A stretch of DNA of 64,000 nt from Tolypothrix carrinoi HA7290-LM1 (GTDB taxonomy: Bacteria; Cyanobacteriota; Cyanobacteriia; Cyanobacteriales; Nostocaceae): positions 40,283 through 104,282 of the forward strand of contig JAHHIK010000012.1 of assembly GCA_019358935.1 (NCBI GenBank), read 5' to 3'. The position numbers and the translations under genes are program-made. Each line of letters opens with the position of its first letter. Within the stretch, counting starts at the first letter, position 1. The notes beneath the pieces are model-generated. The model ran no database searches, had not been told where the DNA came from, and saw nothing but the letters and a program-made list of their open reading frames with translations. This document shows, piece by piece, positions 1 through 64,000 of the stretch.

Positions 1-236
1 GTATCGGCGATTGGACAGTTGATATATATTTAATGATGGCACTCAGGCGATCGGATAGTTTACCCAAAGGTGACTTGGGGTTAATATTAGCAATACAGAA
101 AGTTAAACGATTAGAACATCGACCCTCAGCAGCAGAAATTGTAGCGATCGCTGAAATTTGGCGTCCTTGGAGAGCAGTAGCCACGCGCTTATTATGGCAT
201 TATTATCTCAGTGAGCGATTACTCCGACAGAAATAA
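1..236 (+). CDS. DNA-3-methyladenine glycosylase (AlkA/HhH-GPD family), C-terminal part; 5' end outside window
   Basis: Frame is open from position 3: IGDWTVDIYLMMAL..P.GDLG..W.PWR..A..LLW, typical HhH-GPD glycosylase C-terminus. Confidence 0.85.
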   Translation, partial: IGDWTVDIYLMMALRRSDSLPKGDLGLILAIQKVKRLEHRPSAAEIVAIAEIWRPWRAVATRLLWHYYLSERLLRQK

Positions 237-255
237 AATTTTACTCATCCTGAAG

Positions 256-960
256 CTAACGCTTCTGGCAAATATACTCAGCATATTCAGTTGTTGGGTA
301 ATCTTTTTCTATAATCTCAAAGCCACTTCGCGTTAACATACTTTCTAGAATCCAAGCAAAAGTGCTGTTTTCCTCACGCACATGCATTTCAAAGTCTGCT
401 TTAGTGAAACCTTCACCCGCAGGTTTTGCTACACGATTTATCCAAGCGTCGATACTTGAACAATACTCGTTAGGTTCAAAAGAAAAAACTACATCTCGCA
501 GATACAGCACTCCTCCCGGTTTCAACATTGACTGCATCCGCAACAATCCCACCATCTTCCAAAAATCGGGCAAGTGATGAAAGGCAAACTTCGTTACAAT
601 ATAATCAACTTGTTCGCCTTGGTGTTCGTAAGTGAGAAAACCAGCACGATAAAACTCGATATTTTCAGCATTGGCAGCACTGGCTTTGTGTCGAGCATAA
701 GATAACATAGCATCAGACACATCCACAGCATATACGTAAGCCCCTGCAACTGCTGCTTGAATGGCAAAAGTAGCCGTTCCTGTTCCTATTTCAATTACAG
801 TATGCTCTTTTGAAATGCCCAGACGTTGAATTAATGCCTGATTGACTTCGGGAGTATTTGATGTTTGTTTGCGATCGTAGGACTGCACTTGTGCAGCATC
901 CTCAAAATCAACGCCTATCTGTTGCAATTCATCATAATACCACCCAGGAATCATAGTCAT
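256..960 (-). CDS. Class I SAM-dependent methyltransferase
   Basis: VIEIGTGT motif I, VYAVDVS motif II, FAFHHL and LKPGG motifs; start could be 975. Confidence 0.85.
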   Translation of the reverse strand: MTMIPGWYYDELQQIGVDFEDAAQVQSYDRKQTSNTPEVNQALIQRLGISKEHTVIEIGTGTATFAIQAAVAGAYVYAVDVSDAMLSYARHKASAANAENIEFYRAGFLTYEHQGEQVDYIVTKFAFHHLPDFWKMVGLLRMQSMLKPGGVLYLRDVVFSFEPNEYCSSIDAWINRVAKPAGEGFTKADFEMHVREENSTFAWILESMLTRSGFEIIEKDYPTTEYAEYICQKR

Positions 961-1081
961 TTGACTGCACCGCATTTTTTAATAGGTTTGGCATTCTCAC
1001 CCTAATAACCGTCTTCAGGGCAAGTAAATAGCAGTCTACAATAGTAGCCTAAAGAAGGATTATGCCCAACCACGTAATTAT

Positions 1082-2557
1082 ATGACTTCATCTGCTCTTG
1101 TAAAAACTGAGTACGAAGCGATTATTGGTTTAGAAACCCATTGTCAGCTCAGTACTAACACCAAGATTTTCTCTAATAGTTCTACGGCTTTTGGTGCCGA
1201 CCCCAATACTAACATTGACCCGGTTTGTATGGGTCTACCTGGGGTATTACCCGTACTCAACGAAAAAGTATTAGAATACGCTGTGAAAGCGGGTTTAGCC
1301 CTAAATTGCCAAATCGCTAAATATAGCAAGTTTGACCGCAAACAGTATTTTTATCCGGATTTACCGAAAAATTACCAAATTTCTCAATACGACTTACCGA
1401 TCGCTGAACATGGCTGGTTAGAAATTGAGTTAGTCGATGCTGATGGTAATCCGCTGCGGAAAAAAATCGGCATCACTCGTCTGCACATGGAAGAAGATGC
1501 GGGAAAATTAGTTCACGCGGGAAGCGATCGCCTTAGTGGTTCTACTTATTCTCTGGTAGACTACAATCGAGCAGGTGTGCCTTTGGTAGAAATTGTCTCC
1601 GAACCAGATTTGCGTTCCGGACAAGAAGCTGCTGAATATGCTCAAGAATTACGCCGCATTGTCCGCTATATCGGCGTGAGTGATGGTAACATGCAAGAAG
1701 GTTCTCTCCGCTGTGATGTCAACATCTCTGTGCGTCCGATTGGACAAAAAGAGTTTGGCACGAAGGTGGAAATTAAAAACATGAACTCTTTCAATGCGAT
1801 CCAAAGAGCGATAGAATACGAAATTGAACGCCAAATAGCCGCAGTAGAAGCTGGCGATCGCATTATCCAAGAAACTCGTCTTTGGGAAGAAACTTCTCAA
1901 CGCACTATTAGTATGCGCGTTAAAGAAGGAAGCAGCGATTATCGCTATTTCCCAGAACCAGATTTAGCACCGATTGAGGTAACAAACGAACAATTAGCCA
2001 ATTGGCGCAGTACACTACCAGAATTACCAGCAGAAAAACGTCATCGTTATGAATCTGATTTGGGACTTTCACCTTACGATGCGCGGGTGTTAACTGAGGA
2101 AAGCAATGTAGCTGCGTATTTTGAAGAAGCGATCGCACTTGGTGCAAATCCCAAACAAGCTGCTAACTGGATTATGGGCGATATCGCCGCATACCTCAAC
2201 AAGCAAAAACTCAGCATCACCGAAATTGCCCTTACTCCTACCAACTTAGCAAAAGTTATCACTCTCATTGAAAAGGGTACCATCGGCAGTAACAAAGCAA
2301 AAGAAAAATTACCAGAGTTGCTAGCTGGTAATTCTCCCGATGAAGTATTCAAAGGTGAAGAAAAAATCTCTGACGCTAGCGTACTCGAACCCATTATCGA
2401 CCAAATCATCGCCGCCAATCCCAAAGAACTAGAAAAATACAAAAGCGGTAAAACCAATCTCAAAGGCTTCTTTGTTGGACAAGTTCTCAAACAAACTGGT
2501 GGACGTGCCGATCCAAAACTGACTAACGAATTAGTAGACCAAAAGTTGAACGCTTAG
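1082..2557 (+). CDS. gatB: Asp-tRNA(Asn)/Glu-tRNA(Gln) amidotransferase subunit B
   Basis: IGLETHCQL, HMEEDAGK, DYNRAGVPLVEIVSEP, SLRCDVNIS, YRYFPEPDL motifs. Confidence 0.98.
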   Translation: MTSSALVKTEYEAIIGLETHCQLSTNTKIFSNSSTAFGADPNTNIDPVCMGLPGVLPVLNEKVLEYAVKAGLALNCQIAKYSKFDRKQYFYPDLPKNYQISQYDLPIAEHGWLEIELVDADGNPLRKKIGITRLHMEEDAGKLVHAGSDRLSGSTYSLVDYNRAGVPLVEIVSEPDLRSGQEAAEYAQELRRIVRYIGVSDGNMQEGSLRCDVNISVRPIGQKEFGTKVEIKNMNSFNAIQRAIEYEIERQIAAVEAGDRIIQETRLWEETSQRTISMRVKEGSSDYRYFPEPDLAPIEVTNEQLANWRSTLPELPAEKRHRYESDLGLSPYDARVLTEESNVAAYFEEAIALGANPKQAANWIMGDIAAYLNKQKLSITEIALTPTNLAKVITLIEKGTIGSNKAKEKLPELLAGNSPDEVFKGEEKISDASVLEPIIDQIIAANPKELEKYKSGKTNLKGFFVGQVLKQTGGRADPKLTNELVDQKLNA

Positions 2558-2564
2558 AGAAGAA

Positions 2565-2810
2565 GACAGGGGGACAAGGAGACAGGGGGACAAGGGGGAC
2601 AAGGGGGACAAGGAGGACAAGGAGGACAAGGAGGACAAGGAGGACAAGGAGGACAAGGAGGACAAGGAGGACAAGGGGGACAAGGGGGACAGGGAGACAA
2701 GGAGGACAAGGAAGCATCTTTTCTCCCTTGTCTCCCTTGTCTCCCCCCTCCCCCCCTCTCCCTTGTCTCCCTTGTCTCCCCCCTCCCCCCCCTCTCCCCA
2801 TCTCCCCCTC
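2565..2810. repeat. STRR-type 8-9-mer tandem repeats (GGAGGACAA/GGGGACAA arm followed by CCTTGTCTCC arm)
   Basis: Tandem GGA/GGGACAA units followed by a complementary C-rich arm, directly after the gatB stop. Confidence 0.9.
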
Positions 2811-2910
2811 TTGACTGTATTTTCCCCGATACTTCTTCACAATAACTTGATAAAACATACATTAAAGATGGGTGCAACACCTCAGTCCAAAAATGCTATA
2901 CTGTGATAAT

Positions 2911-2959
2911 TAGATGCACCCTGATGATCTGGAGAGCTGCCCAAGTGGCTCTCCTTTTT
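2911..2959 (+). ncRNA. Putative ~50-nt sRNA, copy 1 of 3
   Basis: TG-C-TATACT extended -10 upstream; TAGATGCACCCTGATGATCT leader; hairpin GGAGAGCTGC-CCAA-GTGGCTCTCC followed by T5. Confidence 0.7.
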
Positions 2960-3023
2960 CGTTTTTAGAATTCTGGGAGAAATTGCGTCGAACTGATTTT
3001 CCGAAAAAACTTGTTAGGGGGTA

Positions 3024-3051
3024 TTGCACCTCACCCCAGATGTGATAGTAT
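3024..3051 (+). promoter_or_regulatory. Sigma70-like promoter of sRNA copy 2 (identical copy at about 3259-3286)
   Basis: TTGCAC-N16-TAGTAT with TG extension, about 8 nt upstream of the conserved leader. Confidence 0.6.
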
Positions 3052-3059
3052 ATGTTAAG

Positions 3060-3108
3060 TAGATGCACCCTGATGATCTGGAGAGCCACCCAAGTAGCTC
3101 TCCTTTTT
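3060..3108 (+). ncRNA. Putative ~50-nt sRNA, copy 2 of 3
   Basis: Same leader; hairpin GGAGAGCCAC-CCAA-GTAGCTCTCC followed by T5; part of a ~105-bp exact repeat with copy 3. Confidence 0.7.
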
Positions 3109-3294
3109 CATTTTTATGGTTGCCAAAGAAATTGCTTACAGTCATATCTTGCACATACCACAGTCAACGCAGAAAATAGAAAGTGGTCTAATCGGTGTAT
3201 GTGAAAACCACTGTAATCCAAAATCTCAAATCAAAAATAAAAAACTTGTTAGGGGGTATTGCACCTCACCCCAGATGTGATAGTATATGTTAAG

Positions 3295-3343
3295 TAGATG
3301 CACCCTGATGATCTGGAGAGCCACCCAAGTAGCTCTCCTTTTT
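3295..3343 (+). ncRNA. Putative ~50-nt sRNA, copy 3 of 3
   Basis: Identical to copy 2 including promoter, 235 bp downstream. Confidence 0.7.
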
Positions 3344-3483
3344 CGTTTTTGTCCTAAATTTGCCTAGACAAGCGTTTCAAATAGGCAAGTTATTAATAAC
3401 TAACAAATTATCACTCTTTGGGTAACGAAGACTTGATATAATCGCCCCTCAAGCAAAGAGTAATAGTTGAAGGGATACGAATA

Positions 3484-4797
3484 ATGAATGACTGGCAGGA
3501 AATTACTGGTGGTGTGACAGCACCTAGAGGTTATCGGGCAGCAGGAATTACCGCAGGGTTAAAACCTTCGGGATTGCCGGATTTGGCTTTGATAGTATCA
3601 GATGTAGAGGCGATCGCAGCTGGTGTATTCACCACTTGCCAAGTAAAAGCCGCGTGTGTAGATTATTGTCGCCAACGTTTGCTCTCAAAGCATAGCGCTC
3701 GTGCTATTCTCTGCAACGCGGGACAAGCAAATGCAGCAACGGGTAACGAAGGCTGGTTAGATGCTTTAGAATGTGCGATGCTATTAGGGCAAGAGCTAAA
3801 TATGCCTTCAGAATCGATTCTGCTTGCTTCTACAGGTGTAATCGGTCAAAGAATTAAGATGGAACCTTTACGCAGTGGGATTCCCAAGCTGGTGGCAGCA
3901 TTATCAGAAACAGGTTCAGATGCAGCAGCTGGGGCGATTATTACTACCGATTTAGTCACAAAATCCATTGCATTAGAAACAAGTATAGGCGATCGCCCGG
4001 TGCGAATTGGTGGCATTGCCAAAGGTTCGGGGATGATTCATCCGAATATGGCAACGATGTTAGCATTTGTTACTTGTGATGCCGCAGTTGCACCTACTCT
4101 GTGGCAACAAATGTTAAGTCGCGCAGCTGATAGAAGCTTTAATTCGATTACCGTGGATGGTGATACTAGTACCAATGATAGCTTGATAGCGCTTGCTAAC
4201 GGTCAATCTCGCACCCCAGCAATTACAGAAATGGGTGCAGAAGCGGAAAAATTAGAAGCGATGTTAACAGCAGTATGCCAGCATTTAGCGAAAGCGATCG
4301 CTCGTGATGGTGAAGGTGCAACTTGTCTGATTGAAGTGCAAGTTAGTGGGGCAACCGATGAACAAGCAGCTAATCAAATCGCTAAAACCATCGCCGGCTC
4401 ATCTTTAGTTAAGTCTGCCATATTTGGACGCGATCCAAACTGGGGACGCATCGCTGCTGCTGCTGGACGTGCAGGTATTCCTTTTGAGCAAGAAAACCTG
4501 CAAATTAAATTAGGGGATTTCTTGATGATGGAGAATGGTCAACCAATACCATTTGATCGCAAAGCAGCGAGTGCTTATTTAAAACAAGCAGCAGCGAATG
4601 CTTCTAAACCACAAGATATGATGGCTACGGATATGAGCAATGATTTGTCGGGGGATAGAAGTACAATCAAGGCTCAAAGTTTAGATAATCCGGTGATAAT
4701 TGCAGTCAGCGTTGGTAATGGACACGGTTCGGGTAAAGCTTGGGGTTGTGATTTGAGTTACGACTATGTGAAAATTAACGCCGAGTATACAACTTAA
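3484..4797 (+). CDS. argJ: Bifunctional ornithine acetyltransferase/N-acetylglutamate synthase
   Basis: AKGSGMIHPNMATML autocleavage motif, DGDTSTND, DGEGAT, GCDLSYDYVKINAEY. Confidence 0.97.
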   Translation: MNDWQEITGGVTAPRGYRAAGITAGLKPSGLPDLALIVSDVEAIAAGVFTTCQVKAACVDYCRQRLLSKHSARAILCNAGQANAATGNEGWLDALECAMLLGQELNMPSESILLASTGVIGQRIKMEPLRSGIPKLVAALSETGSDAAAGAIITTDLVTKSIALETSIGDRPVRIGGIAKGSGMIHPNMATMLAFVTCDAAVAPTLWQQMLSRAADRSFNSITVDGDTSTNDSLIALANGQSRTPAITEMGAEAEKLEAMLTAVCQHLAKAIARDGEGATCLIEVQVSGATDEQAANQIAKTIAGSSLVKSAIFGRDPNWGRIAAAAGRAGIPFEQENLQIKLGDFLMMENGQPIPFDRKAASAYLKQAAANASKPQDMMATDMSNDLSGDRSTIKAQSLDNPVIIAVSVGNGHGSGKAWGCDLSYDYVKINAEYTT

Positions 4798-4862
4798 GAA
4801 TAACGAACCGCGTTCGCCCTTGGCGTCTCCGAAGGAGAAGACGCGAAGAGCGCTAAGAAAAG

Positions 4863-5714
4863 ATGGCTAAAGTAGCAGATATCGGTGGGAAGCGTTTAAT
4901 TAGTTTAGCTCCAGATGCTTGGGTAAAATGGGTAACGCAGTCCCCCGATGTCTTGGCTAGAGAAATTCTGGCTTCGGAATTTCAGTGGATTAGCCGAGAA
5001 AGCGATGTTGTAGTTAAAGCTTACCATCCGCAAATCGGGGATTTTTTGGTGTTGAACGAGTTGCAATTGCGTTACAACACCCGCTTACCTCGACGAATGC
5101 GTGCTTATGCGGCACTGGCAGAGGAACGCTACAATTTACCAGTTTACCCGGTACTGATTAATATTTTGCCTCCACCGGAGACAATGGAAATAGTCAGCAA
5201 TTATGAATCCCAGGTTTTAGGGTTACAAGCGCGTCAAGATTATCGGGTGATTAATTTGTGGGAAGTTGACGCACAGATTGTTTTTCAACAACCTCTACCA
5301 TCCTTACTTCCTTTTGTACCTGTGTTGAAAGGTGGGGATGAAATCGCGGTGGTACAGCTTGCTGTACAAGCTTTACGTGCTGATGAACAGTTAAATGAAT
5401 TAGAACCGCTATTAGCCTTTTTTGCTAGCTTTGTATTGTCTAGTCGTTTAGTGCAGCAAATTATGAGGTGGGATATGGCTGTGTTACAAGAATCTCCCTG
5501 GTATCAAGAAATTTTGCAGCAAGGAGAAACACGAGGTTTACTTTCTGGTATTGAATTGGGTTTGGAACTAAAATTTGGTGCTGAAGGGTTACAGTTAATG
5601 CCAGAAATCTCGCAAATTACCGATTTAGATGTGTTAAAGACGATTCGCGAAGGATTGCGGACAATGAATTCTCTAGAGGAAATTAGGCAAATTTATACAA
5701 TAAATGAAACATGA
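4863..5714 (+). CDS. Rpn-family recombination-promoting nuclease/putative transposase (PD-(D/E)xK)
   Basis: RESDVVVK..LNELQ..RMRAYAA motif; C-terminal ESPWYQEILQQG..LELKFG tail typical of the cyanobacterial family. Confidence 0.8.
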   Translation: MAKVADIGGKRLISLAPDAWVKWVTQSPDVLAREILASEFQWISRESDVVVKAYHPQIGDFLVLNELQLRYNTRLPRRMRAYAALAEERYNLPVYPVLINILPPPETMEIVSNYESQVLGLQARQDYRVINLWEVDAQIVFQQPLPSLLPFVPVLKGGDEIAVVQLAVQALRADEQLNELEPLLAFFASFVLSSRLVQQIMRWDMAVLQESPWYQEILQQGETRGLLSGIELGLELKFGAEGLQLMPEISQITDLDVLKTIREGLRTMNSLEEIRQIYTINET

Positions 5715-6327
5715 ATTTTCTCGAAATCCCTTCTCCTTCAAAGACGCTCCGCGAACGGGTTCGCCACTTCGACGGGACGGTACAGGCAACCGCCGAGTGG
5801 ACTCACCGCAACGCATTTCTGTAGTTGGGACTAGTGGTTGTGGTAAGACGACTTTGGCGAAGCAAATTTCGCAGCGTCTTACCATTCCTCATGTAGAACT
5901 AGATTATCTGCACTGGCAACCGAATTGGGTGGAAGTGCCGAATGATGTGATGAGAGAAAAAGTTTCTCAAGCGCTGTCGGGCAATGCTTGGGTAGTAGAT
6001 GGAAATTATAGCATGGTGCGCGATATTGTTTGGGGAAAAGCTGATACAATTGTCTGGTTAGATTATTCTTTGTCGGTGGTGATGAGTCGTATAGTTTGGC
6101 GGACATTTCAACGGGTGGTGAAGCAACAAGAAGTCTGCAATGGCAACCGTGAAACTTGGAAAACTACTTTCAGCCGTGATTCAATAATTTTATGGGCGCT
6201 TCAAACTTATCATAAAAATCGCAGGCAATATGCGCTGCTATTGCAAAAACCTGAGTATGCACATCTTAATATAGTGCATTTGCGATCGCCTGCATCTGCA
6301 CAAAGTTGGTTGTCACTAATTCATTAG
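5704..6327 (+). CDS. Adenylate kinase-like/topology-modulation P-loop protein with a 26-aa repeat-derived insertion
   Basis: RISVVGTSGCGKTT Walker A, ELD..HW.PNW, WVVDGNY; insertion at 5728-5805. Confidence 0.85.
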   Translation: MKHEFSRNPFSFKDAPRTGSPLRRDGTGNRRVDSPQRISVVGTSGCGKTTLAKQISQRLTIPHVELDYLHWQPNWVEVPNDVMREKVSQALSGNAWVVDGNYSMVRDIVWGKADTIVWLDYSLSVVMSRIVWRTFQRVVKQQEVCNGNRETWKTTFSRDSIILWALQTYHKNRRQYALLLQKPEYAHLNIVHLRSPASAQSWLSLIH

Positions 6328-6331
6328 TATT

Positions 6332-6973
6332 ATGAGTAACTTACAAACCAAAATACCGACTGATACATGGATACCCGCAACGTGGGATGAATACATCCAA
6401 GAAATTGAAAATCCGGCACGCGAAAAAGCCAAGGGTTACTACTACAACGGCAAAATGAGGATTGAAATCTACGCAATAGGTAATGACCACGCTAGCGACC
6501 ATACAATAGTTATCCTTGCTGCTAGCAGCTACGCAGCTATCAAAAACATTCCCATGAATGGCAATGATAACTGCACTTACCGAAAAATAGGCTTTAATGA
6601 GGCGCAACCTGATGTATCTTACTACATTGGTGAAAATGCTGATGTAATTCCTTGGGGAACTTCCATTATCAACCTCGATAACTATCCACCGCCAAATTTA
6701 GTGATTGAAGTTGCAAATACTTCTTTAGCAGATGATAAAGGTGAAAAACGTCTGCTGTATGAAGAATTAGGAGTAGATGAATACTGGATTATAGATGTGC
6801 GGAATGTCCAAGTTATTGCTTTTGCCGTAGAAAATAACGGTAGTCGCAAAATTACTCAATCTCTGGTTTTACCTGGTTTAGCAATTTCTGTTTTAGAAGA
6901 AGCTTTCCGACGTACTCGACAAATGAATCAAAGCCAAGTTGTAGCTTGGTTATTATCGCAATTTCAGCAATAA
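6332..6973 (+). CDS. Uma2 family endonuclease (DUF820)
   Basis: QPDVSYY, PPNLVIEVA..S..DD..K..LY..LGV.EYWIID. Confidence 0.9.
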   Translation: MSNLQTKIPTDTWIPATWDEYIQEIENPAREKAKGYYYNGKMRIEIYAIGNDHASDHTIVILAASSYAAIKNIPMNGNDNCTYRKIGFNEAQPDVSYYIGENADVIPWGTSIINLDNYPPPNLVIEVANTSLADDKGEKRLLYEELGVDEYWIIDVRNVQVIAFAVENNGSRKITQSLVLPGLAISVLEEAFRRTRQMNQSQVVAWLLSQFQQ

Positions 6974-7020
6974 TATCATTAAAACAGAAAAAGAGGCAAT
7001 AAACCCCTTTTTCATCATCT

Positions 7021-7707
7021 TTACAATCGTTGCAGCAGACTTAAACCGTGGGTATCAGTACCACAAGTGTTGTAAAGATTAAATTCATTAGCTAGCTGTT
7101 TTACCTGTTCTGATTCTAAGACACTTGCTCGCCAAGGATTAGGATTATTGTAGGCGTAATACGTTTCCACACCATCAATACCAGCCTCAGCAGCAGCGGG
7201 AATCAAGTCGAAATGCGATCGCCTATAACGAGCTGGATGAGCGAGTACCGCTAATCCCCCAGCATTGTGAATCGCTGCAATCACATTAGCTATCTGATAA
7301 TCTTCGCCAGTAGCAATCTTTCTTTGCAGATAGCGTTTTATACTGGGATGTTCTGGTTCAAAAGCATAACCCAAAATGTGGACTTCCACATTTAAAAGGT
7401 TGGCATGAATTTCTACACCACTCCACAGGTGAGGAGAATTTGCACCTGGGTTGTTCCACTTCCAGTCTTCTAACCAAGTTTGTGCTGCTTGGTAGCCGTT
7501 AATACTATGATGGTCTGTGATGGCAAATCCTTTTAAACCAATAGCGATCGCCTGTTCCATCAATGCAGCCGGCTGCAACCTGCCATCAGAATGGACAGTA
7601 TGCATGTGAAAGTTAAAACACCTCGGACAGCTTTGTGCGTCGATGTTCTGGAATACTTCTTTTAAAAGTTCCTTGGAAGTAGAAGTCCGGGCAAAATTTA
7701 CAGCCAT
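7021..7707 (-). CDS. PHP domain metal-dependent phosphoesterase
   Basis: HMHTVHSDG, AITDHH, VHILGY, LAHP, GTDTHG. Confidence 0.9.
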   Translation of the reverse strand: MAVNFARTSTSKELLKEVFQNIDAQSCPRCFNFHMHTVHSDGRLQPAALMEQAIAIGLKGFAITDHHSINGYQAAQTWLEDWKWNNPGANSPHLWSGVEIHANLLNVEVHILGYAFEPEHPSIKRYLQRKIATGEDYQIANVIAAIHNAGGLAVLAHPARYRRSHFDLIPAAAEAGIDGVETYYAYNNPNPWRASVLESEQVKQLANEFNLYNTCGTDTHGLSLLQRL

Positions 7708-8032
7708 AACCCCCTCTGAAAAGTATGCAATCTAACACTCCAACAAGATAGATTTACAGATGACAAATACCAGCACTGTAAATCAGTGTTGGAGCCGCTA
7801 TTTTTTCAGCTTCATCAGCAAATTTTTTCAATATGTTAAGACTACGTTAGCAAATTCAAAGGCTGACGGTCATGAGTATTTTCGATGGTAGTTAGGAATA
7901 TAAGTAACAAATAGAGCAAGTAATAACCGTAAAAACCGCAGGTAATATCGAGCGGGAATTGTACTTTTGTATAGAGAGAAGCTCTACAACTAAGAAAAAA
8001 GTAATCAGTATATAGACAGAAAATCCTATATT

Positions 8033-9061
8033 TTAGTATGGTAATTCTAATAATTCGCCATTACCAGCAATTACTTGTGCGATCGCATGAGCCGAAATAT
8101 CCTGTGATTTCAAGTAATTAATCGTCACATCTACTTGATTTGGTGGAACTAGCAACACAAATCCAATCCCCATATTGAAAGTGTTATACATCGCTTCGGA
8201 ACTAACTGAACCAGTTTCAGCTAGCCACTGAAATACAGGAGGAATAGTCCAACTATCAGGGTTAATTTTAATCGCTTGATTTTTCCCCAAGCATCGCGGT
8301 AGATTTTCTGGTAATCCACCACCAGTAATATGTGCCATACCGTGAATTTCTAAGCCTGCTTGACGCGCAGCAAGAACCGGTTTGACGTAAATGCGGGTAG
8401 GTGTGAGAAAAGTTTCGCCTAAAGATTGACCGTTGAGTAATTCGGGGCGATCGCTCCAAGATAAATTGCGTTCATTGATAATCTTTCTCACCAAACTAAA
8501 GCCATTGCTGTGAACACCACTGCTAGGGAGTGCGATCGCTACATCTCCTATTTGCACCTGAGAACCATCTAGCATCTGGCTTTTTTCGACAATTCCCACA
8601 CAAAAGCCAGCCAAGTCATACTCACCCAAAGAGTAAAAACCTGGCATTTCTGCGGTTTCTCCTCCCAGCAAAGCACAACCAGCCAGCTTACACCCAGAAG
8701 CTATACCCGCAACCACCTGAGTTAATTGCTCTTTTTCTAACTTACCTGTAGCGACATAATCTAAAAAAAACAGCGGTTCGGCGCCAGATGTCAGCACATC
8801 ATTAACGCACATCGCCACCAAATCAATACCAACAGTATCATGGCGATTAACAGCAGAAGCGATTTTCAGCTTTGTACCCACACCATCCGTCCCAGAAACC
8901 AATACCGGTTCCTTGAAACCCCCCGGTAGTTGAAAGCAGCCACCAAAGCCACCCAATCCGCCAATTACTTCCGGTCGAAAGGTGCTGTGAACCAAATTGC
9001 GAATTTGATCTACAAAAGCTCGACCAGCCTCTACATCAACTCCTGCATCCCGATAATCCAT
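8033..9061 (-). CDS. purM: Phosphoribosylformylglycinamidine cyclo-ligase
   Basis: [47 protein letters not shown]. Confidence 0.98.
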
Positions 9062-9273
9062 AACACTTAGTCAATAGTCACTGTTTCCACAGTAGATGAG
9101 TATAGAGTCAAAAGTACATAGTTGGTGAGTTTTTGACTAAGTAGATGGGCATAAATAAACGCTTCGTCAGGTAGTATGGAAAAAGTCCAATGATTCAATA
9201 GTTAGGCTGCTTCAGGTTACTGCTGAGACATTACTTGGAGGCTCCGCCGGTGAGGTGATTGATCCCTAACTGC

Positions 9274-10179
9274 TCACGTATCATCACGATTTAACTCGCA
9301 TTGTGTCGTCTTCCGCGCCAAGTTGAGAAATGCGCTGATGACTGGTGAGGAATCATGCTGCCGCCAAGCCAGATAAAGTCCGGTTTTAGGTATCTGCTCT
9401 TGTAAGGGTCTGTAAATGACTCCGCTTCTGTGGAAGTTTTGCAAGGAGGCGGGAACGATCGCAATGCCCAGTCCTGCCGCAACTAAGCCGATGATCGTCT
9501 GCATCTGAACTGCCTCTTGAGCCACTTTCGGACGAAATCCAGCTTGTTGACAAATGGTAATAATCTGCTCGTAAAAGACGGGTCCCATTTTGGCAGGAAA
9601 TAGGATAAATAATTCCGAAGCCAATGTGGAGAGCGACACTTGAGTCTGGGCAGACAACGGATGGGTTTCTGGCAACGCCAAGACCAATGATTCTGGCAAA
9701 AGGCACTCCACACTCAAACCTGGTTCGCTGATAGCAGAACGAACAATGCCGATATCAACCTGTTTGTGATGCAGCGCTTGAATCTGTTGAGCAGTCGTCA
9801 GTTCATGCAATCGCAGTTCTACCGCCGGAAACTGTTCTCGAAAGACCCTTACAATCTCTGGTAGTAACGTATACATTGCAGAGTCAACAAAGCCGATCGC
9901 CAACCGTCCAACCTCACCCCGTCCTATCCGTTGTGTCACTGCGATCGCCTGTTCAAGTTGCGCTAACACCAGGTAGGAGCGCTCTAAAAACACTTTGCCT
10001 GCTTCGGTAAGCTGCACGTGTCGCTTCGTTCGTTCAAACAGCTTGACTCCTAGTTCATCTTCCAAACTGCGAATCTGCTGGCTAAGTGGGGGCTGGGAAA
10101 TGCACAACCGCTCTGCTGCTCGACTAAAGTGTAGTTCCTCAGCCACCGCGATGAAATAGTGCAGGTGCCGTAGTTCCAT
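9274..10179 (-). CDS. LysR family transcriptional regulator
   Basis: MELRHLHYFIAVAEELHFSRAAERL..SQPPLSQQI HTH plus substrate-binding domain. Confidence 0.95.
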   Translation of the reverse strand: MELRHLHYFIAVAEELHFSRAAERLCISQPPLSQQIRSLEDELGVKLFERTKRHVQLTEAGKVFLERSYLVLAQLEQAIAVTQRIGRGEVGRLAIGFVDSAMYTLLPEIVRVFREQFPAVELRLHELTTAQQIQALHHKQVDIGIVRSAISEPGLSVECLLPESLVLALPETHPLSAQTQVSLSTLASELFILFPAKMGPVFYEQIITICQQAGFRPKVAQEAVQMQTIIGLVAAGLGIAIVPASLQNFHRSGVIYRPLQEQIPKTGLYLAWRQHDSSPVISAFLNLARKTTQCELNRDDT

Positions 10180-10297
10180 CACACTTATATGTCTAACCTA
10201 TTAATCTTAGTCAAATATATATTGGACAGTCGCATGGCTGTCTTCTACCGTAAGAAATATGAAGCGTGTCTCACCGTATTTGTATTGGAGAAAACAA

Positions 10298-11179
10298 ATG
10301 AACTCAGACAAAAATTGTGTCGCTCCTAAAGTTTGGTTAATTACAGGATGCTCAACAGGATTCGGACGTGCCCTAGCAGAAGCTGTGTTGAAGAAGGGCG
10401 ACGAAGTGCTTGCTACTGCTCGCAAACCAGAGCAACTTCGCGCTTTGATTGAGCACTATCCAGAGACCGCAAAGGCTGTACGTCTAGATGTAACGTTATC
10501 CCAAGACACACAAGCAGCCGTTGATACAGCAATCGCCACATTTGGTCGAATTGATGTGCTGGTCAATAATGCTGGCTATGGACTGATTGGTGCACTCGAA
10601 GAAGTCAGTGATGCTGATATTCGCCAACAGTTTGAAACCAACTTCTTTGGGGCACTCCGTCTGATCCGAACTGTCTTGCCTGTGATGCGTCAGCAAGGCA
10701 GCGGTCACATTGTGAATATGTCATCCACAGCAGGATTAGTGGGATTTGGTGGAAGCAGTATCTACTGTGGCACTAAATTTGCCCTGGAAGGCACATCTGA
10801 AGCCCTGGCTAAGGAGGTTGAATCTCTTGGAATTAAAGTCACTTTAATTGAACCTGGGGCATTTCGCACAGACTTCAACGGACGCTCTCTGGCAGCAGCC
10901 GAACAATCCATTGATGCCTATGTTCCGGTGAGCGGGGCTTCATTGCAGTGGTTCAAAGATATGGATGGTCAGCAACCTGGCAATCCACGATCAGCGGCGC
11001 AAGCCATCGTTCAAGCTGTGGAAAGTCCTCATCCACCGATGCGACTGGTATTAGGCACGGATGCTATGAGCCTGATTCATGAAAAACTGGAATGGATCAA
11101 AACGGATTTGGATGTTTGGCAGCAGGTGACTGTAAGTACGGATTATACAGATAGTAACAGTGAGGTAATAGTTGGGTAG
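10298..11179 (+). CDS. Short-chain dehydrogenase/reductase
   Basis: WLITGCSTGFG, NNAG, YCGTK catalytic motif; GGAG RBS before ATG 10298. Confidence 0.93.
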   Translation: MNSDKNCVAPKVWLITGCSTGFGRALAEAVLKKGDEVLATARKPEQLRALIEHYPETAKAVRLDVTLSQDTQAAVDTAIATFGRIDVLVNNAGYGLIGALEEVSDADIRQQFETNFFGALRLIRTVLPVMRQQGSGHIVNMSSTAGLVGFGGSSIYCGTKFALEGTSEALAKEVESLGIKVTLIEPGAFRTDFNGRSLAAAEQSIDAYVPVSGASLQWFKDMDGQQPGNPRSAAQAIVQAVESPHPPMRLVLGTDAMSLIHEKLEWIKTDLDVWQQVTVSTDYTDSNSEVIVG

Positions 11180-11182
11180 CTA

Positions 11183-11373
11183 ATACCAGTTCTCTTTGAA
11201 GGCGCACAGAATCGTAGGTTGGGGAGCCACTTGCATGGGCGGGTTTCCCGACTTGAGCAAAGTGGCGTTTGAACGGCGTGAAACCCAACGAGTGCTGGAT
11301 TTTGTTGGGTTTCGTTTGACTCAACCCAACCTACAGTTATATGCAAGTCTAAAGAGACTTTCAACTCAACTAG
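11183..11373. repeat. REP/MITE-like palindromic element (GTAGGTTGGG...CCCAACCTAC) containing a nested 45-nt hairpin module
   Basis: Inverted GTAGGTTGGG/CCCAACCTAC and inner GAAACCCAAC/GTTGGGTTTC; module at 11224-11268. Confidence 0.65.
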
Positions 11374-11450
11374 GCGCGATCGCCCCAACGGTTCGGAAGA
11401 TAGATAGAGCCAGTCTACCCTCTACCCTTTAGCCTCTACCCTTTAGGATG

Positions 11451-11604
11451 TTATGCAGAAACTTTCGACCTATCCACCCAAATGAGCGTATTATGCGGAA
11501 AGATTCGGCTTAAACAGCGGCTTTGGAGTATTATACAGAAACTTTCTGTCTATCCGCCCACTGCGGATCTTAGGCGGAAACTTTCTGTCTATCAATTGTT
11601 AGAC
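11451..11604 (+). repeat. Four degenerate ~40-bp-period repeats (TTATGCGGAAACTTT...) ending in GTTAGAC; candidate attI-like site
   Basis: Units start at 11451, 11491, 11531 and 11570; GTTRRRY core at 11598-11604. Confidence 0.5.
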
Positions 11605-11658
11605 AGCTTTAAGTGATCTGTGAGGACATATTTCAAAGTTGTCGTGAGGTTGCAACAA

Positions 11659-12417
11659 TCAGTTTCGTCCTGCGGTTATGCCACCATCGACGGGCAAGAC
11701 AACTCCGGTGATCCAACTGGAACAAGCATCATCAGCTAAAAATAGAATTGCTGCTGTTGTATCCTTGACCTGCCCATTTCGCCCTAACGGATGAAAAGCG
11801 TTGAACGACGCAAGTTGTTCTGGTGTCAGCAAAGGGTCAAATAAAGGGGTTTCAACCACAGCAGGCGCGATCGCATTCACGCGAATCTTGTCGGGTGCAA
11901 ATTCGATTGCCAGGTTACGAGTCAGGGCGTGAACTCCACCCTTCGCTGTTGAAGATCCACTACAGGGCGTTGCGGCGATCGCATGATTTGACCACATCGA
12001 CCCAATATTCACGATCGCGCCACTGCCCCGTTGCCGCATTTGAGCGATCGCAGCCTGGGACATGAAAAAGTAGCCCTTCAGTAAGTTCAAATAACTGTCG
12101 AGGTCTTCTTCAGTGTGATCAAGGAAGGGTTTTGGTTGAAAAACGCCTGCATTGTTGAGCAGCACATCGACACCCCCAAATTGTTCGACGGCTAGATTCA
12201 CGATGCTCTGACTCGTCTGAGGGTGTCCAATGTCACCTGCCACGTAGACAACTCTTTCCTCAGTTGGGTCAATAGCATTAGCTGTTTGCGACAATAAATT
12301 TTCGCGCCGCCCATTGAGCACAATTTTCGCTCCCGCCTTGTAGAAGGCGTGTGCCACATCTGCACCAATGCCACTCCCGCCTCCGGTAACTAATACAACT
12401 TTGTCTCTCAAACTCAT
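11659..12417 (-). CDS. Short-chain dehydrogenase/reductase
   Basis: VLVTGGGSGIG, LLNNAG, IRVNAIAP, VDGG; catalytic Tyr position appears as S (SSTAK). Confidence 0.9.
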   Translation of the reverse strand: MSLRDKVVLVTGGGSGIGADVAHAFYKAGAKIVLNGRRENLLSQTANAIDPTEERVVYVAGDIGHPQTSQSIVNLAVEQFGGVDVLLNNAGVFQPKPFLDHTEEDLDSYLNLLKGYFFMSQAAIAQMRQRGSGAIVNIGSMWSNHAIAATPCSGSSTAKGGVHALTRNLAIEFAPDKIRVNAIAPAVVETPLFDPLLTPEQLASFNAFHPLGRNGQVKDTTAAILFLADDACSSWITGVVLPVDGGITAGRN

Positions 12418-12515
12418 GACCCTCTCCTAAATTGTTTATGCTTTAGCAATCAAGAGCATAGGAGATGGCGCAAATGCCCGCAAGCAGGCACAATTTTGTC
12501 AGGTAGGGTACTTTT

Positions 12516-12878
12516 ATGAAAGAAATGCAGTCGTTCCAAGACCTAAACGTTTCGGAAAACGTGCGGGATGTTGCCGAGGTTGTTGAGGCAGTATTTGGCT
12601 GTAAATGGTCGCTGCGAATTTTAGGGTTGATTCGACGAGGGATCTGTCGCCCTGGTGCGATCGAGCGAGAGTTGACAGGCTTAACCCCTAAAGTTCGGAA
12701 TTACTATTTTCGACGGATGATCAAGTTAGGCATTCTGGAACGAGTAGTGTATCCAGCAGTTCCGCCTCATGTAGAGTACAAACTCACGCATTTTGGGCTA
12801 CGGTTCATGCCGATTTTAGATTCCATTGAAGCGTTACAGCGTGAACTTGAGGTAGACAGTAAGAAGCAAGGTTTGTAG
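12516..12878 (+). CDS. HxlR family winged-helix transcriptional regulator
   Basis: GCKWSLRIL, R.VYP.VPPHVEYKLT.FG. Confidence 0.9.
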   Translation: MKEMQSFQDLNVSENVRDVAEVVEAVFGCKWSLRILGLIRRGICRPGAIERELTGLTPKVRNYYFRRMIKLGILERVVYPAVPPHVEYKLTHFGLRFMPILDSIEALQRELEVDSKKQGL

Positions 12879-12892
12879 GGTGTTTAACCGCT

Positions 12893-12980
12893 GTCGAACA
12901 ACCGTGTTGCAGCGGAACGTACCAGCCTTCTTCGTTGAGTTGCAAAGGCGATCTGCGTCCGCTGAACACGACCGTTAGGC
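12893..12980 (+). mobile_element. Integron attC recombination site
   Basis: GTCGAAC ... CGTGTT(G)CAGCGGA / TCCGCTGAACACG ... GTTAGGC; 88-bp imperfect palindrome with an extrahelical base. Confidence 0.8.
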
Positions 12981-13009
12981 CCTACTGCGTATCCTTCACC
13001 ACACCGCTT

Positions 13010-13393
13010 ATGCCAGATCAACCTGCACTCCTAATCGAACTGCTCCGCGCGGCCTACGCGGCCTTTAACGCGCGAGACATTGACGCTGCCCTTGCCCTCA
13101 TGACTCCGGACGTGGTTTGGCCGAGAGCATTCAAAGGCGGTTTTGTCCGTGGACCTGAAGAAGTCCGCGCTTACTGGACGGAGCAATGGAGCGAGATCAA
13201 CGGGCACGTGGAGCCGGTGACTTTTCACCCGGAGGAGTCCGGACGTATCTTGGTCGAAGTGCATCAGGTCGTGCGCGACCTAGCTGGAGCCGTTCTTGCC
13301 GATGAGCACGTCGGTCATCGTTTCACCATTGCGCAGGGCTTGATTCAAGCCATGGAAGTCTGTCCGCTTCCATCGTCCGGCCACACAGCCTAA
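13010..13393 (+). CDS. NTF2-like/SnoaL-like protein carried on an integron gene cassette
   Basis: YAAFNARDIDAALALM.PDV.W..G.EEVRAYW motif; visibly GC-rich; stop codon lies inside GCCTAAC. Confidence 0.9.
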   Translation: MPDQPALLIELLRAAYAAFNARDIDAALALMTPDVVWPRAFKGGFVRGPEEVRAYWTEQWSEINGHVEPVTFHPEESGRILVEVHQVVRDLAGAVLADEHVGHRFTIAQGLIQAMEVCPLPSSGHTA

Positions 13394-13490
13394 CACGGCG
13401 CTCGAGCGAACGCTTCAGGGCGGCCACCCCGGTTCCGTTCTTCACACCAACAGGCGCCCTGAAGCGTCGCTCAGCTTTGATCCGTTAGCT
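13388..13490 (+). mobile_element. Integron attC recombination site
   Basis: GCCTAAC ... GCT(C)GAGCGA(A)CGCTTCAGGGCG / CGCCCTGAAGCGTCGCTCAGC ... GTTAGCT; two extrahelical bases. Confidence 0.88.
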
Positions 13491-13576
13491 CACGTTAAGA
13501 AGTAACCTCCAGATTTTGATGAACGTCGTAAATCCATTCCAAGCAAGATAGGGGAGCAACCAACGAAACGCCATTT

Positions 13577-14090
13577 TTGACGCATGCCATCAGTATTAAT
13601 TTAGAAGCACCAACATGGCTGGCTCAAGCTGCCTTTCCGATTATGAAGCGACAAAACTACGGACGGATTGTGCTTACGACTTCAGATAGAGCTATTTATC
13701 AGCAATATGCACTCAGTGGTCTCGCCCCTTATGCTATGGGAAAAATGGCACAGATAGGTCTGATGAATGTGCTCGCGGTTGAAGGCAAAGAGCATGGAAT
13801 TCTCGTTAATGCGATTTCGCCGGTAGCCAAAACGCGGATGTGGAACGTACACTCCAAAGCCAGAGGATTTGCGACCCGATCAAGTAGCCCCTGGAGTGTT
13901 ATACCTCGCTTCTTTTGAATGCCGAGAGTCTGGATTTATATTAAGGGCAAGCAATGGTCAATTCACAGCCGCGCGCTGGATCGAGCGAAACAACGTGGAC
14001 TATCCGTTAAACCTTGCCGCTGTTGAAAGTTCTACTGCGGAGGATTTGGCTACTCGCTGGCAGGAAATTGCTGCGGATGTTGCGTTTTAA
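13577..14090 (+). pseudogene. Truncated, frameshifted SDR oxidoreductase fragment
   Basis: YGRIVLTTS, YAMGK, ILVNAISP; no N-terminal Rossmann motif; frame change near 13855. Confidence 0.75.
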
Positions 14091-14280
14091 GGACTAGGCT
14101 TGTACTTCGAGATGGTCTGTAGGGAAATCGAGATTATTGGTGGGAGAGTAGTTGAAAGAATGTGGGTAAGGGGCGATCGCTTTTCTCCCCAACGCCTTCG
14201 GTGAATGAGAGCAATTGCGAAATCTAGAATCATTGTTGATAAATGATTTATTTCATCAAATCGGGATGAGCCTCAAATAA

Positions 14281-14967
14281 ATGAGTGATTCTACTGAATA
14301 TCTTTTAGACTCTTTTCCCGTGCCAATGTGTGATAATATCCGGATATTCAATGTAAAATTAATCAAGTCAGAAGAGTACAGAGGTTAGATTGCATCGAAA
14401 AAACGCTATTTTTACGGGGTTCGAGTTCAGTTATTAACGATTAAAAGTGGTGTCCCAGTTGAGTTTGTCTTCATGCCTGGTAGCGCTGCTGATGTGCGGG
14501 CATTAAATGCGTTACCGTTAAATCTGCCACCAGGTAGTGAAATTTATACTGACTCCGCATACACTGATTATACTTCGGAAGATGACCTGAGAAAGACGAG
14601 TCAAATTGAGTTGAAAGTGATGCGTAAAAAGAACTCTAAGCGTAAAGATGAGCCGTGGAATCAATACATTAAACAATCTACTCGGCATTACCCAATCGAC
14701 TGTGTTCAGCGCGATTACTTGTGTTTTCCCTAAATCGATTCATGCAGTCACATATAGAGGGTTTTTACTGAAACTCGAAGCATTTATTTTTGCCTTTACT
14801 CTTCAACAAGCATTTAGAGAATGAGTTAAATATAATACTTGAATTTGATTCAAGACTTGCACTTTTGATTGAGTCAAAGTCGCGGAGTCGCGGCGGCGCT
14901 ACCGCCTACTTGTCGTGCGGTAACGCTCAAAGTAGTACACTTGTATTTAATAACCTGCAACTTGGGT
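14281..14967 (+). mobile_element. IS982-family transposase remnant (5' truncated, internal stop and frameshift)
   Basis: YLLDSFPVPMCDNIRI..YRG*IASKKRYFYG..IYTDSAYTDY; terminal GCAACTTGGGT resembles an IS982 right end. Confidence 0.8.
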
Positions 14968-15019
14968 TAGTAAGGGATAGAGCCGCTTAAAACCTTTATA
15001 TTTGAGCGGTAAACCGCTC

Positions 15020-15398
15020 ACCCTTCTCTATGAGACCAAGGCGAACGGGTTAGCCAGTCGCTCATGGGGAGCCAGTGCGTTGGGGAGGACACCTGCGTGG
15101 GCGGGTTTCCCGACTTGAGCAGTGTGTCCGTTGAGGCAGTGCGGTCTTGGGGTTTCACGCCACTCCCCTCAAGTCGGGAAACCCTTCCTGTGGGGGTGGC
15201 TCCCCAAGTGGAGGAGGCAGTGCGGTCTTGGGAGCAAATCGCCACTTGCGCGTCTGCCGGGAAACCCGTCCAACGCAGTGGCTCCCCAAGTGAAGCACCT
15301 GCCGTCATCTGCCGTCGGCTCTGCCGACTTGTTCGCGCAGCGTCTCCGCATCTGAGAAGCACCTGGCGTGGAGACCCCCTGTTCTGCGCGCTGGCTCA
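15020..15398. repeat. Composite of nested ~45-nt and ~24-nt hairpin repeat modules
   Basis: Multiple GCCAG/C...GGGAAACCC...C/GTGGCTC modules in both orientations. Confidence 0.8.
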
Positions 15399-15467
15399 CT
15401 ACGAACTAAGAAATTATTTTACGTTTAATTTCGCCTACTTCCTTATTGACTCCTAACTTCTAACTAA

Positions 15468-15674
15468 TCAAAATACCTCATTTTCAATACCGCGCCACCA
15501 TTCCCCCAAATTCATCAAATCTTCGTGTATGTCTGCTAATTCACCGGCGTAGTCATTTTCTGAAAGCGTCGCTTGACGTTCTTTGAGCTTTTTCAGTCGC
15601 AGTTGCACCAACAGCCAAGGTTTAGTGATGCTATTCGTGGCTTCGATGTATTCCGCTAGTTCTTTGCTATTCAT
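15468..15674 (-). CDS. Small hypothetical protein (68 aa)
   Basis: Clean ORF with upstream AAGG; helical composition; KPWLLVQLRL..DLMNLGEWW. Confidence 0.65.
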   Translation of the reverse strand: MNSKELAEYIEATNSITKPWLLVQLRLKKLKERQATLSENDYAGELADIHEDLMNLGEWWRGIENEVF

Positions 15675-15748
15675 AAATTTTGATTTTTATTGCACTACCT
15701 TTTAAGATACAAGTTATGTAGCAATCCGTTTATAATTCGTGAAAAACA

Positions 15749-15781
15749 AGATACCCGACTTCTTTAAGAAGTCGGGTATCT
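15749..15781. repeat. Palindromic repeat AGATACCCGACTTCTTTAAGAAGTCGGGTATCT (degenerate copy at about 16763-16796); may terminate sodB
   Basis: Perfect hairpin; related copy on the other side of sodB. Confidence 0.7.
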
Positions 15782-15849
15782 GAGCCGGAAAAACAGCCAC
15801 GAAAGAAAAATGTTTTCCGCGTTACAGTGCTGACAAAAAAAGCAGATAA

Positions 15850-16452
15850 TTAAGCCTTAGCTAAATTTTGTGCAACAAAATCCCAGTTTACCAACTGATC
15901 TAAGAAGTTCTTGATAAAGGCAGGACGAGCATTGCGGAAGTCAATGTAGTAAGCATGTTCCCAAACGTCTAGAGTTAGGAGTGCTTTCTGACCATGAGCT
16001 AGAGGGTTCTCTGCATTCGGTGTTTTCGTCACCTTCAGCGTACCATTATCATCAATCAACCAAGCCCATCCGCTGCCAAACTGCGTTGTAGCCGCGTTAG
16101 AAAACTCTTCTTTGAATTTATCAAAGCTACCAAAATCTTTGTCAATTTTAGCAGCTAAATCACCGCTTGGTGTACCGCCGCCTGCTGGCTTCAAAGAATT
16201 CCAAAAGAAAGTATGATTCCAAACTTGAGCCGCGTTGTTGAAAACTCCTGTTAAAGAGGGGTCTTTAAAAGAAATTTTGATCACCTCTTCTAGAGGTTTA
16301 TCTGCGAGGTCTTTACCTTCAACGAGCTTGTTAAGGTTATCTACATAAGCTTTATGATGCTTGCCATAGTGATACTCGAAAGTCTCAGCTTTCATGCCAT
16401 ATGGCTCTAAAGCGTTAAAGTCAAAGGGTAGGGGGTCTTGTGTAAATGCCAT
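15850..16452 (-). CDS. sodB: Fe superoxide dismutase
   Basis: HYGKHH, FNNAAQVWNH (Fe-type AAQ), FGSGWAW, DVWEHAYY. Confidence 0.96.
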   Translation of the reverse strand: MAFTQDPLPFDFNALEPYGMKAETFEYHYGKHHKAYVDNLNKLVEGKDLADKPLEEVIKISFKDPSLTGVFNNAAQVWNHTFFWNSLKPAGGGTPSGDLAAKIDKDFGSFDKFKEEFSNAATTQFGSGWAWLIDDNGTLKVTKTPNAENPLAHGQKALLTLDVWEHAYYIDFRNARPAFIKNFLDQLVNWDFVAQNLAKA

Positions 16453-16863
16453 GAGTGTGAAATCCTCTCTTTACCGTTTTCCAGTTTAAAGCTAATGCTA
16501 CAGCTTTGGAAATTACAGGTTTTGTGTTGAGCAATTGAAGATGCTGAACACTGTAAAATAAAACTTTACATTGTTATTTTACTACCAAAGGCAGGATTCA
16601 GACAAAGTGGTTTTGTCACAATTGAGGTCAAATCTACCTAAATGAATACACAATAAGTAAGAGATTATGCCGATTATGTCTCGATAGATATATTTTGTAA
16701 TCAAGTAATTTTAATATAAAATGATCATCTATAGCAATCCGCTCATAAGAGCGTAAACAACAAGATTCCCGACTTATTAAAGAAGTCACCGAATCTGAAT
16801 CAATGGATTTTTACAAAGTAATAACTCTAAAAGATAATTATTTTTTCATAAGTCTAATTTTAA

Positions 16864-16891
16864 TAATGGTGAGTAAATGCTCACCATTATA
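16864..16891 (-). terminator. Hairpin, probable terminator downstream of panC-cmk
   Basis: TAATGGTGAG-TAAATG-CTCACCATTA inverted repeat in AT-rich context. Confidence 0.5.
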
Positions 16892-17016
16892 TTTAACTAA
16901 TAACTAACAGTAGATTGTATTAACTTAAGGCGAGACAAAGAGCCGGAGTGAATTTTTTAGGATATGTCCCGGCTTAAGTTGAGTAGCGCAGCAATTTGTG
17001 TTAATTACAATTGAGA

Positions 17017-18609
17017 TTACCTTTGCTGGTAGAAGTCAACAATTTTTGCCGTGACTTCTGAAATTGAGAGACCATCGGTTTGTATTTCAATTGCATCTGC
17101 TGCTTTCTGCAAGGGGGAAACTTTGCGGGTGCTATCTTTCCAGTCGCGTTCTGCGATGTCTTTTTCCAGCTGCTCTAAACTGACTTCGGGTTGACCTTGT
17201 TTTTTAAAGTCTTGCTGACGACGCCGTGCGCGTTCGCTAACCGAAGCGGTTAAAAAGATTTTGACTTCAGCATCGGGAAAAACGTGAGTACCGATATCCC
17301 GTCCTTCAGCAACTAAACCACCTTTTTTACCCCAGTTCTGCTGTTGTTTAACTAATGCTTCACGTACAGCGCTTTGTGCGGCTATGGCGGATACTTTTGA
17401 TGTTACTCCTGGCGTGCGAATTACCTGAGTAACATCAGTATGATTAATCCAGACTCGCACAGGAGATTGTAAATTTTCGCCTTGAGTCAGTTCAATGACA
17501 CACAGGTTAGCTAATTCAGCGATCGCACACTCATCATCCAAAGCAATTTCTTCTTGCAACACTAGCCAGGTGAAAGCTCGGTACATTGCGCCAGTATCTA
17601 AATATACTAGACCCAAGTTCGCTGCCACTTGACGAGCCACCGTTGATTTACCAGCACCAGCCGGTCCATCAATGGCGATGACGGGAGAGCGATCGCGCAG
17701 GATGGTATTATCAATCAAACGTGTAGAACCAAGACGAGCTGCGATCGCAAGCATTCCTTCCTCCTTAACTTCCTCTAAAGACATCAACGTAGTCGGTTCA
17801 ACCAATTCAATATATTCCACTAAAACAGTAGTGACCATTGCTAGTTCTTGCTCCACCACCGCTATAAGAGTGCTGGTGTTACGAACGCCCGCTTTAAATG
17901 CTGCTTCAGCTTGCCGCAAGCCGCGATATAATGCCGCTGCCTGCTGCTTTTGCGTTGCAGTCAAATATTGATTGCGGGAACTCAAGGCAAGCCCCGATGC
18001 TTCGCGCACCGTTGGACAAGCAACAATTTCTGTCGGCAAATTCAAATCAGCTACTAGCTTTCTAATAATTGCCAGTTGCTGACCATCCTTTTGACCGAAA
18101 TAGGCTCGATCGGGCTGTACCAAGTTTAAAAGCTTGGTAACAATCGTAGCCACACCCTGAAAGTGACCTAGCCGAGAACGACCACACAAGCGTGATATCA
18201 TAGCAGATGGAGGGATAACTTGTGTAACAATTGAATCTTGTATACTCTTCTGCGGAACTCCTAATTCCTCCGGAGAAGGCGCAAAAATCGCATCCACACC
18301 AGCTTGTTCACAAAATTGCCCATCTGCCTTCAAAGTTCGAGGATAGCGTTGAAAATCCTCATTGGGACCAAATTGCAGGGGATTGACGAATATACTGACG
18401 ATTACCGTGGCGTTTTCTCGCCGTGCCCGTTCTATCAAGCTTAAATGACCTTGATGCAAAGCCCCCATCGTCGGAACCAGACCAACTGGTGTTTGATACC
18501 AGCTGGTTGCCTCATTTGATAGCAGTTCCTCCGACTGGCAAAGCTGATTTTCCGAACGACGTTTAGCTAAATAACAGCGTAAAGCTGCAACTGTTGTCAG
18601 CAGGCGCAC
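17017..18609 (-). CDS. panC/cmk: Bifunctional pantoate-beta-alanine ligase/cytidylate kinase
   Basis: VPTMGALHQGH, FGQKD, LALSSRN, RLIDN; then IAIDGPAGAGKST, DTGAMYR, EGRDIGT. Confidence 0.97.
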   Translation of the reverse strand: MRLLTTVAALRCYLAKRRSENQLCQSEELLSNEATSWYQTPVGLVPTMGALHQGHLSLIERARRENATVIVSIFVNPLQFGPNEDFQRYPRTLKADGQFCEQAGVDAIFAPSPEELGVPQKSIQDSIVTQVIPPSAMISRLCGRSRLGHFQGVATIVTKLLNLVQPDRAYFGQKDGQQLAIIRKLVADLNLPTEIVACPTVREASGLALSSRNQYLTATQKQQAAALYRGLRQAEAAFKAGVRNTSTLIAVVEQELAMVTTVLVEYIELVEPTTLMSLEEVKEEGMLAIAARLGSTRLIDNTILRDRSPVIAIDGPAGAGKSTVARQVAANLGLVYLDTGAMYRAFTWLVLQEEIALDDECAIAELANLCVIELTQGENLQSPVRVWINHTDVTQVIRTPGVTSKVSAIAAQSAVREALVKQQQNWGKKGGLVAEGRDIGTHVFPDAEVKIFLTASVSERARRRQQDFKKQGQPEVSLEQLEKDIAERDWKDSTRKVSPLQKAADAIEIQTDGLSISEVTAKIVDFYQQR

Positions 18610-18684
18610 AAAATACCCCTAGTTCTTCTTGAGCCTCTCCCCCGTTAGTTTATATCTGAATTCGGGGGAAAAACGAATGAACTA

Positions 18685-18934
18685 GGGGAAATGGGGAATG
18701 GGGCATTGGGCATGGGGCATGGGGGAGGCAGTGCGTTGCGGAGGTCACGAACGTTGTAGCACCTGCCGTCATGGGGCATTGGGCATGGGGCAGGAGGAAG
18801 GGGGAAGGGGAAAAGGGGAAGGGGGAAAGGGAAAATATTTCTTCTTTCTTGTCCTTTACCCAAAACCCTTTACCCAAAACCCCTCTTCTAATCCCCATTG
18901 CCCAATGCGATAGGGCCCAATGCCCAATTACCAA
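18685..18934. repeat. STRR heptamer tract with an embedded 45-nt module
   Basis: GGGGCAT/GGGGAAA/CCCAATG units; module at 18725-18769. Confidence 0.85.
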
Positions 18935-20050
18935 TTACCTTCCTAAGACTTCAATCCGCACTGGTGCTACACCACTGCCCATCATTCCTAAAACGCGGGC
19001 AGCGGCAACAGAAAGGTCAATTACTCGACCGCGAATGAATGGACCGCGATCGTTAATTCGCACTACTACAGAACGACCGTTGCGGGTGTTGGTGACGCGG
19101 ACTCGCGTACCAAAGGGTAAATGGCGATGGGCAGCTGTTAGTTTTTCTGGATTAAATCTCTGACCGCTGGCGGTGCGATTGCCGGAACCATCATAGCCAT
19201 AATAAGAAGCTACTCCCCTGAGGGAGACTTTCACAGGTCCGACATTAATCTCTGATGGCAATTTTGGTATTGATAGTGGCGATCGCGTCGGTAAGTTAAG
19301 AATCTGGTTTAGGGGAGAAGCATTGCCTAGTAATCTCCGCAAGCGATTGGTGGCTTGCAATGCGTCTTGTGCCAGATTATTGGTTGTGTCTGGCGATCGC
19401 GTTTGATCGTTGATTTCGACCAATTCTTCGTTATTGACTTTGATGATATAGCGATCGCTCGATGTTTGGTCAGCAGAGACACTTTTATTTTGTGCTTGAT
19501 TTGTTGTCGCGCTAACAGCTTTCCAACTGACGATTATTTGACTGGCGTCTACATTTTCCCGGCTTAACTGGTTTATCTTCGCTGCTACTACACCAGCTCT
19601 TTGAACCGGGTCATCATCGCCAATGTTTGTTTGGTTACTAACAAAAGTTATAGTTTCAACACTGGCTTCTTTTACAGAAGTGTCAGCAACAGCATTGTTT
19701 GACTGTGTACTTTGAGTATCACCACCAGTTACACCAACTTTGGTATCTACTTTGGTTTCTTCGCTCTTGACTGGTGTAGAACTGACAAAGGTGAGAACAG
19801 GAATTTTGCGAATAAATAGCGTTGCAGCTTGACGACCTCCAATATTGTGAGGATGAATTTCCGTAATTACGGCATCCGAGGTAAGGTTCCCTGCTGAGGA
19901 TTGATACTCTCCCACCTTGACGATATCGGCTGAAGGTGTTTTTTGGGAAGCGGTATCCGTTTCCTTGGCTGTTTGAGCGCGACCGATTGAGGGCATTCCC
20001 AAAACAGTCATAAACAGGGTGACAATAGTCCACAAATGTCTTTGATTCAT
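18935..20050 (-). CDS. rlpA: Septal ring lytic transglycosylase RlpA family protein
   Basis: Signal peptide; C-terminal [32 protein letters not shown]. Confidence 0.92.
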
Positions 20051-20976
20051 GCGTCCGTTTTTAAAGCGTGTTAAGAACTGAAGGTTTATCTTTCGTGAGA
20101 TTTTGCACCACAATCATGTAAAATGCCCCAAAAATTTAAACTCATTCCCATGAACACTTTTTGTTTATAACTGCAACAGATTAACATGAACCTTTTGCCT
20201 AGGGGATCAGGGTTGTATCGTAACTCTTGGTAAATTTATCAAATTTAAATTTCAATTTTCAGCACAAAACCTTTCCCAAAAGCGGATTTTGGCTGTTTAA
20301 TAGTTGTCTGGAAAATTAAAATTTTTCTTAGGGAAACTTAACAATATTTAGTGGATAAATTGGTTTGGATAGTGTCTCCAACCGCTCATCAAGCTAATTG
20401 CTGTATGTGTAATATCGAAAGCAAAAGTTAATGCACAAAATCGCTTAAAAAACAATAGTATTAACTTTAAAATTTTAAATATAAATACTGATATTTTATT
20501 AGATTAATCAATTGATTGCCTTTCATCTCAGAGTATCTGCAAAACTTGAGATTAATTATCTTTTTCAAATAGTTTGATTCTATACAAACCACGAACCACA
20601 CAGTCTTAACCGATGTTTGAGAATTTGTCAAATAAGCCTAGCAGTAATTATGAGTACCAATGAAGTTATAATTTTTTATCGTTAGAGAAAAATGAATAAT
20701 GAGAAAATTAACCAGAGTTAATTGGCAAATTTTCACTTTATTTGCCGATATAGCGAAAAACTACGGAAAAGTTTCCCCTACGCTAAAACTGGACAAAAAA
20801 GGATGCGCCTTCATCCGAGGCGGCGGTTCGCGCTCCCAGAATCTTCTGTCCGGCGACACGCCTTTGACTGGTGGGGTGTTGAGGATCTTTAAAACAAGGC
20901 TGTCCAATTTTGTCTGACTTTTTGGAACCCCGCATCGCCTTTTTCTAGCCTAATTTTTACTCTTTCAGCTGCACTT

Positions 20977-21944
20977 GTGATGGGACAAGAAAATTTAGAA
21001 GCTGTTCTCAACGACTTGCATTGCAAATACAAGTCACTGCAAGATGGTGCAGTAGCTAAATATATACCGGAATTGGCAAAGGTGAATCCGGAGTTGTTTA
21101 GCATCTGCGTTGTAACTGTTGATGGTGAGGTTTACCAAGTTGGTGATGACAAACAGTTATTTACAATCCAGTCGATTTCCAAGGTGTTTGCATATGGACT
21201 TGCGCTTGAGGATCATGGACGGGATTATGTTTTAACTAGGGTTGGGGTGGAACCGACGGGAGATGCATTTAATGCAATTATTCTAGATGAGCAATCAAAT
21301 CGACCATTAAATCCAATGGTAAATGCGCTCCGCGATCGCCACCACCAGTTTAATCAAGGGTAATGGTGCAACCGAACGTCTCAATCGAATGTTGAATATG
21401 TTTCGCGGATACATCGGTCATGATGTATTCGTTGACATCTCCGTATTTACCTCAGAGCGCTCCACCGGACATCGCAACCGGGCAATGGCGCACTTAATGC
21501 TAAACTTTGGCATGATCGATCCTAACATTGAAGAATCGCTGGATTTGTACTTCCAGCAATGCGCGGTGATGGTAAATTGCTACGACTTAGCAGTTATGGC
21601 AGCTACTTTGGCGAAACATTGGTATCAATCCGGTTACAAAAGAGCGTGCCGTGAATAGCAGTTATATAAAAGACATTTTGAGCGTCATGTATACCTGCGG
21701 CATGTATAATTTTGCCGGGGAATGGGCTTATAAAATCGGTATTCCTGCGAAAAGCGGTGTTTGTGGTGGAATTATCGCTATAGTACCAAATAAGATGGGA
21801 ATCGGAGTATTTTCGCCGCGTCTTGATGCGCGTGGTAACAGTGTTCTGTCGTTGAAGGTGTGTGAAGAACTTTCCCAGCAGTTAGGCTTACATCTATTTG
21901 AGTGTTCGCGCAATAATTTCAAGTCGGGAGATTTATGTAATTAA
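20977..21944 (+). pseudogene. glsA: Glutaminase A with two apparent +1 frameshifts (about 21330 and 21615)
   Basis: [46 protein letters not shown] spread over three frames. Confidence 0.88.
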
Positions 21945-22262
21945 ATTTTATTTTTCTTAAGTAATAATAACCAGAGATTTGGCAATACAAAAAACCGAAT
22001 TTCCCCTAATTTATTATCATTAGATGAGCCTTTAGGAAGAGTAAATTGTATTTGAAATATTTTATAATTATATAAGGAATGCTTAATGCCCGTTATTCAG
22101 ATTAAAAAAACTAATAGAACGAACATGGGAAATAAGGTTATTAACCTTTATTACCTTGATGTTGACTGTTAAAGCATTGAGTACGAACAAGTTAAAATAT
22201 TTGAGATTCAATCATAGCATCTATATTAGCAAATTTTTCAGATTTGGCAAATTAATAATGTA

Positions 22263-23837
22263 ATGTTGTATTTAGCTACAGTCCTGACAGCTAACTTTGA
22301 TATACGCCTGATTGTCCTTTCAATTGCTATTGCCATAATTGGTTCATGCATTGCCTTAGATATAGCTGAACAAATCTCGCTTGCTCAAAAATCCAGTCGG
22401 CTGTGGTGGGTGACGGGTAGCGCACTTACCTTAGGAATTACTATCTGGGTAATGCACTTTATTGGCATTCTTTCATATCGACTGCCGATACGAGTTGAAT
22501 ATGATTATACTATCGTCTTAATTTCAATGGTAGTAGCAATTGTCGGTTCAGCAATAGGATTTTTTATTATTAGCTGTCAGCCGAAAGTGGGTAACGTAAC
22601 GTTATTAGTTGGGAGCTTTTTTGTAGCAGGTGCAATTTATGGAATGCACTATACGGCAATGTTAGCACTGAAAGTTTCTGCCGAGCCGGTGCATGACTTA
22701 AAGTTAATTCCTCTGAGTGCTGGAGTAACGATTGGTAATGCATTAAGCGCTTTCTGGCTAACTTTTCATCCCTTTAAAGAGAAGATTGTATCAACAGAAG
22801 TGCGAAAGTTTTACACTGCTTTGCTGATGGGAGGTGCAATTTGTGGAATGCACTACATGGCAATGGCAGGCATTAAGTTTAAGGTGAAAAATGTTTCAGC
22901 CTTGTTAGATGTTCCCGGAGATAATACCGTATTAATAATTGCAATTAGCATTGGGACTTTAATTATTTTAACATTAGGACAACTGGCTGCTTTTTATGGT
23001 CGGCGTTTGAGTGCTGAATTGGCAACAACAGAAGCTTTGCGTCAAAGCGAAGAACGGCTAGAAGAATTGGTAAAAGAACGCACTCAAGAATTAGAAGCGG
23101 CAAAAATGATTGCCGAAGCTGCCAACCGTACAAAGTCAGAATTTCTAGCTAATATGAATCATGAATTACGAACACCACTAACTGCAATAATTGGGTTTTC
23201 GAGCGTACTTTTACAGAAAGTCTTTGGTCCGTTGAACGACAAACAAGAACAGTATGTTAAGGGAATCAATAAGTGCGGATATCAACAGTTAAATCTGATT
23301 AATGACTTGTTGGATTTAGCTAAAATTGAGGCAGGACGAGAAGAATTAGATATCGTCACTTTAGCAGTAGAACCTATTTGTCAAGACTGTCTTGCGGTGA
23401 TTCGCGAACAAGCGATCGCTCGTGGTTTAGATTTATTATTAGAAATTGCGCCAGATGTTACGATTTGTAATGCTGACGATCGCCGATTGCGGCAGATATT
23501 ATTAAATTTACTTTCAAATGCTGTCAAGTTTACCGAATGCGGCTTTGTGAAACTAAAAGTTGAGAAAAAGTCTGGCTTTATTAACTTTGCGGTAATCGAT
23601 ACTGGTATCGGTATTGCCCCAGAGGATCAACAAAAGCTTTTTCAAACATTTCAGCAAGTCGGTAGCGATCGCGATCGCCAACGTCAAGGTACAGGATTGG
23701 GTCTTGCTTTGTCAAAAAATTTAGCTTTACTTCATAAAGGCGATATTACAGTTGAGTCTGAGTTAGGAAAGAGTAGTAACTTTACTTTACTTTTACCCGA
23801 ATCGCCTACTGGCGATTCTTTGCAAATTGTGGAATAA
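22263..23837 (+). CDS. MHYT-domain sensor histidine kinase
   Basis: MHFI/MHYT/MHYM membrane repeats; FLANMNHELRTPL H-box; N, G1 and G2 boxes. Confidence 0.93.
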   Translation: MLYLATVLTANFDIRLIVLSIAIAIIGSCIALDIAEQISLAQKSSRLWWVTGSALTLGITIWVMHFIGILSYRLPIRVEYDYTIVLISMVVAIVGSAIGFFIISCQPKVGNVTLLVGSFFVAGAIYGMHYTAMLALKVSAEPVHDLKLIPLSAGVTIGNALSAFWLTFHPFKEKIVSTEVRKFYTALLMGGAICGMHYMAMAGIKFKVKNVSALLDVPGDNTVLIIAISIGTLIILTLGQLAAFYGRRLSAELATTEALRQSEERLEELVKERTQELEAAKMIAEAANRTKSEFLANMNHELRTPLTAIIGFSSVLLQKVFGPLNDKQEQYVKGINKCGYQQLNLINDLLDLAKIEAGREELDIVTLAVEPICQDCLAVIREQAIARGLDLLLEIAPDVTICNADDRRLRQILLNLLSNAVKFTECGFVKLKVEKKSGFINFAVIDTGIGIAPEDQQKLFQTFQQVGSDRDRQRQGTGLGLALSKNLALLHKGDITVESELGKSSNFTLLLPESPTGDSLQIVE

Positions 23838-24760
23838 AGCGATCGCTATTTTCACGATTACTTTATACTTAATTATTTTTTGATAAACTAAATGCTCATT
23901 TTCTTACGTACTGAGTTATACATAAAACAATAAATTTACGAAAATACTCGGCTTTTAAAACATAGCTTTGTAAAAAATTCATAAACTCTTAATAGTCTTT
24001 ACAGTTAGTTTAAAAACGATTTCATATTTAGCTATAAGATAAAAATAGTTGTGTCGCTACTAAGACGCTCTGGACTAATATGTAAATTACTCTTGCACAT
24101 CATGTTTATAACAACAGACTCTAAAAACTGGCTACAGCAAAGCCGTTATAGTAGTCGGGGAAGTGTGTACTTATTCGCTCCGATGGTCAACTTCAACATA
24201 ATGGCTGAAGTTGGTGACACTCCACCCTAGATGTGCATGTATTTACTTGGAAATTTTTAGATAAATTCAATAATTACATCCAAATGAAGTAAGAAAATTT
24301 TACTTTTGTGTTGGTATCACTTAAACAGATGTAATTTAGTTTAAATCGCTGCTTTTGTAATTGAATAACGCGCATCAAACAGCCGATAAAATCTGCATGT
24401 ATAGATTAGTAATTCTGCAGTTATCTTGACAGGCAAATTGACTCTTATTCGGTTCTTAATTAGTTCCGAATATATAAAGCAGTGTCTCTAATTTCCAGTA
24501 AATATCAATATTCAATACTAACTACCAAAGTTGCTTGTAAGCAAATAAAGCATCTCTTAGACAGCTTTATCTAACAATTAAATAATACCTGCGTTTAATT
24601 CTCACAAATACCTTTTGGTTTTTCAAAGTTTGCTCAACCATTTGGTTTGTATCTGTGGTTTTTAATCACTATACATTCCGAGAATGCAGATTAAAAAGTA
24701 TATCTGACAACGCAGAACAGAATGCAAACATCAAGACAACTATTTATCTGGGTGAAAATC

Positions 24761-25465
24761 ATGAATAACCACGGCTATATCTCAAAGCGGAAAAAAATCC
24801 AAGAAACTGTTTTAACTAACTTGTTAAAAGGTATACCTACAAATTTCGTGGGTAGCAAATTGCGAACTTCGCTGTATCGTAATATTTTTGGCAAAATAGG
24901 TAACTCAGTTTATATTCAACACGGTGTTGAATTCATCAACACTCCTTGTATTGAAATAGGCAATAATGTGCAGATTTTACGAGGTGTTAATCTCGATGCG
25001 AGTGGAGATAAAAACAATAAAATTTATTTAGCAGATAAAGTTGGTCTTAACTATGGTGTTGATATAAATGCGTTAAGAAATACGTGTATATATATAGATG
25101 AATCTACCTTCATCGGTCCTTATGTTTGTATTGCTGGTCCCGGCAATATTAAGATTGGTAAAAACTGTTTAATTGCGGCACACACCGGAATATTCGCTAA
25201 TAATCATATTTTTTCAGATCCCACCCAGTTGATTGGCTTACAAGGTATAACTCGCGAGGGAATTGTAATTGAAGATGATTGTTGGTTAGGTTCTGGAGTG
25301 AAGGTATTAGATGGAGTTACTATCGGTAAAGGTAGTGTTATTGGTGCCGGTTCTGTTGTTACCAAAAATATTCCTCCTTTTTCAGTTGCTGTAGGTGTTC
25401 CGGCACGAGTAATTAAAAGCCGTAATACCCAAATTGCAGAATCTTCAATGTTAAGGTTGACCTAA
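24761..25465 (+). CDS. Hexapeptide-repeat (LbH) acyltransferase
   Basis: IVIEDDCWLGSGVKVLDGVTIGKGSVIGAGSVVTK..GVPARVI. Confidence 0.92.
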   Translation: MNNHGYISKRKKIQETVLTNLLKGIPTNFVGSKLRTSLYRNIFGKIGNSVYIQHGVEFINTPCIEIGNNVQILRGVNLDASGDKNNKIYLADKVGLNYGVDINALRNTCIYIDESTFIGPYVCIAGPGNIKIGKNCLIAAHTGIFANNHIFSDPTQLIGLQGITREGIVIEDDCWLGSGVKVLDGVTIGKGSVIGAGSVVTKNIPPFSVAVGVPARVIKSRNTQIAESSMLRLT

Positions 25466-25530
25466 GTTTGTACAAATAAAGCCTGGTAATTTGATATACA
25501 AATAGGCGAATATTTATTAGTTTTTAACGT

Positions 25531-25570
25531 AATTTAATTATGCAAAAATTATCATTTGCATAATTAAATT
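25531..25570. terminator. AT-rich perfect hairpin between acyltransferase genes
   Basis: AATTTAATTATGCAAA-N8-TTTGCATAATTAAATT. Confidence 0.5.
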
Positions 25571-25618
25571 GCCGTTTTTAAACTTGACAAATCATATATA
25601 GATAAGGAAATTGATTTA

Positions 25619-26821
25619 ATGATTCAATTAATAGAAAAAGCTCCGGAAAAACGGTTGCGTCTTCAGTATTTAGATGGCTTACGTGGACTGGCAGCAGTGT
25701 ATGTGGTACTTGTCCATATCGAACCATCTATAGGAGAACAATTGCCTAATTGGTTGCAACTTTTTATCAAAACATTAAGATATGGTCGCGTTAGTGTTGT
25801 AGTGTTTATTATACTTTCTGGCTACGTTTTGATGGCATCAGTAGTTCGCTCGCCAAACGGTTATGTAGCTGGAGGTTTGTTGGGTTATATTAAGCGGCGA
25901 TCGCGTCGAATTTTACCACCATACTATGCTGCTCTTTTTTTCTGCGTCTTACTAGCAGCAGCAATATTTATATTAGAGAAATTTACTAATTTTCAATGGA
26001 ATGAAATAGCTGGTAAAGGTCCATTTTCTCCTTACTTTTCCTTGAGTGATTTCTGCTCTCACCTGCTACTAATTCACAATGTTATTCCAGGTGCCTATAT
26101 GTCCATTAATCCACCATTGTGGACAGTGGCTACTGAATGGCAGTTATACTTTATATTTCCGCTATTCTTACTACCTATATGGCGACGTTTTGGATTAACT
26201 TCAGTTGTTATCGCTGCTTTTTTAATTGGAATAGCACCCTTATATCTTTTCAATGGATTGTTTGAAACAGCTAGTCCTTGGTTTCTTGGTTTATTTGCCT
26301 TGGGAATGGCAGCAGCAGATATTGGACTTTCGCAAAAATCGAAGTTAATTACTATTAGAAATTCTCTCCCGTGGGGTGTATTGACAATTATATTTACTGG
26401 CGTAGCTTTTTTAACTGAGTGGCGAAAATTGGGATTGCATATATGGATTAGTGAAAGTTTTTTTGGTCTGGCATCTGCTTGTTTATTTATTTACTGCACC
26501 AAGTTTGCGATCGCTGACAAAAAACTACCTTCAATTCTACGTGTATTTGAGCATCCGATTGCGATACTCTTTCAGAGTCACTTCGTGAACGCACTCGGAG
26601 TATTTTCTTATAGTCTCTATCTCACTCATGGACCAGTATTAGTATTGGTACGTTACTTTCTTTTTAGTCTGCAATTATCTCCAGTATTATTTGCGGTTAC
26701 ATCTTACACATTAGGTCTGGCAACGTCGTTAGTAATTGCTTATTTGTTTTACTTACTTTTTGAAAGACCATTTATGTCTGGTTTCTTAAAGAAGCGGAAA
26801 GTCAAAGATGCAGTAAGTTGA
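25619..26821 (+). CDS. Acyltransferase 3 (OafA-like) membrane O-acyltransferase, paralogue 1
   Basis: LDGLRGLA, FIILSGY, RR..RILPPY, LWTVATEWQLY, SYSLYLTH, FERP. Confidence 0.93.
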   Translation: MIQLIEKAPEKRLRLQYLDGLRGLAAVYVVLVHIEPSIGEQLPNWLQLFIKTLRYGRVSVVVFIILSGYVLMASVVRSPNGYVAGGLLGYIKRRSRRILPPYYAALFFCVLLAAAIFILEKFTNFQWNEIAGKGPFSPYFSLSDFCSHLLLIHNVIPGAYMSINPPLWTVATEWQLYFIFPLFLLPIWRRFGLTSVVIAAFLIGIAPLYLFNGLFETASPWFLGLFALGMAAADIGLSQKSKLITIRNSLPWGVLTIIFTGVAFLTEWRKLGLHIWISESFFGLASACLFIYCTKFAIADKKLPSILRVFEHPIAILFQSHFVNALGVFSYSLYLTHGPVLVLVRYFLFSLQLSPVLFAVTSYTLGLATSLVIAYLFYLLFERPFMSGFLKKRKVKDAVS

Positions 26822-27012
26822 CCAAATAATTATTAATTCATAATTCATAATTCATAATTAAAAAAATGGGTATTTGCGCGAACACGCTCATTAAAAATAA
26901 GCTAAAATTTCTTAAGCTAAAAGTTCAAGCTGACACTGATTGAAGTTAGGAATTATTAATTATTAATTACATTAATACAGTAGGTTGAGCTACTATTTAT
27001 TTTCACATAATT

Positions 27013-27168
27013 CAATACGGTTCAGTTAAGCATTTTTTCCTTCTCTCTGTGTCGCGCCAGTCGCTACAACGGGGGGAACCCCCGCAACGCGCTGGCTTCT
27101 CTGCGCCTCTGCGGTTCGTTAAAAAATTGACTTTGACAAAGAGTTTTAACCTTAACTGAACCGTATTT
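27013..27168. mobile_element. MITE with ~18-bp terminal inverted repeats and a 10-bp target duplication
   Basis: CAATACGGTTCAGTTAAG ... CTTAACTGAACCGTATT; TCACATAATT at 27003-27012 and 27169-27178. Confidence 0.85.
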
Positions 27169-27208
27169 TCACATAATTAGCAAAAAAACAAAACAGGATG
27201 TTAATTTA

Positions 27209-28411
27209 ATGAAACAATTAACTACGACATCTACTGACGAGAGAATACGTCTGCATTTCTTAGATGGAATACGTGGTTTGGCAGCATTGTATGTGGTATT
27301 TTGTCATATTTTGCCGCACCAAGGGGAAAACTTACCTCTATGGATAAGTTTGCCAACAAAACTATTAAGATATGGTTCTTTTAGTGTGGCAATTTTTATT
27401 GTACTTTCTGGCTACTGTTTAATGTTGCCAGTAACTCGCTCTCAAATCGGTTACATTCCCGGAAATTTATTTAATTACTTTAAAAAAAGAGCGCGAAGAA
27501 TTTTACCACCTTTTTATGCAGCTATTATTTTCTGCTGTATATTAGCTCTGATAATATTAACTCTAGAACGATTTACGACTTTTCAATGGCGTGAGGTTCA
27601 GTACGATTGGTTTTCTCCTTACTTCTCATTTTTAGATGTAATTTTGCACTTTTTAGTAATTCATAATTTTGTTCCAGGAACTGATGTTTATATTATGAAT
27701 ATACCATTATGGAGTGTGGCTTTAGAATGGCAGATTTACTTTTTATTTCCTTTAGTTTTTCTACCTGTGTTGCGACGTTGGGGTTTGTTGTCAGTGATAG
27801 CGATCGCTTTTCTAATTGGACTTACACCCCACTATTTATTTAATAATTATATGGACCCAAGCCGTCCTTGGTTTGTCGGTTCATTTACTATCGGAATGGC
27901 TGCGGCAGAAATCGCATTTTCACAACAGCCACAACTAATAAAACTCAATAAATCTTTGCCGTGGGGTAAGCTAGCGGCAATTTTTGCAAGCGTTGCTATC
28001 ATCACTGAATGGAAAAAATTAGGAGTTGATGCTTGGATTTTCGAGACTTTCGCGAGTATAGCTGCCGCTTGTCTAATAATCTACTGCACCAAGATTGTGA
28101 TTGAACGGAAAACACCACCTTTAATTATGAGACTATTCGAGCATCCGATTGCGATACTCTTTCAGAGTCACTTCGTGAACGCACTCTCGACATTTTCCTA
28201 CAGTCTGTATCTCACTCACGGACCAGTAGAAACGCTAATCAATCACTGGCTTGTTACTTTAAATATGTCTCCGGTAATGTTTGCAGTGACATTATACTTA
28301 TTGAGTGTGGGAATCTCGTTAATATTTGCCTATTTGTTTTACTTAGCCTTTGAGCGACCTTTTATGTCTGGTTTCTTAAAAAAGCGGAAAGTCAAAGATG
28401 CAATTAGTTGA
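27209..28411 (+). CDS. Acyltransferase 3 (OafA-like) membrane O-acyltransferase, paralogue 2
   Basis: LDGIRGLA, FIVLSGY, LWSVALEWQIY, SYSLYLTH; same length and near-identical C-terminus to paralogue 1. Confidence 0.93.
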   Translation: MKQLTTTSTDERIRLHFLDGIRGLAALYVVFCHILPHQGENLPLWISLPTKLLRYGSFSVAIFIVLSGYCLMLPVTRSQIGYIPGNLFNYFKKRARRILPPFYAAIIFCCILALIILTLERFTTFQWREVQYDWFSPYFSFLDVILHFLVIHNFVPGTDVYIMNIPLWSVALEWQIYFLFPLVFLPVLRRWGLLSVIAIAFLIGLTPHYLFNNYMDPSRPWFVGSFTIGMAAAEIAFSQQPQLIKLNKSLPWGKLAAIFASVAIITEWKKLGVDAWIFETFASIAAACLIIYCTKIVIERKTPPLIMRLFEHPIAILFQSHFVNALSTFSYSLYLTHGPVETLINHWLVTLNMSPVMFAVTLYLLSVGISLIFAYLFYLAFERPFMSGFLKKRKVKDAIS

Positions 28412-28656
28412 GAATTACAGAAAACCTAGAAATAAAATGCAGCTTGTTTGTAGGGAATTTTACTTCACTACATTTTTTTGTTAATTTTATAATATCAAAG
28501 CGATCGCTCTTTTCTATGTCAAAATTTATAGTTAGACGATATTCCCAGTTTAGCATTAACCCCCAGACAGATTTTTAAAAAAGCAAAATTACTCTAGCCG
28601 CAGTAAAATTTTGTAAGCTATAACCGGAAAAAGACAATGATGGATGGGTAGAACAA

Positions 28657-29115
28657 GTGCGAAAAAATCAACTGCTTTACATCTTATTTGCACTTAGCTT
28701 ACTAAGCATTTTAGGCTTTTCTTACGTCTCGGATCTCTCAGAGCGATCGCCAATCACTAGTTGCCGCAGATGGGGATTTTATTCGTCAAAAGGTGAAAAA
28801 TATTACGCTCATCCAGAGAAAATTGTGGTAAAGCCTTGGGTTGGTCCGCATAATGTTTACGGCATGTTCATGATTCCGGATGGATATCGTAATGACTTTT
28901 TCTTTACAGTCACAATAGATAAAACTGACGTTCACTGCGGAGTTATGGATGAAGTTGCTACAAAATTTGCCGCAGGCGTAAATGCCAAACCAGGATATTA
29001 TCTGATAAAAGGACTTTTGAACACGCGAGTTGCTCTTCAACTAATTATCCAAGGTAAAGGAGATCAATTAAAGCAGCCACAAAATTGGAGAGTGGGTTAC
29101 GTCAATAAAGAATGA
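28657..29115 (+). CDS. Hypothetical exported/membrane-anchored protein
   Basis: N-terminal hydrophobic segment, 152 aa, no recognised motif. Confidence 0.65.
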
Positions 29116-29244
29116 GGGGAATGGGGAATGGGGAATGGGTAATGGGTAATGGGTAATAACTTTTCTCATTTCCACGTTCCCAATTCCCAATTACCAATTC
29201 CCAATTCCCCATTACCAATGCCCATTGCCCAATTCCCAATTCCT
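29116..29244. repeat. STRR heptamer tract (GGGGAAT/GGGTAAT then CCAATTC)
   Basis: Tandem heptamers between convergent genes. Confidence 0.9.
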
Positions 29245-30453
29245 TCATACCAACATCCCCGCAATACAAGCGGTGATAAAACCGGCAAGCAATCCGCCAA
29301 TCATCGACTTTACACCCATACGTGCCAAATCGTGCTGGCGGTTCGGTGCCATCCCGGTAATTCCACCGATGGTAATTCCGATTGAGCCGATATTCGCAAA
29401 ATTACACAGCGCGTAAGTTGCAATAATTACTCCTCGCTGGGAAATTTTGCCATCCTTAATCAGTTTCCCCAAATCCACGTAAGCAATAAACTCATTTAAA
29501 ATAGTCTTTTTACCCAACAACGCTCCGACTTGTCCGCAATCAGCTAAAGGCACGCCCATCAACCACGCCAAAGGTGCCATAATAAAAGATAATATCCATT
29601 CCAATGACAACTGCGGTAAATTAACAAGCGCTCCCAACCATCCCAGCAGCGCATTCGCAGCGGCTAACAATCCCAAAAAGGCAATAATCATCACCCCCAC
29701 ATTAACGGCTAATTTCACGCCGTCAAGCGCCCCTGTTGTAGCAGCATCAATGACATTGACGTAATTCGTCTGAACATCCATCTTTATCTTACCCACTGTG
29801 TCCGATACTTCCGTTTCTGGGTAAAGCAGTTTTGCTACTACCAATGCAGTAGGGGCTGTCATAAAGAAAGCGGCAATCAAGTGTTCTGCTGGTATACCAA
29901 ACGATAAATAAGCACCCAGTACTCCACCGGCAATTGTGGCAAAACCGCCTGTCATTACCGCGAACAATTCTGATTGCGTCATTGTTGCGACAAAGGGTTT
30001 AACAATTAGCGGTGATTCAGTCGGTCCCAAAAAGATATTACCAGCAGTCGATAAAGACTCAGCCCCCGATGTTTTCATTGTCTTCATCATCACCCACGCC
30101 AGCTTATTCACCACCCACTGCAAAATACCGTAGTGGTACAATACACTGATAAAGGCAGAGAAAAAGATAATTGTTGGTAGCACTTGAAAGGCAAATAAAT
30201 GCTCTTTAAAATTCTCTCCAAAGACAAATTTGGCACCTTCATCAGAGAATGCTAAAAAATTACTTACCACATCGCCGAGAGATTTAAATACAGCTAAACC
30301 ACCGGGAGTTTTCAGAATTAGCAGCGCAAATACAAACTCTAAACCTAACCCCCAAGCGATAGTTCGCCAACGTATAGCGCGACGGTTGTTAGATAAAAAG
30401 TAGGATATGGCGATGAAAACTAATACACCCAATGCGGAAATAGCTCGTTCCAT
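29245..30453 (-). CDS. NupC/NupG family Na+/H+:nucleoside symporter (CNT)
   Basis: [48 protein letters not shown]. Confidence 0.93.
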
Positions 30454-30705
30454 TTTGACTCCAAGGCAATTAAGATATTGAAGCACTAAGACACAAAGAA
30501 TACACAAAAATATATCCCTTTTTTTACTTCCTGATGTCTTTAGTGGTAAACCACCTTTTCGCTCTTATTTCTGTTCACTATAAACAAATTTATTTTTGTA
30601 GTTAGGGCGCGAGTTTGTGCAGCAATCTTTTTTACACTTGGTTTCTTCTAAAATTGAGTTATTTACTGCTTAAAAAACAGGTAAAATTAACTTAGGAAAT
30701 TATTG

Positions 30706-30970
30706 ATGATACCTAGTTTCAGAAAATACCATCGCCAAGCAAGCGATCGCTCTTTGTATCCCCTTATTTCTCACCGTACTCAGCGGTATGGGTTTTACTA
30801 TTGCCCATGAATGGTTGCATCAAGATGAGTTAGGTGAATTTCTCCTCGGACTTCACACCTTGGAAATTTTACATCTAGAGAAAATTTATCCCCTCTTGAC
30901 TGGTTTGGGGTTAGTCGGCTTGTTAATTACTGGTGTCAGTATGACAGGTTTATTTCGCAAAAGAGCTTAA
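30706..30970 (+). pseudogene. Small PepSY-associated-TM-like membrane protein with a +1 frameshift
   Basis: MIPSFRKYHRQ in one frame continues as AIALCIPLFLTVLSGMG..H.L in the +1 frame at HIP1 30743. Confidence 0.65.
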
Positions 30971-30977
30971 GAATTAT

Positions 30978-31041
30978 CTCACGCTCCAGACGCTCCAGAC
31001 GCAAAGAAATACTCCGCGCCTCCGCGCCTGGAGCGTGAGAT
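30978..31041. repeat. Palindromic repeat, likely bidirectional terminator
   Basis: TCTCACGCTCCAG...CTGGAGCGTGAGA between convergent genes. Confidence 0.6.
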
Positions 31042-31044
31042 AAT

Positions 31045-32420
31045 CTAACTTAAACCCATCACCGTGCGATAATGCGCTTCAATTTGCGCGACGGTTTGCG
31101 ATTTGCGCGTTGTCTGCCACTGACTGTGGTTAAATAATTCTTGCCGCAAGTTATCAACATCAATAGTTTTTACTTTACCATTGGCGACGATTTGCTTGCC
31201 ATTCACCCAGACGCTATCTACAACGTTGGTGGGACGACCTAAAACTAATAAACCAATTGGATCTGTACGCGGCAGTAATGATAAACTGGTGAGGTCATAA
31301 AGTACTAAATCGGCTTTTTTCCCAACGCTGAGAGAACCGAGTTCATCTGCCATATTTAGTGCTTTTGCACCGCCATTAGAAGCCATTTCCACGGCTAGCC
31401 GGGGTGTAATCCAGTGTTTATAATCTGAGTTGGTGACGTTGTGCAATATTGAACCGATTTTGATCGCTTCTTTGTAAGTCTTGAGAATCATTACTTGATG
31501 CACCATCACAGCCAAAGGTGACGTTAACTCCAGCTTGACAATATTTTAATATGGGGGCGATGCCACTACCTAAACGCAAATTGCTTAAGGGGTTGTGAAC
31601 GACTGTAGATTTCGTTTCTGCAAGGATGGCAATGTCAGCTTCAGTTAAGTGAACGCAATGTGCTAGGGAAGTGCGATCGCTTAAATACCCAATTCGTTTA
31701 AGATGTTCAACAGCACTGCAACCATATTTTTCTTGAGCGAGTTTTTCTTGCGCTTTGGTTTCGAGTAAGTGCGAATGACGACAAAGGTCATATTTTTCGC
31801 TTAATTCAATACATCCGCTAAACAAAGCATCAGAACACAATTGTATCCCTGTTGGTGCTGTAGCAATATATATACCCTCATCTGGGCGATGAAATTGCTT
31901 TATCGCTTCAGAGATAATTTCCAATGTTGCCTGCGTTGAGCGAAAATAAGGCTCATGAGTCTGTTCTGATTCTCCGGATGGTATCCCCGCACTCAGAGAT
32001 TCATCTTGAATTAACGGTGCGACAAAAGCGCGGATTCCTACTTCTTTGTAAGCGCGAACCGCTGTGGCAATGGTTTCTAACTCTTTCCCCGGAATTAGTA
32101 CCAGATGATCTACTACAGTTGTACCACCCGAAAGTAAAGTTTCTACGGCTGTACCCAACGCGCTGAGATAAACCTTCTCAATATCCAGGGGTGCAAAGTC
32201 GTAAAGTTCCGCCAACCATAATTCCAGGGGAAAAACTGACATAATTAAGCGCTGCCACATTTCCCAAGAGTGAGTGTGGGCGTTGACGAAACCGGGAAGT
32301 AACAGTTTATTTTTACCATCAATTGCGGTAGCGATCGCATCACACCCAGTAGAGATTGCGGCAATGGTATTATCTACAACCTGCACATCTACGGTGTCGT
32401 AACCGTTTTCAACCCAAATT
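31045..32420 (-). pseudogene. Amidohydrolase (AtzA/TrzA/deaminase-like) with a +1 frameshift near 31473 and unclear start
   Basis: LLPGFVNAHTH, HSHLLE, LAHCVH, HNPLSNLRLGSG, GCDG; C-terminal G.L..GKKADLV in a second frame. Confidence 0.85.
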
Positions 32421-32530
32421 AAAATAAAATATTTATTATTGTATCCACAATATTTAACCTTAATTAAGTAATTTCACTTCAAGGCAAATTCAAGCTACAA
32501 AGTAAAAAATGATGTTGGGTGAAGGAATTT

Positions 32531-33298
32531 ATGAATTTGCCTTTTCGGACATTGGGAGTTGCACCAAATGCTTGGACGGTGAATCATGCGATCGCAGATA
32601 TCACTCGTCCTCCCGTAACCCCACAAAGAGTTATCTTAACAACAGAAACTAAAGAGGTGCGTCTTGACTTGGCAAAAGCCGCCATTCTCGTCATTGATAT
32701 GCAAAACGACTTTTGCCACCCCGATGGGTGGTTATCACATATCGGCGTAGATGTCAACCCTGCGCGTCAGCCCATCGAACCTTTGAAAAACTTACTTCCA
32801 GAACTTCGTTCCGCTGGAGTTCCCGTAATATGGGTAAATTGGGGCAATCGTCCCGATTTACTCAATATTAGCGCCGCATCGCTTCACGTTTACAACCCTA
32901 CAGGCGAAGGCGTGGGATTAGGCGATCCCCTACCTACTAACGGTGAATTAGTATTAATGGCAGGTAGTTGGGCGGCTGCGGTGGTCGATGAACTCGAACA
33001 ACTACCCGAAGATATTACCGTAGATAAATACCGCATGAGTGGTTTTTGGGATACTCCTTTAGATAGTATCCTGCGGAACCTGGGAAAGACGACACTGTTC
33101 TTTGCTGGTGTCAACGCTGACCAATGTGTAATGACCACGTTATGCGATGCCAACTTCTTAGGATATGACTGCGTGTTAGTCAAAGACTGCACTGCGACAA
33201 CTTCTCCTGAATATTGTTGGTTAGCGACGCTGTACAACGTCAAACAATGCTTCGGCTTTGTAACTGACTCTCAAGCGATTTTAAAAGTGTTGAAGTAG
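32531..33298 (+). CDS. Cysteine hydrolase (isochorismatase family)
   Basis: ILVIDMQNDF, VDKYRMSGF, GVNADQCV catalytic D-K-C triad. Confidence 0.92.
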   Translation: MNLPFRTLGVAPNAWTVNHAIADITRPPVTPQRVILTTETKEVRLDLAKAAILVIDMQNDFCHPDGWLSHIGVDVNPARQPIEPLKNLLPELRSAGVPVIWVNWGNRPDLLNISAASLHVYNPTGEGVGLGDPLPTNGELVLMAGSWAAAVVDELEQLPEDITVDKYRMSGFWDTPLDSILRNLGKTTLFFAGVNADQCVMTTLCDANFLGYDCVLVKDCTATTSPEYCWLATLYNVKQCFGFVTDSQAILKVLK

Positions 33299-33299
33299 A

Positions 33300-33465
33300 T
33301 AGTGGATAGTGGGGCATGGGGCATGGGGCATTGGGCATTGGGCATTGGTAATAATTCTTTTCCTTTCCCCTTTCCCCTTTCCCCCTCTTTAATTGCCCAA
33401 TGCCCATTGCCCATTGCCCATTGCCCATTGCCCATTAACAACTAACGACCAACAATTAACAACCA
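33300..33465. repeat. STRR heptamer tract
   Basis: GGGCATT/GCCCATT/TTTCCCC tandem units. Confidence 0.9.
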
Positions 33466-33492
33466 TCGACAACTTATGAGGAAATAAATCAA

Positions 33493-33948
33493 ATGCACGC
33501 TACTCGTTGTGTAATTCCTGTTGTCAAGTCTCCTAAAGATTACCAAACCTATCGCATTAGTCCCGATGCTACAAATCGGTTAGCAATCATCTTTGATTCG
33601 GCAACTGCTAACTCTTCCTTAACTTCTTGTATAGAAATTTTTGATGTCGGTGGCGAAACACCGCCCAATCGCCATCAATGGGCTTTAGAAATGTTTTTTG
33701 TCATCAAGGGAGAAGGTCTTGCTGTTTGTGACGGAAAGTCTGTAGAAATTAAAGCAGGAGATAGTTTGTTAGTGCCTCCTACAGGCACGCATCTAATTAA
33801 AAATACAGGTTCAAGTCGCTTGTATATGCTGACAATAATGGTTCCTAATGAATATTTTGCGGAATTAATTAGAAGTGGTATACCAGTAGAATTAGATGAG
33901 GAAGATATGACAGTACTTGGAAGATTAGATTCCTTAATGCCTAGTTGA
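33493..33948 (+). CDS. Cupin domain protein
   Basis: TPPNRH..EMFFVIKGEG..GD..VP...H.IKNTG. Confidence 0.9.
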   Translation: MHATRCVIPVVKSPKDYQTYRISPDATNRLAIIFDSATANSSLTSCIEIFDVGGETPPNRHQWALEMFFVIKGEGLAVCDGKSVEIKAGDSLLVPPTGTHLIKNTGSSRLYMLTIMVPNEYFAELIRSGIPVELDEEDMTVLGRLDSLMPS

Positions 33949-33967
33949 AAACGTAAAATATATACTA

Positions 33968-34167
33968 ATGGGCATGGGGCATTGGGCATGGGGCATGGGG
34001 AGTGGGGAGTGGGGAGTGGGGAGTGGGGAATGGGTAATGGGTAATGACTTTTCTCATTCCCAATTACCAATTCCCAATTCGCAATTACCAATTACCCCTT
34101 CGGGGTTCGCCAGGTGCTTCAAGTCGGCAGAGCCGCCCAACGCACTGGCTCACCAATTACCAATTAC
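33968..34167. repeat. STRR tract with an embedded 45-nt module (about 34096-34152)
   Basis: GGGGAGT/GGGTAAT/CCAATTA units interrupted by CGCCAG...CTGGCTCA. Confidence 0.85.
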
Positions 34168-37100
34168 CTACTTAGTTGTCAATTCCAGAATTTTTTCAAA
34201 TAAAAAGTTATTAGCTAAATCAGTTAAACAGTCTTTCAGTAAAACATTTTCTGGTGGAATTTGCTCAATCAAATCAAAAATTAGGTCATCGCTGCATTGA
34301 GCTGCGGCATTGTATACTTCTGCTAACCATTCTGGCGACATTTGAGATAACAAAGGCACTAAATCGCCAGATAATAATATTTCTTGTGTGGTTTTTTTGG
34401 TTTTTTCTGGGATTTCAGCGCTTTCTTCTTGATAAAGATATTCTAACCCCAGATATTGGCTAAGTTTTTCTAATAGTATTTCTTCCCGGAATGGCTTATT
34501 AATAAAATCATCACAACCGGCTTGCATTATTGCTGTTCGTTGTTCCTCAAAGACGTTAGCAGTTAAGGCAATGATTACAGTTGTGATTTGTCTGTAGTCT
34601 TCTTTAAATGACTCTCTTGCTTTAATAACTTTTGTGGCTTCATAGCCATCCATCACAGGCATCCGCATATCCATTAAGATTAAGTGTGGTTGCCAAGTTG
34701 ACCAAATAGCGATCGCTTCATTACCATTTGCAGCTTCTTTAACTGCAAAACCTATGTCTGTTAGTAGTTTAACTAGCAGCAAACGGCTTTCTCTGACATC
34801 ATCAACCACCAAAATGCGATATTCTCTTTGCTTAGGCGCCAAACCAATAACTCGGCGTTTAGTTTGAGTAATTTCAATTTCGCTTTCTGTTGCTAAACTA
34901 ACTTGAATATCAAAACTAAATGTACTTCCCGCACCAAAAGTACTGCTGACGCTAATATCTCCCCCCATTAATTGCACGTATTTACGGCTAATTGCTAAAC
35001 CTAGTCCTGTTCCCTGTTGCGATTTTTTCCCACTTTCAGTTTGCCCAAACGCAACAAAAAGCTGGTCGAGTTCTTCCGGGGAAATACCCACACCGGTGTC
35101 TTGTATCTCGAAGATTAGGGAGTGGGGAGTGGGGAGTGGGGAGAGGGGGGGATGGGGAGAGGGGGGAGATGAGGGAGATTGGGGAGATGAGGGGGATGGG
35201 GGAGCTGGGGAAGAAATTTCCCCTTGTCTCCTTGTCTCCTTGTCTCCAAGGAGTCCCCCTTGTCCTCCTTGTCCTCCTTGTCCCCCCTGTCCTCCTTGTC
35301 CCCCTTGTCCCCCACTCCCCCACTCCCCCTGTCCCCCTCTCCCCTCATCCCCCAGCAAGACGCGCAGTGTCACACTACCGGTATCGGTAAATTTGATGGC
35401 GTTTCCTAAAAGGTTGAGTAAAACTTGGCGCAGTTTGCTTTCGTCGGTTTGTATATATTGAGGAATGGTTACAGAATATTCAAATGTCAATTGTAAGCCT
35501 TTGTCAGCAGCGCGGAAGTGCAACATGTCTTGCAAGTTATCCAACAAGCGAATTAAGTCAAAGCTGCTGGGATTTAATGTTGTTCTACCAGCTTCAATTT
35601 TGGACATTTCCAGAATGTCGTTGATTAAATTAAGTAGATGTTCGCCAGCGCGATTGATGATTGTTAGGTTTTGCTGATTTTCGCTGGATAAGGAATTTTC
35701 TCGACTCATAACTTGAGTGAAGCCAAGAATGGCGTTAAGTGGGGTACGCAGTTCATGACTCATGTTGGCGAGAAATTCGCTTTTGGCGCGGTTAGCAGCA
35801 TCAGCAGCGATCGCAGCTTGTTGTAGTGCTTGTGACTGTTTTTGAGTTTGTGTCAGCAATTCTGCTTGCTGCAAAGCAACTCCCAACTGATTGCCGATTT
35901 GAACTGCAATGCTAATTTCTCCTGTTTTCCATTGTCGGGGAGTGTAATTTTCATAACTTGCCAGCAATCCCCACAGTTGATTACCACAGTAAATTGGCAC
36001 TGTAATGTAAGCTTTTGCTTGAAAGCGCTCTAAAAGTTGGACATAACATTCTTCAAATCCAGCTTTGTAAATGTCGGGAACACAAAGAAAACTTGCGCCA
36101 CGTTGGTACATACCGCCTTGAGTTTCTTGCAGATAACTATCCAAAACTTGGTTCTGGTTATCTTGACTATTTAACATTCTGACTACACAACGGTCGTCTT
36201 GTAAAGCACCATTCGTGAAGTTGGGATCGTTTTGATCTTCTTCTATCAGAGAAATCCAGTTATTGCTTACCGACTCGGCGACAAATTCGCCACTCCAGTT
36301 GTGATTAAAACGATAGACAACTACGCGATCGCAGTTGAGTACTTGCCGCAATTCTTGAGTTGTCGCGGCAAATATTGTCTCTATGTCCAATGTCTGGCGC
36401 ATCCTTTGAATTACGCGAGCGATGGTACGTTCTCTTTCTGCACTTTCATGCAAAGCTACTTCTGCTACTTTATGCTCAGTTATATCCGTTATTGTACCGA
36501 TAAAGCCTTTAATTTCTTTGTTATCGTCAAGTTCAGGTAATGCTTGACAAATGACCCAAATATCCGTGCCATCAGCACGTAAAAAGCGATGCTCGCATTG
36601 ATACAGAGTTTGATTTGCTGCGGCTTCATTCCAGACGGCAAAAACGCGATCGCGATCTTCTGGATGTAAAGCGGACATCCAACCTATCCCCAAAGCCTCT
36701 TCTTGTGAGTATCCAGTCATCTCTGTCCAACGTTTATTTATATACAAGCAATTCTTCTCAGCATCAGTATGAAATATGCAAACTGGTGAGGCTTCTGCTA
36801 AAGTTTGATAGCGGCGCTGGCTGGTAAGCAGCGCTAACTCTGCTTGCTTGCGAGCGGTAATTTCGACTACAACTGTACCCGCTCCAGACAAGTTCCCATT
36901 TTCCCCAGGAATCGGAAAGTAAGAAGCGAGGAAATGACGCTCAGTATCCGGTTGCTTGGTTGATGCAACGCTGACTTCTAAATTAAGAATCGGTTCACAA
37001 GTTTGCAACACCTGCTCGTAAAATGGTGCAACCAAGGGAGCGATAACGGCGGGTACGATCTCATAGATAGTTTTGCCAATATAATCAAGCTGGCGTCGTC

Positions 37101-40100
37101 CGTAAATTTCTGCCAACAGTTCGTTGATTTGCACAAACCGCAATTGATTATCTAAAATGCTCATCCCCACCGGCGCACAGCCAAAAAAGGCATTGAGACG
37201 CGCTTCTCTGAGGGCTAGTTCTCTTTCTAAAGTTTTGCGCTCAGTGATGTCTTTGTGCGTACCCGTGATTCGCAGCGGCTGACCTTTATTATCCCGTTCG
37301 CAAACCTGACCGCGAGACAGAATCCACTTCCACTTACCCATACCGGTACGCATCCGAAATTCTACTTCATAAACGGGAGTAGCACCTTGAAGATGGGCGT
37401 TTAAAGCTTGTTTAACTACGGGCAAATCTTCTGGATGTATTAATACCTCAAAAGCCGCTATATTATCTGCAATCTCGTGTTCTTTGTACGAAAGCATTTT
37501 TTTCCAATGCCAATCGCGATAAACTTTACCGGTGCTGAGATTCCAATCCCACAAGCCTAAATTGCTACCTTCTAAAGCTAGTTGTAAACGTTCTTTGCTT
37601 TGTTGGTGTTGTGCTTCTATGTGTTTTCGCACTATTAGCGCACCCAACTGGGCAGCTACTACACCAACTAATTCCAGCAAACGCTTATCTACAGGTAGCG
37701 AGCTGCGTTTAAAAAACACCAGAACTGCCAACACTTGATTATCAGATTGAATCGGAACGGCAAAACCGGCTTTGAATCCTACGCGGGTGGCGATTTGAGA
37801 GCGGAGAAAAGTTGGCGAACCAACCGCAGTTACATCTTCAATCCATTCTGGCTGTTTACTTAACCAAACTCGTCCTGGTAGTCCCACACCAGCAGCAAAT
37901 GTGATATTTTGGCTATGGCGGTTGAATTTTTCTAACATGCTTTGGTCTTCGCACCAAGCCAGTTTATGTTCTAAAACAGTACCATCTTCACTGGGTATCC
38001 ACGCCTCACCAAAATCCCAGTTAATTGTGTGACAAATTAAACGCGAAACTCGTTCTAAAGCACTGTTGACATTTTGGGCGCGGGTAATAGCTTGGGTTGT
38101 TAACAACAGCAAACGGCTTTCATTTTCCGCGTGCTTGCGCTCGGTAATGTCTTTAGATGTACCAAGCATGTACTGTTGTTGGTCAATCTCGATTAGTTCC
38201 GCACTAAACAGTACCGTCCTAACTTCCCCAGTTGCAATGCGGAAATCGATTTCATGATTGCGAATAACTTTCGTCTGTTGCAAAATTTGGGTGAGGAAAG
38301 CACATTCTTCAGTATTCACCCAAATATTCAATTCTTGCTTGATGCGACCGATAATTTCAGAGCGAGAACAACCAAAAAACTTACAGAAGCTGTCGTTAAC
38401 TTCGATATAACGTGTTTCGGGAAAAGTCGAGAGAGCAATTGGGTCAGGAGATGACCGAAAAGCTGATGCAAACTTTTCTTCAGAAGCGCGTCTTGCTGCT
38501 TCCGAGGATTTGCGCTGTGTAATATTGCTTGCTGTGCCTGTGATGCCGACAACTAAATCTGCTTCATTTTGCAAAGCGATCGCATTCACCATTAGATAAA
38601 TCAGGCTACCATCTTTAGCGATGCGCTTCGTCTCATATTGAAACACAGTTTCACCGCAGAGAACACGCGCAAATAATTCTCTATCTGCCGCAACTTGTTC
38701 TCTTGGTATAAAATCAAGCCAAGAACGCCCAATCATTTCTGCTGGTTCGTAGCCGAAAACTTTTCTCACAGCAGAGTTGACAAAAGTAATATACCCGTCG
38801 ATATCCGTTTTCCAAATTACATCTTGGGATGTTTCAACTAAGCGACGATATTTGCTTTCATTCGCTTTTAAGGCAGCTTCTGTTAAAAGACGTTCCCGAA
38901 TTTCTGCTTGTAGTTGGATATTTTGACTGTATAACTCGTCACGAGCTTTTTTCTCTTGTTCTAGTAGTGTAGCTTGGGCTAGGGCAATTCCCACATTGGC
39001 AGCGATAGACTCTAATAGTTCAATTTCTGCGGGTGTCCATTCTCGGTGGCGATCGCATTGATGTAAACCAATTACGCCATTAGCTTCACCTTTGTAAGAA
39101 GTGCGTACTGCCAGCAAAGACTTCATTTCCAGCTGTCGGCAAATATCTTGGACATTTTGCAACAGTGGATCGGCAAAGACATCATAGGAGGCGATCGCTT
39201 CATCTTGCAATAATATTTGTTGCAAATGAAGATTGCCCGCAACGGGTATTTCAAAATTCATCAACGAAGCATAGCCAGGAGATAAAAATTCGCCCAAAAT
39301 GGGAATTTTTGGATTTGGCAAGCTGACGTAAGTATGAATAAGTACGCGATTCACATCAAGCGTCTCACCTATTTGCCTAGCAGCTGTCTCTAATATCTTT
39401 TTGGGATCTAATTCCGAACGAATTTTATCTGTAATTTGTCTGAGTAAGTGACTGCGGTTAAGTTGTTGTTGCAGCGCATCCTCAGCAAGTTTGCAATAAC
39501 TAATGTCTGTTATTGAGCCAGTTATTCGCATCGGCTTTCCGGCTTCATCCCATAGTGCCTCTCCTCGCGATAGAATCCATTTATAACTATTATCTTTACA
39601 GCGTATTCGGTACTGAGCAATGTATTGGGTACTTTGGCGATTTAGGTAAGCCATTAAAGCACTCATCATCCGCTCCAAATCGTCAGGATGAATCAACTTC
39701 ACCCATTGATCAAAATCATTCAATTCATCCTCAAGATATCCCAGTATCTCTCTACAGCGGGCAGAGAAGAAATATTTATTAGTTCTCAGGTCGCGATCCC
39801 AAACGCCATCATTATTACCTTTGAGAGCTAATTGCCAACGTTCTTCGCATTTTGTCAAAGCTTTTTCTGCATCTTTGCGGCTAGTAATATCCATTACAGA
39901 AGTCACGACAAAAAATTTGCCGTCATCTTTGGGAAAAATTCCCCGCGTCATATTTACAGTTAACCGCGAATTATCTTTTCGTATAATAGTAACTTCTTGA
40001 TTTTGAGACTGTGAGCCATTGCGGATAAAATCTTGATATTCTTGAATTAAATCTGCTTTTTCTGCCTCTGTTAAACTTGGATAATGCAAAGTAAACAATT

Positions 40101-40680
40101 GAGCAATTATTTCTTCTCTAGTAAACTGATAAAGTTGACAATACGCTGGATTGACATCGACAACATATCCATCTTCATCCGTCAGACAAATTCCGACTTG
40201 GGCAAAATTTAAAATAAATTCTATTTGTGTATTACGATTTTTTAACTCAACCGCAACTTGTTCTAGTTGAGAATTCTGCTTTTGTAACTGTTTTTGCAGC
40301 CTTTGGATCGTCAGTTGATTTTCTACTCTGGCAAAAACTTCTTCAACTTGAAATGGTTTGGTGATGTAGTCTACAGCACCCATTTTAAATGCTTTCACCT
40401 TGTCAAAAACATCTTCCCCGTTGCTGAGAAAAATTACGGGAATATCGCGAGTTATTTCATCAGCCTTCAGTTGTTGGCAAACTGTATAGCCATCAACTGA
40501 AGGCATTTTGATATCCAACAAAATTAAATCGGGTGGAGCCAATTGCGCCACCATTAGAGCTAAGATAGCTATATTTACACCCCGAATTGTGTATCCGCGT
40601 TGGGACAGAGTAGCAGATAAAATTTGCAGATTATCCTGCGAATCATCAACTATTAAAATACTGCCTTGATTTGCGTGCAT
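34168..40680 (-). CDS. Large hybrid sensor histidine kinase (REC, multiple PAS/GAF, HisKA-HATPase, REC)
   Basis: N-terminal ILIVDD/DLILLD receiver; PAS/PAC and three GAF domains; [14 protein letters not shown]-terminal receiver. Start placed at MHANQ because the upstream extension is STRR. The last GAF has the DxY..ETQGG..CVPDIY..C pattern seen in cyanobacteriochrome GAFs. Confidence 0.93.
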
Positions 40681-40898
40681 TGGGAATTGGGAATTGGGAA
40701 TAGGGAATTGGGAATTGGGCAATGGGCAATGGGCAATGGGCAATGGGCAATGGGTAATTGAAGAGGGGAAATGCCCCATGCCCCATGCCCATTGCCCCAT
40801 TACTTAGTACATAGTACCCACTCCCTACTCCCTACTCCCTACTCCCTACTACGCCACTTGCGCGTCTGCCGGGGAACCCGTCCAACGCAGTGGCTCCC
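40681..40898. repeat. STRR tract with an embedded 45-nt module (40851-40896)
   Basis: GGGAATT/GGGCAAT/CCCTACT units. Confidence 0.85.
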
Positions 40899-42176
40899 CT
40901 ACTCCCCAGTTTCTTGCAACACAGTCTCTATCGCCCGCTGTTTTTGCGGATCTGCTCCTTGAGCGTATTCTAAGGAGAAAGGAACGCTGATATCTGGGGT
41001 GACACCCTTACCCTCTAACCTTTGATCGTTATTGAGAAATACATTTGTGACTGCTACATAAAGCAGGCTATTATCTTTCATTAAAAACGGACTACCAGCA
41101 ACTACAGCACCGATTGTTTTGGAGCCAATTACTTGTCCGATGCGGTGTTGTTGAAAAGCAAACGCGAGAATTTCCTTACTGCTGCGGCTACCTTCATTGA
41201 CCAACATCACCGCAGGCTTTTTCCATTGATAATTATAGGTATATTGTTTGCCATTGCGTCGAATATTCGTGACGCTTGGTCCTGGTTTTGCGGTAAATAT
41301 GTTGAGATAATCTAAATCTCCTCCACCCCAACCGTCTCTAAGATCCAAAATTAATGCGTCTGCGCTTGACAGACGACCATAAATTAGGTCATCTTGCAAC
41401 TGTTGCTGATGCGGATCGGCTGCATTTGACCAAATATGAACATAGCCAATTTTCTTGCCTTGTTGTTCAATTATTTGAGTGCTGGCTTGTTGAGCATCAA
41501 AAAAGATTTTAGTTGTATCGAACATCTTTGGGGCGATCGCTATTTCTTGCCGACTATTTACATCCGATGTTCTCTGAATCAACAATTTAACTTGTTGACC
41601 CGCTTTACCCGCAAAAGATTGTATTGCTTGATACGGCTTACCATCTACACTCAGTATTTCATCGCCCACCTTCAAGCCGGAAGACGCAGCCGGACTTTTA
41701 TCTAGAATCGCTTTGACAAAAATCTTGCCGTTCATCTCTTTGGTAAACGCGCCAATACCACTGTATTCAATTTTGCCTTTGGGGAAAATCTTTCTTAATT
41801 CTTTCTGTAAATCTCTACTTCTCGGATAAAAAATCCCTAAAAGCTGGTAATATTCGGGTTCATTTGCAGTGTAAAAGCGAGTGTGCGAAGTCCGCAATTG
41901 AGAAAGCATCTGATTGATGATGACAGCAGCTTCTTCAGTTGACTTGGTTCGCGCTATTTGAGGTTTATACTGTTCTCGGATGGCTTTCCAGTCTACTCCG
42001 TTAAATTTGGGGTCAAAAAAGTTGTCGTTTACTGTTTGCCAAACTTGCTCAAAAACTTGAACCTCTGGTTTTGCCAAAGTCGGTAATAGCGGCGCCAACC
42101 ACAGCAAAAGCAATACAGAGAAGCTAAAAAGGATTATTATAGCTAGACGGTTTAAGCGAGATGGAAAGTTTTTCAT
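40899..42176 (-). CDS. S41 family C-terminal processing peptidase with PDZ domain
   Basis: Signal peptide; SHTRF; SPAA.SGLKVGDEI PDZ; ILDLRD..GG; S.SSKE; LEGKGVTPD. Confidence 0.9.
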   Translation of the reverse strand: MKNFPSRLNRLAIIILFSFSVLLLLWLAPLLPTLAKPEVQVFEQVWQTVNDNFFDPKFNGVDWKAIREQYKPQIARTKSTEEAAVIINQMLSQLRTSHTRFYTANEPEYYQLLGIFYPRSRDLQKELRKIFPKGKIEYSGIGAFTKEMNGKIFVKAILDKSPAASSGLKVGDEILSVDGKPYQAIQSFAGKAGQQVKLLIQRTSDVNSRQEIAIAPKMFDTTKIFFDAQQASTQIIEQQGKKIGYVHIWSNAADPHQQQLQDDLIYGRLSSADALILDLRDGWGGGDLDYLNIFTAKPGPSVTNIRRNGKQYTYNYQWKKPAVMLVNEGSRSSKEILAFAFQQHRIGQVIGSKTIGAVVAGSPFLMKDNSLLYVAVTNVFLNNDQRLEGKGVTPDISVPFSLEYAQGADPQKQRAIETVLQETGE

Positions 42177-42317
42177 CTTAATTTTTATTTCATCAGCGAT
42201 GTCTAACGACAAGCCGTTAAGCGGCTACGCACAACCACTGATGAAAAAGCTTTGGTATTAGTTCCACTTCAAGTGAGCACAAAGAGCGCTTTTCAAGTCT
42301 ATGAATCACAGTTGTGA

Positions 42318-42412
42318 CCTCTCTAAACCTCTCTCCAAACCTCTCTCCTGCAAGGAGAGAGGCTTTGATTTCCCCCCTTCCCTGGTAGGGAAGGGGGGTA
42401 GGGGGGTTAGGT
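42318..42412. repeat. REP/BIME-like double-hairpin repeat (related copy at 45769-45847)
   Basis: CCTCTCTCCT-GCA-AGGAGAGAGG and CCCCCTTCCCT-GGT-AGGGAAGGGGG hairpins. Confidence 0.75.
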
Positions 42413-42461
42413 CTGCGCGTAGTCTAATCAACTGAAAATTGCTGTAAGTCCTCACTACAGT

Positions 42462-43442
42462 TTATCTATTAACGCTGCTCATATCAGCATAGCGATCGCC
42501 TGCTGCAACACCTAATGGTGATACTTCATCAATCCGCGCAAGCTCGGCTGGTGTTAATGTAATATCTACCGCTGCAACATTCTCCTCTAAATAACTAACG
42601 CGCTTTGTTCCCGGAATCGGTACAATGTCTTCTCCTTGCGCTAGCAACCACGCTAAAGCTAATTGTCCCGGTGTCGCATTTTTTTCCTTAGCGATTTCCT
42701 TCACGCGCTCCACAACCTGAAGATTTTTGTCAAAGTTTTCACCTTTAAACCTAGGTAAATTTCTCCGAAAGTCGTCAGCCGCAAAGTCATCTGGACTGGT
42801 GATTTGTCCGGAAAGAAAGCCTCTACCCAGTGGACTGTAGGGAACAAAGCCAATCCCTAAACTGCGAATAGTCGCTAAAATCTCGTCTTCTGGTTCGCGT
42901 TGCCAAAGTGAATATTCCGACTGCAAAGCTGTAATTGGGTGGACAGCATGAGCGCGTCGAATAGTTTCTGCCGCTGCTTCCGACATTCCCAGGTAGCGGA
43001 CTTTACCAAGTTGTACTAACTCTGCCATTGCCCCAATAGTTTCCTCAATGGCAACTTGGGGATCGACGCGATGCTGATAATAAAGGTCAATGTAGTCAAC
43101 ACCAAGTCTTTGCAAAGAAGCATCGCAAGCCGAGCGAACATACTCCGGGCTACCGCTGACACCACGAAAGCGGCTATCATCAGTACGCAGGATACCGAAT
43201 TTAGTTGCTAAGACAACGCGATCGCGTCTATCCTTAATTGCCTTACCAACAAGCTGTTCATTTGCTCCTTTGCCATACATATCAGCCGTATCCAGCAAAT
43301 TTACCCCCAAATCCAAAGCACGGTGAATCGTCCGGATAGATTCAGTCTCATCAACCGCACCGTAAAACTCAGACATACCCATACATCCGAGTCCCAATTC
43401 CGAAACCGTCAAACCCTGACTTCCTAATTTGCGTGTCTTCAT
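42462..43442 (-). CDS. Aldo/keto reductase
   Basis: [42 protein letters not shown]. Confidence 0.95.
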
Positions 43443-43543
43443 AAATTCTCTCCTCGTAGTAAGCACTTCAGTGCTTAAAAATATCTCCATCACTCATCGA
43501 ACACCGGGAAAGCTTACGATAAAAGTCAAACAGTTCTACACGC

Positions 43544-44356
43544 ATGACTAGAATTTTCATTCCCGGAATAACTCCACCCACACAACAGTCTCAACCAGCT
43601 TGGTGGTTTGCCTTTGTAGGCAATAAATTACTTATTTGCGTTCGCACTTCTAACCAAATTCCGCATTTAATAAGCTTGACAGAAATTAACTTAACCCCAG
43701 TGCGGACACAATTTCTCGGCACAATTGATAATCACCCGTGTTATTGTGCCGAATTACCCAAAGATACTGTTCCTCCTGAGGGCATGATTTTTCGAGGACT
43801 GCGTGAGTTATACGGTATTCTGGAAGAAGATTTTTTTGCACTTAGCGGTCGAGCCTTTCAAATTATCGAATGGGATCGCACCCACCAATATTGCGGACAT
43901 TGTGCCACTGCGACAACACAATTATCAGGCGATCGCGCTAAACGCTGTCCAAATTGTGGTTTAGTTAATTATCCTCGCCTTTCCCCAGCTATCATTGTTT
44001 TAATCTCTCGTGGGGAAGAACTTTTATTAGCTCGCGCTAATCGATTTCCGCAAGCAATGTACAGCGTACTTGCCGGTTTTGTCGAACCAGGAGAATCGTT
44101 AGAAGAAACCGTCATCCGCGAAGTTAAAGAAGAAGTGGGGATTTCAGTCAAGAATATTCGCTATTTTGGCTCTCAATCTTGGCCCTTTCCCAACTCGTTG
44201 ATGATAGGATTTACAGCAGATTATGCTGATGGTGAAATCGTCATCGAGGAGAAAGAAATAGCGGATGCAGCTTGGTTTAAAAAAGATAATTTACCACAGA
44301 TTCCTCCAAAGTTGAGTATTGCGCGTAAACTAATTGATGCGTTTGTATCTAGTTGA
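43544..44356 (+). CDS. nudC: NAD(+) diphosphatase
   Basis: YCGHC..CPNC zinc finger; Nudix box GFVEPGESLEE...REVKEEVG; SQSWPFPNS. Confidence 0.95.
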   Translation: MTRIFIPGITPPTQQSQPAWWFAFVGNKLLICVRTSNQIPHLISLTEINLTPVRTQFLGTIDNHPCYCAELPKDTVPPEGMIFRGLRELYGILEEDFFALSGRAFQIIEWDRTHQYCGHCATATTQLSGDRAKRCPNCGLVNYPRLSPAIIVLISRGEELLLARANRFPQAMYSVLAGFVEPGESLEETVIREVKEEVGISVKNIRYFGSQSWPFPNSLMIGFTADYADGEIVIEEKEIADAAWFKKDNLPQIPPKLSIARKLIDAFVSS

Positions 44357-44483
44357 AGAAATTCATCGTCATTGAGCGTGCTTGTTAAGCAAAAGCCGTT
44401 ATGTAGTAGTGACAAGCGATCGCTATCAACTACAAGCGGCAAGCATTTTGAAAACACAAGGAAATTTTTGGGAGAAAATTATA

Positions 44484-45092
44484 GTGAGCGTTCTCGCAAA
44501 CCTCAAAAAAGAGTTGATTTCTATTTCAACTGCCACTGACATTGGCTTTAACTCCACCCTAACAATCAAGCAGCAAATCGAGACATTAGCGGAATCTCTG
44601 GAAGTGCTAAATCCAACTGTTGAGCCTACAAGTTTTATGGAATTGGTTCAAGGACGCTGGCAGTTGTTGTACAGTACATTCGGATTAGAACGAGAAACTA
44701 CACTTCAACGTCTTTCTTTTGGAAAGCTGCCGAATGTGACAGTCAATGTTACTGGTATCTTTCAAGAAGTTTATCTGGATGGTCAGCAGTACATTAACTT
44801 AATTGAGTTTACCGTAGGTTCCGATGTTAAAGGCATTGCTGCGGTAACAGGACGCTACAGAGTAGAAGACTCTAAACGTCTCAACATTGATTTTTTAGAA
44901 ACCTCCGTTAAAAGTGCAAGCAACGATTTGGATGTTTCCACCTTTCGCTCTTGCTTAGGAATCGATTCTCAATCAGCTTTAGAATCAAAGCTTGATTTTA
45001 GCGGTTGGTCGGATATTACCTATTTGGATGAAAATTTGCGTCTCATGCGTGGCAATAATCAAAATTTGTACGTGCTGGTGCGAACCAACTAG
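44484..45092 (+). CDS. PAP/fibrillin family protein
   Basis: LE.LNPT..GRWQLLYST, ITYLDENLRLMRG. Confidence 0.85.
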   Translation: MSVLANLKKELISISTATDIGFNSTLTIKQQIETLAESLEVLNPTVEPTSFMELVQGRWQLLYSTFGLERETTLQRLSFGKLPNVTVNVTGIFQEVYLDGQQYINLIEFTVGSDVKGIAAVTGRYRVEDSKRLNIDFLETSVKSASNDLDVSTFRSCLGIDSQSALESKLDFSGWSDITYLDENLRLMRGNNQNLYVLVRTN

Positions 45093-45093
45093 G

Positions 45094-45651
45094 CTAACTG
45101 ATTGATGAGTAATGTGTATGAGTTGCGTTTTGTTTGAGATCGGATTTTACAACTTCAGCTTTCTCCTCAGCCGATACCGCTGAAGATAAGCTAGACTTTA
45201 GCGTAGCCTCTTGTTTTGATTGCTCCTTAGTTAAACAGTTTAATGAGTCATCTTGGAGATGAATAAAGGCATTATCAGTTTTGTTGCTGGCTTCTAACTT
45301 TTTATAGTGTTGGATTTTTTTCTGAATTACCTCTAAATTGTGATTAAGTTCGCGGATGCCTTCTTGAACCTGACGCTCATGAGCTTCGAGAATTAAACGG
45401 CGATCGCTTATAGCCTCAGGTTTCTCTCGATACAAGTTAGCAAACTCTTGCATCTGACGAATTGGCATTCCTGTTGTTCGCAATCGAGTCAAAAACTCTA
45501 TTCGCGTAATATCGTCAGTACGGTAACGACGATGACCGTTTGCCGCTCGGTTGACTGGCTCCAACAGCCCTTGACGCTCATAATAGCGAAGTGTATGCAC
45601 ACTTAACCCGGTAAGCGCCGCCACCTGTTGAATCGTGAGTTCTGTTTCCAT
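45094..45651 (-). CDS. MerR family transcriptional regulator
   Basis: LTIQQVA..TGLSVHTLRYYE..GL..R..NGHRRY; LR.TGMPI. Confidence 0.93.
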   Translation of the reverse strand: METELTIQQVAALTGLSVHTLRYYERQGLLEPVNRAANGHRRYRTDDITRIEFLTRLRTTGMPIRQMQEFANLYREKPEAISDRRLILEAHERQVQEGIRELNHNLEVIQKKIQHYKKLEASNKTDNAFIHLQDDSLNCLTKEQSKQEATLKSSLSSAVSAEEKAEVVKSDLKQNATHTHYSSIS

Positions 45652-45678
45652 CGCCACCTCAGCAGAACTATACAAACT

Positions 45679-45709
45679 ACCTTAAAACTTAGAGTGCGCT
45701 CTAAGTCAA
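45679..45709 (-). promoter_or_regulatory. MerR-type promoter: TTGACT-19 bp-TAAGGT with dyad operator
   Basis: Palindrome ACTTAGAGTGCGCTCTAAGT (45687-45706) inside a 19-bp spacer. Confidence 0.8.
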
Positions 45710-45768
45710 GTGTTTTCAGAAAAAAATAGCGAAGTGTTTATCGCGGTTCTCGTTTAAGTCAAATACAA

Positions 45769-45847
45769 ACCTAACTCTCTACCCCCTTCCCTACAAGGGA
45801 AGGGGAAAAAGCCCCTCTCCTTGTAGGAGAGGGGTTGGGGAGAGGTT
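45769..45847. repeat. REP/BIME-like double-hairpin repeat
   Basis: CCCCTTCCCT-ACA-AGGGAAGGGG and CCCCTCTCCT-TGT-AGGAGAGGGG. Confidence 0.75.
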
Positions 45848-45939
45848 TTTAAACGAGAGCGTGCGTATCAGTCCTGATGTACTGCAAGCCTTTGCTAGCT
45901 ATAGTTAACGGTTAAGGCTCACAGTTAAAAGGAGGCAAG

Positions 45940-46566
45940 ATGGAAAAACAATCAATCAACCCATCCCCAGCACTCGAAGAAATTCCCCCTGGCTGTCTCA
46001 ACATCATGGGTTATATTGATGAGTCAGAAGTCAACGGTCCTGGTTGTCGTGCTGTAGTGTGGGTGCAAGGTTGTTTGCGCGAGTGTCCAGGCTGCTTTAA
46101 TGTTGAATCTTGGTCGTTTGAGATTAACCAATTAATTTCTGTTGACAGCCTCGCCGAAAAAATCCTCAGTAATCCTCGCAACACAGGTGTAACATTTTCT
46201 GGCGGAGAACCTTTTTGGCAAGCACCCGCGCTGGCAAGTTTGGCGCGTCAGCTAAAAGCCGCAGGACTAAATGTGATGTCTTTTACAGGGTTTACTCTAG
46301 AGAAACTACAGTCAGAATCAGCACCAGCAGGGGCACAAGAGTTGTTAACACAGCTTGATATTCTGATAGATGGGGCTTTTGTCGAGTCAAAAGCAATTAA
46401 TTCTCCTAACTCCCCAGTGTCTTCTACTAACCAGCGGGTGCATGTGCTTAATCCAGCGTTCCAAGACCAGATTACCTGGGCAAGCGACCAGATAGAAATT
46501 CATGTCCTCAAAGATGGTAGCCGCATCATTACTGGTTATCGCGGTAGTTGGGTAGAACAATCTTAA
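45940..46566 (+). CDS. Radical SAM protein, NrdG/activase-like (4Fe-4S single cluster)
   Basis: VNGPG.R.VVWVQGCLRECPGCFN (CxxxCxxC), TFSGGEP, DILIDG. Confidence 0.9.
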   Translation: MEKQSINPSPALEEIPPGCLNIMGYIDESEVNGPGCRAVVWVQGCLRECPGCFNVESWSFEINQLISVDSLAEKILSNPRNTGVTFSGGEPFWQAPALASLARQLKAAGLNVMSFTGFTLEKLQSESAPAGAQELLTQLDILIDGAFVESKAINSPNSPVSSTNQRVHVLNPAFQDQITWASDQIEIHVLKDGSRIITGYRGSWVEQS

Positions 46567-46604
46567 ACAGGAATGAGTTTAGTGTCACACGAAAACGTAA
46601 AATA

Positions 46605-46882
46605 AGCTCGTAGTAAGCGCTGAAGCGCTTATTTTAAGCACTTTAGTGCTTACTACGAGTTCCGAACACCAACTTTCGAGTTTGGAACATCAACTTTCGA
46701 GTTCAGAACTCGAACTTTCGAGTTTGGAACATCAACTTTCGAGTTCAGAACATCAACTTTCGAGTTTGGAACATCAACTTTCGAGTTCAGAACATCAACT
46801 TTCGAGTTCCAAGCTCGAAGTTTCGAGTTCCAAGCTCGAAGTTTCGAGTTCTGAACTCGAAATTCCGAGTTCCGAACACGAA
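46605..46882. repeat. REP-like palindrome followed by a 21-bp tandem array built on TTCGAGT
   Basis: CTCGTAGTAAGCGC...GTGCTTACTACGAG, then about 10 units like GAACATCAACTTTCGAGTTTG/CA. Confidence 0.85.
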
Positions 46883-46956
46883 GCAATCGAACTTACAGTA
46901 AACAAATCTCGTCCGATGATTCTTGGGGCTGGTTTGCTTACTACTGCCCCAAGAGA

Positions 46957-47874
46957 TTAGGAAGCGCCACCGCTTCTTGCGATCCAGTGCAGCAGCTCGT
47001 TATCGAACAGGCGACTCTCTTCAAGTTGGGGCGTGTGACTGCTTTTATCGAACACTCTGACTGTCAGATCGCGGAAACTCGCACGATACGGCTCCCAAGC
47101 GGGGTATGGGGCAACCAAATAGTCGAAACGTCCCAACGCCAGCAATACGGGGATATCGAGATCGGCGAGTCCGTTGGCGATCTCGATGTCGCGAAACACC
47201 TCGCCGAAAATGTAGTCGAACATGTCCATGTTGACGTGGACATCTGACCACAGCGGTGTCGCGTCGAAAGTTGGGTCATACCAGCTTCTGGCTCCCTGTC
47301 GGATGCAGTAGGTGATGAACCGTTTTTCCGGCGCAGCGGCGATTTCATCATAGAGCAGTCGTAAATCGCTTTCGAGTTTTGCCTTACGTTCGGGACAGAC
47401 CGCTTCTCGCCAATACTCCTCGGTCAATTTGGCGTGAGCGGCGCTATGGCTAGGACCAGTGGCAATTATGACGAGGTGCGTCACATGCTGCGGATACCTC
47501 TTGGCATACTCAAGTGCCATGTAACCGTGACCGGAGTGTCCAATGACCACGATTTCTGACAACGCCAGATGCTGCCGGATTAGCTCCACATCGGCTAAAA
47601 TCACGTCGAGTGCATAGTCGGACTTCGTGACCTCACCGACAGGTTTGGAAAAGCCTCTGTGATCGACGAAGATCAACTTTAGCTCCCGCCGCAATTCGGC
47701 TGAGAAGGTTCTTGGATAATAAATTGAGCTACCGATTACCAGGGCTGGTTTACCGCTGCCCTCAATCGAATAACCCAGTTCAAAACTTCCGGAACGAATC
47801 GTTCCGCGCTCGACGAAGTAATCGGCGTTTCCGAGTTGGGACATATCATAAACCTCGACTACGGTCCGGCTCAA
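46957..47874 (-). CDS. Alpha/beta hydrolase (proline iminopeptidase-like), GC-rich and probably horizontally acquired
   Basis: VDHRGF, GHSGHG nucleophile elbow, GRFD, SSHTPQLEE; no HIP1; start may be ATG at about 47844. Confidence 0.88.
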   Translation of the reverse strand: MSRTVVEVYDMSQLGNADYFVERGTIRSGSFELGYSIEGSGKPALVIGSSIYYPRTFSAELRRELKLIFVDHRGFSKPVGEVTKSDYALDVILADVELIRQHLALSEIVVIGHSGHGYMALEYAKRYPQHVTHLVIIATGPSHSAAHAKLTEEYWREAVCPERKAKLESDLRLLYDEIAAAPEKRFITYCIRQGARSWYDPTFDATPLWSDVHVNMDMFDYIFGEVFRDIEIANGLADLDIPVLLALGRFDYLVAPYPAWEPYRASFRDLTVRVFDKSSHTPQLEESRLFDNELLHWIARSGGAS

Positions 47875-48066
47875 AAGGATTTCAGCCTAAAAAGACACGG
47901 CAGAGAAGCCGCTTTCTCCGTGCGGGGGTGGAGTTCTGTTGAGGAGCCAGTGCGTTGCAAAGGAACGCGACCGTTGTAGCACAACCGCGTGCGACTGGCG
48001 CGACACAGAGAACACAGAGTTTGGGAGAGTTTTTGCCCTCATTCGTATTAAAATTCCTTTCCCCTT

Positions 48067-48720
48067 TCATGTTTGTTGTGTTTGCTGTTGAATAACAACA
48101 CTCCAGTCATCGTTTTTCACAGCAGCTTCAAGTTGAGTCCGTCGTTGGGTATCACTCACATCGATATTCTCTAACTCTTTAGTCAAAGTGGTATCAGCCA
48201 TTGCTTTACGTAATTTCAGCTTTTTCTCTTCATAAGCATTACGTTCAGCTTCTGACATCGTTGCTTTGGCAACTTCCCCCACTGTACTAGCCCACATGCC
48301 GCTTTCTGAATCATTACCAGGTGGAATGCTATCTAGTTCTTTGATCCAAGCATCCCGCATATCTTCCATTTCTTGCCGCTTGGGGAACTTGAAGTTCTGC
48401 ACGCGCACAAAAGCACACTTTTGGCTATTATTTTGGGCGACATGACCGTTTAAAGAAAGCAAGACATTCCGAGAATAGCCGATATACTGGGTGCAGCCTT
48501 GTGTGTCTAAAACCGCGTATACACCTGCGATTTTGGCATTTTGGGAAAGCGCACACCAAGCCTCAAGAGGTATGATGTCAGCGCCATTGTTTGCTTCCGG
48601 TGTAAAAGTAACCTCGGTGGGAGCGTGTTCGTTGTCGTCAGAGTACAAAAAGTCATGCAAGCCACGGTGACTTACTGGTACACTTTGATGCTCAATGGGC
48701 AAGTTTTTGTCGGTTTCCAT
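48067..48720 (-). CDS. GIY-YIG nuclease-family protein
   Basis: GVYAVLD...QYIGYSRN, PPGN. Confidence 0.8.
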   Translation of the reverse strand: METDKNLPIEHQSVPVSHRGLHDFLYSDDNEHAPTEVTFTPEANNGADIIPLEAWCALSQNAKIAGVYAVLDTQGCTQYIGYSRNVLLSLNGHVAQNNSQKCAFVRVQNFKFPKRQEMEDMRDAWIKELDSIPPGNDSESGMWASTVGEVAKATMSEAERNAYEEKKLKLRKAMADTTLTKELENIDVSDTQRRTQLEAAVKNDDWSVVIQQQTQQT

Positions 48721-48816
48721 TGGGGCTGTTCTCCGTTAAATTAGTTGGCGATCGCTTTTCTTGTAAATGCCTAACATTTACAATTGCATCAACCCATACC
48801 CCAAAGCAAGCGATAA

Positions 48817-49542
48817 CTACTTGACAAATTTCCACTCTAATGTTTTGATTGGTGCTGTTTGAAGCGCCTCTGTCAGTTCGTCATTACTGCTAAATTGCAC
48901 TTGATCGAGATAGCAAGCTTCGACTCTGACAGTAAATTCTTGCTCTTCAAAAGCCCAAGGTTGTACAGTGACAGTGCGATCGCTGCGTTGCATAACATCG
49001 TAGCGCGTATTATTTAGATGAGAAGTAATTTCTAAAGCACGTTCGCTATCAGGTAATTCCTGTTTGCAGAGAATTAGTGACAAGCGATCGCACCATTCAA
49101 AAAAAGCATAAGCATCAGCGGCATCATCTTTGCTAATATTCAACTCCTTACGCCATTGCTCTTGATTTTCTAATTGTTCATCGAGAAAACTATCCAATTC
49201 TTTTGATTCACCGCGCTTACCCTCATTGAGCAAACTCATGTGCATAGAAATTAGCATCGCCACCCATCGTCCCCGATAGCGGGCATTTTGCGTATGCGAT
49301 CGCAGCCTTTTGAGATAGGTTTTCTTTTCTAAAGTAAAATCTAGTGGAGCACCAGCTTCAGTCAGGTGATTACCTTCCCACTCTTTTTCCAAATCATCAT
49401 GATGGGAAATTGCAGCGATCGTTTCCAGCCAGCGTATCGGACGATCCTTAGCATTCCAGTGTCCCGCCAATTCAGCAGCCAGCAAAGCATGTGCGCGATG
49501 GTAAATAACTTCCCACCCCTTCTCATGTTGATTAGCAATCAT
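48817..49542 (-). CDS. DUF3891-like protein
   Basis: HALLA..LA.HW, AISHHD, G.PLDF, CDRLSL.LC, PW.F. Confidence 0.75.
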   Translation of the reverse strand: MIANQHEKGWEVIYHRAHALLAAELAGHWNAKDRPIRWLETIAAISHHDDLEKEWEGNHLTEAGAPLDFTLEKKTYLKRLRSHTQNARYRGRWVAMLISMHMSLLNEGKRGESKELDSFLDEQLENQEQWRKELNISKDDAADAYAFFEWCDRLSLILCKQELPDSERALEITSHLNNTRYDVMQRSDRTVTVQPWAFEEQEFTVRVEACYLDQVQFSSNDELTEALQTAPIKTLEWKFVK

Positions 49543-49795
49543 AAATCATCCTCATTAATCTAGAAATTTGTGTAAAATATCGTCGCAGCGACAATTAAAA
49601 TCTCGATGTGAGATTGAAAATTAACAGCAATGAGCGCAAAAACTCTCTCAAACTCTTATTCCTCTGTGTCCTCCGCGCTCTGGAGCGGTTCGTTTTTTGG
49701 TCATTTTGCATAAATCCTAATTAATCAGCCTCCTTACTTTTTACTCATCAAGCGCAGAAAATCCATCCGCCAAAAGCACGAGAAAAAACGTCCCT

Positions 49796-50686
49796 ATGAA
49801 TAGATTGACACCCAAAAATTGGATTCTTATCCAACAGCGATTAACTCCCTACTTCTTTTTGCTACCCGCATTAATTATCTTAGGCTTAACCGTCTTTTAT
49901 CCAGCACTGCAAGCGTTTTACCTCAGCTTTACCCGCTACGAATACGACATTACCCAGGCACCGCAATGGGTAGGTTTTGCCAACTTCCAGCGCTTATCCA
50001 AAGACCCAGTTTTCTGGCAAACTTTAGTTAATACACTGATTTATCTTGTCGGTGTAGTGCCCATTTTAGTAATTGCCCCCTTAATTTTGGCAATTTTAGT
50101 AAATCAAAAACTACGGGGAATGAATTGGTTTAGAGCAGCTTACTACACACCAGTAGTAATTTCAATGGTAGTTGCAGGAATCGCCTTCAAATGGCTGTAT
50201 GCCGAAAACGGCTTACTCAATCAATTACTAAAAGGCATTTTTACCGAAGGAATTCCTTGGTTAACTAGCCCCAAATTTGCCCTTTATAGTGTGATGGCAG
50301 TCACCATCTGGAAAGGATTAGGCTATTACATGGTGATTTATTTAGCCGGCTTGCAATCAATTGGCGCCGATGTCTACGAAGCCGCAGCAATTGATGGTTC
50401 AGATGGAATTAGCAAACACTGGGATATTACCGTCCCCTTGATGAAACCTTATTTAGCATTAGTAGCAGTAATTTCTGCCATTTCTGCCACCAAAGTATTT
50501 GAAGAAGTCTACATCATGACCGAAGGCGGACCGCGTAACAGTTCCAAAACGATAGTTTATTATCTTTACGAACAAGCTTTCAATAACTTAGAAATTAGTT
50601 ATGCTTGCACAATTGGGCTAGTGTTATTTTTAATAATTTTGAGCTTATCGATAGTACGACTATTAGTTAATGGAGTGAATTTATAG
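49796..50686 (+). CDS. Carbohydrate ABC transporter permease
   Basis: YFFLLPA, VGFANF, EAA loop YEAAAIDG, T.GGP. Confidence 0.93.
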   Translation: MNRLTPKNWILIQQRLTPYFFLLPALIILGLTVFYPALQAFYLSFTRYEYDITQAPQWVGFANFQRLSKDPVFWQTLVNTLIYLVGVVPILVIAPLILAILVNQKLRGMNWFRAAYYTPVVISMVVAGIAFKWLYAENGLLNQLLKGIFTEGIPWLTSPKFALYSVMAVTIWKGLGYYMVIYLAGLQSIGADVYEAAAIDGSDGISKHWDITVPLMKPYLALVAVISAISATKVFEEVYIMTEGGPRNSSKTIVYYLYEQAFNNLEISYACTIGLVLFLIILSLSIVRLLVNGVNL

Positions 50687-50740
50687 AAAAACTAGACAGA
50701 AATAGAATAGTTTCAAAAATCATGAAAAGTGCAAGTAGTA

Positions 50741-51637
50741 ATGCAAATAGAACAGCCTCTACAAATTAATGCTGCCGAACCAGAAAAACTCAAACCAATC
50801 CTTCCCAAACCCGTAATTCTTTCCACCCCAGTGACAGGTTGGAATGGTTTTTATTTTGCCTATCATCGACAGTTAAATCATAAAATTCCGGAAACTTGCC
50901 CTGACCAGCATATTAGTGCCATTTGCATTGAAGGTTTTCAGGCAAACATGAAAATCAACAAACAATGGCAACATAAATCTTACGCTGCGAGTGATGTCGC
51001 GATTTTTCCAGCACACCAAATATCTCCAGCAGTAGAGTTTGAGCAGGAATTAGGATTTATTATCCTTTGTCTTGAGCCAGAATTTGTGCATCGCGCTGCC
51101 TATGAATCAGTAGATGCTGATAACGTTGAAATTATCCAGCAATTGCAAAGCCACGATCCCTTAATTCAACAAATTGGACTTGCATTAAAAAGAGAATTAG
51201 AAATCAGTATAATTGATAGTCGCCTTTATGCAGAGTCAGCGGCAAATATGCTCGCGGTGCATTTATTGAAACGCTATTCAACGCGGAAACTTATTATTAA
51301 AGAATATACAGGTGGATTGCCAAAGTACAAATTAAAAGAGGTACTGACATATATAAACGACAACTTAGAGGCAAATTTATCGCTGGCAGAAATTAGTGCG
51401 ATCGCCCAAATGAGTCCGCATTATTTTGCCACCTTATTCAAGCAATCAACAGGAATCGCACCTCACCAATATGTCACCAAATGCCGAATCGATAAAGCAA
51501 AACATTTACTCGCAAAACGAGAATTATCAATTCTACAAATTTCCCACCTAGTAGGATTTCAAAGTCAAAGTCATTTTGCTAAAGTCTTCCGTAAATACGT
51601 CGGCATTACTCCTCAAGCATTTAGAGCAAATTTATAA
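50741..51637 (+). CDS. AraC family transcriptional regulator
   Basis: C-terminal LSLAEI..MSPHYF..LFKQSTG..GFQSQSHF..FRK.VG.TP. Confidence 0.93.
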   Translation: MQIEQPLQINAAEPEKLKPILPKPVILSTPVTGWNGFYFAYHRQLNHKIPETCPDQHISAICIEGFQANMKINKQWQHKSYAASDVAIFPAHQISPAVEFEQELGFIILCLEPEFVHRAAYESVDADNVEIIQQLQSHDPLIQQIGLALKRELEISIIDSRLYAESAANMLAVHLLKRYSTRKLIIKEYTGGLPKYKLKEVLTYINDNLEANLSLAEISAIAQMSPHYFATLFKQSTGIAPHQYVTKCRIDKAKHLLAKRELSILQISHLVGFQSQSHFAKVFRKYVGITPQAFRANL

Positions 51638-51759
51638 TAAATCATACTATTAACTATATTTTAAATAGCTATATAACAATCCTAAATCATTCATCAAACT
51701 CCCTCTTTCCTCCTCTGTGTTCTCTGCGTCTCTGCGGTTCGTTTTTTCCCATATAAACA

Positions 51760-51790
51760 GAAGATTGCGCTAATTATCGGAAGATTGCGC
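51760..51790 (+). promoter_or_regulatory. Direct repeat GAAGATTGCGC x2 (20-bp period), probable AraC binding site
   Basis: Exact 11-mer repeat upstream of TAAACT (51815-51820) and the Rieske gene. Confidence 0.55.
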
Positions 51791-51853
51791 GAGACAGCTT
51801 TGAAGTGCCAATACTAAACTCAGTGTAATTAACTCAATTAATCGGAGACATTT

Positions 51854-52840
51854 ATGTTCATGCTGCAAGGGGCACCGTGGCTATTAGCACATCGCGCTAT
51901 GCTCAAAAATCAACCGATGAAAGTATCACTCTACGGCAACGACTACGTTCTTTGGCAAGACAGTAAAGGTAAAATTAGTTGCTTGCCGAATGCCTGCCCT
52001 CACATGGGTGCTATGCTCTCCGAAGGTTGGTGTGTAACCAAACCAGATAATAGTAGTACAGTGGCTTGTCCCTTTCATGCATTGGAATTTGATAGCGCTG
52101 GCTGTACAGTTTTACCAGGTTCCGACAAGCCAACAAAATCCTTAATCAAGCCATTAGAGTTAATTATTCAAGGCGATTTTATATGGTCTTACGGTGGATA
52201 TGAACCGAAGATTTGCATCCCCACAGTGATGAATCAAATTGCAGCAGAGTATAAATTTATTGGTTTTACAGGAAATTGCAGCATCAAAACCGATATTCTC
52301 ACTCTGCTGCTAAACATGCACGACTACAATCACCAAAATGGTACTCATCGTCAGTTATTTGAGATTGAAGAAGTTCAGCTTAAACAGTTTATCGACAACG
52401 GATTTCACTCTCATGCTTATATAGATCAGCCAAGAACCAAACCCAAATTCCGCGACATCCTGAAAAACCCGGCTCTTTTATTAATGCCAAAAGTGCTTCA
52501 GGCTCATTTAGAAAACTTCTTTCCCTACATGGGAATAATGCACGGTGAAAGCCCGCTTTTAAGCCTCAAAGAGTGTCATTTTTACATTCCCGAATCAGCA
52601 AATCACTCTCGCGTTTACGTTCTCATGTTCATGAAAGCGCACACTCCCATTGCCCATTTGCTCAAAGGAAATCTTCTGCGGTTGATTGAAGTCGTTATTG
52701 AGCAAGACGCTGACATTTTAGGCAAACTTTATGCGAATACACCTCAGCATATTAAACTCAATAATGAAGTTGGAATGGATTGGGTGCGGCGAAATTTTGA
52801 GAATTTCCCCACAGTTGTAGAACCAAATCTTTCTCGTTAA
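51854..52840 (+). CDS. Rieske 2Fe-2S oxygenase-family protein
   Basis: CPH..CPFH Rieske motif; N..D..H...TH mononuclear iron site; EQD. Confidence 0.9.
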   Translation: MFMLQGAPWLLAHRAMLKNQPMKVSLYGNDYVLWQDSKGKISCLPNACPHMGAMLSEGWCVTKPDNSSTVACPFHALEFDSAGCTVLPGSDKPTKSLIKPLELIIQGDFIWSYGGYEPKICIPTVMNQIAAEYKFIGFTGNCSIKTDILTLLLNMHDYNHQNGTHRQLFEIEEVQLKQFIDNGFHSHAYIDQPRTKPKFRDILKNPALLLMPKVLQAHLENFFPYMGIMHGESPLLSLKECHFYIPESANHSRVYVLMFMKAHTPIAHLLKGNLLRLIEVVIEQDADILGKLYANTPQHIKLNNEVGMDWVRRNFENFPTVVEPNLSR

Positions 52841-52852
52841 ATCAACGCCCAA

Positions 52853-55800
52853 TTAAAACCGCTTTTCATACTCCAACACAGCATTAATGCCACATGAGTA
52901 AGTAGCAAAGTTGTCTTCATCGTTACCACTTGCGGCAGAACAATTAGAGTTAGAGAATAAAGGCGCAGAACCACGTAGACGCAAGTTATCATTTATTCGG
53001 TAGTTAACACCTAATTGCAAGGGGTCTTCCGCAGTCAAAATCTTGATACCGGAAAAAGAAATCCTCGGAGTAATATCAATTCCAGCCTCAGCTCCCAATT
53101 CCAGACTGGAAGAATCACTGACTGCTGAAATGGTTGGGAATAAACGGAATTCACTTAAGCCAAATGCATTGCCAATCTGGTTAAAAGTTCCTTGAAGGTT
53201 GAGAGCTGAACCTGCTAGGTTAGCAAGTGCCAGCGTACTGTCCCCACTTCCCAATGTATTGACAAAGCTACCACCAAGCAAAGCCACAATTTCGGTTTCG
53301 CTGCGTGCGGGACTACTTGTCAATTCTAAATTTTGGTTAAGTTGGCTAGCCAAACCTTCAACACGCGCTTCAACTTGAATAGTTCTGATCGGTTCAAAGT
53401 TGGGAATAAGACCATCGCTATCGTTGATTTCCGATGATACTGATGTGGTGGGAACCCGGTTCGGAACCGTATCTAGTACCTTGGCAAATAGCCTGACATT
53501 CAATTCCGGATCGAGTCCTCTCTCTGGGGTAAAAATTGCAGTTTGTTCGTAGCCACGGGCAAGATTAAATTGCGTAGTATACAAATTTACTCCGCCATTT
53601 CGCAAGGTAATAGTTCCATCAGGTAACAAATTACCCAAAGCGCCGTTGATGGTGAGGGTGCCAGTAGCCCCAAAACTGATAAGAGGTGGACGGGTAACTT
53701 TTACGTTTTTGGCTAACTCAATCTCTAGATTATTAAACCTGGTCGTTGTCGTAGCCGCGCCGTTAGTAGGATTGTTTTTGTTCTGTTTGAGGGCTTTGGT
53801 TTGGGGTGGAACGCCTACATTATTAGTTCCCGGGTTAGTGGCATTATTAGATTCTGCTAACAACACTTGACCATTTGTCAACTGTACTTTACCGCCAATT
53901 ATTGGGCTAAGGGCAGCACCAGTAATTGTTACATTGCCACTGACACCACCTTGATACAATCCTTTGAGATTTAACGCCAACTGGTCAAGAGTAACTCTTA
54001 AGGGATTGTTTATTTGTACTTGTCGATTGTTGGAAATAGGAATCTCTCCCGCCGCTGCTACTTTACCCCGGCTATAATTACCCTGGAGATTTTCTACTAA
54101 GATACTGTTAAAGTTAAACAGCACTCTGCCGTTGACATCTGTCAGTTGTCCTGGTAAAGCTTGAGCCGAAAAGACACCATTGTTGATACTAGCAATTCCA
54201 TTCACAACTGGATCTTGTCTTGTCCCGCGCACTGTTAAGTCTATTTCTCCCTGACCATTTTCCAATGCTACCTGGTTAGTGAACAGATTTAATAACGCCA
54301 ATCCTTCATTTTTCACCTTTACATCTAGCTGAATTTCATTGCTATCTGGTGCTGCTGACGCAAAAGGAAACTGGTAGGGAATGCTACCACTGATGTTAAC
54401 TGGTTCTGGACCAGAAACCGTAACTCTACTGCCAAAGTTCAGGCGTCCGTCAGCATAAGCAAAAGTTGCAGCTGCTGATTCTATTGGTTTTTGATTGAGA
54501 GTTCCATCGGTGACTTGCAATTCCCCTCTAGCTTGCGGGTTCTTAATACTGCCTGCTAAAGCTGCTGAAGCGTCCAGATTACCTGTAAAACCAATCGGCA
54601 GTTTGACAAAATTATTCAGTACTCCTATAGGGAAATTACTGACTTGTAATTGACCCGATTGTTCTTCACTGCCAATGACACCTGTAAAAGCGATCAGTCT
54701 GTTTTGAGACTCCAGTCGTAAAGGTAACAATCTCAGAACGCCATTTTCCAAGCTACCTTCGGCAATTACTTTTTCGGCACTATAACAACGATCTATTTCT
54801 AAACATTGATTTTGTTCGTCTTTTGCACCCCAAACAAAGTTTTGACCGTCCAAATCAAAGTTTACAGCAAATCCTTTATTCGTACCTGTTTCCACGGCAA
54901 CTTCACCGTTAAAAGTGCCGGTTAAATCTGCCAATGCTGGCAAAGGAGAAGCATCCCGCTGCTGTTGATCTTGTTGTGCTAGGAGTGCATCAATTTCATT
55001 AAAGCGCAGAAGTTGCGTAAATAAAGACTGATTGGGTAAACCTTGTGGGATGGTGACTAAATCCGCAGCTTTACCATAAGTTGGTGCTTCGGCACCGCGT
55101 TGGAAATCTTGGATTTCAAATAACTGGGCTACAAGCAAGACATCTTGGATATTACCTTGATTGATGTTAACTTTAGCTTGCAGTTGCGGAGTTTTGCCAT
55201 TTTGGTTAAAAGTGCCGCTGAAAGCGTAGCGACTGTTGCCTTTGGCGAATTCGCTATTCTTTAGTGTTGCTATACCGTTGTTGTAGCTGAACTGAGCAGC
55301 AAAGCGATCGCCTTTAATTCTGCCAACTTCTGGTTTATCAATATTAATATTACCCGTTGTCGCAAATGTTCGCTGATTAACCTCTAAATCTGCTGATATC
55401 AATCCAGCGATCGCACCTACACCCAAGCGAATATTCGGTGGCGGATTTAATTTCAATACCTGCAAGGGGAAATCTCTGACTTGCACTGCCAAATTATCTC
55501 CTTGACTGCGACCAATTGCCGATGCTTGCTGCCACTGCACTACAAAAGATTCGGGGCGATTATTTTCATTGAGGTTAAAAGCAATGCGATCGCGTGTCCC
55601 TGCTAGATTCAAATTTAAACCACGCCCCTGCACTGATTCAACTTTGCCACTCAACACCGGCTCAAAAGCTAAATTATTTACCACCAAGTCGCGTAAATTG
55701 AGTTGCCCTTCAACATTTGGCAAAGGCAACTTCCCGGTAATTTGTCCGCTAAAATCAGCCTTTCCTGCCAAGGCTACTGCATTCGGCAGCTTTATAGGCA

Positions 55801-58800
55801 ACTGTTGCAGATTGTAATTTTGTGCTTGTACATTCAGATTTAAATTAGTAATTTCCGGGATACTGCCTTTCGCGTTGACAAATATATCACCACTAACATT
55901 TAAATCTTGAGCCGTAGCTTTGACAATCGTCAGCTTTTGACCATTCCAGGCGATCGCAGCATTCAAAGGTTTCTCAAGTCCAGGAATACCTTGAGATAAC
56001 TGTACATCACCTGCGGCACGCACATCTGATAATTTAGGTGATGCCACTGTTCCCGCCACTTGCAATTCACCGCCCAAATCACCGCGTAACTGCTGATTAA
56101 AGCGGTTTAATTCTACACCCGAAGCCGCTACTAAAGCTTCATAGCGACCATTGGCAAGTTGAATATTAGAAGCTGTAACTGTCCCACCTGCAACATTTAC
56201 CCGCGCTTCACCGGTGGCTTGAATATTTTGCCGTTGGGATGGTTCCAAACTTCCAGCCACATTAAATTGACCGTTTAAATCACCTTGAAACTGCGGTGGT
56301 ACTTTTGCCAAACGCTGCAAAGGCAGATTATCTGCTATAATTTGCGCTTGATAGCGATTATTCGCCAATTGAATATTTGAAGCTGTAACTGTACCCTTAC
56401 CAAAATTCACCCTCGCTTGACCGGTGGCTTGAATATTTTGCCGTTGGGATGGTTCCAAACTTCCTGCCACATTAAATTGACCGTTTAAATCACCTTGAAA
56501 CTGCGGTGGTACTGATGGCAAACGCTGTAAAGGCAGATTATTTGCTTGCACTTGTGCTTGATAGCGACCATTCGCCAATTGGATATTCGAGGCTGTAACT
56601 GTACCCTTACCAAAATTCACCCTTGCCCGACCACTGGCTTGAATAGTTTCTGGTTGAAAGGAAGTAGCGCTGCCTGCTACATTAAATTGACCGTTTAAAT
56701 CACCTTGAAGCTGTGGCGGTACTGATGGCAAACGCTGCAACGACACATTATTTGCTTGGACTTGTGCCTGATACACCCCATTAGCAAGTTGAATATTTGA
56801 TGCCGTGACTGTGCCATTTCCCACATTCACCCGTGCTTGACCAGTTGCTTGGATAGTTTCTGGTGTAATTGATTCGGCGCTTCCCGCCACCTGAAACTGA
56901 CCGTTTAGCCTTCCGCGAAAATCCTTAGCGGCTGGTGATAATTCTTGCACTGCAACATCATTTGCCCGGACTTGTGCTTGATACACGCCATCAGCCAGTC
57001 GGATATTTGCAGCCGTGACGGTACCGCCAGCAACGCCCAAACGCGCTTCGCCTGTAGCTTGGAGAGTTTTCAGGCTAAAATTTTCTCTATTGCCTGCAAT
57101 TTGGAATTTACCCGCCAAAGGTGCTTGTAAAATAGGCGGAGTCTTTTTCAATACTCGTCCCAGTCGCACACCTGATGCGATTAATTGGGCGGAAACGTTT
57201 TGGTCTTGCAGCTTGATGTTAGAAATTGCAACAGTACCGCCACCAATTTGAACTCGTCCGTTATCCGAGTCAATTTTGGCAATTTGAAACGGACCGGTAG
57301 TGCCGGATAATGTGAAACGACCGTTTAATTCTGCCCCAGCCAAAGAGACATTTTGCAGTTGTTGTTTGTTTATAAACGGTTCTAACTGTAAGCCTTGAGT
57401 TTGGGCTACAGCTTGCCAGCGTTGATTGGCAAAACTGCCAGATGCCTGTACTGTACCGCCAGGGAGACTAGCAACCACATTGCGGAAAGAGATGCTTTTA
57501 TCTGGAGCGATCGCTATTTCACCACTTGTCGGGTAGGTAGCCTGTGGTGCTTGAAAGTCTACCACAGTTTGCACATTACCACCACCGCCACTTAAATTAG
57601 CATTACCAGAAACAGTGCCGATTTGCACATTAGACGTATTGACATCGTAAACTTTTGCCAATACATCTCCAGGTAGATTTTTGGCGCGGAAATTGACATT
57701 TATTTGGGGAACTTTACCTAAAGCGATCGTTCCACCACCAGTGACATCGCCGCCTAATTTTACCTTACCTTGAATATCTTTCAGGGTAATTAGGGAAGCA
57801 GCAGTCGAAAAATCAAATTTACTGCTGAAGCTATCTAAATCAACTTTGTCAATTTTGGCAGGTTTGGTGCTGACAACTGTACCTGAGAGAAATGGCTGTG
57901 AGATTCCTCCGCCTATCTGCAAGTCGGTTTTGACTTCTCCAGTTACAGCTAAAGGCGATTTTACCTTGAGAGTTTCCAAAGCATTAGCTACACTTACCGG
58001 CTGCGATCGCGCTGTCAACTTAAAGCCAGTTTTTGTATCGATGATGCCATTAGCTACCACTGGAATTTTACCGTAGCTAGTCGCCACATTATCAACCTTG
58101 ATTTGCGTACCTTGGAAATTGAGATTTCCTTGGGAATTGATAAATGGTTGTGGCACTTTGGGAATCTGAAATCGCACTGCTTGTAAACTAGCGCTTCCTT
58201 GTAGTAAAGGTTGTTTTTTCCCGTTTAATTCAACTTGTAAATTTCCATTAGTTCGCCCCGCCTCTAATATCAGTGGTAATTTAATCAAACTAGTGATATC
58301 AGAAGCAAGAAAATCTTGCGCTTGAACTCGTAATTTAGCTTCTCCTATCCCTCCTCCCTCTACACGCACATCTCCCCCAAGGGCAATTGTACCCCCAGTA
58401 CCCGGCAGCCCTTGCAAGTCAAACCTAATCAGTTTGTTATTTTCCAGAAATTGAGCCGAACCGTTAAGCTGTGAAAACGCCACAGTTGCAGGAGTGGGAG
58501 AGGGGGGGAGGGGGAGAGGGGGGGATGAGGGAGATGAGGAAGATAAGGGAGAAATTTGTCCTCCTTGTCCCCCTAGTCCCCCTTGTCCTCCTTGTCCTCC
58601 TTGTCCCCCTAGTCCCCCTTGTCCTCCTTGTCCTCCTTGTCCCCCTAGTCCCCCTAGTCCCCCTGTCTCTCGATACGGTACTAAAACCAATTGGGCGTTA
58701 CTAAACCGAATTTTGTCCAAATCAGTCTTAATAGCGCCGCTTTTACCTGGCGGTGCGATGCTTGTAGTAATCCAGCGCCCTTGTTGATCCTGTTCTATAT

Positions 58801-59194
58801 AAAGATCCGGATTGACTAAAGTGACATCTAGCTTTAATCTACGCTTTGTGAGTAACTGTAATATATCAAAACCTACATCCACGCCACCAATTGCCACTCG
58901 GTCAGGGTCTGTAGGTGTTGCTGGAATTGCTGAAGATCCAAAGCTTACTTTAGTAAGAGAAAATCCTTTAACTTTCCCCAGTTTTACAGGACGGTTAAGT
59001 GAAGTTGTAAGATTTTGTTCTGCCAGCGGTGCTAACTCTTTTTGGACAAAAATCGACAATCTCCAAGCACCGCCGATAAGTCCAAGCAATAAAAGTCCGC
59101 CTAAGGCAATACCACCGCGACTTAGCACTAGAAACCAAAAACGCTTATTAGCACGGGCATTAAAGTTAGGATCTTGATGGGGAGAGTTAGCCAT
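52853..59194 (-). CDS. tamB: Translocation/assembly module TamB (AsmA-like) protein
   Basis: N-terminal TM anchor, long beta-rich body, C-terminal LDPELNV..L.LTSSP.RSETEIVALLGG..EYEKRF. Confidence 0.88.
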   Translation of the reverse strand: MANSPHQDPNFNARANKRFWFLVLSRGGIALGGLLLLGLIGGAWRLSIFVQKELAPLAEQNLTTSLNRPVKLGKVKGFSLTKVSFGSSAIPATPTDPDRVAIGGVDVGFDILQLLTKRRLKLDVTLVNPDLYIEQDQQGRWITTSIAPPGKSGAIKTDLDKIRFSNAQLVLVPYRETGGLGGLGGQGGQGGQGGLGGQGGQGGQGGLGGQGGQISPLSSSSPSSPPLPLPPSPTPATVAFSQLNGSAQFLENNKLIRFDLQGLPGTGGTIALGGDVRVEGGGIGEAKLRVQAQDFLASDITSLIKLPLILEAGRTNGNLQVELNGKKQPLLQGSASLQAVRFQIPKVPQPFINSQGNLNFQGTQIKVDNVATSYGKIPVVANGIIDTKTGFKLTARSQPVSVANALETLKVKSPLAVTGEVKTDLQIGGGISQPFLSGTVVSTKPAKIDKVDLDSFSSKFDFSTAASLITLKDIQGKVKLGGDVTGGGTIALGKVPQINVNFRAKNLPGDVLAKVYDVNTSNVQIGTVSGNANLSGGGGNVQTVVDFQAPQATYPTSGEIAIAPDKSISFRNVVASLPGGTVQASGSFANQRWQAVAQTQGLQLEPFINKQQLQNVSLAGAELNGRFTLSGTTGPFQIAKIDSDNGRVQIGGGTVAISNIKLQDQNVSAQLIASGVRLGRVLKKTPPILQAPLAGKFQIAGNRENFSLKTLQATGEARLGVAGGTVTAANIRLADGVYQAQVRANDVAVQELSPAAKDFRGRLNGQFQVAGSAESITPETIQATGQARVNVGNGTVTASNIQLANGVYQAQVQANNVSLQRLPSVPPQLQGDLNGQFNVAGSATSFQPETIQASGRARVNFGKGTVTASNIQLANGRYQAQVQANNLPLQRLPSVPPQFQGDLNGQFNVAGSLEPSQRQNIQATGQARVNFGKGTVTASNIQLANNRYQAQIIADNLPLQRLAKVPPQFQGDLNGQFNVAGSLEPSQRQNIQATGEARVNVAGGTVTASNIQLANGRYEALVAASGVELNRFNQQLRGDLGGELQVAGTVASPKLSDVRAAGDVQLSQGIPGLEKPLNAAIAWNGQKLTIVKATAQDLNVSGDIFVNAKGSIPEITNLNLNVQAQNYNLQQLPIKLPNAVALAGKADFSGQITGKLPLPNVEGQLNLRDLVVNNLAFEPVLSGKVESVQGRGLNLNLAGTRDRIAFNLNENNRPESFVVQWQQASAIGRSQGDNLAVQVRDFPLQVLKLNPPPNIRLGVGAIAGLISADLEVNQRTFATTGNINIDKPEVGRIKGDRFAAQFSYNNGIATLKNSEFAKGNSRYAFSGTFNQNGKTPQLQAKVNINQGNIQDVLLVAQLFEIQDFQRGAEAPTYGKAADLVTIPQGLPNQSLFTQLLRFNEIDALLAQQDQQQRDASPLPALADLTGTFNGEVAVETGTNKGFAVNFDLDGQNFVWGAKDEQNQCLEIDRCYSAEKVIAEGSLENGVLRLLPLRLESQNRLIAFTGVIGSEEQSGQLQVSNFPIGVLNNFVKLPIGFTGNLDASAALAGSIKNPQARGELQVTDGTLNQKPIESAAATFAYADGRLNFGSRVTVSGPEPVNISGSIPYQFPFASAAPDSNEIQLDVKVKNEGLALLNLFTNQVALENGQGEIDLTVRGTRQDPVVNGIASINNGVFSAQALPGQLTDVNGRVLFNFNSILVENLQGNYSRGKVAAAGEIPISNNRQVQINNPLRVTLDQLALNLKGLYQGGVSGNVTITGAALSPIIGGKVQLTNGQVLLAESNNATNPGTNNVGVPPQTKALKQNKNNPTNGAATTTTRFNNLEIELAKNVKVTRPPLISFGATGTLTINGALGNLLPDGTITLRNGGVNLYTTQFNLARGYEQTAIFTPERGLDPELNVRLFAKVLDTVPNRVPTTSVSSEINDSDGLIPNFEPIRTIQVEARVEGLASQLNQNLELTSSPARSETEIVALLGGSFVNTLGSGDSTLALANLAGSALNLQGTFNQIGNAFGLSEFRLFPTISAVSDSSSLELGAEAGIDITPRISFSGIKILTAEDPLQLGVNYRINDNLRLRGSAPLFSNSNCSAASGNDEDNFATYSCGINAVLEYEKRF

Positions 59195-59399
59195 TTGGTT
59201 TTACTATTTACTGCCAGATGTAGCTGGTACACAGAAGAAAGCTAACGGACACAGCATTGGACATGTCATTACCAGGATACGCCAAGTCAAGCAGTGATAC
59301 AGGATAGATTAAGAGGGCGTATAAACTAGAATTAATGAGAAATAACGTTTAATAGCTTGATGTATGGCGATATTCGGACTGTCAAGAAAATCTTAATAA

Positions 59400-59797
59400 T
59401 TTGGGAATTGGGAATTAGGTAATGGGTAATTGGTAATGGGTAATGGGTAATGGTGAGTCCAGCGCTGCGGGAGGGTTTCCCTCGTGCCGGCTCTGGCTCT
59501 CCCGTTGGGGTAATGGGCTTTTTTAAGAGGGGAAAAGGGGAAAGGGGAGGCAGTGCGTTGCGGAGCCAGCGCCGTGGGCGGGTTTCCCGCGCCACATGCT
59601 TCAAGTCGGCAGAGCCGCCCAACGCAGTGGCTTGACTTGAGGCGACTGGCGTGGGGTTCCCCCTGTTGTAGCACCTGCCGTGAAAGGGGAAAGGGTAAGA
59701 AATCCCCCTGCCCCCCCTGCCTCCCCTGCCCCCCCTGCCTCCCCTGCCCCCCCTGCCCCCTTGTCCCCTTGTCCCCTTTCCCCTTTCCCCTTTCCCT
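59400..59797. repeat. STRR tracts with several nested 45-nt modules
   Basis: GGGTAAT and CCCCCTGCC units; modules at about 59453-59509 and 59547-59681. Confidence 0.85.
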
Positions 59798-59856
59798 GCG
59801 GTATGGGGTATTTATCGCGCCATAATTTAATGAAGAGATTGAAGATAAAAGGACTG

Positions 59857-60282
59857 ATGATTACACCCATGCGTGTTTTTGTGTTAATTTTTAATGCGCG
59901 AACAGAAAATGAGGGAATTCACTCAATTCGGGTAGGCGATCGCAATAAAATTCTCATGTTCGAGTCAGAAGACGACGCTACCCGCTATGCTTTGTTGCTA
60001 GAAGCTCAGGATTTCCCTTCACCCACAGTAGAAGCGGTAGATGCCGAGGAAATCAAAGAATTTTGTGAAAGTGCTAATTATGATTGGGAAATCGTCCCGG
60101 AAAACGGCGAATTAGCCATTCCCCCAGAAATAAACGTACCAGAAACCGACTGGCAACCAAATGCCCCGGAACAGAACAATGATGAAGAATCCCAGCGTCG
60201 CAACCAAGAACAAGAAGAACAACCAGAGTTTTCTGATTCCGAAATCGACAGGATTCGTCGAAAATTAGAAGGATTGTTGTAA
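59857..60282 (+). CDS. DUF3110 family protein
   Basis: VFVLIFNA..ENEGIH..LMFESEDDATRYA.LLEAQDFP..RRKLEGLL. Confidence 0.85.
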   Translation: MITPMRVFVLIFNARTENEGIHSIRVGDRNKILMFESEDDATRYALLLEAQDFPSPTVEAVDAEEIKEFCESANYDWEIVPENGELAIPPEINVPETDWQPNAPEQNNDEESQRRNQEQEEQPEFSDSEIDRIRRKLEGLL

Positions 60283-60369
60283 TTAGTCATTAGTCAATAT
60301 CTAGATGACAATCATACAACTGACAGTTAATAGTTAAAGGATAATTAACAGATGTAACGGATGTAGACA

Positions 60370-61299
60370 ATGCAAAATTTGCAGGAGCGCGGGCATCTTT
60401 TAACTGAGCAGGTAAATCCTAATAGTCTAAACTTAGACCAGCTCAGTTGTTTGGAATTCGTAGAACTGTTTAACAGCGAAGACCAAAAAGCTGTAGCTGC
60501 GGTTGAGAAAGCTAAAAATCAGCTAGCCGAAACGATTGAACGCGCCGCAGAACGTTTGCTTCGCGGAGGACGCCTGTTTTATGTCGGTGCGGGGACGAGT
60601 GGTAGATTAGGAGTTTTAGACGCCGCCGAGTGTCCCCCAACTTTTTGTACACCTCCAGAGTTAGTACAGGGGATAATTGCTGGTGGTGCAGGGGCACTAG
60701 TACGCAGTTCCGAAGATTTAGAAGACCGATCGCAAGATGGAGAAGCAGCGATCGCTCAACGACAAATTACACAACTAGATGTAGTCATCGGGATTACCGC
60801 CGGCGGTACAACGCCTTTTGTTCATGGTGCGCTTTCCGCCGCTCGTCAGCGCGGCGCCACTACTATTTTTATGGCTTGTGTCCCAGAGGAGCAAGTTAAG
60901 ATTAATGTCGATGTTGACATTCGCCTCTTAACAGGACCAGAGGTGCTAGCTGGTTCAACTCGCTTAAAAGCAGCAACAGCAACAAAGCTAGCTTTAAACA
61001 TCATTTCTACAGGAGTGATGGTCAAGCTGGGCAAGGTTTACGGCAATCGCATGGTTGATGTAGCAGTGACAAATCAAAAGTTACGCGATCGCGCTTTGCG
61101 AATTTTGTCAGACCTTACAGGCTTAAGCCGTGAAGCCGCTAATTTGTTACTAGAACGCAGTGGCAAGTGGGTAAAATTAGCACTATTAATGCATTGGACT
61201 GGTTTGGAAAAAGAGGAGGGCGATAGACTCTTGTCAGAACATCAAAGTAATCTCAGAGCAGCCATTGAAGCAACAAAGAAAAACGGAGAAATCTCTTAA
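60370..61299 (+). CDS. murQ: N-acetylmuramic acid 6-phosphate etherase
   Basis: LLTEQ.N, GAGTSGRLGVLDAAECPPTF, GPEVLAGSTRLKA, GNRMVDV. Confidence 0.97.
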   Translation: MQNLQERGHLLTEQVNPNSLNLDQLSCLEFVELFNSEDQKAVAAVEKAKNQLAETIERAAERLLRGGRLFYVGAGTSGRLGVLDAAECPPTFCTPPELVQGIIAGGAGALVRSSEDLEDRSQDGEAAIAQRQITQLDVVIGITAGGTTPFVHGALSAARQRGATTIFMACVPEEQVKINVDVDIRLLTGPEVLAGSTRLKAATATKLALNIISTGVMVKLGKVYGNRMVDVAVTNQKLRDRALRILSDLTGLSREAANLLLERSGKWVKLALLMHWTGLEKEEGDRLLSEHQSNLRAAIEATKKNGEIS

Positions 61300-61329
61300 A
61301 ACCACAAATTATTAGCTAATAGCTAATAA

Positions 61330-61519
61330 CCCAACGGGAGAGCCAGTCGCTCATGGGGAGCCAGTGCCGTGGTGAGGCAGCGCGGTCTTGGGGGTTCCCC
61401 CCATGAGCGACTGCCGAAAGGGTTTCCCGACTTGAGGCATCTGGCGTGGAAACCACGCCACTCTCCTCAACGCGGGGAACCCGCGCACGGAGGTGGCTCC
61501 CCAAGACCGCGCTGGCTCA
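61330..61519. repeat. Nested composite of four ~45-nt hairpin modules
   Basis: Outer GCCAGTCGCTCATGGG..GGAAACC..CCCAAGACCGCGCTGGCTC interrupted twice. Confidence 0.85.
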
Positions 61520-61770
61520 CTTTTTTTCCTCTTCTATATCAAGATGCTCTTAATTAGCCCACCTACGTGGGCTTTGTTCGTAGAGCCAGCGGCTTCTAGC
61601 CTGCGGGTGAATATGATATTACGTAATTTTACTTAAACAAATATGAAGCCAAGAATTAGTTGTAAGTAAAACTGCCGTTGGCATTTATGAATTACCTCAG
61701 GATAATCATAAGTGCTAATCTCCCAGAAAGAACAATCAGACGAACGTTGTTTATCTTTTACTAAAGTTTT

Positions 61771-62325
61771 ATGGAAATCATGCGCTTGGTTGTGACTGGT
61801 CATGTCGGGGCTGGCAAGTCAACTTTCATTCGTTCTATTAGTGAAATTGAAGTTGTAGATACAGATTGTCAAGCAACAGACCAAACAGCATTACTTAAGG
61901 AAAAAACTACCGTTGCCTTTGACTTTGGCAAACTGCAATTTTCTCCTGATATGGTGCTGCATCTTTACGGTACACCAGGTCACGAGCGATTTAATTTCTT
62001 GTGGAAAATATTAATTAACAAGGCGCACGCTTACATCTTGTTAGTATCAGCTAATCGACCAGAGGAATTTAGCTACGTTCGTCGAATTGCTGACTACATG
62101 AATAAAACGGTACAAATTCCCATGATTATTGGTTTAACTCATGTAGATTGTCCAGGAGCTTGGTCCCAAGAAAATATAGCGATCGCTCTCGGTTATGCTT
62201 CAAAGCAAACCCGACCACCAATTGTCACTGTCAACCCAAATCAAACTGCCTCCGTAGCTCAAGCAATAATAGCTTTAGTACAACACTATACGCAAAGTTC
62301 TTTACCTCAAGAAGTCACCGTTTAA
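61771..62325 (+). CDS. Small Ras-like GTPase (MglA/ATP_bind_1-like)
   Basis: VVTGHVGAGKST, TTVAFDFG, LYGTPGHERF.F.W. Confidence 0.88.
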   Translation: MEIMRLVVTGHVGAGKSTFIRSISEIEVVDTDCQATDQTALLKEKTTVAFDFGKLQFSPDMVLHLYGTPGHERFNFLWKILINKAHAYILLVSANRPEEFSYVRRIADYMNKTVQIPMIIGLTHVDCPGAWSQENIAIALGYASKQTRPPIVTVNPNQTASVAQAIIALVQHYTQSSLPQEVTV

Positions 62326-63123
62326 TCAATATTCGGAAAGTTTTGTCTGGGATTTTTCAATTATTTGCTTTTTTGAGATTTTTGGCTATTGATACTGTTA
62401 AATAACAACAGAGTTTTAGCCAAACTAAATCAATAAATAGATATCAAATTCTTGAAGTTAATATCGGAATTTTTCCAGCTGACCCAGTTAATACAACGTT
62501 GGGCTTATGCCTTTACTCGCAAAAACTGTTGCAAACTGAACAACTTAGCTTGTCTTTTTTGCAAAATTTACTTATTTTTATACAGAATCAAGTAGTTTAT
62601 TAAGTGCGATCGCTCAGATATAACCGCACTTATCAAAATATTATTTACTATTTTCCACTCTTCATTTATAAACTTATATATAACAAACCATAACTCATCT
62701 TCACTCTTAACAGAATAATACAATATATCTAAAATTTTTAAATTAACTTAAAAATAAAAATCAGGATTTACACGGATTTGGTTCAGTTGGCAAAATCGTA
62801 ATATGATACATGACTGTATAGTGCATCTTTATCTTGAAATGAGCGCAAACCCACGTTTATTAGTAAAATGTTGGCACCCGATGTAGCGTATGAGTGAAAG
62901 TAAATTTTGCCGCCTTATTACTTCTCTCAAAGCACAGTTAATGCTGCCTCTATTTCCCCCCGATATTCTCAATCTATACTTAGGAACGCTCTATATCATT
63001 ACAATACAGAATAAATGGCTACTATCCGGATTAATTTGTTAGTATCCAGTGTATGAATGAAAAGATGCTATATAGCTAATTATGGTTTTTGAAGGGCTGA
63101 CTTGTTAATCAAAGGAATAAAGC

Positions 63124-63880
63124 ATGAGTCATCCGGAATTGATAGTACCGAATAACTTACTTGATGAATTTAAAAGTTGTACTCAACTACAATACAGTGG
63201 CAAATTAAATATTAAAAGTTCCAAGGGATATAAATGGGCTTTTTACTATCGGCTAGGACGGATAGTTTGGGCAACAGGGGGGACTCATCCGTTTCGCCGT
63301 TGGCGTAGACATATGGCTCAACATTGTCCGGAAATTGATGTAGAGAAAATGCGGTTGCGCGTTGAGGATATATCAATTGACTATTGGGGTTATCGCCTTT
63401 TGGAAGTCTTGCATGAAAAACAGAAAATCAAACGTGACCAAATTAACGCTATCGTAGAAAATACAGTCACAGAATTATTATTTGACCTTGCTCAACAGGC
63501 AAATTTTGCCTCTGTTAGTTGCGATCGCAACCAAGAAGTTATCTTGGAAGCACCAATGAGCTTCACAAATGCAGACATGTCTCTGAAGCTGATGCAAGAC
63601 ACATGGAAAAATTGGTCTGAAGCTGGTTTAGCGAGTTTTTCTCCTGATTTAGCACCAATTTTGCGAAGACCAGAGCAACTCCAGCAACAGGTTAGCTTAT
63701 CTGTCTACAAAAACTTTGTGACTTTAATCAACGGCAAATATACTCTGCGAGATTTAGCAGTCAAAATGAAGCAGAGTGTACTCCCAGTCGCCCGTTCTTT
63801 ACTTCCCTATATACTAAAAGGACTCATTGAACTGGTAGAAGCGCCTGATTTACCCTTACCAGTCACCGAGGTTAAAAATC
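63124..63880 (+). pseudogene. PatA-type (PATAN/DUF4388) response regulator interrupted by an IS1-family element before its receiver domain
   Basis: YRLGRIVWATGG.HP.RRWRR..E.LFD..SPDLAP..TLRDLA; reading frame runs into the IS end at 63881 and stops at 63903. Confidence 0.8.
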
Positions 63881-64000
63881 GGCGTTGCAGAATAGAAATA
63901 TGAATTAGGGCGATCGCTATGAAATGTCCAAGGTGTGCATCAACTCACATTCGTAAGAATGGGAAGCAACGAGGTAAACAAAATTACATTTGTGTCAACT
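63881..64000 (+). mobile_element. IS1-family insertion sequence, left end and transposase start (ATG 63919), cut off by the window edge
   Basis: GGCGTTGCAGAAT terminus; MKCPRCASTHIRKNGKQRGKQNYICVN InsA-like zinc ribbon. Confidence 0.85.

Follow-up and report, generated by a model that had tools for sequence, protein, structure and literature searches.

A small-RNA array between gatB and argJ in Tolypothrix: an NsiR1 sister group with probable HetR operators and patU as predicted target

Other examples exist of sibling small RNAs (sRNAs) that share a seed. In such sets, a class discussed in PMC9045159, near-identical RNAs with separate promoters answer different inputs and act on common targets. 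The closest described relative of the RNAs reported here is NsiR1 of PCC 7120, which acts by base pairing on alr3234 and hetF (PMC9045159). A BLASTn survey from 2016 found NsiR1 homologs in 38 genomes, 11 of them outside the heterocyst formers (PMC4734099 Table S3), and the wide range of the seed is thus partly known already. On the protein side, HetR requires GGGnnnnnCCC, and its site at hetP is the 17-mer GAGGGGTCTAACCCCTC (PMC4192349); the box of the HetR-activated hetZ promoter is centred at about −45 when counted from the 40-mer in PMC3610870. PatU3 is an anti-sigma factor of HetZ and is co-transcribed with hetZ (PMC13342950).

The window analysed here, a stretch of 64,000 nucleotides from Tolypothrix carrinoi HA7290-LM1, carries three promoter–RNA–terminator units in tandem between gatB (1082–2557, plus strand; NCBIfam NF004012, 699 bits against a cut-off of 338) and argJ (3484–4797, plus strand; TIGR00120, 522 bits against a cut-off of 298), the conserved upstream and downstream neighbours; the array described in the initial annotation is real, with two corrections given below. 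The units start with TAGATGCACCCTGATGATCT at 2911, 3060 and 3295, and a search of the 7.96 Mb genome with up to three mismatches gave no matches to the 20-nt leader beyond these three. Each copy has its own extended −10 (TGn followed by TANNNT, ending 9 nt ahead of the leader), as had been claimed: TGc TATACT at 2894–2902, TGa TAGTAT at 3043–3051 and the same element at 3278–3286, all on the plus strand, with the hexamers at 2897–2902, 3046–3051 and 3281–3286. A generic promoter scan missed all three array promoters because they have no consensus −35. The expected product of each unit is an RNA of ~50 nt, predicted on the plus strand at 2909–2959 (seed 2911–2925, terminator stem 2931–2954, U-tail), 3058–3108 (seed 3059–3074, stem 3080–3103) and 3293–3343 (seed 3294–3309, stem 3315–3338); we infer the RNA start from the spacing to the −10 and from the 5′ end of NsiR1. 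Each unit very probably yields a discrete transcribed RNA.

Over 106 bp copies 2 and 3 do not differ (3004–3109 and 3239–3344, an offset of 235 bp), in agreement with the exact repeat of ~105 bp noted earlier. The stem of every unit is GGAGAGC/GCTCTCC, closed by a CCAA loop and followed by T5. The folding energy is −18.7 kcal/mol for copy 1 (z = −3.4) and −14.6 kcal/mol for copies 2 and 3 (z = −1.9 and −2.3), and in the first two copies a weak 5′ hairpin holds part of the seed. The initial annotation held that the stem substitutions of copy 1 keep pairing; copy 1 is indeed completely paired, but the departure from pairing, a C–A mismatch, sits in copies 2 and 3. Downstream of the array a TATAAT at 3437–3442 (plus strand; implied UTR ~35 nt) is likely to be the own −10 of argJ, in which case argJ would not depend on the array; argJ of PCC 7120 has its own TSS and a 36-nt UTR (PMC10287535). 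Two features flank the locus. Right after the gatB stop, at 2557–2815, there is a long 9-bp tandem repeat of the GGAGGACAA type followed by its approximate inverted complement, which could form a long hairpin; the Rfam miRNA matches in the window all come from this G/A-rich repeat and were discarded as spurious. At 4863–5714, 3′ of argJ, there is a 283-residue open reading frame with no Pfam match that is present in four related loci.

The first 15–16 nt of the array RNAs are identical to those of the NsiR1 copies in the same genome and to NsiR1 of PCC 7120 (PMC4734099 Table S3), bearing out the likeness first noted from the letters, and the sequences diverge afterwards. The conserved NsiR1 5′ sequence GUAGAUGCACCCUGAU is matched at 16 of 16 positions in copies 2 and 3 and at 15 of 16 in copy 1. 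The array resembles NsiR1 of PCC 7120 in being made of individually promoted tandem copies of a short RNA with an intrinsic terminator. It differs in the length of the RNA (~50 nt compared with ~60 nt), in the stem (GAGAG/CUCUC compared with CCCC/GGGG), in the promoter (a sigma-70-type extended −10 with a HetR-like box, where NsiR1 has the DIF1 promoter of sigma-HetZ) and in position, the array lying between gatB and argJ rather than at hetF. The DIF1 motif TCCGGA was found in 0 of 246 promoters of the array group, and the statement that neither the hetF location nor DIF1 applies here is therefore correct. The array RNA is also kept in a family that lacks hetR and hetZ, where DIF1-type copies were not seen.

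The Rfam model of NsiR1 (RF02399) gives 26.7 bits for copy 2, 25.3 for copy 3 and 16.8 for the remaining unit, against a gathering cut-off of 39, and no family reached its cut-off in an Rfam scan of the window. The true NsiR1 copies of the Tolypothrix genome score 46.5–68.9 bits with the same model. They comprise a canonical set on contig C171 beside hetF, with eight copies above the cut-off, and further single copies on contigs C84 and C122, and each of these copies carries TCCGGA, either perfect or with a single mismatch. It could be argued that the array units are dispersed, diverged NsiR1 copies with no regulatory identity of their own, as the shared 5′ 15–16 nt, the full-length alignment to the Rfam model (E of 0.008–2.3) and the inclusion of 11 non-heterocyst genomes among the 38 with NsiR1 'homologs' in the 2016 survey (PMC4734099) would suggest. 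We consider this very improbable given the scores below the gathering cut-off, the different terminator, the lack of DIF1 in all 246 promoters, and the separate conserved locus and promoter class found beside true NsiR1 in the same genomes. By the tests applied, the units form a sister group of NsiR1 and are not members of it, and the proposal of a sibling family with the NsiR1 seed under different promoter control is supported. The group is conserved and apparently undescribed until now. Compared with other sibling sets, its two inputs would be successive steps of one cascade, HetR and then sigma-HetZ.

Several NsiR1-type loci deserve mention in their own right. The solo copies on C84 (29696–29746) and C122 (19742–19799) have DIF1-type promoters, lie away from hetF and have an altered seed end. 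Nine-copy DIF1-promoted arrays of the NsiR1 type occur on C171 and in two genomes (G032, contig C8; G062, contig C13) of f32, a family other than that of the window, where they adjoin a peptidase-like gene of ~590–620 residues; a similar gene flanks the NsiR1/hetF array of Tolypothrix.

A dyad of the form GGG-N5-C(C/A)C-CTC lies at a fixed place over the −35 in all three copies. The probable HetR boxes (no strand assigned) are GAT GGG TGCAA CAC CTC at 2867–2883, matching the hetP site at ten of 12 arm positions, AGG GGG TATTG CAC CTC at 3016–3032, matching at nine of 12, and an identical copy of the latter at 3251–3267; each has one mismatch, CCC to CAC, and the box centre is ~35 nt upstream of the RNA start. 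The initial annotation had proposed a GGGGGT..ACCCC dyad over the −35 of copies 2 and 3 as an operator. The operator reading is supported, as the element matches a HetR site, but its boundaries were misdrawn, the conserved dyad being the one given above and also present in copy 1. The promoter of copy 1, described as different, does differ in its letters but is of the same class.

The promoter set contains 269 copies, a further 16 having been dropped for a broken T run or truncation, and yields 246 unique promoters outside family f17. A GGG-N5-CCC box with at most one mismatch is found in 240 of these (4.5% in shuffles) and the extended −10 TGn-TANNNT in 211. As at the HetR-bound hetP and hetZ promoters, the GGG-N5-CCC core is flanked by hetP-like GAGGGG/CCCCTC arms, with all 12 arm positions matching in 28 of the 246; the array differs from those promoters in driving a non-coding RNA and in the predicted box centre, ~−35 compared with ~−45 for hetZ. 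The box is exact in 42 of 44 promoters from non-heterocyst families that have hetR. The presence of hetR was checked for the genomes to which we gave G handles. Family f17 has hetR in 0 of 13 genomes yet keeps one seed copy in 11 of the 13, almost always beside gatB or argJ; its promoters retain the extended −10, and the box is found in 0 of the 11 loci (nine unique). As f17 is one lineage, this loss counts as about one event. Among other hetR-negative families, the box is degenerate or displaced in f8 (three loci) and has one mismatch in f10 (one locus), and the copies inspected in f33 are of the DIF1 type. Genome G009 has intact boxes and no hetR match; its assembly is 92% complete and G046, of the same family, has hetR. 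Given the kinship of the genomes, the loss of the box with hetR amounts to few events, not dozens. We consider it likely, with some confidence from this pattern, that HetR binds the box at the array promoters. The 26 ChIP regions tabulated for PCC 7120 in PMC4192349 include none at alr2073/argJ. Upstream of the box, ~63–52 nt before the RNA start, many copies (for example L130 and L136–L142) have a CTT-n-A-n-AAAAA element that is retained in the hetR-less f17 and is a candidate UP element or second regulator site.

Because the −35 lies within the box, activation and repression by HetR are nearly equally likely, with activation of the array RNA only slightly favoured. Promoters with a TG-extended −10 tolerate an activator bound over the −35, which speaks against repression; the overlap with the −35 equally suggests repression. 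If HetR represses the array RNA, the RNA would be made where HetR is low or inhibited and would be shut off when NsiR1 appears, which would then take over the common targets. We judge this the less likely case, although several observations are in its favour: the box is one helical turn nearer to the start than that of the activated hetZ promoter, and in f17 both the RNA and its extended −10 persist in the absence of HetR, suggesting that the core promoter may suffice. In vegetative cells HetR has negative effects too, with alr2242 derepressed in a hetR mutant (PMC4192349), whereas in a reconstituted system it activates hetZ and hetP (PMC13342950). The hetZ, hetP and hetR promoters of the Tolypothrix genome were searched for a box with which to calibrate the sign, and none was recovered.

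The exact leader is found in at least 119 loci and at least 161 copies in named genomes, and the record titles of the matches are almost all Nostocales or unclassified cyanobacteria. Synteny was scored for the 80 named loci with flanks, 39 loci being too short: gatB and/or argJ adjoin the RNA in all 80, with gatB the nearest gene upstream in 60 and argJ the nearest downstream in 60. The leader is thus conserved together with its neighbourhood, which the initial annotation had put forward as a check. The RNA occupies the gatB/argJ locus in other families and orders as well. Within the order, a 24-nt pattern with two mismatches is present in 62 of 251 genomes, and its reversed control in none. 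From 51 copies we built a covariance model, which has matches in 41 of 150 genomes across the phylum, among them four families from other orders; four of the matches are weak (E ≃ 3 × 10⁻⁴), and three of these four cover the terminator half only. In the terminator stem 92% of cells are paired and there are 21 two-sided changes, above every slid control; these changes are confined to the inner three pairs, and the outer stem letters are conserved more than pairing requires. Both promoter classes, with the HetR box and with DIF1, are present in many families beyond that of the window.

An exact 14-mer of the seed is found in 183 of 251 genomes (reversed control, 0). Two or more copies are present in 143 of 144 genomes with both hetR and hetZ, in 15 of 16 with hetZ only, in one of five with hetR only and in one of 86 with neither, that is, in 158 of 160 hetZ-positive compared with two of 91 hetZ-negative genomes; the multi-copy seed tracks hetZ more closely than hetR. 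The hetZ query also retrieves a hetZ paralogue, and f33 has only short patU-like remnants. At least one seed copy is found in 19 of the 86 genomes with neither gene, some of these being chance matches within open reading frames. In family f14 a genome can have as many as 18 copies of the seed, scattered over several clusters. Genome G214, which is near-complete and belongs to the family of the window, has NsiR1-like matches and a best match to the new model of E = 4 × 10⁻⁴, and is possibly a natural loss of the array RNA. In genomes G201 and G233 (loci L150 and L155) the RNA gene points the opposite way to gatB and argJ.

The fixed position between gatB and argJ, together with an ATG at nt 4–6 of the RNA, raises the question of whether the units are cis elements (a gatB terminator, or an argJ leader or attenuator) or encode a leaderless peptide beginning MHPDDLES. 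Both readings were rejected and have little to commend them: a separate promoter precedes every copy, argJ is served by a −10/TSS of its own, the unit is inverted against both genes in G201 and G233 and is dispersed to unrelated loci elsewhere, and the frame has no stop ahead of the terminator and takes indels of 1–3 nt.

Four of 23 listed runs of RNA contigs from relatives were examined. Two have no match, and the others include promoter and spacer DNA; one 34-nt contig starts at the position corresponding to 2911, within a contig set that also spans promoter and spacer DNA, and the contigs therefore do not speak for a separate RNA. The table of transcription units for PCC 7120 in PMC10287535 has nothing between the thrC and argJ TSSs; one of our loci, L032, has the layout thrC–RNA–argJ, the thrC/argJ order of PCC 7120. 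In Table S3 of PMC4734099 the leader is present in NsiR1 only. That study's pipeline was restricted to TSSs with 200 nt or more to the next gene. In L023, L032 and L034, which have no gatB upstream, argJ starts 159–195 nt after the RNA start, which could explain the absence of the RNA there. Our literature search found no description of the array group and no link between NsiR1 and patU, though some earlier work may mention the locus.

Target prediction, which had also been suggested for the array RNA, points to the gene directly 3′ of hetZ (hetZ being above the cut-off of NF037963), whose start region is complementary to the seed. This gene has no Pfam or NCBIfam match and is named patU here from its position (PMC7377430). 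The predicted site, GGTGCATCTAC, lies 3–14 nt upstream of the patU ATG, within the 3′ end of hetZ. In a genome-wide duplex scan with the 16-nt seed the patU start ranks second of 12,319 ATG starts, at −23.1 (mean −7.5, s.d. 2.8); with the full RNA and accessibility it ranks sixth, at −19.6, among the 2,500 best-pairing of 12,315 starts. NsiR1 of the same genome pairs with the patU start as well as the array RNA does (−19.1 and −19.6). Seventy hetZ loci were fetched and 59 parsed, and in 45 of the 59 no window of the hetZ gene pairs better than the hetZ–patU junction; five unparsed loci also show the site, and a second parser recovered 51 of the 70, with 38 pairing at −15 kcal/mol or better. 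At one third-codon position of the site all 41 of 41 unique junctions have A, whether the codon stands for Ala, Thr, Val, Ser or another amino acid; the 99 fourfold columns of hetZ have a mean of 0.47, and only three reach 0.9. The site is retained in six of eight genomes in which hetZ stops before or inside it. These alignments show conservation of the patU site in step with the seed, also at positions that are silent or non-coding. As for trans-acting base-pairing sRNAs, a complementary site over a target start is conserved, here by computation only and in 45 of 59 loci.

Other constraints on the site are possible. It forms the spacer of a promoter with the TCCGGA motif, probably that from which sigma-HetZ transcribes patU5–patU3 (PMC13342950), and it overlaps hetZ codons and the patU ribosome-binding site; no parsed locus departs from TCC(G/T)GA or from its distance to the patU start. 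In 21 DIF1 spacers of the NsiR1 type the letters of the patU site are not conserved. From the TCCGGA promoter in the 3′ end of hetZ (L185, 3148–3179), transcripts would begin shortly 3′ of the patU ATG and would thus lack both the predicted RNA site and the patU start codon. The site is weak in 14 of the 59 loci, including both f21 and both f5 loci, although f21 and f5 carry the RNA, and single genomes of f1, f11, f14, f27 and f38 are without a good site. Family f17 has hetZ in 0 of 13 and patU in 0 of five genomes, yet its seed is perfect; patU cannot therefore be the sole target, and others must exist. A shuffled-seed control for the patU site gave 0 of 300, a figure biased by the site having been chosen for complementarity in the Tolypothrix genome. 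The chances that patU is a real target of the array RNA are, in our estimate, evenly balanced.

Our main reading, to which we give a probability of about 0.5, is that the array encodes a sister RNA of NsiR1 with a likely HetR-bound promoter, whose seed is predicted to pair over the patU ribosome-binding region and would lower PatU. HetR would bind the box and switch on a trans-acting RNA of ~50 nt, the TG-extended −10 making a −35 contact dispensable and the tandem copies raising the dose. The 5′ seed would then occlude the patU ribosome-binding region on the hetZ–patU message, synthesis of the anti-sigma factor would drop relative to sigma-HetZ, and the co-transcribed pair would be tipped towards the sigma factor. 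NsiR1, made from DIF1 promoters recognised by sigma-HetZ, would reinforce the patU step, the array RNA and NsiR1 thus forming the HetR-driven and sigma-HetZ-driven arms of one post-transcriptional control.

The near-invariance of the seed across many families, where mRNA sites vary, would also fit an invariant 5′ motif that is a protein-binding element, for example for PatR or PatU3, with the RNA titrating protein and pairing with no mRNA and with the patU site conserved through constraints on promoter, RBS or coding sequence. In CLIP-seq NsiR1 is bound by PatR, PatU3 binds RNA, and PatR homologs occur across cyanobacteria (PMC11797042); this could explain the retention in f17. The outer stem letters, conserved beyond pairing needs, and the lack of a shared mRNA target in one f17 genome lean the same way. 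We nevertheless regard titration as improbable, as NsiR1 acts by base pairing on both of the targets named above (PMC9045159) and, at the patU site, silent and non-coding positions are kept in register with the seed.

Should patU pairing be correct, it would explain how the co-transcribed sigma factor HetZ escapes the anti-sigma factor PatU. The array would probably combine a HetR operator with a predicted patU target at the core of the differentiation circuit, and it is a widely conserved candidate for an RNA as direct HetR target, also in lineages beyond the heterocyst-forming family. More tentatively, and on balance somewhat doubtful, the HetR/sigma-HetZ/PatU core may contain an unrecognised ancient RNA layer in which one seed under two promoter classes silences patU through feed-forward and positive-feedback arms, and does so, too, in filamentous cyanobacteria that lie outside the family of heterocyst formers; the conserved target of the whole NsiR1 superfamily would then be patU and neither hetF nor alr3234. 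As the seed is shared, published manipulations of NsiR1, whether antisense depletion or overexpression, could have acted on or through the sister RNA.

Other candidate targets were considered. The single hetP-like gene of the Tolypothrix genome pairs with the seed at −5.4; most of 24 hetP-like genes of relatives are weak, the best reaching −15 to −17, and as a conserved target they were rejected as patchy (nine of 27 genomes; four of 13 in f17). A Gfo/Idh/MocA oxidoreductase, fifth in the Tolypothrix ranking, was rejected because its site is unconserved (one of 26 at −15 or better). In f17, exact 11-mer searches in five genomes and 30 of 40 degenerate sites in one genome gave no target in common with Tolypothrix. 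In the Tolypothrix genome only, the best seed match is a 2,160-residue fatty-acyl-AMP-ligase/PKS-like gene, and a RecQ-like gene is another candidate. A protein of 148 residues with no Pfam match (L405, 117–560, minus strand, contig C11) has a seed-complementary site abutting its ATG. The gene is present in seven of 30 genomes, and the site is kept in both of the two f1 relatives that have the gene (−20.0 and −15.5) and is weaker elsewhere, making it a second candidate target.

Follow-up and report, generated by a model that had tools for sequence, protein, structure and literature searches.

The DNA between positions 11450 and 13490 of the window, by which we mean the entire stretch of 64,000 nucleotides analysed here, is best understood as an integron platform without an integrase, consisting of an attI-like site and, behind it, two cassettes bounded by attC sites, the insertion of which was likely the work of an integron integrase (IntI) that has since been lost. 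We assign this reading a probability of about 0.88; because no integrase is present, the recombination events themselves are something that we infer. An initial annotation had described the segment 12893-13490 as an array of gene cassettes without an integrase. The two attC sites on which that description was built are real, but the array was incomplete, as the attI-like site and a whole upstream cassette of 1376 bp had been overlooked.

The core consensus of attC sites is RYYYAAC for the R'' box and GTTRRRY for the R' box, and the first bulged base is usually a G. attC1 (12893-12980, plus strand), an imperfect palindrome of 88 nt situated 15 nt past the stop codon of an HxlR gene, closes cassette 1 with R'' GTCGAAC and R' GTTAGGC; attC2 (13388-13490, plus strand, 103 nt) has R'' GCCTAAC, overlapping the stop codon of a SnoaL gene, and R' GTTAGCT. 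The fourth base of R'' in attC1 is off the consensus and its first bulged base is a C rather than a G, while R' of attC2 does not fit the strict GTTRRRY. Both sites were evaluated with a family-specific covariance model (R1) built from 19 IntI-adjacent attC sites of seven relatives, with the window left out of the seeds; these seeds had been collected up to 20 kb beside the relatives' intI genes by a script that looks for hairpins bounded by R'' and R' and oriented away from intI, as is canonical. When the whole 64-kb window was scanned with the filters off, R1 returned attC1 with 71.3 bits (E 3e-17) and attC2 with 26.2 bits (E 1e-4); each site lies on the plus strand and has the coordinates given in the initial annotation, which had proposed the two sites together with their R''/R' cores and extrahelical bases. 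The third-best match is the reverse strand of attC1 (E 0.043), and all remaining matches have E values of 0.29 or above. In the R1 alignment, the bulges of both sites fall on the bulge positions of the model. Within the seed alignment, 91.5% of the cells in the R-box and L-box helices are paired and 14 of 21 pairs exhibit compensatory changes, values that none of 500 shuffles attained and that contrast with 29-39% pairing in slid controls; these covariation counts are inflated because the hairpin script had chosen the seeds beforehand and the seeds in turn supplied the structure.

When folded as single-stranded DNA, attC2 differs significantly from its shuffled versions (z -4.0 for the bottom and -5.1 for the top strand), whereas attC1 by itself does not (z -1.6 and -2.1); for the latter site, fold energy as a sole criterion was dropped. 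On the L'' arm of the bottom-strand folds, attC1 carries an extrahelical T and C, whereas the extrahelical bases of attC2 are T and G. Inverted R''/R' cores, an imperfect L''/L' stem with bulges and a fit to R1 are found at both positions. Copies of attC1 with 86-91% identity occur in seven other genomes of the family. The different donors that the initial annotation proposed for attC1 and attC2 are conjectural. Ghaly et al. 2021 (PMC8352920) present a Cyanobacteria-specific attC covariance model, which shows that the chromosomal attC sites of this phylum can be recognised as a type of their own. A lineage type of this sort includes attC1; attC2 fits the cyanobacterial R1 model weakly (26 bits).

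One might object that these hairpins are repeats or terminators of a kind ordinary in cyanobacteria and that the GC-rich gene between them belongs to an unrelated, horizontally acquired island, so that there would be no integron at all. The window does contain other hairpins and repeat families, the folding energy of attC1 is unremarkable, and no Rfam family was matched in the region 10500-16500. This proposal is nevertheless scarcely credible in the face of a model trained on IntI-adjacent sites that scores both attC sites, of G/TT boundaries (the slash marks the crossover) that are exact in many genomes, of 33 out of 33 attC matches on the strand of the associated gene, and of relatives that possess IntI genes with like attC sites.

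The second cassette (12975-13484, plus strand, 510 bp), the boundaries of which are set by homology in five relatives, corresponds to a typical gene cassette in that it holds one open reading frame (ORF) in the orientation of the array, followed by attC2. The ORF (13010-13393, plus strand, 127 amino acids) matches the SnoaL_2 family (PF12680; 47.7 bits, cut-off 27, E 2.5e-12), an NTF2-like family, and its TAA stop codon (13391-13393) lies inside GCCTAAC, in agreement with what had been noted before. NCBIfam gave no match for the protein. The GC content of the cassette, described earlier as GC-rich, is indeed 0.598 compared with 0.429 for the window. It had also been called free of HIP1, and it contains no such site; however, this is no sign of foreign origin since, at 69 HIP1 sites per 64 kb, only 0.55 sites would be expected in 510 bp, which renders their absence uninformative. 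No consensus promoter was recognised upstream of the ORF by what is a weak test. The reasoning that the unit had once been a circular cassette is borne out by the core sequences: in the excised form, R' (G + TTAGGC) and R'' (GCCTAAC) of attC2 are complementary at 7/7 positions, as opposed to 5/7 in the integrated form, and a direct reading of the attC1 sequence yields 6/7 for its circular form.

An alignment of 25 homologs of the SnoaL protein has a mean column identity of 85% and 52 invariant columns. Its AlphaFold model (pLDDT 91) exhibits the alpha+beta cone of NTF2-like proteins; TerC is the closest structure in the PDB (TM 0.78, 26-27% identity) and is also returned, as a weak match (E 0.0077), by a PDB sequence search. 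Further structural neighbours (TM 0.74-0.78) are NTF2-like proteins of unknown function, putative polyketide cyclases and ketosteroid isomerases. We predict that the SnoaL gene encodes a protein of NTF2 fold that binds a small molecule or acts on one as an enzyme.

The segment 12973-13599 recurs in 8 of 40 relatives, with 84-95% identity and in other contexts. In an alignment of six genomes (A1), homology of the cassette begins exactly at GTTAGGC or GTTAAGC while the upstream DNA is unrelated in all six; the upstream sequences of at least G005 and G023 score as attC sites with R1, and in G023 the homology ends at the GTTAGC of attC2. At eight other loci, the SnoaL cassette sits directly on the same attI-like site as the usual first cassette. 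Judged from these alignments, the SnoaL cassette is a mobile unit, found elsewhere as the same unit behind unrelated attC sites or behind attI.

Species-representative genomes contain about 370 stretches related to the SnoaL gene, and the best 80 of these encode proteins with 81-97% identity to the cassette product. Seventy-four of these 80, one titled 'uncultured bacterium' included, are cyanobacterial by record title and come from many orders; the other six are labelled as metagenome-assembled genomes (MAGs) of Verrucomicrobiota (three), Burkholderiales or a beta-proteobacterium (two) and Armatimonas (one). Around the best 80 loci, R1 finds 33 attC sites in 24 loci, every one on the strand of the gene; the start of nine of these sites coincides with the stop codon, and eight stop about 30-50 nt short of the ATG. 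R1 matches are present at four of the six non-cyanobacterial loci as well. A simple script for downstream attC sites retrieved 11 of the 80 loci, a number that is of no use as a count, its rules being too strict. The median GC content of the SnoaL ORFs is 0.567 as opposed to 0.457 in their flanks. In a quick protein tree, most forks of which are unresolved, the Nostoc rows are scattered over several places, and so are the six non-cyanobacterial ones. On the evidence of these sequences, the SnoaL gene is horizontally mobile and appears to be present across phyla, with errors in MAG binning being a possible contribution. The cross-phylum capture put forward by the initial annotation is supported in part only, and not for this genome: six of the best 80 relatives carry non-cyanobacterial labels, but 74 are cyanobacterial and the cassette is the usual first cassette at eight loci; in the present lineage, it is probably a resident and not a fresh capture. 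The locus points to a very widely spread and very conserved NTF2-like cassette. As side observations, the SnoaL gene is followed by attC sites of differing types (89 nt at L131, 124 nt at L110, 103 nt in the window), and many loci titled Nostoc carry the junction AATAAATT followed by ATTAG, a change of GTT to ATT, as though the cassette had become fixed in place.

Ahead of both cassettes lies the attI-like site (11450-11604, plus strand), which comprises four direct repeats (11450-11476, 11490-11514, 11530-11556 and 11570-11597) with the core TTAT(A/G)C(A/G)GAAA..TTC and terminates in CTATCAATT followed by GTTAGAC, the crossover G being at 11598. Four relatives with intact intI genes (G098, G050, G042 and G140) carry at least five such repeats directly after the intI start codon, and the attI-like site shares 77 invariant alignment columns with these intI-proximal arrays. 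In G098, G050 and G042, the last repeat ends in GGAAACTTTCCGTATAATAAATA and its GTTAGCC abuts the first cassette, while the GTT of the last repeat has decayed in G140. The DNA before the first repeat in the window is unrelated to that of the relatives, at the very place where intI would begin. Because the array aligns with arrays that abut intI, and unrelated DNA occupies the intI position, we read 11450-11604 as a putative attI site from which intI was deleted up to the first repeat, a role assigned by homology and junctions. The attI-like site is present in 25 of 389 family genomes, the window's own included, and most matches stop at query positions 179-181 of 183 (window positions 11600-11602). 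A compilation of junctions from 13 sources shows CTATCAATT followed by GTT in 12 of them, with L085 not matching the pattern; eight sources continue after this GTT with the SnoaL cassette, and the window, G005, G103 and G214 each continue with a different sequence. At least five different cassettes are joined at the same G/TT. Homology, junctions and an empty joint, described below, together mark this site as one at the head of an array at which cassettes are joined at G/TT.

In class 1 integrons, attI1 consists of the direct repeats DR1 and DR2 and a core site. The attI-like site resembles attI1 in having several direct repeats, putatively of the integrase-binding type, that precede a GTTRRRY crossover, the point of entry for new cassettes; it differs in its unrelated sequence and in the number of repeats (four here and at least five in intact relatives).

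An integrase acting in trans might instead have placed the cassettes at a non-classical genomic site, an attG-like site, and thereby generated a CALIN at a secondary location without any entry through attI. Such a route has been published (bioRxiv 10.1101/2022.09.11.507474), and it would suit a genome that contains no intI gene and at least six further attC matches scattered over other contigs. We regard it as very improbable for this locus, since the upstream site is no bare short motif but an array of four repeats with homology to the arrays next to intI in four relatives; it shares their terminal junction of AAT(A/T) and GTT, which is used by at least five different cassettes. The cassettes, therefore, do not occupy a non-att genomic site of the SALIN or attG kind, the upstream site being a homolog of attI.

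The initial annotation had found no intI gene in the 64 kb, and this stands. A tblastn search of the window with the IntI proteins of five relatives gave no match, and the integron integrase model TIGR02249 reaches at best 53.8 bits, against a cut-off of 265, over the window's own genome (99.65% complete, in 184 contigs, between which an intI gene might still lie in a gap); a score of 53.8 bits is at the level of ordinary tyrosine recombinases and is matched in all 14 control genomes too. Neither search thus recovered the intI gene that a complete integron would have. TIGR02249 exceeds 265 bits in 11 of 151 family genomes, with seven integrases being full-length without stops and a top score of 480.8 bits, as opposed to none of the 14 control genomes; integrons are hence native to the family. 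In the relatives, attC sites adjoin the IntI genes in the canonical divergent orientation. No IntI gene was detected within 1.5 kb of the attI-like site at 11 other loci (L076-L086), at L045, L047 and L075, or in the window, and none of five genomes bearing the attI-like site has an IntI above the cut-off. One complete integron among the relatives (L036; G022:C14:50000-69999) consists of an intI gene above the cut-off followed by at least ten very GC-rich attC sites of 126-134 nt on the strand opposite intI. At L023 and L025, a gene of the LysR family is found no further than about 1.3 kb from the intact intI gene; the platform in the window is also near a LysR gene (9274-10182), the product of which is 24-28% identical to the LysR proteins of these two loci.

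Cassette 1 (11599-12974, plus strand, 1376 bp) contains SDR252 (11659-12417, minus strand; Pfam adh_short_C2, 4.7e-51), the HxlR gene (12516-12878, plus strand; Pfam HxlR, 3.8e-14) and attC1. The two genes are divergent with an intergenic region of their own, an arrangement that is atypical for a cassette, yet the unit is exactly bounded. Its GC content of 0.49 and three HIP1 sites, all within the SDR gene, suggest DNA of a cyanobacterial type. In public contigs it is absent to the base: contigs from each of four public runs (three soil metatranscriptomes from two studies and one biocrust DNA run, the contigs being from other organisms) carry an empty joint that connects 11597 with 12974 and leaves out exactly 1376 nt, its position being ambiguous by 5 nt (GTTAG), and the contigs of those runs provide no coverage of 11673-12946. 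This joint is a form in which attI is joined directly to the SnoaL cassette. From the RNA-library contigs that span attI and SnoaL, expression is not claimed, as they stem from other organisms and could reflect carry-over of DNA. The whole stretch was found in one public run only, which may be its source; small word shares of it occur in soil, rock, air and biocrust runs, and no habitat is named from them. In G005, a member of the same genus as the window, collinearity of the backbone extends to 11602; about 470 bp containing a different attC site come next, and the SnoaL cassette follows.

It is possible, if rather unlikely, that the integron remnant is real but that cassette 1 came by homologous recombination from a relative carrying attI, cassette 1 and SnoaL, with the flanks serving as arms and with no integrase action in this lineage. 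A genome without IntI is compatible with such an exchange, flanks that are 93-99% identical among genera would provide ample homology, and the block of attI, SnoaL, the 82-bp segment behind attC2 and the truncated SDR gene behind that is common to several genera. However, no donor is seen, as the body of cassette 1 has no close match in any of the 388 other family genomes searched (the attC1 part alone matches), and the ultimate insertion would still need IntI because the junctions are exact at G/TT.

Directly behind attC2 lies a segment of 82 bp (13485-13566, plus strand) that is conserved in relatives; at 96-99%, it is found behind attC2 in six other places (loci of G005, G167, G096, G066 and G022, and L098, several of them duplicate loci), while G127 (L080) and L097 retain its first 34 nt alone. 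This conservation suggests that the attC2-side block is old or was moved as a whole, and the segment may be what is left of another cassette or of the target into which the array first went. It is followed by dSDR285 (13567-14090, plus strand), which corresponds to the 3' two-thirds of a native SDR of 285 amino acids and is truncated at its 5' end and frameshifted, being split into two ORFs in different frames; the full-length homolog is present in G021 (L030, 17757-18614). R1 gave no match with E below 8.7 behind dSDR285 in the window. The suggestion that this decayed SDR gene might be a third cassette is contradicted by these data, because it is a truncated native gene that no attC site follows. 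For G006, G007 and G040, the DNA homologous to the window extends no further upstream than 13567 or 13586. Comparison of these loci makes LysR-SDR306-SDR285 the likely ancestral backbone, in which the integron remnant replaces the first third of SDR285. Beyond it, a repeated element (14229-14885), whose ORFs have no Pfam match, has copies with 74-84% identity in the window's own genome (C78) and in many relatives, and is because of these copies probably a remnant of an insertion sequence.

In the integrons that have been studied, cassettes enter through recombination of attI with a folded bottom-strand attC site. Under the preferred reading of the locus as an integron remnant, an ancestral integron of intI, attI and cassettes would have been situated between SDR306 and SDR285, and would later have lost intI. 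The SnoaL cassette would be the old resident and cassette 1 the newest arrival, inserted at attI by recombination with the folded bottom strand of attC1, by analogy with the integrons just mentioned. Since there is no integrase gene, the cassettes are likely frozen; they would now be immobile unless an integrase arrived in trans or the block were swapped by homologous recombination. The SnoaL gene, if it is expressed at all, might depend on read-through from HxlR or on a promoter in attI. A more far-reaching scenario would have an orphan attI platform, deprived of its integrase, kept at one chromosomal locus across several filamentous cyanobacterial genera, with its first cassette turned over by integrases visiting in trans and with the resident SnoaL cassette being cosmopolitan. 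We consider it speculative and improbable. The SnoaL protein is at least 81% identical across the best 80 of about 370 relatives, which come from numerous orders of cyanobacteria and from MAGs assigned to three further phyla. If true, the scenario would imply a cassette pool common to several phyla, for which orphan attI sites would be permanently available points of entry.

Cury et al. 2016 (PMC4889954) define the integron, the In0 element and the CALIN, the last by two or more attC sites that are separated by under 4 kb and have no intI gene nearby, and they report integrons in Cyanobacteria; among the origins they propose for CALINs are loss of intI and rearrangement. The comparison with a CALIN drawn by the initial annotation is apt, in that the two attC sites are 408 bp apart and no intI gene lies nearby or in the genome. 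The locus is unlike a CALIN in retaining an attI-like site before the array, and its attC sites were called with a family-specific model. Because this site is retained, the locus is better described as an integron minus intI than as a bare cluster of attC sites. Like the sedentary chromosomal integrons of, for example, Xanthomonas (bioRxiv 10.1101/2025.06.18.660453), it occupies a fixed chromosomal locus common to related genomes, with the integrase inactivated or lost and a cassette content that varies between strains; unlike them, it has a very short array of two cassettes, an intI gene deleted wholly up to the first attI repeat, and a cyanobacterial host. A review (PMC8618304) lists Cyanobacteria among the integron-bearing phyla. 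Integrons and CALINs in Cyanobacteria are thus already published, and the locus adds one more example that leaves the general picture of integrons unchanged. A search of full texts retrieved no paper on a cyanobacterial attI site or on this SnoaL cassette. Integrons are best known for the spread of antibiotic resistance, and environmental chromosomal ones, those of Cyanobacteria included, are little studied. With its attI site, a pair of cassettes whose limits are exact, an empty form that is documented and intact integrases of cognate type in relatives, the locus makes integron recombination directly testable in cyanobacteria.

Several minor observations concern the surroundings of the platform and the remainder of the genome. 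Between SDR306 and the attI-like site lies a short repeat (11213-11346) with dozens of copies in many related genomes (72-98% identity). A metatranscriptome contig (run X19, record 1), which may be a chimeric assembly, contains the segment 13484-13553, then 84 other letters, and then the attI-like sequence 11435-11597, so that the segment following attC2 is placed before an attI site. A GC-rich patch (15000-15400; GC 0.61-0.65) with short repeats has pieces at many loci of the window's own genome and of relatives. Elsewhere in the window, the hairpin script picked out a strong hairpin of 88 nt (45764-45851) and an array of 21-nt repeat units that begins with TTGGAACATCAACTTTCGAGTTCAGAAC and is in part inverted (46661-46875). 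Six further R1 matches of 38-78 bits are found on other contigs of the window's own genome, at C43:13383-13469, C96:2864-2951, C90:18120-18206, C9:26366-26446, C59:36292-36379 and C6:71995-72081; the one on C96 forms, with another attC site on the same strand (L057, 630-742), a second CALIN.
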